The notes beneath the pieces are model-generated. The model was not told the DNA's origin. It ran no database searches and was given only the letters and a program-made list of their open reading frames with translations. A DNA stretch of 55,588 nucleotides, filler included, from Platydemus manokwari (lineage: Eukaryota): NCBI GenBank assembly GCA_037951405.1. It is 5 parts of 5 records of this genome, joined end to end, with 100 filler letters (N's around TTAATTAATTAA, not from the genome) between each part and the next. Parts side by side here need not be neighbours in the genome. Positions count along the whole stretch, not along the records: positions 21,123 to 30,107 come from JBBMOY011319427.1; 4 more parts are not named here. One strand, written 5' to 3'. Both the position numbers and the translations under genes were made by a program. Positions within the stretch are counted from its first letter, which is position 1; every line of letters begins with the position of its first letter. Below are positions 1 to 55,588 of this stretch, in pieces.

Positions 1-1593
1 TAATGATTTGCTACAGCACACACACAAGTGTTTACATCTGGTGTCAAATTCCGGTTATTAAGTTATAGACCCAATATCAAAATAAAAAACAGGAAATCAC
101 AAAATAATTAATAAAGCGCCTAAAATCATTTATATAAATTAGAGTTGCTTAAATAAATAAATAGTTCCAATTGTTTAAATAATCTTTTAAAATAATTACA
201 AAAAAAATTACAAAAATTCAATGGAATTATTAGAACTTAGAGAAATTCAAAAAAAATTATAAAATTAATAAAATAAAAAGAATGGATAGAAAATAAAATT
301 AATTTTTAAATTAAAGTAGAAAAATTAAGTTATCTTAAATTTATTAAATAGATTTCCGCTTTCAAAATACCATTAATAACCTCGAAAAATTATAACTTTC
401 ATTCAAAATCTTAAATAAAAAAATTTAAATAAAAATTCCTGAAACAGAATCTACTGATCAGGTTATCGAGAAACTGAATCACCAAATTAAGAATAATTCA
501 CAAAAATCGTCTAGATTAATTACTGGCTTTATTGGGAAAATGTTAAATCCTAAATTTTAAATTTGATTTTTAAATTCCTAATATAAAATCTATACTTTAA
601 AAATACAGTTATATTTGGGAAATTCGTAAAATCAAATTTGCCACTCACATCTGTATACTAAATAAAGTTAAAACATTTGAATGTAATTCTGTAATTTAAC
701 TAAGGTGTCTGATTATATATTATATTAATCCAGTCTTTATATTTTGGACCAAAATTGGAACTGCTGAAACTATGTTATACGGGAAGCATTTACCTGCCAT
801 CAATCAGGAAGAAATCTGTACAAAATCATGGATCATACCAAATAAAAATGAGGTGAAAGTTTCTTGGGATCCTGTCTTGACATTTCTGTTTCTTCATTTT
901 TCTTTTTAGATGCACCATATGAGCTACTGATGATGATTATGTTTTCATTTTTGTAGTCCTCATTACCTGAGTAGAGAACTAGCCAGTTATGGTAACTATT
1001 GAATTTTCAAACAATAGATAATAAATTGTTGATTTGTGTCAAATGTATGCATCTGATAATTCTCTCAAACAATATAGGTCACAAATGGCACTGATAAAAT
1101 TAAAAATTAATGGATTCAGGTTAGTTTTTCCCGAAATTCCTATTTGTGAAAATATTGGAAAATTATAAATTTTAAAAATTTCGACAAATCATTAAATTTA
1201 TGATACTTTTCAAGTTTAACACGATATAATAGACTACAAATATTTGAAATTAGTACAATTTTTAACAAATACATGGCAACATAATTTAACAAGTCAATCG
1301 ATAAAATTTTCTTTAAATTCCAATACGTTTTACTCATGTGATTATTCGAAAAACTTCCCGTTTGTAAATTTAGCAATTCATTTTTATATTTTATTATGTA
1401 AGCTACTAGAATCACGAATTTAATGATTTGTTGTTAAAGATTTTCATTTTGAATTTAACATCGTTAAAAGTCTACGTGAATAAATAAGTTAAAATATAAG
1501 AAGGAACAAAGATTTTAACTGATATTTCTTTTAAGGATTCATAATTCACGAAATTTGCCTATTAGATAATATAATTACTTTAAGGGATCTTAC

Positions 1594-1860
1594 TTAAGAA
1601 TAAACATGTTGGATATCAGCCCAATGCAAACACAACATTTTTTTACATCTTACAATAACTCTCCACAGTATTCAAACATAACATCTTTTTATACTACTTT
1701 TCAATAACCCTGCAGTATCATCCATAATATATTAGGATGTATATAATTTTAACAATTTGAATTACAGTAGTACCAGTAGTAATCGTAAATCTATACCTTG
1801 ATTATGGACTGACAAACCAAAAGCAAGATCAGAAGAAGCAAAACAATTTTCCTTTTTCAT
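1594..1860 (-). pseudogene. Decayed secreted C-type lectin-like gene fragment
   Basis: Exon 1797-1860 has an ATG one base out of frame with a hydrophobic leader KIVLLLLILLLVCQSIIK and a GT donor. The next segment KRCYV*ILWRVIVRCKKMLCLHWADIQ follows the CTLD pattern CY.F..W...C...HL..I. Confidence 0.35.
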
Positions 1861-1929
1861 GAGTGTAAAAACATATATCTTTTTATAATATTTTAATAAA
1901 CAATTAATGTTTGTATTATTGATTAATGT

Positions 1930-2590
1930 ATATTCGTGTACAAGGGCGGAGTGGATGATGAGAGTGGGAGAAGGCTGCCGATGAGGAGAGAGTAATAGGA
2001 GATGATAAATTAATAAAAATATATTACAAAGATATTAAATCAAAAAATAGGTAAACAATAAATTATGGAAAAGAAATAGATAATACAATAAAATAAGACA
2101 GATAATAAATATTAGAAAAAATAATAAATTTAGACAAATATTAAGACAAATATTATAAAACATAAAATCAGATAAACAAGAATTAATTATTAATTATTAA
2201 AATACAAGATAATCACAAATAGACTAGGAATTAGCATAAGTAATTAAGTCAGCGTGGGAAGTGCCTGAAACGCACCCTAAAAAATAGTCGACGATCTTGA
2301 TCGACTACCATTACAAAAATCATTTAACTATTGAGCGAAGCCAGACGACTTGATCACTTGACTAATAAAGCTAGACGACTGTTCAGAATAATCGATCGTG
2401 TGGAATTATTTTATAATTTTTATCATACATTTTAATTGACGCTTACTCTCTTTATAAATTTATTGTAATTGTAAGTATTATTTAAGTTTAATAACATATT
2501 CAATTTCATCGGCAATTAACGTCACTCGTTTCGTCCACTTCCATGGATTTCTATTGTTAATCACTCAGGCGAGGTACGGGTTATTTAGCA
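1930..2590 (+). mobile_element. Putative solo LTR, family B
   Basis: GA-rich head, A-rich middle, shared ATCACAAATAG, and end CGTCCACTTC...AGGCGAGGTACGGGTTATTTAGCA similar to 46618-46674. Boundaries are approximate. Confidence 0.35.
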
Positions 2591-3557
2591 AAATTTTATG
2601 TTCTTTTTTCATAATAACTGTTGTGCTTCATTTTCATAATTAATAAATATTTGCAATTTATCGATTTAGATCTTGTCATTTTTAGTCATAATAATTCATC
2701 AATTTCAATAATTGTTACGATGCATTAGTTTGGGTATTAATTAAATTAGCTTGCAATCAAGTACTGCTAAATTATTAATTAAATATTGTTTTCGGGTTTC
2801 GTAAACTGTTAATCATTTCAGGCTCAGAGCAACCTCAGTTCCTCTGCGCTCAGACATTAAACCTAAATTCATTTAATTGCCAGTTACTGAAGCACCTAGG
2901 AACCAGTAAAGTCTAAAATCAATCGCAAACCAAACACTTTATTTAATAAACATATTATATCAAGCTTTCTTATTTTCATAGAATATAACCAATTTCTTAA
3001 AATATTTTTCATGTTTGATAAATTTGGTTCAAAATTTTGATTATCAATGGTAATAAATTGGGTATTAAGAACTTCAATTTTTCTTAATTTCAAAGATATA
3101 GCTTAATTGTCAGATGCATTAAATGAAAAACATCAATTAATATAATTTCAAATTTTTGTATATCCTTAATTATTATTACTTTTAATTTAATGAGTTTTAA
3201 TAACAATTAAATTAATTATTTTACAATATCATTTGATACTTCTGTTATTTTATACGATTTATTAAGCCTAGAGATTCCAATTATTTACTAAATCATGTAA
3301 GAAATTTTATTAATAATTTTATAATTGAATCTGGAATTGCCCATAAGCTTTTTGTAAATTATAAAAAAATATTATTTCATTATAGTTTCTGCAAATTTCA
3401 TAATTAAACAAAATTAATAATCAGAAAATATAATTTTTACAAAATTGTTTATATATGTTAGTTTAATTAAACTAAAGTATATAAATATAATTATAATTAG
3501 TAATTTGTAATTATTAATCTATTTACCTAAAATCAGCGAAATTCATCTATTTTAGAA

Positions 3558-4379
3558 ATGACTAAAAAATGCTTTTATGAAATTTTAAACGTTCAAAGAA
3601 ATTCTGATATAGGTACAATCAAAAAAGCATACAGAAAATTGGCTTTAATATGGCATCCTGATAAAAATCCGGATAATAAAATTGAAGCTGAAAAAATGTT
3701 TAAATCAATCAGTCAGGCATATGAAGTTTTGTCCGATGAGAATAAGCGCAAACTTTATGATAAATATGGTCATGAAGGTCTCAACGAAAGTTCCAACGGA
3801 CCTAGTTCTTCACATTGTTATGACGACAATTTTGATATATTTGATTTGCATGATATTTTTACTTTCAGAGATCCTCATGATATATTTCGTGAATTTTTCG
3901 GATCAGATCCCTTTGAAAGTATATTTGGAATTTCATCGCCATTTAGTGGCCCAATGCTTTTTGATCACTCAACTGGTGGTCGAATGCGTCGAAATAATAG
4001 ACAAACACGAATGAATCGTAGCACTCAACCATATAATATTTCTATCAATACGCGAAGTATGCATGAAAATCATGTTAATGATCTAATTTCTCCGTTTTCT
4101 AACTCATTTGGTGTTGGTCTTATGAATCCATTTGGATTTGGACATCACTCAATGTTTAATATGTCTCCAATGATGGATGGGTTCAGTATGTTTTCTAACC
4201 AAGGCTTTTCTGGAGGCTCGAATTTTAGATCTACTTCAACGTCTACACGAATCGTGAATGGCAAACGGGTCAAGACGACTAAAATTGTTGAAAACGGCTC
4301 CGAAACAGTTACCGAAGAAATCGATGGTATTTTGGTCAACAAAACTGTTAATGGTCGTTCTGTTGCAATTGCCAATTGA
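3558..4379 (+). CDS. DNAJB6: DnaJ/Hsp40 class B co-chaperone, DNAJB6 (MRJ)/DNAJB2/B8-like, single exon, 273 aa
   Basis: N-terminal J domain with WHPDKNP. G/F-rich linker with [21 protein letters not shown]-rich stretch and C-terminal domain [23 protein letters not shown]...DG...TVNG typical of DNAJB6. AATAAA signals ~45 nt after the TGA. Confidence 0.93.
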
Positions 4380-7300
4380 AGTATATTGCACATATATAAA
4401 ATGGAAAATTGATTCACTGTATAAAATAAATAAAAGAATAAAATTATTTCTTGAAAATTAAAATATTTTAATCGTTACTACTGGTTCTAAAACATTGATT
4501 TACCTAAAAAATGCGATCACATTTTTATACTTTTATCATAATCTATTATTTTAGAATGTTATTATTTGTAAATATTTGCAACTAATTAGTTTTAATTTTG
4601 AATGTTTTTTATTATTATTATTAAACTAACTGAATTATAACTAACAAGGAATTCTTTTTTTGTTATGAAAATTTCAAAAACATGTACGACTGGATATTTT
4701 TGCGGTATGATTTTAGTGAGTTTAATATTTGAATTTATTAACATAATTTATCTTGTTGATTATTGGTTTCTTTTGACAAGTGACTTTAAATTTTTTGGTG
4801 TTCGCTATTTTCTGATGGGATTTTGTTTGTAATTTTTACAGGCAGTCCAATAAATTTTTAGATACAAATTAGTTGTGGAAATTTCAGAAATTTAATACAC
4901 ACGCAGGTAAATAAAAAATTTACAAGTTCAAATTGAAATATTTTGTTGCATCCAATTTGCAAAACAGTTAGATTTTCAATGTGTATCATGTCAGATATGT
5001 GTAATTAGTAGATTTTTCAATAGTTAATGTTTAATTACACTTAAAGTGTTAAACAACTTTTTCAAAACCAAAGTAGATTAGTTTCCTGCAATTTCTGACA
5101 GTGAAATATTTTTGAAATTTGGATATTGTTTTCAGTATTTTTAGAAACAATTTTATTTTTCTTTGAAAATTTTCGTAACTACCAGCTTGATTTTCGATGT
5201 TTCGATAATTTTTGAAAAAATTTTTCATGTTTCTAATAATATTTTGAATTACACATTCATTGGCATAATTCGAAGATTGTTTAAACAATTTTAGAATTTA
5301 AGTAATCAAAATATATTGATATTTAAATAAAATAGAAAATCATTTATTGAGATATTATAATTATTGAAATTAGTTTGAACTGATAAGATTAACATAATAG
5401 TCAAATCTGAAAATGTAAAATGCAACAATTTTATACTCTAAGTTAGTATTATATGTAATACTAATTAGTAAGAAAATGCAATGATATGGTGCATTGTATT
5501 CTAATGTAAAAAATAAAAGATTTGGTAAATCGTAGTCCGTAATATAAAAGCTTAAATACTATTATGATTATTGATTTGTATGGTAGATAATTATTATGTG
5601 AGATAATTATTAAAATTACTACAATATATAAAACATGTAATGATAAAACTTACGAAGGCCAAATAAAACCAGCCAATTTGTCAAAGAATTATTAATCAAT
5701 AGTTATCTATGTGTTGTCATAGCAACCCGGTAAATGGTATTAAGAGAAAATTTGAAAACAGTAACTCCAATATCTTGATGAAACGTAATCCAGATGTTAG
5801 TTAAAAGGGCCTACATAAATACAGTTCTAAACCGTAGAATGTTTGAACACATAAAAAACAAACCACACAACAAATCAAATTATAATTCGAACATTAGCAA
5901 TGGTATCTGGTTACATAGTGATGGAACATACGAGTTGGTTTCTATATTTGGTGATGAATATGAATAAATCAAATATAATTTATCAATGATTTATCCTTTA
6001 AATTAGTAATATAAGTTAGAGCAGATAGTTAATGAGTACACCAAAGATCTCACAGGTGTCTAAATTATGTGATATAATATATAATAATAAAATACGATAA
6101 CTGATGTAATAATTTTTATTAAATATAATAATGATTACCGAAATTGATAAAGAAAGTAGATATGAACAATCGCCAGTGTAAACTAATGGTATTCTACTGC
6201 GATATTGAAAAAGAATAAGAGCTTTGATTTTATGGCCTCAACAATTTCTAATAGACTTTGCGGGATTAATAAAATAATGTTGCACACCGAATCTCCTGTT
6301 GAAGATTGATGTGAATAGGCTAACAATGATAATAATAGTGTTTGCCACATTTTAATATAGATCTGAATTTTTGAGTTGATTTGAATAAATATTTTGCGAA
6401 TGCTTGAATGTTTCTAATGCTCGATTGAATATCCTGTATGAAATATCCGAAATTAAGTGTATGGTGCACTGTGAGAAATCTGTAAAGAATTTTGTGCCTA
6501 TGAGCAGGTATACAATTTATTACAAATGCTGACTTGTGATGATGGTTTACACATATTTTTATGTCTTTGTTGGCCACGTTTTGCGCGTTGGCCTTCTTTA
6601 TTAGTTTTGTTATTTTTATGTTTTGCTGTTGTGAGTTTTGATGAGAGAGTTATTGTTTTTTTGTGGGATTTGGTCAGTAAGGCCCATATCTTAACAAAGC
6701 TATCAGCTATCAAATAGTATTTTTTTGTTTCGACCTCTATCTTTGTTTGATTGCTTTATTGTGACTTATTATTTATTTCTATGTATATGTCTATGTGTGT
6801 TTATGTCCTTACGGACATTTGTGTTGTGTATTTATTATCAATATTGTGCTATTTATAATTTTTGTGTATCGTTTTAGGTGCAATATTAATGAACAGTTTG
6901 CTAATAGTGAAATGTTTTTTGGTTAAATTTAAAAGAGAGAAATTATTGAAAGATAAAATAATTAAGTTATAATTAATTAATTATTTCATACACCCCACAA
7001 ATATTAATCGCAGTTCTTATCTCGTGATAGACAACCCAGAGTATCCAAAGTCTACTCAAAATAAAACCAGCTATCACAAGACATTGACTAATCAGCTTTA
7101 TAGACGAGAAATCAGTATAACATTCGAATTGTCAACCTGACATTACTAAGTGAGATTTATTACGTTTAGATTAATGAAATAACATTTAGATTAATTCGCC
7201 AACATCGACATTGGAATTATTAATCGATATTGGCCAGAAGATTTTCGTTTTCAATTTTTGCTGTCAAATTGGACCAAAGCTAATCCATGATTAAAATATA

Positions 7301-8149
7301 ACTTTGATAACTTGTAAATTATTAAATAAGTTTGCACATTCATCAATTCCATTACCCTTTGCTATCATGAGTTGATACGTTCAATTGTTGGGCATATCGA
7401 ACATTTTCAAAATGGGATTTTTATTGGGTTATCTTTTGTGAAAAGTAATTTTCATCTACAATTTTTGTGTTATTTTCTATTTAGCATAATCACAAATGAG
7501 TGCATATCTGATTAGGATTTTTTTGCATTAACACGTAGAATAAATTTTGTTACTAAAAATAACCATTTGAATGCACATTTGTTGTATTCAACGAATCAGT
7601 TTGTATACAGTACATTTTAGGTTGAATATTTATCGACAGGTTGTCCTCACATATTTTGTCGAAAACCTAAGGAGGTTGAATTGGAGACAAAATTTAATTG
7701 GAATTAAATGATTCCAAGGTACAAAGCGACAATCTATAAATAGAATAATATAATGATATTATAAACACCACATGTCGGTAAGCACATTTTTTACCGAGAT
7801 AATTTAAACCTGAATAAAATAAATAATTTTTTTCCCAGAGACTTCAATTGCCTAGAGTACATATTGATAAATGTGGAGGAAATTTTTTTATTCATTGATC
7901 ATGTAAATATTTTCTTCTTTCTGGAAATGTTTATTCTCTTCTATTCAGTTTATTATTGCTGTCCACGATTGTTGAAGGGTACACAATGAAATTATTGTCA
8001 ATATAGTATCTAGGTCATGATTTACAAATATATTCACAACTATCGGTTTTGGTACGCAGCATAACTGGAAAAATATTCACAAATAACTTTAAGTTGTAAT
8101 ATTTGTATCCAAAATTTGTTACAAAATTTTCTATTTATGGACTTAAACT

Positions 8150-9450
8150 CAAGCACATGATTGTGATAAAGTTTGAATGGCAGTGCAACAACATTCGAAT
8201 TCGTATGCATAATTCTATTTGTTATACACAAGTGATAACTGAAAAATGTAAACCGCAGGAGATGCACATTATCCAATGATCAAAGGGTGACTCTAAATGG
8301 TTTAAGAGCCGAAAAGTAGCATTTAGTTGAATAAGCTACCATGGTTATATAGGTAAACATGCGTGGCACTTTATACATCGTGGTAATTTGTAATCAATTC
8401 CCTCAAGAGAAGATGCCGATGTTGCAATGTTCACGTTGAGATACTCACATATGTTACAGTTCTGTGTTCATGTCTCTCACGATGTCTGCCTTAGACTGGT
8501 TCACACATTTATTATTTACCTGTATACTGTTTTATTTTAATGAAACGATGTCAAATTCTCTTATGCATAATCTCTACATCAAGATAAGCCTGAGAGAACT
8601 ATCTAGTGACGGATGACTGGCATGACCTAAGTAATTATCACGAATAATGAAGCATAAACCTGTGTAAGTTGTTTTGATTCATACAATTATTGTTGTATCT
8701 CTTGCCAAGGATCCTCATTTCACTTCAAGCAATAGTTATTAAAGAAAAAAGTGTCACAGAGTTGAATATTTACCATTTTTTGCTTGGATGTATCACCACC
8801 ATCATACTGGAGAGAGTATCAAAGCAGGAATTACAATCACCAAGAATTGCTGCACAATTTGTATGAGAAAATTCATATTGATTTTGAGATCTAAGCAAAA
8901 CAAAATCGCCGAAAAATATCTGGTACATCTAGCAGAAAAGTTATAGACATATTTCGCATCAAGTTAATCAATCAATCATTGTTCTATTCCGTCAATCTTC
9001 TATCAACTCCATGAAAGTTGAATTTGACACACCTATTTGACAACATTTCTTGAATTTCAACTAATTCAAATACTTTTCAGGATCTTGTATCCACAAATTG
9101 TTTAAGTGTATCTATTGCTGTCCACTTGCCACAGCTGATCTTCTGGGCGATTATTACCATTGAATCTTTGACATTTTCAATGCAATCATTTCCGCGATCA
9201 ATCTCAGCTTCGGCATCAATCTATTCTGGATAGTAAAAATTTTGTTAATATGCTGTTCTTGGGTCCCTGAAAACATAGAAAACAGCTGTAAAACATCTCA
9301 AAAATGACTGAACTGCTCTGATCTTTGAGCTTATGATAACACAGAAGGCAATGCATGTTCATCCATAACAATTTTCCATAATATTGTGGTGAAAGTTGTG
9401 ATTCAATACTGGCAAAATTTTGGAAAGCAATCAATGATCGAATATGGGAA
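8150..9450 (-). mobile_element. Heavily decayed Mutator-like (MULE) transposase remnant with a possible C-terminal PHD-like finger
   Basis: Frameshifted fragments in MULE-like order: HALP...KLKDQSSSVIFEMF; DVPDIF; a TNN-like stretch then LGHASHPSL; RCIKCHAC; HWIMCISCGLHF. Many stops; motif recognition only. Confidence 0.35.
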
Positions 9451-10840
9451 CACAATCAATTCAATGAGACAATAAGCAAAATTTAATGTCATTCGTGATT
9501 CAACCTTATTTCTTTCATTCCAGAAGTTCCATGATTTTCTTGATTCTGGATCATTCCACTAATTGTGTACCGCAATATCATTCATGTGGCCAACTTTTAA
9601 TTGTTTATTTTACTTTTTTAGTTTAACCGAAATAGGTGTTTAAAATTAGAAGATATCGTCGGAGATTTGATTTTTTCGATAATTGACTAATGAAATTGTG
9701 TCGACAGAAAAGATAGACTTAAAAAATTTTGAAGGCTCCGAATTAGCAGTATTTAAAAACTGTTTTGTTGAAATTAATTTTTTGTTTTTATTGGTTTTTA
9801 TTGATCTGAATATATGTGGAGTTATACTAAGAATTTAATTTTTAATCCCGGACCAAATATATAAGTTTATAAGCATTAGCCCAGTACAAAAATAAGCTCA
9901 CGTTTAAAATATAACATAATTTCAATTTTATAGGATTAATTTTGAACAAAATTCACATAAATTATTGATTACGCTAAAGAAAAACAAATCGAATGATTTG
10001 CAGTTGATACTTACTCTTCATAAAATAAATTTGATCTCTTGTAAATTTAGGAGTACTCAATAATAGTTTATTACCTGATTAGTTAAACTCTTTCTCAATT
10101 TTAATTTTATTGGCAATGAAATATTTTATTATTTTTTCAATTTTTCAATTAGAAATTTCGATTGTAAGAAAAAATTAGAAAAACTTAGAAATAATTTATT
10201 ATAGAGAATGAGATAAAATCATACCAAATATATTAATTAATAACAAAATTCATAGTTGGCCAAACAATTAGATTCATTCAATGTTGGAAAAGTTATCTAT
10301 CAGTTGATCAGTTGTAATTGCCTATTAAATATCACAACACGAGAATTAGATCATTTTTTATCATTGAGATTTCAAATTAATCAAAATACGAGCTATTTCT
10401 CCAAGCAGATCAACATTAAAATTAAAATTTACTTTGTTACCGAATAGAGGTAAATTATAAATAAGAGAGAAATCTGTTACACAAAATTATAACATAAATA
10501 TCATCAATAAATAAAGCGGATAGATGAGCTTGACCATGATGATTTTATTATTCAAATTTGCAATTAACCAGATGTCGATCAAATTTGTTGAAAAAGTTCT
10601 AGTGTTATGTGAAAGAAGAATTTACTATCATAGATATACGCTATTGAATAACTGCTGGATTAATATATACTAAATAAATGAGCATGGAATACCATCGAAA
10701 CAAGGAACAGTTTGATATTAATCAAATAGTAATATAAATTTCATATGACAGAATCCGTTCATGAGAATTTTGCAGTTCAATTGAAATGTACATCACGAGA
10801 TTTTGGATTTTCAAATTTTAATCCTGTAATATTATTATGA

Positions 10841-11026
10841 ATACAAAAATATAACTGTTATGTTAAATTTACTAGAATTATGGTAATGAATCACATATCT
10901 ACACATTTCGAATTGGGATTTTTATCACGTAAATATTGGGATGACAACGGGACTGCCTTTGGTTTGCAATTTGAAGGCAATTTATCGTGGTCAGACGGTC
11001 GGATATTTGAAAGGAGTGTCAGATAG
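10841..11026 (+). pseudogene. C-type lectin-like fragment
   Basis: Stop-to-stop frame KYNCYVKF...NHISTHFELGFLSRKYWDDNGTAFGLQFEGNLSWSDGRIF resembles CTLD CY.F / I.S..E..FL / GL....G...WSDG. Confidence 0.4.
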
Positions 11027-11968
11027 ACGTCGATAAATAGAAAACTGTGAAAATTCAATGTCCTCAATTCGATTCCTAATGTTTATAAAACCATAACAAA
11101 TAATAATATTAATATGCGATGATGTCTTTTATTGAATAAAGTTGATATTTTGTATTTTTCAAAAACTTTTATATAATTATTTTATTAATTGTAGTAATTC
11201 TTGTATGATTTATTAAAACAATGGAGTACAATCAAAGTCCTTTAAATGATAAGGTAAGAAATTATATATATATATATAGGTATGTGTGTGTGTTGAGGGA
11301 TACACCTGATTTACGTCATCATTCATTTAACATAATCCTACATTAATGAATTTTATTTCAGTGACGAATCAACCTTCGTCGAATAATTTGTATGAAATCT
11401 TCAATCATTCAACTAAAATCAACCGACTTTATTAACCCATTCCAAATTAAATCTCATCAATTCAAAGATGGGCATAAAAAAATTAAGAAAAGAACGAAAT
11501 TACTAGCGTTATTTATCAACTCATATATCTGTGTATGTTTATGTGCATTTGTACACGATATGATTGCAATACTAAATTTGATTCGAATTAATTCCAAATC
11601 TAAGATATTAAATATGTTGGGTTTTGAAAAAATAATATTATCTATATGGAGATGTGACTCAATATATTGTGCATGAATCTTTCTATTGTTGGTATTTTGT
11701 AAATATTTTATGTATCGGTGTATATTCGTAGCAATTGTTATCTCTAATAATATTTTTAATTTTATTTCTTATTTCTCTCTGTGTGAACAAATTCTTTCTG
11801 GTTAATTAATAATTGTTAATGTAGTAAAGTAAAATAAAATTGAAATAACTTTTAAAAGTTATTATTAAAAATCCGATTTTCAAAATATAATAAAAGCCCG
11901 AAAATAAACCCGTATTTTAAAACCCAGTAACTAAAATATAATAGTTATAATAAATATAATTAAATATA

Positions 11969-12040
11969 TTAGGTGTATAACCTTAAAATTTCGGTTTTTT
12001 TTGAAAAATATTTATTTATTTAAAGTACATTTTGCATAGT
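11969..12040 (-). mobile_element. mariner transposon 3' end (TIR) at a contig end
   Basis: TA|TTAGGTGTATAACCTTAAAATTTCGGTTTT resembles Mos1-type TIRs. The 72 bp are the exact reverse complement of 43760-43831. On - it reads ...TAC TTT AAA TAA (YFK*, cf. Mos1 YFE*), then AATAAA, then the TIR. Confidence 0.8.
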
Positions 12041-12140
12041 NNNNNNNNNNNNNNNNNNNNNNNNNNNNNNNNNNNNNNNNNNNNTTAATTAATTAANNNN
12101 NNNNNNNNNNNNNNNNNNNNNNNNNNNNNNNNNNNNNNNN
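12041..12140. other. Assembly linker N44-TTAATTAATTAA-N44
   Basis: Exactly 100 nt with a central palindrome giving stops in all six frames; identical at four places. Confidence 0.97.
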
Positions 12141-15100
12141 AACAATAACAAACACATTTTTTTTCTAAAATTGATCAAATATTAAAAATAGATTTAAAAA
12201 ATATAAGAAAAGAACACTAAAAATAGCAACAAAGAATTATTAATGACAATAATAGATTAAAAAATGCAAAATTTGAAAAAGCATCAAACAAAGAAAGAAG
12301 AAAATAATATATATACATCTAAAATTGGAAGTTGCGGGCCCAATATTTATAATATGCTTAAAATTATATTTGAAAAGCAGCGTCATTACAACATTTCAAT
12401 TATTGTACTATATCGATTATTATGAAAAAAGTCACAGAAATTTTCAACAAGACTGCATATAATTGGCTTAAACAAGTACCTACTCAATCGTGCGAGAATT
12501 ATTCTAAGAAGAAATTCTATTAGAAAGAAAATCAATGAATTACAAATAATAAACGAAACGAAATAATTGGAAATAAAGTACTTTACAATGCCCTCTACAT
12601 TCGCTTATCTTGATTTTGATTAATTCAAGTATTTTTTAGTCTAAATGACTTTTCCAATTGATATTATCTTAATGGATTTATATGTTTTACCTTAAATTTA
12701 AATGAATTGCACCCAACCATTCTATTAACTGCATTTCAACAAACTAAGTAAACTTTTCTAAATCAGGAGATTGCTGGCAAATATAGATCTAATCTTTATT
12801 AAGTTACTCAGCAAAAAAGGCTTTGCCCCGAAAGGTGAGGAGACTCTATAGATCCCTATATAACACACATAAGCCCTAGTTATTATTTTATTTATTTAGT
12901 TTCTATTTCAATGTTAACGCTATTTGTCATAAACATAATTGCATATTATTTAAAAATATTCATATTGTCTCATTAGAGTCAAGTCTCTTTTATATATATA
13001 TATATATAAAACTTTTTAGCAATGTATAAATGTACCCATTTGTTAATGCATCAATGTGTTTTGGTTATTTATGAATGATCGTTCTGTCAATGAATTGGCT
13101 TATAAAGTTCATTGAATAAATATACTGATTTTACAAAATAATTCTATTTCACTCATGAATTTCTTTTCGAAACCTTGGCAAAATAAGATATGGGTGAATA
13201 ATTAGTGGAGAACTTTAATTTTTGGATAAAATGATAATTTAATTAATTTAATTAAAATAACTAAAATTTCATTGAAAATATTTTTAATAAAAATTATTTA
13301 TCTTTTCGTTAACATAAATTCCAATAAGTTCTTAGAATTAAAAAGCATAAAAGAATAAAAATAATAATTTAATAGAAAAATAATAATAATAACTCTGCAA
13401 TAATATAGGAGAATTTATGTAACGAAATAATAATATCAAATATCTGAAGATTAAAATAGTTTCAATGAATAAATTTAAGAATAAGGCAGAGTAAAAGCTC
13501 GATAGCCCATGTTGAACTAAAGGTACAAATTGAAGGTTAGATCAGTTGAACATTGCCCCTATTACTATTTGTAAAACGCTACCTAGGAAGACGTATTTCG
13601 ACATTTGCCATGATTTTCGGGGCTAAGTAAGCGTTTAATTCCTGTAAAAACAGATGGGTATTATATATCGCCTATCATTTTATTATTGAGCTTTACCTCA
13701 AAAACATCTTCAGGTATTTGGTTTTGGTTCAACAGAGTGGAATTTAGCAACCTTAATCTTCTTCCAAGAATTTGTTAAGGTTTCTTAATAGGTCTAGTTG
13801 TATCCTGTATCATTAAAATCAGTGTTTATGGTAATTTTTATATTTTTAGTAATTATTATTTGTGTTAATCTATAAACCTCGGTGTAGTAAAGTGTTGTTC
13901 ATTGATCGTTAAAGTAATATAAATTTGTTTAAAAATAATTATTGCTGTCAAAGAATTTAGGAAAATTGAATTGAGAATAATAATAGGAATCATAGGATCG
14001 TTGTTGCCACACATATTGTCTCCATACAAAATTATGGTGAGGGGTGAAAATATTAAATTATAAAGTAAACTATTGTATCTGTGACATTGAAAAGATACTC
14101 ACAAAGACTGATTAATACTAAAATTATCCTCAATAAGATTGTACAATAGTAAGAAATAATAAAACCATATACGGCCCAAAGACAACACAATTATATCTAT
14201 TGCTTATCGGTTCTTCACTGGCACCTGCATTTTTTTATTACCACTATATTAACTATATTTTCATTTCCTTCATTTATCCATAATCTTCCATTTAAAAATG
14301 ACTAGAAATGAATAATCATTCTAATTCTAACCGTGGGAAACTCAATTCAGTTCACATTGAAAATGAAGTCATCAAATATTATTTAACGAAATATTCCGAA
14401 ATTAACTCGTATTTTTAAATTTCCAGACAAATTTATCAATTATTAATCACAACTTGTATTGTTTTTCGCAGCTGCTGTAAATGCTAGATTTTAATTGAAT
14501 TATCTGTTAACTTGATTATTTTATTGAAATAAATTAGTAAATGGAATTGAAGTGTTGGATTTCATGAAGATCACTTCGGTATTACAAGTACTTTTAATTA
14601 GCGAGACAATTACAAAATATTAATCACAATTACGATAGCAGAGCATCGTATTTTTACTTTTTAATGTACAAAGAATCATATAAGTATGACCCGAGCACGA
14701 ACAACCAATTAAAAGCTTTAAATTTTTATTTAATATAAATATTGATAATAATTGAGTAGAGACGAAATCCTTTTAATGATGATTATCATTTATTATATAT
14801 ATATATATATATATTCATCAATAGAGATAATAGTTAATGAATTCAGTTAAATAATTGATAGGTTAGCACATTACCCTATTAAATGTTATGTTCACACCTT
14901 ATCTGGTTATTATTATTAATCTTATAAAGACCAAACGTGTAATACCACCTCGCACAAAAATATTGCATGAATATGTAAAGCAACACCGATATACCTTTAA
15001 TTATCAGTCTCAGTTTATGCACATAATCTTAATTCCTAATTTCGCTGACACCGATCATAACAAACCATGTTTTATCATCTCTAATTAATCAATAATCGAG

Positions 15101-15930
15101 ACTCATTATTACAATTTTTTACTAAATGAAAAATAAAATAAAAATTACAAGCTGATTTTAATGCTACAATATAGACTAAACCTTATCACAAACCTAAACA
15201 ATTCCTGGAATGAAGATAACGGTTAATAAACTTCACACTACTGGAGCAAAAGACGGTTGAGGCAAAGCCCGATATTATGAGATAAAATGATGAATGATAT
15301 GAATCAATATTTTGTATCTTACTGTATTTTACTGCCTATATAAGGCAGCAGTCACAAATAACACCGCCATTATCTTCATTGCCATAATTCTCGCTGACAA
15401 AATTTCACTGCTACCACTATACGAAGACACGTTATTTTGCAAGACAATCTATTGTACAATAGAAAATCGCAAGTACAGAAGAACAATATTCCATATATGC
15501 CCAGTATTTTACTGGATGTCCCCTGAGTAAGACCTATTCGTGTAAAATACTAATCTATATTATATATCTTATCGTTTTATTTCCTATTATAGAGTTTGTT
15601 GTTCAAAGATCTTCAAGGTATTGGTTCTGCTTCATGACTAGGAGTTTGTCAACCGTCTCTTTTTCCAGGAGTTGCTAAGGTCCGTTATACGTATAAATTT
15701 ATGTATAATGTAATTTTGAAATCCATTTGTAATTTTTATGTTATTATTGTTAACCAGTTTTGTATCGATGTAAATTGTGAATAAATATTTATAATAGTAA
15801 TTTTTTAGTTCTTAATCATATAAGGATCATAAATCATTATTTGTAATGACTGTTATAAACATAATTAATAGTTTAAGTAGGTTTAAATAACTTGAGACTG
15901 ATAATTAAGTTAATTAAAATATATCGCTAT

Positions 15931-16107
15931 TGTCACACCTATTGTCTTTACACAATAAGGCTGTGGCGAGGTGAAGGAACATCAACATAAGGTAGATTAT
16001 ACCTGTGGCCTTAATCAAAAGCTCATAGAGACTTATTAAGACAGTAGTGGTATCAAATAGAATTAAGCTTAATAAAACAATAAAATCAATAAGGTCTGAA
16101 CGTGACA
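15931..16107. mobile_element. Putative short solo LTR
   Basis: Bounded by TGTCAC...GTGACA inverted termini (Gypsy-like TG..CA); no matching TSD found. Confidence 0.4.
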
Positions 16108-19100
16108 TTTCGATTATTAAATATTTATGTTTGATAATTGGTGATTATTCTAATAAGTTTAATAAATATCAAAAAATATATTTCATAAATATTATTTTAA
16201 TAAATTGACTTCATCAATGCTGTAAAGGAATCGTCAAACTATAAAAAATAAATATAGATAAAATTCAAGAAAAAAGATTATAATAAAAATTGATACACTC
16301 TACAAACTGTACATGATATGTATCATCAAGCAGAATAATAAAATTGATACACGATGTCATAAAAATGGTGCATAGCATCATACGAAAGTTGATTCGATTT
16401 AGTAATTTATTTTCAAAATACCAACACAAAAACTGTTGAATATACGCACAGTCACATTATACATAAATATTCCATGGTTATAAATAATTATAAAATAAAA
16501 GAAAATCACATTGTGGTCCACAGTAATTATAATAAAGTTTAATGAAAATAAATTTTTCACTATTATTAATAGACGAGGCGTGAGAAATAGTAAGTGTAGT
16601 CATAACAATTCAAATTTAAAATTTTAATCACTACGGCAACGTGAGAAATTACCATAGGAAAATATTACATAATTGATTAATCCCACAAATGCCCGTAAGC
16701 AAAATTACCAAATAAACTAACTCATTCTCGTCAGTAAAAGCGCACAATAATTTCACAGCCAAATTGTATTCATTACGCAAATACGGACGCATATTCGATC
16801 AATCACGACAGATTTCAATTCGGAATTATCATTTGTGACCTCATAACTTAAATTCTCAAGTCACATTTTCGGAATGTTAAATATCTCCAGTAAGGGATTT
16901 ATTCAAATCATTTCAATTTCGTACTGAAGCATGGTAACTATTATCTTTACCATTATAAACTTATTTGCATCAATCTCTCACAAGAGAATCGTTGTGAAAC
17001 ATTAATTTTATCAACTCACAAAATCTTATCCAATGTCGTGAGATCATAAAATGAAAGTCTGCTTTAGTTTTATATCGAAGTAGAACGCCAAATAATTCTC
17101 TCAGTCATTTTTTCATTCTTGAGGTCACTATACTGCTTTCTTTTAATTTTAAGCATTACACAATTGCTATTATATTTGATAAATCTATTATATTGTTCAT
17201 CGTTCTTTATTTAAATAGTAATATCTAATTATCTAATAGCAGTTAGATATTTTGGTGGAAGCACCGATTATCTGCCTCAAACTGCTCATACATTATTAAC
17301 GGTTTGAATAATCGGGAATACGTTGTTGATTTGAATCCCATCAATATTGCAGCAAAAACAACTAAAATCCCCTTAGAAAAACGTACAGTTAGACATAAGC
17401 TGATTGAAGCTTTGATACTTTGAAGCTTTGATTTTTTGTTGTTTTCTTCATTTGTTCATGAGGACTTTCAATAATGTAGTATGATAACGAAACTATCGGA
17501 AATTCACTGAAATTGAAAGATATTTTTAAGGTTAGGTTTCATTATAGCTATGATATTGATTTCACTGTAACCGGTAATCGAACTCATTTGTGCAGTGTTT
17601 AAAAATAAGTTTGATTCTGCTAACATTTATTAGAAAAAACTTATTTGGTAATAGGTTTGTTAACAAATTATTACGCAAGTGCTTGTATAAATTTACACAC
17701 GATTAGGTTGTAAGTTTCGTCTGAATTTCAAAAGCCTTCCTGACGAGTAAATTTATTTTTTCTTTCCTGGTTAAGTTCAAACGAGTGACTATTTCTCTTG
17801 CTTGAGCATCTCCTGGAATACGGAGCATGATGAAGCTCATCATCCGTGTTTGAATACTCATAAAAGTTATATATACTGTGAGAAGATAAGAAACTATCGA
17901 GAAAATTGACCAACTGCAAAACCATGATAGATAATATTTACAACTCATGAATTCTAGAGAGATAAAACGCGAATGATTGGGTTAATTTGCATAATCTTCA
18001 GTTTCTCAAAATATTTCATACTTTCACGTGAGGGATTTGATTAGCTTTCATTTTGGAATTATTTAATTTATTTAGGAATTCATGGATAATTGAATCTCAT
18101 AATAATTCAGAATCAACTTATTTTGAAAGCTAACATATAAGCTTTATGTAATTTTATATTTATTAAAACTATGAAAACACAGAAGGTGCGCGACACTAGA
18201 ATTCTAAAAAATTTGTAACATGATAAATGAATCAACTTAGGAAAATTTAACTATCGCTATGGGAACTGTATTTCTTATGGAAGTATTTAGTGTAAAATTG
18301 ATATCTGCAACAATAATTTCAATAAGGGCGTTACATGCAAGCAGGTGTTGATATTATAATGGGAACACATAGGCAGTTCTGTTAGTATAAACCACCAATG
18401 ACATACAACGGACATTTTTACAATTAATTTAACTTTATTATCAATATCATCCAAGTAAAAATTATAACAAATTTATCGACCATTTTCAATAATCAAATTT
18501 ATTGAGTTTAAGATCTAAAAAACCAATAATTACAAATAATATTTTTAACGAATAGATATGAATTTAATTTAAAAATTCAAGAATAAAATTATATGTATTT
18601 AAATGCGTCAATACCAATACAACACAGAGAGAGATATAACAAACACCAAAACTGCCGGATTCCACAAAGTGGTTTACGGGATGAATTTCAAAGATCTGAC
18701 TTTTTGTTTTGTTTCGAGAAATATTCCTTTTTCTTTACTGGATCAGGGATAATCTAAATAGCAATAATCCAATGAAAGTTTTTCTATAAATTTTATTATC
18801 AAATTTAATTAAAAATAAAATCTATTTTCACAACCAAAATTATATTGAACTAAAATATAAGTTTTTAAAATATTTTTTGTCATTTTATTATTATAAGTTA
18901 AAAAATGTTTATAATTAAATATAGGAATTTTAATAGATTTTGATTACATGTTTTAGATATGCAGCTGTTGCATAAATAGTTTAATAAGATTATTAAAACG
19001 AGTGATAAACAGGTTGGTAAAATCAGACCATGATTAATAATAAAAAATAAATTTATTTCAAATACGATTTTCAAAATATTTTGTCAACACATAATAATTG

Positions 19101-20255
19101 GTTGTGTAAAAACGTGATATTTTTGCATGAATCATTTTTGTTCAACTCCAATATAATTGATAAACCACTCGAACATATTTTTTTATAAGCATGTCGCTAC
19201 ATATTGCATAAATTTAGTCCTAGACTAGCCAGTATGCCACGCATTGAATTATTTCTTTAATAGTAGTTAACAAGATTAATGTTTCATTTAAATAATCAAT
19301 ATTTTCTTTTGAAAATCAAATATTCTATCATACTTCCTGTAATATTGTTTAGTTATATCTTTTGCAACTCATTATTCTTCTGCAAATATTCTAAAATTGT
19401 CAATTATTAAAACACAAACAACTATATTGATTATATCATGATAAGTGTTAATCGAACACAATAAAAACATCTGTCAATAGTTCCAGATCATTATTGATAG
19501 ACTTATTCACTTATTCCGTGTTAATATCGAACAATATTCAACCAATGTTTCAAGGACCATCAACATTGAAATCAAATGAAATAATGTCAATCATAAAACA
19601 TTAATCAAGTTTCTCTACTGTCTCCATATAGAAATATATATATAAAACAAATGCCATTTCATTCTAAATCGTCACAAATCAAAAAGAATTTTAACAAGCA
19701 CGGATTATTTAACTTTTGAATTTGTAAATTTATCCACACCAATATCAGATGATTAAAAATTTTAGAAGAATGATATGAAAATATTCAGTAATCAAGGAGA
19801 AAATATCGAGCTGTCATGGGTAAGATATCATTTCTATTATGTAATTGATTAAAATAAATAGACTCATATTTAGTTAACAATCCAATTTTCAGACTAAAAT
19901 GTTAATGATAAGTATGTATTCGAAACAGCTGATAAGATACAACAATTTCAATTAATCAATTAATTAATTAAAAAAAAGGAACGTTATTCAATGCACGTCA
20001 TATATATTTGGCACGTATTATGTAATCAATTGATTTCGAAAATCATATTTACATTTATTAATGATGATTATTCAACCAAAAATCCAATATTATTTAATGA
20101 GAAATGTCATCCTTGATAAGGTAAGTTATTAATTACATAATGCAATACACAACACCAATCCACGTTTCAGATGAATCTCATTGGATGTCACACGAAGAAT
20201 AAATTAGAAAATGTCAACAAATTGTTAGCCATATCTATATTTAATATAGAAATTG

Positions 20256-20310
20256 GAATACATTATTGACCATATTACAGGAATACATTATTGACCATAT
20301 TACAGGAATA
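20256..20310 (+). repeat. 25-bp tandem duplication GGAATACATTATTGACCATATTACA x2
   Basis: Directly visible perfect duplication. Confidence 0.85.
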
Positions 20311-20725
20311 TATTTTCAACCATAATGCACAATCAATGAAAATGATTTTATTCGATGGTCAAAATTAAGCATTACAAATCGTCTTTACAATCATCTAATA
20401 GTCATCCTCATTTAGCTATTTATTATAATTTCAATTAATTAATTTTATTTAATTAATTCTCATTTTAATTATTTGCTTTTCATCAATTATTCATGAATTG
20501 TAATTCCCATTATTGATTTTTATCTAAAAACTCCATTATGGAATACGATATTATAGACATAATTTATAAGCATTTTGGATTTAGATGGCAGAAATGAAAT
20601 ACTGGCAATTTTAGATTAATTTCAATGAAAATATTAAATTATTAATATGAAAAATCGACTCACCAGGTAATAAATAATTATCAATGTGGGATTTATACCT
20701 TATTAATGGCTTATATATATATATA

Positions 20726-20948
20726 CAGAGTGGCACAAAAGTAGGTTTACAGTTATTAAAGTGTGTGTGTGTGCCAGAATGTCCAGGAAATTTGAAAAAT
20801 GTTGCAATGTCGAAGGAGGATATTTTGAGAATCTGAAAGATTAAACAGTTTATGCTAACAGGTATAACGAATTTCCCGCTGTTGTAGTGTCGAACTTTTA
20901 AATAAATAATCTACGTGATTACTGCAAAACTACTTTTGGGCCACCCTG
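20726..20948 (+). mobile_element. Internally deleted Tc1/mariner-superfamily element (MITE, 223 bp)
   Basis: ~28-bp imperfect TIRs CAGAGTGGCACAAAAGTAGGTTTACAGT / ACTGCAAAACTACTTTTGGGCCACCCTG, flanked by (TA)n. Internal remnant RKFEKCCNVEGGYFENLKD* resembles a transposase C-terminus (R..CI...GGHFE.L). Confidence 0.85.
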
Positions 20949-21022
20949 TATATATATATCATCAAAACTCAACCCACCAGATAAGAAATAAGTATAAATG
21001 TGGGATTTTTTATAAATGTAAT

Positions 21023-21122
21023 NNNNNNNNNNNNNNNNNNNNNNNNNNNNNNNNNNNNNNNNNNNNTTAATTAATTAANNNNNNNNNNNNNNNNNNNNNN
21101 NNNNNNNNNNNNNNNNNNNNNN
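21023..21122. other. Assembly linker
   Basis: Same 100-nt N/TTAATTAATTAA spacer. Confidence 0.97.
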
Positions 21123-21819
21123 ATGTGCTACTGCTTGTTGTCAATGTAATCGATAAATAATTCTGGTCGCGATGTATTCTTGTGATTCTGCTTTGTGCTA
21201 CAATTCATAGAAACAGATATTCACTGCACATCGGCGGCCGCCGCCTATTGCAGAGATGCTGCAAGAGGCTGCGAGAAACTGAAAGAAGTGGTATTTGTCT
21301 TTGACTCACTCTTGTGCCACCACAACTCTTATTATTATTATATTATCATTATTATAATGATGATAATAATTATTATTTCTATTATTTGAGATCTGTGTTA
21401 CATCTCATCGGCTTTTAATTCTGTCGACAAACATTGATAACTTTATTGACGAATGCTCAAACGGTCATCTGTGTACTCTCTGTGGACTGTTAAGATGAGA
21501 TGATGCTGATGCCGATGATGACTATTTGTTTCTGTCGCTCTGTGTTATTCTTGTTATTTTATCACTACATCATATCAGTTGTATTTATTATTAAAAAATA
21601 ATCAAAATTCTATGAAAGCCACAATTACTCCTTTTTACCTTTACCGCCTTTCTTTCCATTTCTCTTTTTCTTACCATAAGTTCCAAGGCCTTTTCATTCA
21701 TTTTTAAAAAATAAATATTTTCAATCTTAAATACTATACATTGATGAAGTCAGTCCTATATATTAAATGAATGTTATGTTCTGGGTGATTTGATTTTTGC
21801 TGGTCCTAAGGGGCTTCAA

Positions 21820-21886
21820 TAATAAATATTTTAAAAAATGTTTTTGTTTTTTTAAAAAAAAGCCGGAATCATACTAATACACCTAA
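21820..21886 (+). mobile_element. Orphan mariner-like right end
   Basis: AATAAATA...AAAAAAAAGCCGGAATCATACTAATACACCTAA|TA. The terminal ATACACCTAA|TA is shared with the contig-end mariner TIRs; no partner TIR seen. Confidence 0.55.
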
Positions 21887-22421
21887 TATATTTTATAATA
21901 GCACTAATTTCACAAGGATTTCAATATAATAATTACTATTTTCTAGTCAAGCATCAATTATCATACAAATTATAAGCAGATTAAATGTTATCATATTAAT
22001 ATGAGATTACTTAGCTTCAATCCTCACAGTTAACGCATCAAGACTTTCAATCTTACTATGTAAGCATATATTTAATTTGAATATGTACATGTTACTGGTC
22101 ATTATTCCTTGAAGAAATATAAATACTAAAGCTATTTGAGAGGTAATCAGTTTGTGATCTAATTTCTAAATCATATGTGGTATTAATGATTTAATGGAAT
22201 CATAACCTATATATTTAATAAAAACGTAATTACCAATTCTATTTATATTTGCGATATGTGGCATATGATATTGTACCACGATTTCATAATCTAATTTTTA
22301 AGTTTGATAAAACCTAAAAAATTAAATATCTAGTGATAATTTTTTATTTTATGAAACCACTAACTCTAAATATTATAGACAAAATAAAAATATCCACTAA
22401 TTGAAGTTTTATCAACTATGT

Positions 22422-22526
22422 CAGAGGTGGCCAACTTTTGTGTACATAAGATCGATTTTTCATTTGAATAACATCTCAAGCGATCGACTAAAATTGGCTT
22501 CAAGATCGACCGGTTGGCCACCCCTG
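22422..22526. mobile_element. hAT (Buster/Charlie-type) MITE, 105 bp
   Basis: TIRs CAGAGGTGGCCAAC / GTTGGCCACCCCTG. Perfect 8-bp TSD AACTATGT (22414-22421, 22527-22534) with central TA. Internal GATCGA(C) motifs. Confidence 0.92.
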
Positions 22527-22889
22527 AACTATGTAAATCATCTGCATAACAGATAACTGTTTGAATTTTTTTCCCAACATTTCGTATATTTAATTAACTG
22601 AATTAAAGCTAGAAATGAAAGAAAATTTATTAAGATATCACATGAATTTGATATTAATAAAATTAAATATGTACTTATTTAAAAAATAAGATATTTGTAA
22701 ATAATTAAATGATGTATTATTAATGGATTATTATATTAATAATAATGGGTTTATATTTTATTATCCCACGTACTTTCAAATTGAAATCAAAGAAAGGTAA
22801 AACTTTAGAATGATAAAGACTAGTTTCATTATCAAATAATATTAATTTAATGTTTGTTTAAATATACATAAATTTTTTTCAGACTTGAG

Positions 22890-25800
22890 ATGTATAAAAT
22901 CTTTATTTAAAATTGAAATTATTTTATTGTATATTTAGGTCTTGTACCAGAAGTTTACAATTTTCAGTGAATCATTCGTTTGTATTAAATTTACCTAAAT
23001 ATAAAATATATGAAGTTAGTAATTACATTAATCTTTTTTAAATATATTATCGAGATTTTTTATTAAATTAATATATAATTAATATAATATAGACAGAGTT
23101 TATAAATTGTTTCAAAGAAATTAAGCCGCAATTGGAACACATATTAGAATATTTTAAAAAGTTAGTATGTATTAAGACTTAGTATTTTTATTGCTTTGTT
23201 AGATATAATGAAAGCAGCGTGGAAACTTTTAGAAAGTCTGATGTAAAAGATTACACTAAAACTTTTGTTATTAAAATATCTCAATATTTGGTAATTATAA
23301 ATTGTTGATTGGATGTATATTTCATTGAAATTAGAATTTATCAGCAGATGTTTGCTATGAATTATTTAAATCATATCTCTTAAATGACGGGAAACTTGAC
23401 GATACTGATTTACAAGTATTTGATTTCCATTATATCATTATTGATCTGAGCGTTTCGGATTTGGATATTTTTAGTCAATGCTTTGTCGAGGTTATAATAC
23501 GATATCAATGATGCAAAAAATCAAGAAATATTATTACGAAGAACGTTTGAGTTTGATACGATTAATCCGATACGCATTTTGTGATTGTAAAGACGATCTT
23601 CGAGTATTGTCAACAATTTTTTTAAACAACTTTGTTAAATCTTCGTCGAAAAAAGATCTTCTTCGCCAAGTAATGATTGGGTGAAACGATATTCGTTTAA
23701 TTGTTCATTAAAAGGTCGTCAAATCGTATAAAAATCTGATCGATGAAACCATGAAACGAGATCGAGCGAATTTTGATTATCGAGATGTAAGTTGTGAGAC
23801 AAAATGAAAGAATATGATGAAAGAATGATAAAACAAATAATAATCGATCTGTAGGATAATGCTGAAGATGAATGGACGATTCAATCTTTCGAGGAGCAAG
23901 CGGAATTGTTGGAGACGATTTTGATTGGTGCTTATTCCATGAAAGATTTGAAAGATGAGGAACTATTTCGGCAGGTTATCGACACGTTTAAGGTATGGCT
24001 TTACGGTATGTGTTTTGGGGTTTTTTCATTGTATGCGTTGCTAGGCAACCGGGTTCTGTAATGAGTTCAATGTCTCCAAAATGATTAGATCTAGCGCGCA
24101 ATTTAAGAGCATCAGCGAGAGAATCTGGTAAGCTGAACTGATTGGATGCTGTTAATGATTGTGTTTGTAGCATCATGCAAGCTCTGATTGTCATTGAATT
24201 GGCAGCAGTGAAATCAATGGTCGGGGCCAAGGAAAATCTGTCGAGGTGATATTTATTTGATTTGTGGCGGAAATAAATCATTTTACAGCCATTTCCTGGC
24301 CAATGGGAAGCTTTTAACGGAATTAAATGGTGCCATATTGAAGCTGGGATCGAAATCGTCACATGGCATCCTCATGTTATTCATGGCATTGCAACACAAT
24401 ATCTTCCCGATCCAGCCTCACAACTCACAAGATTCCACCAAATTAGCCCAAACGGCCATTGCCAAACTGAATGTATTTCGCTATATGGCCACCGTTTTAT
24501 CCAACAAGCCCTATCAGGTGAGATCTCGTCGATATCCGCATCAATTAACCGCTCACCTCTTCATAACGTGCAGGTATCAACAAGCGAAGGCTCCCACTTA
24601 GGATTCGTCGTGCATTGCGTGCTTTTCGATCTCGTATCGCTCTTATGCACCAATATCCATCTCAATTCGCTCGAGATCGTTGTTCGTCAAGATCTCGTCA
24701 AGGCAATCTGTATGATGTTGAGGGTGATTATTTCATCCAATCAAGTCGAGCCATTGAATAACGGGTTTATGAAGATGCTAGAGGATCTGTCGACCAGTAA
24801 TTGATGGCTATTTTCTAAGATTTTATTCGCTCTTTCTCGCCAGCTTTCCCGACCAATCTCGATATGTTGAATGTGCTCGCGTGTCTCGTCAATCAGAAAT
24901 CGATCGTAGGCGATAAACAACGCGATATTGTGAAGATTCTTGGAGATTTCGTGGACAATTTGTCGTGGTTCTGTGATGTGCGAAGCGTGGAACATGTGAA
25001 ATTAATCGATGATCACATCAGAGGTGGCGATTCATCATTATCAGTGAAGCATTGCCGATTGGTTCGCCCATATGAGCCCTATCACGGTGAGAGCAGAACG
25101 AGATTCGTGTTGGATCAGGAGAATGAGGGATATCTGGTGAATGACCACGCCATTTGGGCGGTAAAATACAGCGTTTGGGACGTGATTTTCGGCGAGATTG
25201 AGCTGTCGTGCATGCTGCTCGCTCAATTTCACAACGACCGCGAGATGTTCGCCAATCCAGTTGATTCGATTGGCACACCATTGCCATTCAATATCGGCCC
25301 AGCAAACGTCACAACGATTCAAGGTCAAATCGATCGGTTGGAGATCATTTTAGATTTCTTATTGGTCGCTCTGCAGGTAAATATGGCGATAACAGGACAC
25401 ATCGCTAATCGGTTTATTTATTGATTTGTATCGATTTATTCAGAACTCGCTCAAACAAGCTGTTGTGATCGATATTTTCCAGCATTTATGGCATCTCGTC
25501 GAGCAAGGAGCATTCTTTATCAATGGTTGCCAAGCAATCCTTGTCAAACTAATCGATATCGCCGGACGAATTCTCGTCACGTCGAAAGATGTTGGGCTCA
25601 TTTCGAGAATCGTGTCGGTGAGGAACTTGTTTCCAAACGCACAAGCATCGGTCGAGAGGTAATCAATTAAACCGCTTGTCGAGTTATTAATTGTTTTCTT
25701 GATTCAGAATCGTCACGGATCAATCGATAATCGATCAGTTGTGGAAATGCGATCTGGCTATCGCTCCAAACAGCAGCACCGTTGGCACAGCCAACATCGC

Positions 25801-28800
25801 CATTATCCGATCTTATCTCAAATTCAACATCAGCCTCGTCCATTGCGAGAAATATCTCGAAACCGAGATCGGTGTCATCCCGTCATCACTGATATTTGGC
25901 AGCATTATATTCGTCATCAGATCGGTGTTCGACAACTTGACGAAACACGCATTAACCAACAGTGCATCTCTCATCACGGATTTGGGTTGGTTTTTTGTAT
26001 TCTTTATTTGATTGGTTAAATTATTACAGACTGTTTGATTGGTTAAATTATTATTTTTTTTATCGATTTGATTGGTTAAATTATTATTTTTTTTATCGAT
26101 TTGATTGGTTAAATTATTACAGACTGTTTGATTGGTTAAAATATTATTTTTGTGGATTTGATTGGTTAAATTATTACAGACTGTTTGATTGGTTAAAATA
26201 TTATTTTTTATCGATTTGATATAATAATTTATTATAATTATTTCATTGATATATTATTATTATATTTTGATAGATTTATTTATAATCATTTAATCAATTG
26301 ATTTGTATTCTAATATAATTACTATTTAAAAATTTGTTTATTAACAATTTTATTTGTCGTCTTTTAAATATCGATTATTCAAAAATATCGATTATTCAAA
26401 AATATCGATTTCTCAAAATGTCGATTTCCTAAAATATCGATTTCTCAAGAATATCGATTTCCTAAAATATCGATTTCCTAAAAATATCGATTTCTCAAAA
26501 ATATCGATTTCCCAAAAATATCGATTTTCCAAAATATAGATTTCCCAAAATATCGTTTTCCCAAAATATCGTTTTCCCAAAAATATCGATTATTCAAGAA
26601 ATATCGATTATTCAAAAATATCGATTACTCGATTAATTATATTTGCTTAATAATTATAATCAATAAATATCACAAAATCAAAAACTTATTAACAAATTAA
26701 AAGTGTAAAATTAATTTATTGATTTTATTAATAGATAATAATAAAAATAATAATAAAAAATATAAATAATTAAGCTGTCGATTGCATGATTTTCCTCAAT
26801 GAAATTATGAGCATCAAGTCGAGATCATACTTGATGCTGTCCGATACACGAAAATCTCGGCTACAATTGATTCAACAAGTGACGCACGAGATTATCGCCA
26901 ATACTCCATCAGCAGTTAAAGTTATCCTATCCATGTCATCCATTGAGGTGGATACGTTATTGAAACAGAGTAATTTGTCCAATCAGTACGTATAATCGTC
27001 CAATAGTGTATTAAAGTAATGATATATCATATATCTATAGAATGTTAGCAATAAACGGCACTGAGGAAAAATTGAACCAACTCGTATGGATGGCTTTAAC
27101 ACTGGTCAAATATATTTTTATCGGCCCCAACGATTTGTTAAATGAAGAAGAAATCGTTGTTGACAGCGGTGCTTGTGTGTTATTGAAACTGCTCGATAAT
27201 GACGATCAACCAGAAGGCCAGCTTGCCAATATAACTCGTAAACGGCGATCGGGAATGACCAATTGCCAGCAATACGTATTGAGAATGCTCGAGTTCCTCA
27301 CTTATCCTTTCAGCATCAAGATTGCTCGCATGGCACTCGACATTCTCAAATTGCTAGTTCAGAACACGAATATATCGATTGTAGGCTGTCTCGGTGAGAA
27401 AACATCTCTCATCCGTGATACTTTTCTTCGAATCATCTCCAGTAACATGGAAGATCAGATTGTGCGATCGAATCTGTTTAATTTTCTAACTGAATGTGTG
27501 ATGCGTGGTCGTCATGGAGTGCTGCAATTGATTGGTCCCGGTAAATCCGAAGCTTGTGGCATCAATTGTTATCAGAGTTGTGTCGACATCATCAATAATT
27601 TCCAGGTTTTTAATAGCATGCATGTAATCAATAATCATTTCTACCCCCACTCAGGCAGATGATGAGGTGTGTGTCAAACTGATCTGCTCGGTATCCCAGT
27701 TCCTGTCGTCGCTATGGCTAAAAGATTGCTATGGATCTATCGATTGTTTGAAAAAGTAGGTCGAAATGAAATATGTGATTGATTAATCGATATGTGATGT
27801 GTGTTGCAGCGCTGATATCTGGTCGAGCATCATGACACCCACCAGAGAATTTATCACAACAATTGTACATCACCATGACAACGACAAGGATTCAAAACTG
27901 GCCCAGCCACCACCGACACCAACCGCTAATGATGATCGATTATTTGAGTTCATCGGAAACACGTTTGGCTTATTCGCCATGGAGCTCTACTCGAGCTCGG
28001 CGCTGCTCAAATCCAGTAGCGACAGCAATTTTATCAAATCTATCGAGTCAATACTGGGCGACGGATTGTTCTCCATGTTCCTGGGTGTGTTCCGCAAGCA
28101 ATTCCTTGAAGTGAGACAGCCTCGACTCGATCAATACATGAATATGCTGCTGACTCCTGTCACGTGGTGGAAAACTCTGCTTGTTATGACGCTCTCCATG
28201 AGCCCCGAATGCGGAATCAAAGGGCTCTCCTGTGGCGACGAGGTCAATTTGGTTGTTGACATATTGGAAAGCATTTCTAACCTGGTACAGCGAGAATCCC
28301 TGTGATCGATTATTGATATTTGTGACCTTTGTTTAGATTGGATCCTCTGCCATAATCGACAACAACGACGGTTTGAGCCTCATTCTCGACCAATTGAGTT
28401 CGTGTGTCCTCGAGATTGTTCACAAGAAATCCAGGTGAGTGCCTTTCCCCATTCTATGATAGCCGCCATATCGATTTATCCGCTTGTTTCCCATTAGATC
28501 ATTCAATGACGTGCAGAACTCGACTATTTCGAAACATCTGGTCAGCGTTCTCACCGCCTTGTTACCTTCTCGTGACACGGTTATCCATGTTCGACATGCT
28601 GACCTTTTCTCTGCTTGCGTTCTCTCATTGCAGAACTGTGTTGCAAATTGTGAGATTGTCTCAACCATTCTGGACCTCATTTGATTATTGATTTTCCCAT
28701 TTTTACAGATGCGATCCGGCGTGAAATGGAATCGCTGGCAGAAACTTATTTGTTTGTTCTCACCACGAGATTGGTGCCCGATAAGTTGGAATCAAAGGTG

Positions 28801-29868
28801 AGATGATAATGATTGATAAATAATCGATTAATCAATTCATTTGTTTGACAGACACTCGTTCAGGCTATTAGCTTATGTATAACTGTTGATATGACAACGG
28901 ATAGCATTGTGAATGCGGATTGGCTGGAAAGACTCGCAGATATCGGTGTGCTTCACAATTGCATCGCATTACTTATCGATTGTATCAAGGTATGGATCGA
29001 TTTTTAGTTGAGTTTAATTTTCATATAATTTTATCAATTTCTTTGATTTATTGACTTATTTATCGATAAAAATTAATTGTTTCATCGATTAAATTCTATT
29101 TTGATAACACAGCGGAACGATTTGTCATTGTTGGCACAATCGATTTTATTGTTACTCATTCGAGCTGCACACATTAATACCGGAGCAATGCGTATTATCC
29201 AATCATCGCTCTTATACACTTTGGAGACCGATTTTCTCATTCAAGAATCCAATCGCGACGTTGTAACATTTGTGGCACAACTGTTGAAGCTCGGAGTTGT
29301 TGTGGTGACTCAAAACGGACCAATAGCTCACAATTTTGGATTTCGGTTGATTCTATCTCACTGGGACAAGTTCAATGAGCTCGTAACAGAGGGCTGCACT
29401 CGAATTGGTCGGTCCGTCTCGTCTGTTGATGATTACGGGCGCATCAGTACTCTCATGGAAATTGGCCAATCATTGTTCGATATTGTTTGGCACTTGTTGG
29501 CCGTGAGAGGTGTTTGGTCGATATATTGGCCAGCTACAATTATTGACGAAATAGATCGGCTTGTCACTGTGTGCACCAACACTGTTGCTGTTGTCTTGTC
29601 CAAGCCTCTCACACTATTTCCACCGAATTCCGCTTATATCGTTCATGGAAAATCTAAAAACATCAAGCGAGTAGCATTTACATCTCACAGCCTCAAAATG
29701 AAACTCGATCACAGCAGCCCATTGGAAGATCCCGAAGAATCAATTGTTCATTTAAAAATGGAATTGGCATCATCTCGATTGGAATCAATTCTCTATCAAT
29801 TATTGCATTCGGCTTTACTCGTCTTTTCCAGATCCACCTATCTGACCAGTGAAACTTGCATTTATGAG
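22890..29868 (+). CDS. NUP188: Nucleoporin NUP188, multi-exon, 3'-partial (runs into the gap at 30108); exact start uncertain
   Basis: GT-AG bounded exons splice in frame (e.g. 22939-23014, 23093-23160, 23203-23290, 23335-23415, 23475-23669, through a last visible exon ending 29868). They match recalled vertebrate NUP188 in order: IKISQYLNL~LRISKFLGL; KIKKYYYEERLSLIR~KIADYYYEERTCILR; WTIQSFEEQAELLETI~WFVQCLREQSMLLEII; TAIAKLNVFRYM~TAIQLNVFQYL; WAVKYSVWDVIFGEIE~WEYSYSSWTLFTCEIE; SIVGCLGEKTSLIRDTFL...MED~SVYACLGNDAAAIRDAFL...IED. Confidence 0.9.
26007..26220 (+). repeat. Intronic minisatellite, 7 units of 27-33 bp with core TTTGATTGGTTAAA
   Basis: Directly visible; lies in the long NUP188 intron (~25985-26773). 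Confidence 0.9.
26366..26630 (+). repeat. Intronic tandem array, ~16 units of 16-18 bp, consensus AAAA(A)TATCGATT(T/A)YYY
   Basis: Directly visible; most units carry the palindrome ATCGAT. Confidence 0.93.
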
Positions 29869-30107
29869 GTTGTTATTGATTATTATTATTAATTATTATT
29901 AATTATTAATATCGATTATTTTTAATTATTAACATCGATTATTAATATTGATTATTTTTATTAATTATTAGTGATTATTATTAATTCTTAATATTGATTA
30001 TTATTAATATTGTTTATTATTATTGATTTTTTAATTAATTATTATTGATTACCAATATTGATTGTTTATGATTTTTATTTATTATTATTAATTATTATTA
30101 TTATTAT

Positions 30108-30207
30108 NNNNNNNNNNNNNNNNNNNNNNNNNNNNNNNNNNNNNNNNNNNNTTAATTAATTAANNNNNNNNNNNNNNNNNNNNNNNNNNNNNNNNNNNNN
30201 NNNNNNN
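30108..30207. other. Assembly linker
   Basis: Same 100-nt spacer; truncates NUP188. Confidence 0.97.
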
Positions 30208-30729
30208 GGGAAATGTTGTAACTTCCGATGGACATTACTTTGGATAACAGAATTGTACAAGATTTTCTTTAATAAACACTCAATAGTTCTAAAAAAAGTT
30301 CCGGTTTTTAAATTATAGACCCAATATTAAGTGATTTAAAATATATAGTCCTACATTAAAATATAACTATTTATCTGAAAGAAATTATAATGTAGAATAA
30401 AATTATTTTGAAAATGTATGCAATGAAATATATTAAACAAACTGATATTTAAAGGTTTAAGACTCGAAAAAATGTTTATAATTAATAGACTCTACATTAA
30501 AAGGATTCTACTGTGGAAGGGCATTGTGAATAATGACAGTGGGAACTTTTAAAGCTAGAGGTCTTATCAATTTAATCGGACTACAAAATTATAAAAATAC
30601 CTGAGCGTTCAAATGCAATAAAATATTTTCTTTTGATGATTTCTTCGATCAATGACAGAATAATAAATGTTATTGTCTGAACAAATCAAACCCTTCCTCA
30701 AATAATTAAAATTTTCACTTATTATTTTT

Positions 30730-30975
30730 TTCTTTGACTACTGACACAGTTAACATAGCGGATGCGTCCGAAAAAAATTTGAGTATTAGCCCAATTTCAG
30801 GAGAAGTCCAGTCATTAATGAGGTCCTATGTTCCCAAGAATCCAACATTGACAACATCAATAATCGTTCGATGATGGGTGGAAGAATCTAGAAGCGCACC
30901 TACCGCATTGTATTTTGCTCTATTGTTCTCACATTTAAGAGCAAAGTTAAACTTAGCATCGTAGTGTACTTTCAT
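30730..30975 (-). mobile_element. Decayed 3' end of an RLE-endonuclease non-LTR retrotransposon (NeSL/Utopia/R2-group-like)
   Basis: KVHYDAKFNFALKCENNRAKYNAVGALL...IDVVNVGFLGT*DLIND...IGL resembles the RLE tail DV.VPFE...K..KY..L...VVGSLGSWDP.ND...LG. The conserved Trp appears mutated to TAG. Confidence 0.6.
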
Positions 30976-33900
30976 TTTGTTACTATTTTTAGCCACATTT
31001 GATTTTTATTTTAAATTTTGTATCTGAACTCGGTGTTTCTATTTTTAGTACTGACGTACATTGCTATTTGCAGATTTTGGTTCTTTTTCAGGCTTTGAAA
31101 TAATTTTATTGACTAAATTCTTTATTTGTATTACCAAATTTCTTTTAATTTTAAGTTAAATTTGTAACCATGCATCTATCTACAAATTTCAAACATCATT
31201 TTCTTTGATGTTTTTGTAGTTGTATTGATTAAATTAGATTTAAAAGTTTCCCATAATTAATTTTTTATTTTCAGTCTTTTTATTTCTATTTATACATTTT
31301 TGTTCGATATAATTACGGTTCTCTTGTTAATATTCAAATGCAATTTTGCTCCGGACATAGTTGTACTTCGAAAAATATTGCGTAATCCACATAATGCCAT
31401 TCTTTCTAGATCAACGAGTAGCCTCAAAAATTTAACTTTCATTTTCTTTGAATTTCACCAATAATAACTTCAACTAATCGATGCTTGTTTTCTGCAGATC
31501 TATAATAGGGAATCTCCTTTCCGATTGTTCTGTGAGGCTAATAATAACTATGAAAAACAATAAAATATAACATTGAATTTTTTTACAAAAATAAATATAA
31601 AAAATGAAAAAAGAAATTTTTCTAAAAATTAAAACACTTTTATAGAAAAAATTTGTCTTTATACATCAAAAAATAAATTGTTTCATTTATCTCAAGATCA
31701 AGAAAAAATCTAGCCACGATTATATAACCACGTCAGCGCTAAAAATAGACTGCCTCAATTTATAATTATCAACTAAAACTGTGGGCTTATATTAAATTTA
31801 GAACTGACGCGTAAATGTTTCTAAAAATAGACACAACTATAGCTAAACACATTAGGCAATAGAACAACGCATAAATAGAGCTATAAAACTAAATCCAATC
31901 AGTCATTTCTTAACTAAAACAAAGTCTTGTGGTTTAAGAATGATATACTTTAAATTATATATTTCTGCTAGAGAATCTTTAACTCCTTTAATATCCTAAC
32001 ACTTAGGAATTGACACTCGGTTTTTTGTTCGAAATCTCTGGTTTTTTTCTCACTACCAATCTATCTTCGAGACATCTCATTACTTTCAGGCTTGGTGGGC
32101 ATTTCTCTTCAGATCAATTTCAGTTTCTCTCAAACCATATTTTTCTGTGACATTTTCAAATGTTGCCAATTTTGTTTCGGCCCTCCTTCCCTATCTCTCA
32201 AATAAATCTAGTGAATCTTTATCAATTTTGCTGTCTAATTGCACCACTAATTTTTATATTAACTCTTCATTAATTTTGATGTTTTTGAATTTTGGCTCCC
32301 AAACATCCATAATATGCATCCTGTCAGAAATATTTTAGTATCATATAAACTAACCAATTGAACTGAAAGCACCACAGTATGAAGTGATAGTTCATAGCTA
32401 GTTGTTTTAGTATAAAGATGAAATGCCAATCCATTTAAATAATTTTACGAGAATCTATTGAAGAAGTAATTCGAGAAGTTAATTGAAAAAAATGTTGGAG
32501 TTTGAATCAATTTTACAATTATTATTAAAATTTGTAAATAATCAATTATTGGTTCAATATTCTTGAATAACAAAAAACAATATGTCTTGTAACATGACCC
32601 TTAGTGGTAATGAATTTTTACTGTTATAGTTTACGTAAATTATTTTGTTAAATTCATAAAATGAATTGTTGGGAATTAAATAAACTCAAAGCAATATGCC
32701 AATGAAAAATATTTAAAAAGGGTCGAAACTTACATACTCAATGAGCGCACTTGTTAATAACCAATCAGATTCTCAAAAATAGAAAGAATCTAATGAAAAA
32801 CTCAATTATCCTAAAAATAAACAAAACAAGATGAAACAAATGAAATGAAAAGTGAAACAAATATTATAGAAAACAAATAAAATATAAGATAAATATAATT
32901 TAGAGTAAATTGAGAAAAAAGAGTAAAACGAAAGGAGATAATAAATATCAATGATTAAAAATTAAGGGTAAATGAACAAAATAAAAGTGGTTTACTCTTA
33001 TACAATATTTGACTTTGTAAATAAAATGAAATAATAAATTCTAAAGTTAAAATTTAATAGAAAATTATTAACTTAAAATTCAGTATAATAATTACCAGCT
33101 ATTACCGGCAAGTGAAATAAATAAACAGTAAGCTCGTACTGCAGTTAGTGGATCAACAGGATGCACACAGAAGGAATGTGCATGGTCAAAATAAAAATAT
33201 AGAGACCGAGGTAATTCTTTATTTTTGCCATTTAACCAGGAGCTACAGGTAGGTAATATTTTTATTACTAAAGTATTTAATCCTGCAACAAGTGTAGTTG
33301 CACGGGGAAAAGTATTAACGTTGTGCTAGTTAGTAAAAGTATTGTATAGCAGTGTGATATTAGCGATGAGTAGATTCTGGTTTAAAATATCCAACAAATT
33401 GATTAACTTAACTTTTTGGAACCTGTGCCCTTGTAACATTAATATTCGGTGTAAAGTGTAATTTAAATATATCTTAATCAGAAAGACGTATTTGTTTTTA
33501 CTCAATGCGCACCAAGATTGAAGTAGGTGTCAGATAAGATAATTAGAACCCAGCCGTCAAGTTAGAATAGTTCTAAACTTAAAAAAATAGCAGGCAGGCT
33601 TTTCTAGCAAATAGATAAGATTAATTCAACAAGTAAACATTCACAGCAGATTTATAAAAAAAGTCAGATCTGGAAAGTAACTGCCAGTTTTTCATGGCCA
33701 GTTACTATAAACAGTGAGTCATTATAATGAACAATCTTTTATAATTGTTGACTCCATTTCTGTTCTATCTTTGTTCTATCAGTGTTTTTAATTATTATGT
33801 TTAGGTAAATTTATTATTTTGCATTTATTAATTCAATGTTTATTTGTTTTTCAGCATATTTTATTTTATCTGTATAATGTTTCTCAGAAAAAAGTGAACA

Positions 33901-36839
33901 GAATAATCAATAAGCTGTACATAAAAAACTATATACATATTAAAGAAAATCTGTTGTATACTATTCATCCTTGTATGGCACATAATGATAAATAGAGAAA
34001 AGCAATAACGCATGACAATCAATGTAATATGATCATAACACTAGGATACAAATGTATATAGATGCATGGTGGAACACTAATTTGAAAGCAAAAATATAAA
34101 TTAAGAAACTTTTCAGTAGTAGAAATTGAAAAAAATGTAAATTTCAACATCAATGAAACTATAAGCATTAAAAGAATTCAAAAAATAAAAATTTAAAATT
34201 AAAAAACAAAGCACTCTAAAATAAAAATTTATTTAAAAATTAAATAAAGCAAAACACAATATTTTTTGGTTTTCTTTTGTTTAAACCACCTCAAGGACAA
34301 AATACTTAGTAACTGCGTCATTACTAAAATTGGCACAACCAAGTTTAGTAAGATACGTCAGTAAAGACAGCAGGTTATTGCTAAAATGAGACACAAGAGT
34401 TGATAACAAAATTTCCACATAAACATGACGCCTTACCTCCAAAATTATATATAAACATAATGCCACGTCACAATTTCGTACTTAATAATACCAAGAAAAT
34501 TTTATGATTACAAAGTTATCAAAAATTTAAGTTGCAAGAACTAATTATTTGATTTCATTAATTATTTTCCAAGCGAAGCATTGTTGATATTTGTCAAATT
34601 TCTCCTATAAGAGAATTAAATTATATTTTGCGAAGAAAATTATTGTTCAAATTAAGAAATCACGATAAGTAATTTATTTTTTATTTCTATAACTGTTTGG
34701 TTATTCTAATTAGATAAGGCTCTCACTGAATACTTCTTTCATTTTATTCTATAAGCATGTTTGAGCACTTATTTTGGCATATTTCAATCATTTACCTAAA
34801 TGTTATATCGTAAACAATAGCATATTGTATACCATGAGCATTTGCAAACTATATTAATGTTTATTAATAATATTATTAAATGTTGTGTGATCAAATGTTT
34901 TATGGCAACTCTTACTGCTCCTAGAGGGCTTTAGTAATTCATATGAGGATAAAGTGACCGCAAAATAAACTGAAAAATCTAAAGATTTGGAGATATATAA
35001 ATTGATTGTTGCAACAAGAATTGATTGTCCCGCTGCGCCAAGTTGGTTACATACTAGTAGCACATAAACATATCAATATAAATGCTTTCATTCGATATGG
35101 TTAGAGTAATAATAACAAGGCTGGTATTAATAATATTTGTTCAGGAAATCGAAAATTGAAAAAGATACAACAGAAAAGGAAAACTCACAAGTAGATATTT
35201 CCACAAAGAATATCGGAAAACCAAACGGAGGCAAATATTAGGATTGCATATTTGGTTGAATATTGTTAGGTTGGAGAATTGTTAATATTTGATTTGAGTT
35301 TGAATTCAGATTTAGATTTTTAGAAGTTAATACCTTGATTTATTTAAGTGTTTCGGCCAATAAAATGTTTTAAGGCAATTGAATTTAGTTTATTATTTAG
35401 GTTATTATAACTCTTAGTTATTTCTTTATTATATATAATGATCAAAATTTTGGAGAAATAAAAAAATCAATAAGCTTAAAACAATTTTCTTTTATTACCT
35501 AAAGTGTGATGGAATAGCTTATGAGTTCCCAGTATGAAGACTTTCGCAAAATTTTAGTTCATTGTTAACTGACTGAATAAATTCAAGTCATAGTGAAATA
35601 TTGTTCGTATGGGTTCTAGTGATGTTTGATGTTTGTATCCAAATACCACGTCAGATATTTAGAAAAAATATTTGGCAAATACATAACCTTGAATGAAATC
35701 TTTCATAAATAACATACAAATAAATATTAAACTTAATCCATATCACAAAATACAATATTTCATAAATTACTTCATTATTTTACTAGTGTCAAAATGACCT
35801 TCATAAAATCCAATTGCTTAAATTAATATTTAAGAAAATGGTTGCTAAATTTATCAAATAAACTAAAGACATTAACTTTCAAAATTGAAATTTTTATTAA
35901 TAATTAATGAAAATTAATTTTCCATCCTGAAATCGGTAACATCCAAAAATAAATACATAAGAAAATTCAATTCTGAAATAAGCTGTAGTATAACGTATTA
36001 ATGATTCGATATGGAATCACAAACAACAACAAAAAAGTACATAATTCATTTGCTTGAATAATAATGAAATCAATTCAGAACGTAAAAAAATCAATAATTC
36101 CTAATAGTTCTGTTCATGTATGGATAATTAAAAATCGAATTAGACACTGACTATCATAATAAAATCGTTTTACTGTACAATACAACCAAACAAACATCAA
36201 ATAACAACTTTGGAACATGTTTACTCACAGAACAAAGAACATACTCTGTAATTTTCTAAAGTTGAACAAATTAATTTCTTTAGCACAACTGAATAAATAA
36301 ATAACGATCAGTCGAACATGCATCGAAAGGTTTGGATTGAATTAGATAATTTTCTAATAATAAACATCTAAAATGAAATATCTTAAATGGCAATAAAACA
36401 ATTAAGTACTCATCAGACGTAAAACAAAGAAATTATTGGAAAATATTGATATTATTTAAAAATATCTTAAACGAAAAAAAAACTGATCAATTCATTCAAC
36501 TAAATATATCAGAGCAAAATCAGAAATTAAATTTTTTAGCATTTGTAGTAAAATATGAAACAGGATGAAAAAACAATGGAAAATTTAAAAGAAGAAAGAT
36601 CATTTAAAGATATTGATAGAGAAATTGACTTGATAATGCAATTAATAGAATTAATTTATTTAAATACACAATGCTTTCTTTCACCCTTCATTGATTTAAG
36701 TTCTGAAAATCTCAGATGAATTTTAGCGCTAAAGCACACAACTATGTCAATATAATCTTTAATTTTAAATTATTGTTTCTAAAATTTACAACTGAATTTA
36801 AAATTAATTTAATTCGAAAGAACAATTTTAATTTAAAAA

Positions 36840-37060
36840 AAAATTTAATCAAAAAAATAAAAGTTAATTAAAAAAATAAAAATTAATTAAAAAATAAAAA
36901 TTAATTAAGGAAATAAAAATTAATTAATAAATAAAAATTATTTAAAGAAATGAAAATTAATTGAAAAAATAAAAATTAATTAAAAAATGAAAATTAATTG
37001 AAAAAATAAAAATTAATTAAAAAATGAAAATTAATTAAAAAAAATAAAAATTAATAAATA
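36840..37060 (+). repeat. AT-only minisatellite, unit ~AAAAATAAAAATTAATT
   Basis: About a dozen degenerate 17-19 bp units, downstream of the PHKA 3' end. Confidence 0.8.
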
Positions 37061-37472
37061 AATAGAAACTAATTAATTTAGGACATGATCAATAGTAGAG
37101 AGGAACACAATCAACATGCATGTTTTATATCAATAATCTCCAATTCAGTAAATCAATTTCATTATTTTTATTAATAAATGCAGAATGACTTTGAAATTTG
37201 AATTGTTTTTTGTGATATTATTATTATCGTAAAATTAATAATTAAAAATGTTGAAGGACAAAAATATTTATTCAAATATCAATGTAATAACCTATTTGTT
37301 AATGGAGATATTACATTATTTCTAAGAAACAGTTGGAAAGGAGCAATCCAACCAAGTAATAATATTTCAAATAAAGGAACAATTCAAATATGCCATCAGA
37401 AGAACAGAAATAGTGCTAATAAATCTTTATCAAAATGAAGCTTGATAAGAAACCAACCTTTACAAATCTTAA

Positions 37473-40400
37473 TCACTGTACTTGACATTCTATAAGGGAA
37501 TTAGCTGATTTATCATATGGGATCGGTATGGTTTCAGCGAACGAGCGTAGTAGATAAGTCATAGTTCCGTACCTACCGCTGGGACTAGTATCATAGAAAT
37601 ATATACATATGTGATTAGAACCACGACAATGTAGACTAGTGCGTCGCTCTTCTGTCATGTTCTTGGAACAACACATGGTAGAGTCTCCATTGAATTTCAC
37701 TTGATCCAATAAGAACAAATAATTAGCTCGAGATAATATTTTATCCATCGGTATCACGTAATTGATATCAATTTTATTTTCGACATCCAGTTCCACAAGG
37801 CTTGACAATACACAAAGAGCTTCAACAATCAATTGGCGATATTCAGGTACAGGAACACTATTGATAATACTTTCTACGACAAGAGCGAATTTTATTTCAC
37901 CTTTTGTCATCTGAAATATATAAAAATAGATATTATAAGAAATTGATAACATGACACAAATGGGAGATTTGAAATAAATTGGAAATTTTAGAAAAAAAAT
38001 TTAATAAAGTGTTAGGCAGTGAAAAATTATCTAATAAAATATTCCGAAATTTTAGATTTATTAAATGGGTTTTATCAAATCGCAGAATTATATACATCAG
38101 TGGTCTTCACACTTTGTGTTTTGCGACCCACTTTACGAGTCCAAATTTTTTCGCGACCCCTAGGGACTAAAATAAAAATGATAAAGTAATTTTTTAATAA
38201 AATTTTTTTTAAGACTAAAAAATTACAATATATTTAAAAATAACAACGATTTTGTATATTCTGCCATAAAACATCACATCTTGGCTCTATTTTAGTGATA
38301 GTTGGTCTCAGTACTATTTCCAGATACTTAAAATTCGATCGATATTTTTTCGTAATACAAGTCATGATCCCCAAAGAATTTTTCGTGCTCCCCTACCCCT
38401 TTGAAGAACACTGAGATACATAAATAATATAGATTTATTTTAAAAAATGACGGAATCATTTGGTACTCGATAAGATCTTTTATTTAACAAATCATTATAC
38501 ATTGTTAAAGATGATTATAATTTGATAAGATATTTACGTCAGTAATTATTAAATACTAATAGAGATTTGAATGGATAAATTAATTCATGAAAATAAATGA
38601 TCACCAGCAATTTTACCATATGTTTCAAAATCAATATCAATTCAGCATGCTCAAAATATCATATATCTAAGAGGACAGAATAAATCGATCTCAAATCAGA
38701 CTTAAATTTAAAAATAGGTTCAAAATTGCTATATTAGAATTCTTTGAATGGTTTCAAAATTAGTTTAGTAGCTTCTTATTAAATATAACATGGTTAAAAG
38801 AAATGGGTATAATTATCATAAATAAAATCTGTTTTACCAAGCAAAAAAATTTAGATTCATATTTCGGAGCTACTCATATTCAGAATTCTATTTATATACG
38901 ACCGACATTATAAAATAGTAGTGGTTTGATGAAAATCAATCGCCGACTTATACATAATAAATTAACAAAATAGAGTTTTGATATGATTTCTTGGACTAAA
39001 ATGTTCTCAAAAACCCAAATCTAGTTCAAACTAATACTGGATTTCGATTATTTACTTGAAATATAAATTGGTTTATTTAAGGTAGAATAAAAGACATTTA
39101 ATTAAATCCTGGAAACGCATTATTTTACTGATATGGTAAAATAACTCATTTTAATTCATTTTGTTTATTCTTCGACAAATAATTTAATTTTTGTTCTAAT
39201 AATCGTCAGCCTATACATAGTAGAGAGAATTCTGATAACAGAAATTAAATTTACAATTATTTATTGCAATTATAAAACACCAATTTCCTCATATTCAATT
39301 GATATCAGTGCCAGTATGAAGATAAAATATTTTCATATTCAATAAATAATGATATAAATTATTTGAGCTATATTTAGTGCAACAAGATCAGCAACAGATC
39401 ATTAGTGGAAAGAATTATTGTCATAATAAAATTAATCAAATATAATTGTATCACCCACATAAATAATCAGAGATATAGCTTTTTATTAAAAATATTTAAG
39501 AAAATATTACAGTGTTTATAAAGTTATTCGATAAGTAAATTCAAGCAAATCATGTAGAAAATAGTGTCGGTAAAGTAATATTTTCGTATTAATAAATTAA
39601 TATAAATGTAGATGGCACAGTTTCATGTCAGGATAGCAAGGGAAAACACCGATCATTGAAAACAGACCAATGATTACATAAGTTGACAGTAACAAATGGT
39701 GAAAGCACAATTTATGTGAATATTTTAGACAGTTTTTTAACGGACAAGACCATCAGACTAAATAGCAATTTTTCAAGATGAGCAAGATATTAATTTGAAA
39801 TTTTCAGAATTAAATTGAACACGGGAGAGGGATTGAAGGTTTACAAGAAATCAATAATAGAATTATAAATTGACAAAATACGTCTTAAATTAACCTCTTT
39901 TGTCAAATTATTTCCCAAACATCTATTAGCAATAGAAATTGCTTGTGTTCTTTCAATAACCTTCCATAGCTTCTCATAAAATTTAAATGGTACTCGATTA
40001 AGAGCACCATCTATTTTTCTTCGCCGAAGCCATTGACCAATTCTGTTGTTATCTTCACTATCATCTTTAAACGCTTCCTTATCTTCTGAGAAATCAGTAT
40101 CAAATCCCGAAATACTGAGAATCGGTTTCGTGCTCTAAATAATGAAAATTTTCTATTATTAGAAATTATTTAATTAAATTTAGAAGCACAACAAAATATC
40201 GAATTCAGCAAAGCGAATAACCCAAAAGCCAAAGTCTGTAATAAACATAATGTACAAGCATAATCAAAGCTGAAAAAAAGACAGAATGTGAATGATTATT
40301 ATAGATTTATTAAATGTATATTTCGCAACATTCCTTTTCCAGACCTCTGGTCGTAATTTTGCAAGTACGTATGAAATGATTTTTTTCCAATAAAATGCTC

Positions 40401-41781
40401 TAAGCAACATTTACAAGAGAATATAACATATATTTTATAGAAAAATCGATAATATATTTTTAATATATGGTATTCCCAAAATCTGTCTTCAGAGCTAATA
40501 TAAGAAATATAAGAATGTAATGACAATACGACCAAGAGAAAAATGATAATGAAGATAGGATTTTAATAAGTTCCTATTTATTGGTAGATTTATGGATAGT
40601 GACGAGTACATTATTTTAAAATAACTCTGACAGAATTGTCGTTTTGAATAAAATGATAAACCCTAGCATCACTATGAAAAGTTAAATATTCGACCATGGA
40701 ATTAGATTTTTACAACAAATTTCAAACATTGATCGAATTTTGATTTTAATTTTTCAAGTTTGTTTTGTATATAAATGATTGAAGGAAGACTCAAACATTG
40801 TATCCACTGTTATCAAGATATGAGTAGGCAACGAGTGTTATAACGTATATCAAATAGATATTTTTATATTATATTTATCATGAATTAATACATAAGAATA
40901 TCTTAATAAATCGAGAGGAAGAAATAATAAAATTTCAAATGAAATAACAAATTACCTGAAAGCCACTCCTTCTCCTTTCGCGTCTAGCTAAAAGTATAAA
41001 TCAAATCGACAACCCAAACCACTACTAATCAAAAAAATAAATGCTAAAAATCTACGAAATCACAAATGAAATAACCAGTATGTATATATTTGTAATATAT
41101 TTTTAACTCAATCAACTAACTTGGGACTTAATAGTTATCACAGAACTATAAGTTGATTTTATAGAACCTATTGATGTTTTATTACCTTTCCTTTTATCTA
41201 AATAAAAATGAATAAACTATTCACTATCTTCAAAATTCATTAGTAGTAAAATGAATAACATTTATATCTATTACTTATTTAATTATAAATCGATAGGAAG
41301 ACAATCTAAAAGCTAGAATTTATGCGAAGATAAATTGAAAATGAATTTATCGAGCTAAGACTGATAAATGATATATAGCGAATATATTCAGTAAGCGCTA
41401 CTTAATAAGATATTTAGAAAATAAATAATGAAATATAATCAAGAACTGTAAAAGAACACATTTCAAAAATAAGAAATTCAAATCACCTATTCAAAAATAT
41501 ATCGCGTTTGGACATTAATCCACCTTTCAAGTAGATCATTGTTTAATTTAATAATAAATCACCGGTATATCAACACTCAAAGCAGTGAAATAACAACATT
41601 GATACGATAGTAGAAGCAAATTATTATAATACAAATATTGATGCAACTATATGTGTGCATAAAATAGAAAATTAAAAATACTGGAATCAGGAACATCTAA
41701 AGCAATAAGACATTGTCATTAAAACTACCTGAAGGATCAAGAAAATCAGGTATCCATTTCAAAGAAAAATACGATTGACTT
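37473..41781 (-). CDS. PHKA: Phosphorylase b kinase regulatory subunit alpha (PHKA1/2-like), 3' portion; 5' exons not resolved or beyond the gap
   Basis: Exon 39895-40134 encodes GQWLRRRKIDGALNRVPFKFYEKLWKV. It splices in phase 0 to the terminal exon 37473-37910: MTKGEIKFALVVESIINSVPVPEYRQLIVEAL...FYDTSPSGRYGTMTYL...CQVQ*. The CAAX end resembles PHKA CAMQ/CQMQ. Candidate upstream micro-exons at 40956-40987, 41121-41197 and 41729-41781 are less certain. Confidence 0.93.
38098..38413 (-). mobile_element. Internally deleted hAT (Buster/Charlie-type) element in a PHKA intron, 316 bp
   Basis: TIRs CAGTGGTCTTCA / TGAAGAACACTG. TSD ATATACAT/AGATACAT (7/8). GCGACCC subterminal motifs. Minus-strand remnant MTCITKKYRSNFKYLEIVLRPTITKIEPRCDVLWQNIQ resembles the C-terminus of Buster/ZBED5-type transposases. 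Confidence 0.88.
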
Positions 41782-41811
41782 CTGAAAACTAGATACTAAT
41801 AGATAAAGTTA

Positions 41812-41812
<1 letters not shown>

Positions 41813-41850
<38 letters not shown>
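41813..41850. repeat. (AAT)n microsatellite
   Basis: Pure run inside a PHKA intron. Confidence 0.9.
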
Positions 41851-41851
<1 letters not shown>

Positions 41852-42905
41852 TCAGTTAATGTTAAAAATATAAATGTGAAAATAATTTCATTTGTGAATA
41901 TATTAAGTAAAAAAAGAAACTACTAAAACTGAATTAGAAACAATAATAGTAATAATATAATCATTATGTATTATTTTCACTAAAAAAACTAATGGATAAC
42001 AATCACAAACATTTATAACATGTTACACAATGGGAAATACGCTTGAATTAACAATTTCCAGTCTCAATAGCTTTAGAAAAAAATATAGCAACAATATTTA
42101 AATCGAAAAAGATTAAAATAAAAAAAGATATAAAATAATATAAATTTATAGTATGAAGTGAAACCATATTGGAAATTATACCGATTAGACACGAAAATGA
42201 TAATGAATATTAATAAATACACCCACCCATCCCGGATTAGTCATTTGGTGTAATAATTGAAATGATATTTTAATTGTGCTTAAAAATAATATTCTCCGAC
42301 CGGAAAAAGTTAACAGAACATTCATGCTAACGTAACCATGCGGGACTTTCAAAACGTAATACTTGTTTCAGGTACAAGAGCTTGCTCAATGACAGGTTTT
42401 TTAAAGATTTTTGCTAAATAATTAACATAAATGGACCTCAAAATAAATTTATTCAACAATTTATATTTTCATGGGAATATAATTGCAGCGATAACAATTA
42501 AATCAATCACGTGGTATATACGAATTGAGAAAATTATAATTTATTAATAATAAATCCGATTAGATTAAAGAAGAAAGTAAATTATTCAGTAATTTATATT
42601 TTCTTACAGGGCACTGACAACACAATGATTGGAAATTAATGAAAGATATTGTGAGCAGATTATATATAATCAGTTAATAGTACTCAATTATTATTTTAGA
42701 ATTGTCAACTGATTTTGATATAAAAATAATTGTATTCGATATTAAAATATAAAATCATACAAATATAATCACGGCTTGTTATTGTTTTTAGCTACATAAA
42801 ATATTACAAATAAATAACAAATCAATCTTCACATAAAGCCAAAATATTTTTATCAAATATCGATAAATTTATTATATGATTATAAAAATATTAATTTTAA
42901 AAATA

Positions 42906-43330
42906 TTGGGTTGGTGCATAAAATCGTGTGGTTTTATATGTTGCAAGGAAAACAGACCAACTTTTTTTGTTTTAACTGACTTGAGTTATATTCATTCGAC
43001 TGAATTATCTATTTAAATCATTTTATTGGAACCATCTTTCTGGTCTCACATTTAAAAACAAAGAACCAATAACCACGTCGATTAAAGAATTTTTCGACCA
43101 AAAATCACCAGGCTTCTTCAAACGTGGGACTGACAAACTGCCAGAATGGTGTAAGAAAGTGATCGATAATGGATGAGAATATTTCAGTGATTGACACTGA
43201 GATATTTGTTTTTTCTAATGATTTCAAAAATTCATTTTGTTATCTAGAATTTTTTGCATGGTTTTTATTCTTGATCAGTATACATTTTTCATAATTGTAA
43301 AAACCCGCACGAACTTATGACCCAACCCAA
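42906..43330 (+). mobile_element. Internally deleted mariner element (Hsmar1/cecropia-like TIR), 425 bp
   Basis: TA|TTGGGTTGGTGCATAAAATCGTGTGGTTTT ... AAAACCCGCACGAACTTATGACCCAACCCAA|TA. Remnant NHLSGLTFKN...IKEFFDQKSPGFFKRGTDKLPEWCKKVIDNG*EYFSD* matches a mariner transposase C-terminus. Confidence 0.92.
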
Positions 43331-43657
43331 TATATTCCATGTTTACCAAGCAATCTAAAATATTAAATGTTGATATCTCTCACGGTTAAGTAGTATTAAA
43401 TTTTTAAAACTTGTTAAAATTCTGGATATTTGCCTTTCTAGATAATAATTATTTCGATGCACGCACATATAGATAATCAATTTAAATAGTTTTAACGACA
43501 CAGTAATAATTGATAAAACATATTAAAAAATATAAATAAATTTATAAAATATTCTAATAAACCATCGTTTAAAATAATATAGATGTTTCCATAGATAATG
43601 TTTGTTACTTATATAATTTCTAATACAGTGAAGTTTATTAAACAAAACTTATTAAAT

Positions 43658-43757
43658 NNNNNNNNNNNNNNNNNNNNNNNNNNNNNNNNNNNNNNNNNNN
43701 NTTAATTAATTAANNNNNNNNNNNNNNNNNNNNNNNNNNNNNNNNNNNNNNNNNNNN
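43658..43757. other. Assembly linker
   Basis: Same 100-nt spacer. Confidence 0.97.
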
Positions 43758-43831
43758 TTACTATGCAAAATGTACTTTAAATAAATAAATATTTTTCAAA
43801 AAAAACCGAAATTTTAAGGTTATACACCTAA
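43758..43831 (+). mobile_element. mariner transposon 3' end (TIR) at a contig start
   Basis: Identical inverted copy of 11969-12040, ending ...TATACACCTAA|TA. Identity stops right after the TA target. Confidence 0.8.
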
Positions 43832-45479
43832 TAGATAAACAAATTTTATTAGAGTTTAATAAAGAAATAAAATCACATTATATAAGTTTATATTAATTTG
43901 GGAGAAAATAAATAAAATAAAATTCAAAGCAATGTTTTGGCTTCGTCCCGACTGCTCGCTTTCGCGATCACAGTCATTCGCATGTCGACCCCTAAGCTGG
44001 ATGCTCTGAGATGCGGTAGGGGGACTATCCTTGGGTGAATTCACAATCGGAGCAGTAGTCTGGGTAGATCTAGAGTTTTAATTTTAGATTTATTAAAATT
44101 ATGAAAAATAGGAGTCTTATGTGAGTTGGATTGATTTGGTGTGATGATAGTTTCATTATTAACTGTTCTCGGGGCATCGTATCTGTTATTGGTATGGGAA
44201 TGAGTTTTGGGTGCGGGTGGATCAGGTGGTGTAAGGCAGATGATCCAGTGGAGCATATTCTTCCGATCTTCGAATGGAGGCAGAGTGTAGGCCCAGGTTT
44301 TGGTTACGATCATCTAAAGAAGAATTATTATAATTAATATATGGATTGCGTAATCCACTGTGTTGATCTGTTCCAGTGGGTCTGAGAGCCTGTTCATCCA
44401 GATTGTTCTGTTTAAAATTAAAATGAGTATATTTATTTGAATAATTAGCACGATAATTATTAAAACAATTACAATTTTATATTATAGATTATTTTAATTT
44501 GTTATTTCATTACTTTAATTTGAAAGTCTTTTTATCAAGTTAATCATTTGAGACAAATATTCAGTACAATATAAGGCGATATTTAAAATTTAATTTACAT
44601 TTAAATATATAAACATTTTATTACTTATTTTATCATTCTATCTATCATATTTAGTTTCTTTTTGCTTAACTGAAGTAATTAAATGATTAATCATAACTTG
44701 AGTTATTTGATTAAATAACTAATTCCTTGTTAACAATAATCTTAATATCATAAACAAAAGAAATTATAGACAATTTTTAGATAATTGAATAAAAAATGTC
44801 TAGTATCATATTGAATCGTTGTTATTACCTACTTCAAAACCGTCAAAACTAATATCTTCAAAAAACACAAATGATCAATCAAATAAGGAATCTTAATAAG
44901 ATCACTGATGTTTCAATAATGAGACAAGTAATTTTGTAAACATTAAAATGACTTATCAAAGCAGTAATGTTTTTAATGAAATAAAGTTACATGTTAATAA
45001 AGTAGCTCTATCAAATATTCAACGCTGAACTATTGAATTATATGGAAGTAATGTATTCTGCATAACTATAAATATATAAAAATGGAGTGACTAATATCTA
45101 TAATTTTTATAGTATTAAAATGTTTTACCACCGTAGATGTTTAAATTGCGACTATCAATATAGATAATTAAATATCCAAATTTTGTTTGACGGCAAGTGA
45201 ATCTTGATAAATACCTTTGGTTTCCTTGAAAAATAACCATCTAATTACCCAAATTAACCTTGTATTTATAAGAGAAACCCTCATATATAATCAAAATACT
45301 TGTAAAATTAAACGATCTTCATATAGACTTGACTGAAGTTGAAGTCTAATAATAATTAATTATAAATGATGTTATACAATATTTTTATTTTAACTATAAT
45401 AGTGTTGTTGTGTTTTGAATGGTTTATTTTTTTACTATCTATTTAAGAATCTGAAGAAGCTCTATAATAATCAATGGTT

Positions 45480-47015
45480 TGTTAGGATCCCCACCTAACA
45501 ATCAATGGTAATAATTATCAGAGAATATATTTCCAAGCACATGTACATAAAAAACAATATATAAAGTCTTTATATTCCCAATCAAAGTTACACCGCGTGC
45601 ACATTATAACAATGCATATAAACATAATGCCATTGACTATGGACCGCATAAAAATATTTACTACATTGATCTAGCTGAGTCCTCAATCCAATTCAACCCA
45701 GAGCAGTAACAATTCCTGTGACAATAATGATCATTGCGCTGATATTTATAACAATTACATTATTTTGGTTTTGTGTATTGACACTTTTATGTTGAATTAT
45801 CACTTTTATGTCCAATAATCTTTGTGAAAACGTTTTTATGTTAGACAATCGTTATAATGTAATGAGGTGAAGGAGAGAGAGAGAAAGAGAGATTGGTAAA
45901 ATAAAATGATAAACATAAATTATAAATATAGCAGATAAATAATAAAGAATATATGTGTAAGATATTATATAATACTTATAAGGAAATAAATAATAATGAA
46001 TATATGTATAAGTATAAGAAATTAAAGAAAAAACAAATAATAATAAAAGTACATCATATTTACAATAAGTCAAACACTCTGGAACACAATTATCACAAAT
46101 AGGTAATTAAATAGAATGGAATATCGACATAATGCAAATTAATTGTCGACGGTGACAGTGTTACCAAAAATAGAAGGCGAAGGCTGGCGCAGCAAGGTAT
46201 AAATCCCCAGCTGTAAACAGAGTTAGACACACAACAAAAACTTTACCACAGTAAACACGAACAGATTAAATCTTCATTTACGAGTCAGAGTATAATTCGT
46301 CAACAATCAACGTGTGGGAAAGAATATCTTTGGAAGAGAAACGTTCAAGCGGATAACTAATTCCATACCTTTTCGAAAACTAACTAGAGCGGAGTAAAAT
46401 CCTTTTTATTGTAGTAATTTTATGATTCATCACTTTTAAAGTTATAATTTCAATCAATAATATTGCACTTACGTCATATTCTAACATTTTTGATTGTAAC
46501 ATTCAACTCATATTAATCATTGATAATAATCGTTCATTGATAATAACATCACAGTCATATTTGTGTATGACTGTATATTTTGTCAATAAGTATCTTCTAT
46601 TCAACAGATCTTTCCTCCGTCCACTTCGGAATTTGCTGGCTACTTGTTGAGGCAACGTGCGGGTCATTCATTCATATTTCTGTGTTATAGTTTCAGCTTT
46701 GTTCCGTTGTTTTCTCCAAAAATATATCTATAAAAATATAATTGTTTTGATTTGGAGATATCAACGGACTCATAAAGATTTTTTTACGTAAAAACTCAAA
46801 GACACTTTCGTACAATAATTAAAGTGGTTCATTGATTTATTCAAATTGCAGCATCGTCAACCAGCTTTGTCATCACCAAGGTTTAATAAGTCAACCCATT
46901 AAACTAACCTTTCGCTAACCATTTTTATAAATTTCCAGTAGTGAGGTCTCCATACCCCCCCTATTGAAGCCTCTTATAGGACCAGTAAAATAAGCTGAAA
47001 TAAGCCCCAATAACG
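45480..47015 (+). mobile_element. Diverged family-A LTR-like copy interrupted by a nested family-B element
   Basis: Starts TGTTAGGATCCCCACCTAACA. Shares ATGCC.TTGACTATGGA, AATCCAATTCAA, AATGATCAT and a 3' block (TATTGAAGCCTCTTATAGGACCAG...CCAATAAC) with 47440-48235. Confidence 0.45.
45858..46674 (+). mobile_element. Putative solo LTR, family B (nested)
   Basis: TGTAATGAGG start and GA-rich head. The end CGTCCACTTC...AGGCAACGTGCGGGTCATTCA resembles the end of the 1930-2590 element. Confidence 0.4.
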
Positions 47016-47439
47016 ACAAAAAATATTTATTTAATAGGTTTGTCAAAATTTAGAGTTTGTTGTTGATTATATTTAAACAATATAATTGTTGAAGAGCAAG
47101 ATCAACTCAAGAATAAACTCAGTCTTAATCCTCGTATTATCAATCAATTCAATTCCAATAATCGTACTCTCAACAGCCAGGATCATCTTAATCAGCATAT
47201 CTGAAGATAAGAGGCAAATCCCAATAATCCCAACTTACGAATCAAAGCCTGCAGAAATGAAAAGTTGACATTGATGATGACAACTGATTTAAAGACAATT
47301 TATTTTGATTTGATCTCTTTAATCTTACTCTTGATTTATTTGTGACTATTACCTCTTTAGTAATTTGTTTTGTAAATATTTTGATTTTTATGATTTTTTT
47401 GAAAAAATTATGTAAAAATTGTAAAAAAAATGTCTATAG

Positions 47440-48235
47440 TGTTGGGAGTCCCACCCAACATACTACATATTTTTAATTTTAATGCTATACAATATACTAC
47501 TACTATATGCTACTCATTTTAAAGCTATACTATATGCTACTTATTTTAAAGCTATACTATATGCTACTCATTTTAAAGCTATACTATATACTACTCATTT
47601 TAAAGCTATACTATATGCTACTCATTTTAAAGCCATACAAACTCTTATTATTAGAAGAATAAGACGTATATAGCAAAAACATATACACAACATATGCCTT
47701 TGACTATGGATGTAAAATACACCCAAATTCAAATCCAATTCAATTCGAATTCAAAGCTGATATTAGTTCCAACTGCTGTAACATTTAAACAATGATCATG
47801 CTGCGGAACCTTATGTTTATTTTAGGTGACAATTTAACAATAATGACCATTTTAATGTTTCATGTGTTGACTTTTTGACAATTTTTGTATTAATAACCTC
47901 GGCCATTGTTCCTTTTATTTCAAAAATATACGTATCATTATAATAATTATCTTTAGACTTTTGAATTACTACATCACAGCAGGCATACAATATAAAATAT
48001 ATAGAGTTGATAGCACTGAGTTACATTTAAATAACTGATTCATTAAATTTAGTTTGCAGAGTCAATGGCCCGGTTTATCTCATCACTATTAAATTTAACT
48101 TGGTTAAGTTATTCGTGACCTTAGCCTTACTAAATCCTTTAGACAAAATCAGTGATTGTTTCCCGATAACGTGATCATCACACCTGTTATTAAGGCCCCC
48201 TAAGAGCCAGGATAAAATAAACAAAACCAATAACA
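47440..48235 (+). mobile_element. Putative solo LTR (TGTT...AACA), family A
   Basis: Starts with the hairpin TGTTGGGAGTCCCACCCAACA and ends CCAATAACA. Colinear similarity to 45480-45850 plus 46830-47015. The 3' motif also occurs inverted at 21777-21825. Confidence 0.5.
47501..47635 (+). repeat. Five tandem copies of the 27-bp TACTATATGCTACTCATTTTAAAGCTA
   Basis: Near-identical units; source of the spurious (ILYATHFKA)n ORF. Confidence 0.93.
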
Positions 48236-49719
48236 TATTTAATAATAGTTAGAAAAAATAAAATTATAAATTCGTAAAAAATAAAATTATTTATATAATT
48301 ATGGTGTGGAAAAATGAATAGAGTAGTGGTGAAAATGTGAATTAAATTTAGAATAATAATAATACTAATAACAATAATAATTTATTGGAAAATAAAATAA
48401 TAATATTAATAAATAATAATAAAATTTATAAATATAAATTATAAATGTATGCGAAAATCGTATTTAAAATTGTGGGAGAAAAATAAATTAAAATTATTAA
48501 TGTATGCGGATTTGTAAAATAATTTTAAAATCTAATATGAAAAAAGAAAATAATAAGTAAAAATGATTATTCAGAATACGTCCTAGAAAATACTATAAAA
48601 GAAATGGAAAAATCACGAAATTCGCTCACACCAACAGACCTCTAACAGCGACTTTAGCTTGATTAAAAAAGAAAAATCTAAAAAAAATAATAAAACAAAA
48701 ATATATATCTATTGAAAAGCGAAAACCGAGTAAATAAAAAGGTGCGAATTTTTAAAGAGGCAAATATTTGAAGGGTCCACCCATATTATAAACTATATAC
48801 ATTCAAAATCTTATATCAACGCAACGAAGGTTCGATATCCGAGCCTTCCTTTATTGAGTACTTTTATTAAGTAGCGTGTTTGTGTAAATTTGATATACCG
48901 TTTGATTGCATAAATAAATCTGCGTGAAAAATCAAGATCTAAAGGGGTTTCTAATATTCATCATTGTACAAAAAATAGATATATTTGTATACTGTGTTAT
49001 AAACGAATAATTTTTACTGTTACATTCATTCTTCGTGTTGATTTATCATAATTATGTTGATTTATGTTTCTGAATATCATTATAAGAGCACGCACCTACC
49101 GGATTGACATTGCTCTTCAATCGATAATATCGAACTCTCTCTCTCACACACATATATATATAAACATCTAATAACCCCAACATAATGATACTTTAATTAA
49201 AATCGAACTCCAGTAGGCGTGATTCTTTTAAAGAAACAAAGCACTTTTATATAAATAAAAAAAATAAAATAAGTAAAGAATATTTCAATGAAATACAATT
49301 GTTAAATCGACATAGACTAAAATAAAATACAATATTGCCAAGAATTATCAAATATAATATGAATATATATGAGCAGCAAAATAATAAATAATCGATGCGT
49401 TCTGTAAATAATAAATTGATTGATTATTGAAAATTCCTTAGTTTTACATGAACGATTAAGTGTGAATCCAGTGCTTTGTTTGGTTTTTAAAGCGTTACTG
49501 ATAATAAGGACTAAAGTTTCGGTAAGAACTCTTTAAATATTGATTTTACGATTGAATTTAAAAATCAATTATAGATTGTACTGGATCCAAGCCAAGAATT
49601 ACCATTTCAAATCACATGGTTAAAATCAAGGTTATGCAGTTCATGATAAATATTAAATCAAATTTAATTATAAATTATAAATCAATACAACCCATCTGGA
49701 TGAATTAGTCAATATTTGT

Positions 49720-50766
49720 TTTGTAGGTAATAATACACTGATTACAGATGTAGAAGCACAGACAGATTTATTACAAAACTCAAAAATTTCTCGTTTGATA
49801 CTCAAAATCAGAAATTCTGGTTTTTATAGCCAAAGTTTCCTAAGTTATAATCGATTTTTACAGGAATGAATATGTTCACTGTGTACCTTATTCTAATCTA
49901 ATCTTCTCGTTTCGAAATCACCTTATACTTCATCAATTACCAGACTAAAATCTAAAAAACAGAATATAGTGATGAGACAATAATAAAACTCATCTCCATG
50001 GCATATTTTTTTCTGATCTAAATAAGGTAATATTTATCCTCTATCATATAAACGAGTTAGATATTGTTTTCTCAATATTGATACAATAAAGGCTTGTTAT
50101 TTTAGTAATGTTAAGTTCTAGGTGTTGATGATGTCTGACGTCTCAACAGTCTGAATTACTTGATATGCATATCAAATTTATTTGACTTAAATTTATCAGA
50201 ATGAATACAATCAACACAAGTGATAATTATTTATTCAATTGATTAATAGGCGACAAGTTGAGTTTCACTCAAGTTTAGTTCACACAATGCCAGTTTAAAA
50301 CAAATAAGTATGGTTCTCTTGTCGGTACGCAAGAACACATTATTCCCATTAATGATTTTACTAATATAAATTTTAATACGAGTTTATTTGAGACCCAGAA
50401 CAGTACGATACTTTTAGCCTATTAATTATCGGTGGAACATTTAAGTGCCAAATTTAGCCCATTATGAGTGGTTAGGAATGAATTTTTAGCGTTAATAATA
50501 TTCTCCCTGTCAATTATGAGTTTCGTTCCATTTATTTTCAATCGTCAAATTATTTATATTGACTACCGAGCTGTCGATTACAATTCAAAGTGTCTATGGT
50601 ACTTCTGGTTTTTATTTAAAGCTCTATGACTTCACTTATGGTTCCCTTGGCAACATGAATTATTCATTCAATTTAGTCACTTTTTACTCATGGTCTAAAA
50701 AAATTTGAATTATTGGTTTTATGTGTAATTAAATCAATAATTTCTATGTATTTATTATTCGTAAAA

Positions 50767-50797
<31 letters not shown>

Positions 50798-51130
50798 TAT
50801 TATTAATATTATTATTACTATTATTATTACTATTATTATTATCATTATTAATAATATTGTTATTATTATTTGATGCTTTTCATTGGGATTCACATTGTGT
50901 AAAATTAGAAAGAGGCAAGTTAACGATATCATCGGCAAATATTATATTTATAAATCAATAAAAACATAAATAAATTGATTTTGTTTATTTCAATCAAAAA
51001 TTGGTCACCTCAAAATGGTTATTCGTGGCCGATAAAATCTATTGATTTACTCTTATGAAAATTCGATGTCCTCATAAAGTCGGAATTTTCAGAGCTGATG
51101 TCAATAAATGATGAGAAAGACATTTGTCAA
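49720..51130 (+). pseudogene. Highly decayed cadherin-repeat-like gene remnant
   Basis: Scattered + strand fragments NTLITDVEAQTD, YGSLVGT, VNNILPV, YRAVDYNS and MSINDEK recall cadherin motifs (V.A.D.D, DxNDN.P.F). No intact frame. Confidence 0.3.
50766..50868. repeat. Imperfect (TTA)n microsatellite
   Basis: Directly visible; gives poly-Leu and poly-Ile ORFs. Confidence 0.9.
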
Positions 51131-53873
51131 TTTAAAAACAAAACCGTTTTTGAACAACCATTGTTGGAGTAAAACAAAACTGATATTTTTCAGTTAGAAC
51201 TTTGTTACAAAACTTTAATGAAATCATTTTTTGCTTTTCATCTATTTTTTCTCCCCGATTCCTCTTTTATATTAATTTATTTTCAAAATAATGTTTCCAG
51301 ACTTTTGTAGTCTAACTTTTATACACAGTCATTCATTAGCATTGACGGTTTAAATTTTAACTCAATAATTTCTTGAAGATTCTGTGACACAAGAATTATC
51401 AATCAATCGAAATGATGAATGAAACATTTTTCGATTTTTAAATATTGTTTTATGGTGTAATTATTGATAGTGGCTTTATATTGATTTTAGTATCTCACTT
51501 AACAAATAATAATTCATTGTAAATTACTGTAATCATCTTCAATTTCAACAATCTGTCTGACAATTTCAAATATCCAATTAAAATGTACAATTTTAATGAT
51601 AATTCCACAGAGGGGTTCCAAAACTGATAAAAAAAATAATGAATGAGTACCTATTAAATCACTTTGTAGTAATTTTTATATATGAAAAACTTTGATTTTA
51701 TCCGTTTGATTTTTAAACTCGAAAATGTGATTTCCAATTCCGATACACTGTTTCCTGGAGAACAGTGGAAGTTATTAATGAGATAACTTTAGTCTTGATA
51801 ATTGAACGGGGAGCTCACAAATTTTTTTTAAAAACTCGACGTAAAAAGATATTTTTGATAATATAATAATTCTGCTACATCATTACAGCATCAATGGAAT
51901 TTCCACGGGCATAAACACAAATCCCCTCAGAGATCACTGAATATACACATGTTTTACTAAAATTTATTTTTCCAGCAATATATGTGAACAGATAATTTCA
52001 TGTTTTACTACGATTAATTGCAGCATTTTTAATGTCTTGTAAAACGTGCATAAGTTTTTTATTATGAGCCATTTCGTTTCTCATTTAAATCTTATGATTT
52101 TATTTAGTTTGAATACAAGCTTATTAATAATAATAGGAAAGATATTTTATAATTATTTTCATTATAATTATACAATAAATAGTTATTATCGAAATAACAG
52201 AAAATATAATGATAAGTAACAATTATTAATATAACATTGAGACGAAATGCATCTGTAACATTGCAAATTTCGTTGAGAAACATTACTTCTTAGAGTCCAA
52301 TAAACAAACAGCAAGAATATTCAACAATTCTCTAACTTAAAATTGAAATTATTTTCGAAAATATTCTTATTTAGTTAATCAAACGCGTTGAATCATTTTG
52401 CAAAACAAATCTTGTTAGAAATTCTTTGCGATATTAATTTCCGAATCAAGATAACTAAATATTTTATTAATTGAAGAAATTCTATCGCAATTTTAAAATT
52501 CATTTCTACTTCAATGCCACTGTGAGCATATTTGCCACATGGTTTCATTTGAATCCAATTTTATTTTTAAATCTTAAAGTAGCTCGTTATTGTTTTAATA
52601 AATTTATTAAACACCATAATATTCAAAATTTATTTAAACTGATATGCTTAAGTTAAATAAAGGGTCCTAAAATAAAAATTTTAATTTGTTGAGCGCATTG
52701 CAAAAATCTATACAGTTTATTTAATTAAATTCTTTAAAACATTTTGAAATTTTTTATTTTTGAAGTTTCGGAATTCAAATAGGGGCTTGATTCGACAATT
52801 CGGCCTTGTCCCTTTTCGATATTCTAAATAATGACCTCTATACGCAAAACTAACAATCACTAAATGTGATAATATTTTTATAAAATCAAACTAAGAATTT
52901 AAATCTCTTTATTTAGGTACAGAATTTGTAGATTCCACGTCTATGAAGAAAAAGGAAAAATAATGGTAGGACTAAATATCGTGGTAAAAAATGATGAAGT
53001 CTATTTTTAGGAGCCCAAATATAATAGAGGACATCGAAAACATGGTATTTGAGCTATTGAAAGATTGGAGAGATATAGTAGGAAAGAGTTGTCTCTTATT
53101 TCTAGTTCGCAATCTAAGCACATCGACTCTAGAAGCAATAAATACAAGTTAAATAGATATTTTATATTTAAAATTGATATTTTTATTTAATTGCATTTTT
53201 GGAAAAACCATGATTCATAACATATAAAGATTATAAGAAATGTTTTTTCCTTTTTCATCTAAAATTGAATTTTAAGCAAAAATTTCATTAAATTATGACT
53301 AAAAATAAATTTTAATATTAAATTATGCACGAAAATACATTACATTAAAATTGGGTCGAAGAACCCTTTTTCTTAACTTAAGCCCACTAATAAATTTATT
53401 AATATTTTCTTAAAGTAGATAATGTTTGCATTAGATAGACTCTATTGTTGTACTTATGATGTTTCATTATTTAATTTTCCTCAATCTTTAAAATATAAGT
53501 TTGATTATAAATTTTTCGAAATTGATGATAAATCACTGATGAGATAAATAAATGTGAGATTATTAGTATCCACCAGATTTCTGAATTTTCATCCCACTTT
53601 TCATTTTCGTATCGCACTTATGTATTTTACAATTTAATAAATTGTATATGAAGTTCTCTTGCTTTTAATTCTTGGAGATTGGGATATGCCAACATTTCAA
53701 ACGTTCAAAGACCAGGAAACGATTTGAAAGTTGTTAAATCGATAAAATCGTCCAAAAAAAAGTTGGATAAAATTGTAAAGTAAAATAACACCTAATAAGC
53801 GGTATCAAATATTGATCAATGCCATTAATTTGAAAAAGAAGACTAAATATTTGCTCGAATTCCAAACTTATGT

Positions 53874-53874
<1 letters not shown>

Positions 53875-53932
<58 letters not shown>
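53875..53932. repeat. (TAA)n microsatellite
   Basis: Pure run; gives the poly-Tyr ORF. Confidence 0.92.
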
Positions 53933-53933
<1 letters not shown>

Positions 53934-55588
53934 CATGTATAAAAAAATCAAAAATAATTAATGAGTATAACGAGTATATTATTACGAAATAATGATTATC
54001 TATCAACAACAAAGATATAGAAATATGTGCTGTGTACAAATTATTACATATCAAAATTTATCTTTATTTTGTAAAAATAATATTCACGTGACATGGTATA
54101 AATAATGTAAAAATTGGCCGATTCGTAAATTTTTAAAAACAATTACATTGTACTGAAGAATTTTTTATAAATTATAATTAAATCTTAAAAAATTTCTTTC
54201 GACAACTAACCCCAAATTATATTCCTATTCAAAATAATAATTATTATTTATAATTATATTTATTATTAAATATTCCTATTATTTTTAAATAAATTCTATT
54301 CGTATTATCCAAAAATAATATTTCGATTGATCTATTATTAAAGACAGTAATATTTAATAAATAATTAACGTTTACATTAATTATTATGGATGGAATTTAC
54401 AATCTTATAACAAATGACCATTATTGTTATAAACCACTAGAAATTTACAAGTCAATTCGTTTGATAAATGTATAGATGATTGTCACATTGAAATCGAACA
54501 TTCCACAGACAAGTTCATAGTTGACAATAATAAGATAAAGGTTCTGAAACAGGGTTGATAAACAACATTTCAATATGTAGCAAATCTTATATTGATGTGC
54601 ATTTTATCAGATAAAATTTAATTGTATAATGTACTTGTTAAATTGATAGCAAAAATGGTTTGAATAATTTGCATAGTCACTGTATTTATAAAAATTACAT
54701 AATAAATTGATAATGCGATACGCAAAATTAATTATTTTAATTCAAAATCAATTTTTAAGATAATAACTGACACTATTAAAAAAAATATGTTGATTTTAGT
54801 AAAATAAATCTAAAGTCAAAAATCAGTGATATTTTAAAAATATAATGCCCCACATTGTTTGATTCCATTTCAATTTATAACTCACGGAAATTAAAAAGCA
54901 GAAAATTGTTTAGATTTCCAAATACTTATGATACAAATTCAATTTCAATTGGCCAATATTTGAAAGTCATATGTTTTTCTTATCCAATAACCGTCACGAA
55001 AGGAGGAGAAAGAATTATGAATTATGCATCAGTGAAAATTTCTTAGCAACAGTGATTGAATACTTAATTAAATTTTAATTAAATCGGTTATAATTTTATT
55101 GAATCATATATTCTCCAATCAATTAACGAAAATGTTTCTGACATCAATTCATATGATAACTCCCATTAATAAAATCAATGTTCACATTATTGATCTTTCC
55201 AATGAAAATTGAAACTGGATTGGCTAGTAATTAGTTAAAAATTGACGATTTGGGACGAAAATAACGTGAGTTAAATAAAAGCAACAATGCGAAAATATGA
55301 TTTTGATGTATTGATTAAAATATATGAGACAGTCAAGGTCATATAAAAATATGATTATTTGTGTTGTGCGATTCTCCTTCAAAGGATATATTTAGGCTCA
55401 GTGTATCAAAAACTGAAATAAAATTCATAGAACCTTAATAATAATATAATTAATATTTATTAATTATTAAGAATAATTAAAAGAATATTGTATATAATAA
55501 ATCTATAAATGATAGTACTGAGCTTTCTATCTAGATCTCATCTGGTGATTCTGAAATATAAGTTTTGAAAAACCCAAATTATTTTTGG

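What the first reader, a model, noticed from the sequence alone, without database searches (positions are those of the whole stretch)
23700..29950. ATCGAT-saturated domain covering both exons and introns of NUP188
Seen: outside the long intron I count about two dozen ATCGAT palindromes in ~5.5 kb. They occur in coding exons (23739, 24899, 25005, 25329, 25468, 25552, 25723, 25730, 27374, 27739, 27935, 28975, 29139) and in many ~55-nt introns (23843, 25430, 27786, 28305, 28470, 28823, 28996, 29062, 29084, 29911, 29934). A random hexamer would be expected only a few times. Known: TATCGATA/CGATA is the DRE/BEAF-32 element bound by BED-finger proteins in Drosophila, and ATCGAT is a CpG-containing palindrome. 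Inference: a second code may overlay the protein code here, such as a chromatin-boundary, replication or pairing signal or a modification target. Alternatively it reflects a strong region-specific mutational or conversion process.
Basis: partly seen in the sequence, partly recalled or inferred. Interest (0 to 1): 0.7.

Follow-up and report, generated by a model that had tools for sequence, protein, structure and literature searches.

The report
ATCGAT excess in NUP188 introns
The six-letter palindrome ATCGAT is unusually common in this nuclear-pore gene, but most exon copies follow from the protein and its codon usage and 17 copies sit in tandem repeats, so only nine copies in short introns remain unexplained.

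Summary
The count is exact. They fall into three layers.

- **Exons (13 sites):** eight are Ile-Asp (ATC-GAT), four Ser-Ile and one Asp-Arg-Leu. Permuting synonymous codons predicts 6.8±2.2 (P=0.007). Dinucleotide-preserving swaps predict 9.7±2.2 (P=0.10). There is no convincing second code in exons.
- **Tandem arrays (17 sites):** these lie in three arrays in two long introns and are copies, not independent events.
- **Short introns (9 sites in 1,014 nt):** dinucleotide shuffles predict about 1.1 (P<2e-4). ATCGAT is the top hexamer of 4,096 there (Bonferroni 0.04). Nine of the 12 intronic TCGA are ATCGAT. The same-composition palindrome TTCGAA is depleted across the piece.

The Drosophila promoter element DRE does not fit. 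Only one site is TATCGATA, and none lies between -757 and +531 of the start codon. A branch-point role and intron homology are not supported.

I could not test whether the excess is local or genome-wide, because no other sequence of this genome was reachable. My best reading is a genome-wide, DNA-level palindromic word rather than a NUP188-specific domain. Interest is modest.

The parts
23208..29868 (+). NUP188 orthologue. Probable ATG at 23208 and first intron 23243-23334. Twenty further exons from 23335 to 29868 give a stop-free 1,577 aa. The gene continues beyond the piece.
   Evidence: Spliced model. Exon 27042-27605 matches Xenopus Nup188 7wkk_B residues 849-929 (E=2e-6) and human NUP188 5ijo_J (E=2e-5). 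Weak Pfam hit to Nup188_N-subdom_III. Protein atlas gives Nup188/Nup192 clusters.
23739..23744 (.). exonic ATCGAT, Ile-Asp (ATC GAT)
24899..24904 (.). exonic ATCGAT, Ser-Ile (xxA TCG ATC)
25005..25010 (.). exonic ATCGAT, Ile-Asp
25329..25334 (.). exonic ATCGAT, Ile-Asp
25468..25473 (.). exonic ATCGAT, Ile-Asp
25552..25557 (.). exonic ATCGAT, Ile-Asp
25723..25735 (.). two exonic ATCGAT 7 nt apart (Ser-Ile, then Ile-Asp; peptide QSIIDQ)
27374..27379 (.). exonic ATCGAT, Ser-Ile
27739..27744 (.). exonic ATCGAT, Ile-Asp
27935..27940 (.). exonic ATCGAT, Asp-Arg-Leu (GAT CGA TTA)
28975..28980 (.). exonic ATCGAT, Ile-Asp
29139..29144 (.). exonic ATCGAT, Ser-Ile
23843..23848 (.). ATCGAT in the 68-nt intron 23787-23854, 6 nt from its 3' end
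25430..25435 (.). ATCGAT in the 67-nt intron 25377-25443, 8 nt from its 3' end
27786..27791 (.). ATCGAT in the 54-nt intron 27756-27809
28305..28310 (.). ATCGAT in the 52-nt intron 28285-28336
28470..28475 (.). ATCGAT in the 63-nt intron 28435-28497
28823..28828 (.). ATCGAT in the 54-nt intron 28798-28851, within TAATCGATTA
28990..29112 (+). 123-nt intron with three ATCGAT (28996, 29062, 29084). The site at 29062 lies in the only full TATCGATA of the piece (octamer 29061-29068).
25986..26774 (+). 789-nt intron, GC 18%. Fifteen of its 20 CpG lie in ATCGAT, and all 15 are inside the two arrays.
26007..26220 (.). tandem array, period 27/33/57 nt, unit TTTGATTGGTTAAATTATTA plus either CAGACTG or T-run-ATCGA; 3 ATCGAT
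26366..26626 (.). tandem array, period 17 nt, about 15.6 copies, unit AAATATCGATTTYYCAA; 12 ATCGAT. The variant units are not CpG-transition products.
29873..30107 (.). decayed AT-rich array (period 10/13/23 nt) at the start of the last intron; 2 ATCGAT and several ATTGAT; runs off the piece

Best explanation
The 'saturated domain' is a composite, and most likely not a property of NUP188 in particular. (1) Shown: exon copies are mainly a by-product of what the protein encodes. They arise from Ile-Asp, Ser-Ile and Asp-Arg-Leu read with this gene's CpG-tolerant codon usage, in which ATC, GAT, TCG and CGA are all preferred. (2) Shown: 17 copies were made by tandem duplication of three AT-rich units that each carry the word. 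(3) Shown: what survives every control is a hexamer-specific excess in short introns. Nine of 12 intronic TCGA are ATCGAT, and flanks lean towards the symmetric tA-ATCGAT-Ta. (4) Inferred: this residue reflects a word used throughout the genome's transcribed regions. I take it to be read on double-stranded DNA by a palindrome-recognising factor, such as a BED-finger/DREF-like, CUT-like or methyl-CpG-binding reader. In AT-rich introns such a site would be kept against AT-biased decay. Slippage would occasionally amplify it into arrays.
For: Exons: 13 observed against 6.8±2.2 (P=0.007) under synonymous permutation, and against 9.7±2.2 (P=0.10) under dinucleotide-preserving swaps. Eight of 13 Ile-Asp dipeptides are ATC-GAT, against 4.4 expected (P=0.04). 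Arrays: TRF reports periods of 17, 33/57 and about 23 nt. Short introns: 9 against 1.08±0.98 (P<2e-4), and 2.5 under an order-2 model (P=0.001). ATCGAT is the top hexamer of 4,096 there, Bonferroni 0.04. Specificity: ATCGAT 24 against TTCGAA 2 (5.4 expected), AACGTT 1 and TACGTA 2 in the array-masked piece. One-flank variants such as ATCGAA, TTCGAT and CTCGAT are essentially absent from introns. Flank symmetry: -2 T in 14/24, -1 A in 11/24, +1 T in 12/24 and +2 A in 10/24. Introns hold more than other non-coding DNA: 9 in 1,014 nt against 1 in 1,940 nt, P=4e-4. Precedents: the DRE word ATCGATA is very abundant in Drosophila even outside its promoter peak (PMC1779564). ATCGAT is the CDP/CUT site (PMC2605249). 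ATCGAT is the commonest methyl-CpG context in Bombyx and is bound by MBD2/3 (PMC7820559).
Against: No other sequence of this genome was available, so 'genome-wide' is an inference. The intronic signal rests on nine sites in seven introns. Per CpG, the intron versus other non-coding contrast is only P=0.08. Exons also show a general CpG and TCGA excess at codon junctions (264 against 246; 59 against 43). That pattern looks like a broad compositional force rather than a site-specific one. Order-3 and order-4 Markov models trained on the introns themselves absorb the signal, although they are overfitted by the motif. No binding protein, methylation or accessibility data exist here.
Confidence: 0.4

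Rival explanations
1. The excess is neutral and compositional. In a genome without germline CpG methylation, a context-dependent mutation, repair or gene-conversion bias raises CpG, TCGA and finally ATCGAT everywhere. Nothing reads the word.
For: CpG observed/expected is 1.2 to 1.3 in exons and short introns. CpG is favoured across codon junctions, at 1.20 observed/expected. CpG and TCGA exceed codon-permuted expectation. ATCGAT is the commonest CpG hexamer in every partition, including upstream. The transition neighbours ATTGAT, ATCAAT and ATTAAT are also enriched in introns (ATYRAT 23 against 6.7), whereas transversion neighbours are absent.
Against: The specificity extends over six bases. 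TTCGAA, which has the same composition, is depleted (2 against 5.4). Nine of 12 intronic TCGA carry both outer bases. Other AT-rich non-coding DNA in the piece holds 1 site in 1,940 nt. ATCGAT (9) outnumbers ATTGAT (5) in introns despite the AT-rich setting.
Confidence: 0.27
2. A chromatin boundary, pairing, replication or modification code is laid over this particular gene or region, exons included.
For: Density is high along about 6 kb of gene and low in the 2 kb upstream. Three ATCGAT-bearing arrays lie within one gene.
Against: The exon signal is not significant after dinucleotide control. Apparent clustering near exon edges vanishes once the protein sequence is taken into account (P=0.49). 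The first 530 nt of the gene and several stretches of 600 to 800 nt have no site. The only comparator is 2 kb of lower-GC DNA.
Confidence: 0.08
3. The word is a modification target. ATCGAT would be a preferred site of gene-body 5mC (as in Bombyx) or of another methylation such as 6mA at its ApT steps, and would be retained for that reason.
For: [quoted passage not shown] The word is the ClaI-type palindrome. NUP188 is a housekeeping-type gene, the class that invertebrate gene-body methylation prefers (established knowledge).
Against: Germline-methylated gene bodies lose CpG. Here CpG observed/expected is 1.2 to 1.3 in the gene and 0.86 upstream, which is the opposite pattern. The 17-nt array shows no CpG-transition variants among its units. 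No read-level data were obtainable.
Confidence: 0.1
4. The word acts at the RNA level. AUCGAU would be a branch-point-like or intronic splicing signal in very short introns.
For: Eight of nine intronic sites lie in the 3' half of their intron, and five have the A at -20 to -28. Some introns lack any yUnAy motif.
Against: C stands at the position where the branch-point consensus requires U. Five of nine sites in the -15 to -35 window is no more than the 48% of positions available there. Two sites are 6 to 8 nt from the 3' end. The symmetric flanks and the exon and array copies do not suit a strand-specific RNA signal.
Confidence: 0.06

Closest known systems
Drosophila DRE (TATCGATA, DREF) and BEAF-32 CGATA clusters
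   Same: Both share the ATCGAT core. The 17-nt array is an extreme cluster of TATCG/CGATA (36 TATCG and 21 CGATA in the piece). The DRE word is also abundant away from promoters in Drosophila (PMC1779564).
   Different: Only 1 of 41 sites is the full octamer. There is no site from -757 to +531 of the start codon, whereas DRE peaks near the transcription start. The sites here are in introns and the gene body. The presence of DREF or BEAF in this organism is unknown.
CUT/ONECUT (CDP/Cux, ceh-44 type) homeodomain sites
   Same: ATCGAT is the annotated CDP/CUT site (PMC2605249). Its relatives ATTGAT and ATCAAT are also enriched in the introns. One array also carries GATTGG, the complement of CCAAT.
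   Different: Nothing links this housekeeping gene to CUT targets. The resemblance rests on the word alone, and the AT-rich context makes such words easy to find.
Methyl-CpG context ATCGAT bound by MBD2/3-Tip60 in Bombyx gene bodies
   Same: It is the same hexamer, located in the gene body and linked to expression (PMC7820559).
   Different: CpG is not depleted in this gene, so germline methylation is unlikely here. There are no methylation data.
Ordinary intronic minisatellites
   Same: These are head-to-tail arrays of 17- to 57-nt AT-rich units in long introns, with decayed copies.
   Different: All three substantial arrays in the piece carry the same palindrome or its ATTGAT derivative, although their units are unrelated.

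Membership tests
DRE/DREF promoter element | 8-bp palindrome TATCGATA | tested here: not met
   1 of 41 sites (octamer at 29061) is TATCGATA. Six are ATCGATA.
DRE/DREF promoter element | clustered within about 100-200 bp of the transcription start | tested here: not met
   The nearest sites lie at -757 and +531 from the probable ATG at 23208. The transcription start itself is not mapped.
DRE/DREF promoter element | a DREF (BED-finger) protein in the proteome | not testable with these tools
BEAF-32 insulator site | clusters of three or more CGATA within about 100-200 bp | tested here: met
   The 17-nt array 26366-26626 carries 12 ATATCGATT units.
BEAF-32 insulator site | located between genes or at promoters, with the BEAF-32 protein present | tested here: not met
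   The clusters lie inside introns of one gene. The protein could not be checked.
CUT/ONECUT binding site | ATCGAT or ATTGAT core | tested here: met
   In short-intron interiors ATCGAT is 9 against 1.3, ATTGAT 5 against 2.6 and ATCAAT 5 against 1.0.
CUT/ONECUT binding site | bound by a CUT homeodomain protein, with target genes regulated | not testable with these tools
   No binding or expression data exist.
Spliceosomal branch point | yUnAy with U at -2, placed about 15-35 nt from the 3' splice site | tested here: not met
   UCGAU has C at -2. Five of nine sites fall in the window, against 48% of positions available.
Introner or repeat-derived introns | introns homologous to one another | tested here: not met
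   The best pairwise local score is 26, against a null 90th percentile of 25.
Germline-methylated gene body | CpG depletion relative to flanks | tested here: not met
   CpG observed/expected is 1.20 in exons, 1.27 in short introns and 0.86 upstream.
Codon-usage by-product (exon copies) | count reproduced by synonymous shuffles that keep protein, codon usage and dinucleotides | tested here: met
   13 against 9.7±2.2, P=0.10. Without the dinucleotide constraint it is 6.8±2.2, P=0.007.
Minisatellite | head-to-tail copies detected by TRF | tested here: met
   Arrays at 26007-26220, 26366-26626 and 29873-30107.
NUP188 | collinear sequence similarity to solved Nup188 | tested here: met
   Exon 27042-27605 matches 7wkk_B residues 849-929 (E=2e-6) and 5ijo_J (E=2e-5). 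Its position in the model (about aa 868-949) is collinear. The Pfam hit is below the gathering score.

The most novel reading that the evidence does not exclude
ATCGAT is an intragenic chromatin word. It would be a palindromic site kept by selection inside the very short introns of housekeeping genes and amplified into intronic arrays. A dimeric DNA-binding factor (DREF/ZBED-like, CUT-like or an MBD-type reader) would read it. This gene-body counterpart of the promoter-proximal DRE has not been described.
Probability: 0.2. Interest if true: 0.6.

Novelty: new member of a known kind. Interest (0 to 1): 0.3.

Why it matters
If the intronic excess holds genome-wide and the sites are conserved, short introns in this compact AT-rich animal genome would carry a DNA-level regulatory or chromatin word. 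That would bear on why minimal introns keep particular sequences. If it is only a genome-wide oligonucleotide bias, it is a compositional footnote. In that case its main use is as a caution: codon usage and tandem arrays can make a motif look like an overlaid code.

Tried and rejected
- **More sequence from this genome or a relative.**
  - A metagenome scan with the last-exon alignment found no relative.
  - A metagenome scan for three ATATCGATT at 16-20 nt spacing gave 43 unrelated contigs that resemble the window only inside their arrays. No control pattern could be run, so this says nothing about prevalence.
- **Reads.** Read laying placed nothing from run X1 and one identical 258-nt contig from X2, so no variants were seen.
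- **RNA genes.** Rfam and tRNA scans found none.
- **Exon-edge clustering.** Seven of 13 exonic sites lie within 30 nt of an exon edge, which looked interesting. The null given the protein sequence is 0.50, so P=0.49.
- **Branch-point placement** was rejected.
- **Intron homology or an introner origin** was rejected.
- **Literature.** I found no report of genome-wide ATCGAT excess in introns. A search for TAATCGATTA returned only unrelated papers, apparently incidental matches.
- **Organism.** It was not identified. Run names are coded, and the only homologue of the last exon is an unnamed 50%-identical fragment.
Full report
**Observation.** An exact search finds 41 ATCGAT in the piece 21123-30107. 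Whole-source dinucleotide shuffles predict 8.7±2.7. The piece is AT-rich. GC is about 43% in exons, 32% in short introns and 18-26% in the long intron and upstream DNA. CpG is not depleted, at 1.30 observed/expected overall.

**The gene.**
- I built a spliced model on the + strand: 20 exons from 23335 to 29868, with 18 short introns of 35-123 nt and one 789-nt intron. All introns are GT-AG, and the model reads 1,577 aa without a stop.
- A probable ATG lies at 23208, followed by a 92-nt intron. That reading comes from the sequence.
- The last exon ends where its only database homologue, P0001 (50% identity), also leaves the shared reading frame. A further AT-rich intron then runs off the piece.
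- Exon 27042-27605 matches Xenopus Nup188 (7wkk_B, residues 849-929, E=2e-6) and human NUP188 (5ijo_J, E=2e-5), collinear with its place in the model.
- Pfam gives a sub-threshold Nup188_N-subdom_III hit, and the protein atlas gives Nup188/Nup192 clusters.
- Exons were searched one by one by reference. The joined model was used only in local scripts for codon permutation. A database search with the joined protein was left out.

**Three layers**.
- Exons hold 13 sites in 4,731 nt.
- Short introns hold 9 in 1,014 nt.
- The 789-nt intron holds 15, all of them inside two tandem arrays.
- The last intron holds 2, inside a decayed array.
- The upstream 2,085 nt hold 2.

**Exons.**
- Eight sites are Ile-Asp (ATC GAT), four are Ser-Ile (xxA TCG ATx) and one is Asp-Arg-Leu. 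ATC, GAT, TCG and CGA are each the preferred or co-preferred codon for their amino acid.
- Permuting synonymous codons, which keeps the protein and the codon usage, predicts 6.8±2.2 (P=0.007). Swaps that also keep all dinucleotides predict 9.7±2.2 (P=0.10).
- The protein allows 33 positions, and 13 are used. Eight of 13 Ile-Asp dipeptides are ATC-GAT, against 4.4 expected (P=0.04).
- CpG (264 against 246) and TCGA (59 against 43) also exceed the codon-permuted expectation. The exons therefore show a general liking for C|G codon junctions rather than a hexamer-level code.
- Apparent clustering near exon edges (7 of 13 within 30 nt) disappears once the protein sequence is taken into account: the null is 0.50, P=0.49.

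**Arrays.** TRF finds three substantial arrays.
- 26007-26220: period 27/33/57 nt, unit with GATTGGTTAA, 3 sites.
- 26366-26626: period 17 nt, about 15.6 copies of AAATATCGATTTYYCAA, 12 sites.
- 29873-30107: period about 23 nt, 2 ATCGAT plus several ATTGAT.
- These 17 sites are copies, not independent events.
- All three unrelated units carry the word or its ATTGAT derivative.
- The variant units of the 17-nt array are not CpG-transition products.

**Short introns.**
- Nine sites fall in 7 of 18 introns. Dinucleotide shuffles predict 1.08±0.98 (0 of 5,000 shuffles reach 9). An order-2 model predicts 2.5 (P=0.001).
- Order-3 and order-4 models trained on the same 1 kb absorb the signal. They are largely fitted to the motif itself.
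- In intron interiors ATCGAT is the most over-represented of all 4,096 hexamers (9 against 1.3, P=1e-5, Bonferroni 0.04).
- Nine of 33 intronic CpG and 9 of 12 intronic TCGA lie in ATCGAT. One-flank variants are essentially absent.
- In the array-masked piece, ATCGAT occurs 24 times. TTCGAA occurs 2 times (5.4 expected), AACGTT once and TACGTA twice. The effect is therefore not just 'CpG in an A/T context'.
- With arrays masked the piece has 24 sites, against 7.2, 12.9, 13.9 and 15.7 for Markov orders 1 to 4.
- The transition neighbours ATTGAT, ATCAAT and ATTAAT are also enriched in introns (ATYRAT 23 against 6.7), and the transversion neighbours are absent.
- Flanks lean towards the symmetric tA-ATCGAT-Ta.
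- Other AT-rich non-coding DNA in the piece (1.65 kb upstream intergenic plus about 0.3 kb of unique long-intron sequence) holds 1 site in 1,940 nt. The contrast with short introns is P=4e-4 per nucleotide but only P=0.08 per CpG.

**Explanations tested.**
- *DRE/BEAF:* only one site is TATCGATA, and there is no site between -757 and +531 of the ATG. In Drosophila the element peaks near the transcription start, although it is also abundant elsewhere (PMC1779564). The 17-nt array does form an extreme CGATA cluster.
- *Branch point:* the word has C where U is required, and 5 of 9 sites in the -15 to -35 window matches the 48% of positions available.
- *Shared descent of introns:* pairwise scores do not exceed shuffles.
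- *Gene-body methylation:* ATCGAT is the commonest methyl-CpG context in Bombyx and is bound by MBD2/3 (PMC7820559). Here, though, CpG is enriched in the gene (1.2-1.3) and lower upstream (0.86), the opposite of a methylated gene body.
- *CUT/CDP sites:* they share the core (PMC2605249), but nothing else links them to this gene.

**What could not be done.**
- The key question is whether the excess is local or genome-wide, and it needs other sequence from this genome.
- Both metagenome scans failed to give a relative.
- Read laying gave no usable coverage, and run names are coded.
The better matches to animal than to fungal Nup188 structures and the very short GT-AG introns point to a small-genome animal, but that is an inference.

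**Verdict.** The 'saturated domain covering exons and introns' dissolves into three things: codon-usage by-products, tandem-array copies, and a genuine but small (nine-site) hexamer-specific excess in short introns.
- My best reading (0.4) is a genome-wide DNA-level palindromic word rather than a NUP188-specific overlay.
- A purely neutral compositional cause (0.27) is the main rival.
- Interest is modest, pending a genome-wide count.

Noticed in passing
window 22414-22534: A small hAT-like MITE. It has 14-nt terminal inverted repeats, CAGAGGTGGCCAAC and GTTGGCCACCCCTG (22422-22435 and 22513-22526). An 8-bp direct duplication, AACTATGT, flanks it (22414-22421 and 22527-22534). It folds as a hairpin (-34.2 kcal/mol, z=-3.2). 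It contains three GATCGA-type words, including the only intergenic ATCGAT (22451). BED fingers derive from hAT transposases, so the shared core may be worth a look.
   Followed up: partly
window 23491-23525 and 23670-23714: Very short predicted introns (35 and 45 nt) are needed to keep the reading frame open. The 35-nt intron has a weak donor (GTTATA). There is no RNA evidence.
   Followed up: no
window 26007-26220: Each unit of the array carries GATTGG, the complement of CCAAT, next to TTAA and ATTA, and in some units next to ATCGAT. GATTGG is the most over-represented hexamer of the whole piece under an order-3 model (18 against 5.7).
   Followed up: no
window 21123-21560: This stretch has higher GC (35%) and a GGCGGCCGCCGCC run at about 21232-21245. 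It also has a (TTA)n/ATT-rich microsatellite at 21329-21386. It may be the end of a neighbouring gene or a UTR. No clear reading frame was found.
   Followed up: no
loci L001-L043: Tandem arrays of three or more ATATCGATT at 16-20 nt spacing occur in 43 unrelated metagenome contigs (GC 20-56%), each with its own spacer sequence. No control pattern was run, so it is unclear whether this palindrome is unusually prone to sit in arrays.
   Followed up: partly
window 23335-29868 (coding sequence): CpG is favoured rather than avoided at codon junctions (3-1 observed/expected 1.20; 143 of 264 CpG). TCG is the top Ser codon and CGA the top Arg codon. This is consistent with a lineage that lacks germline CpG methylation of this gene.
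   Followed up: partly
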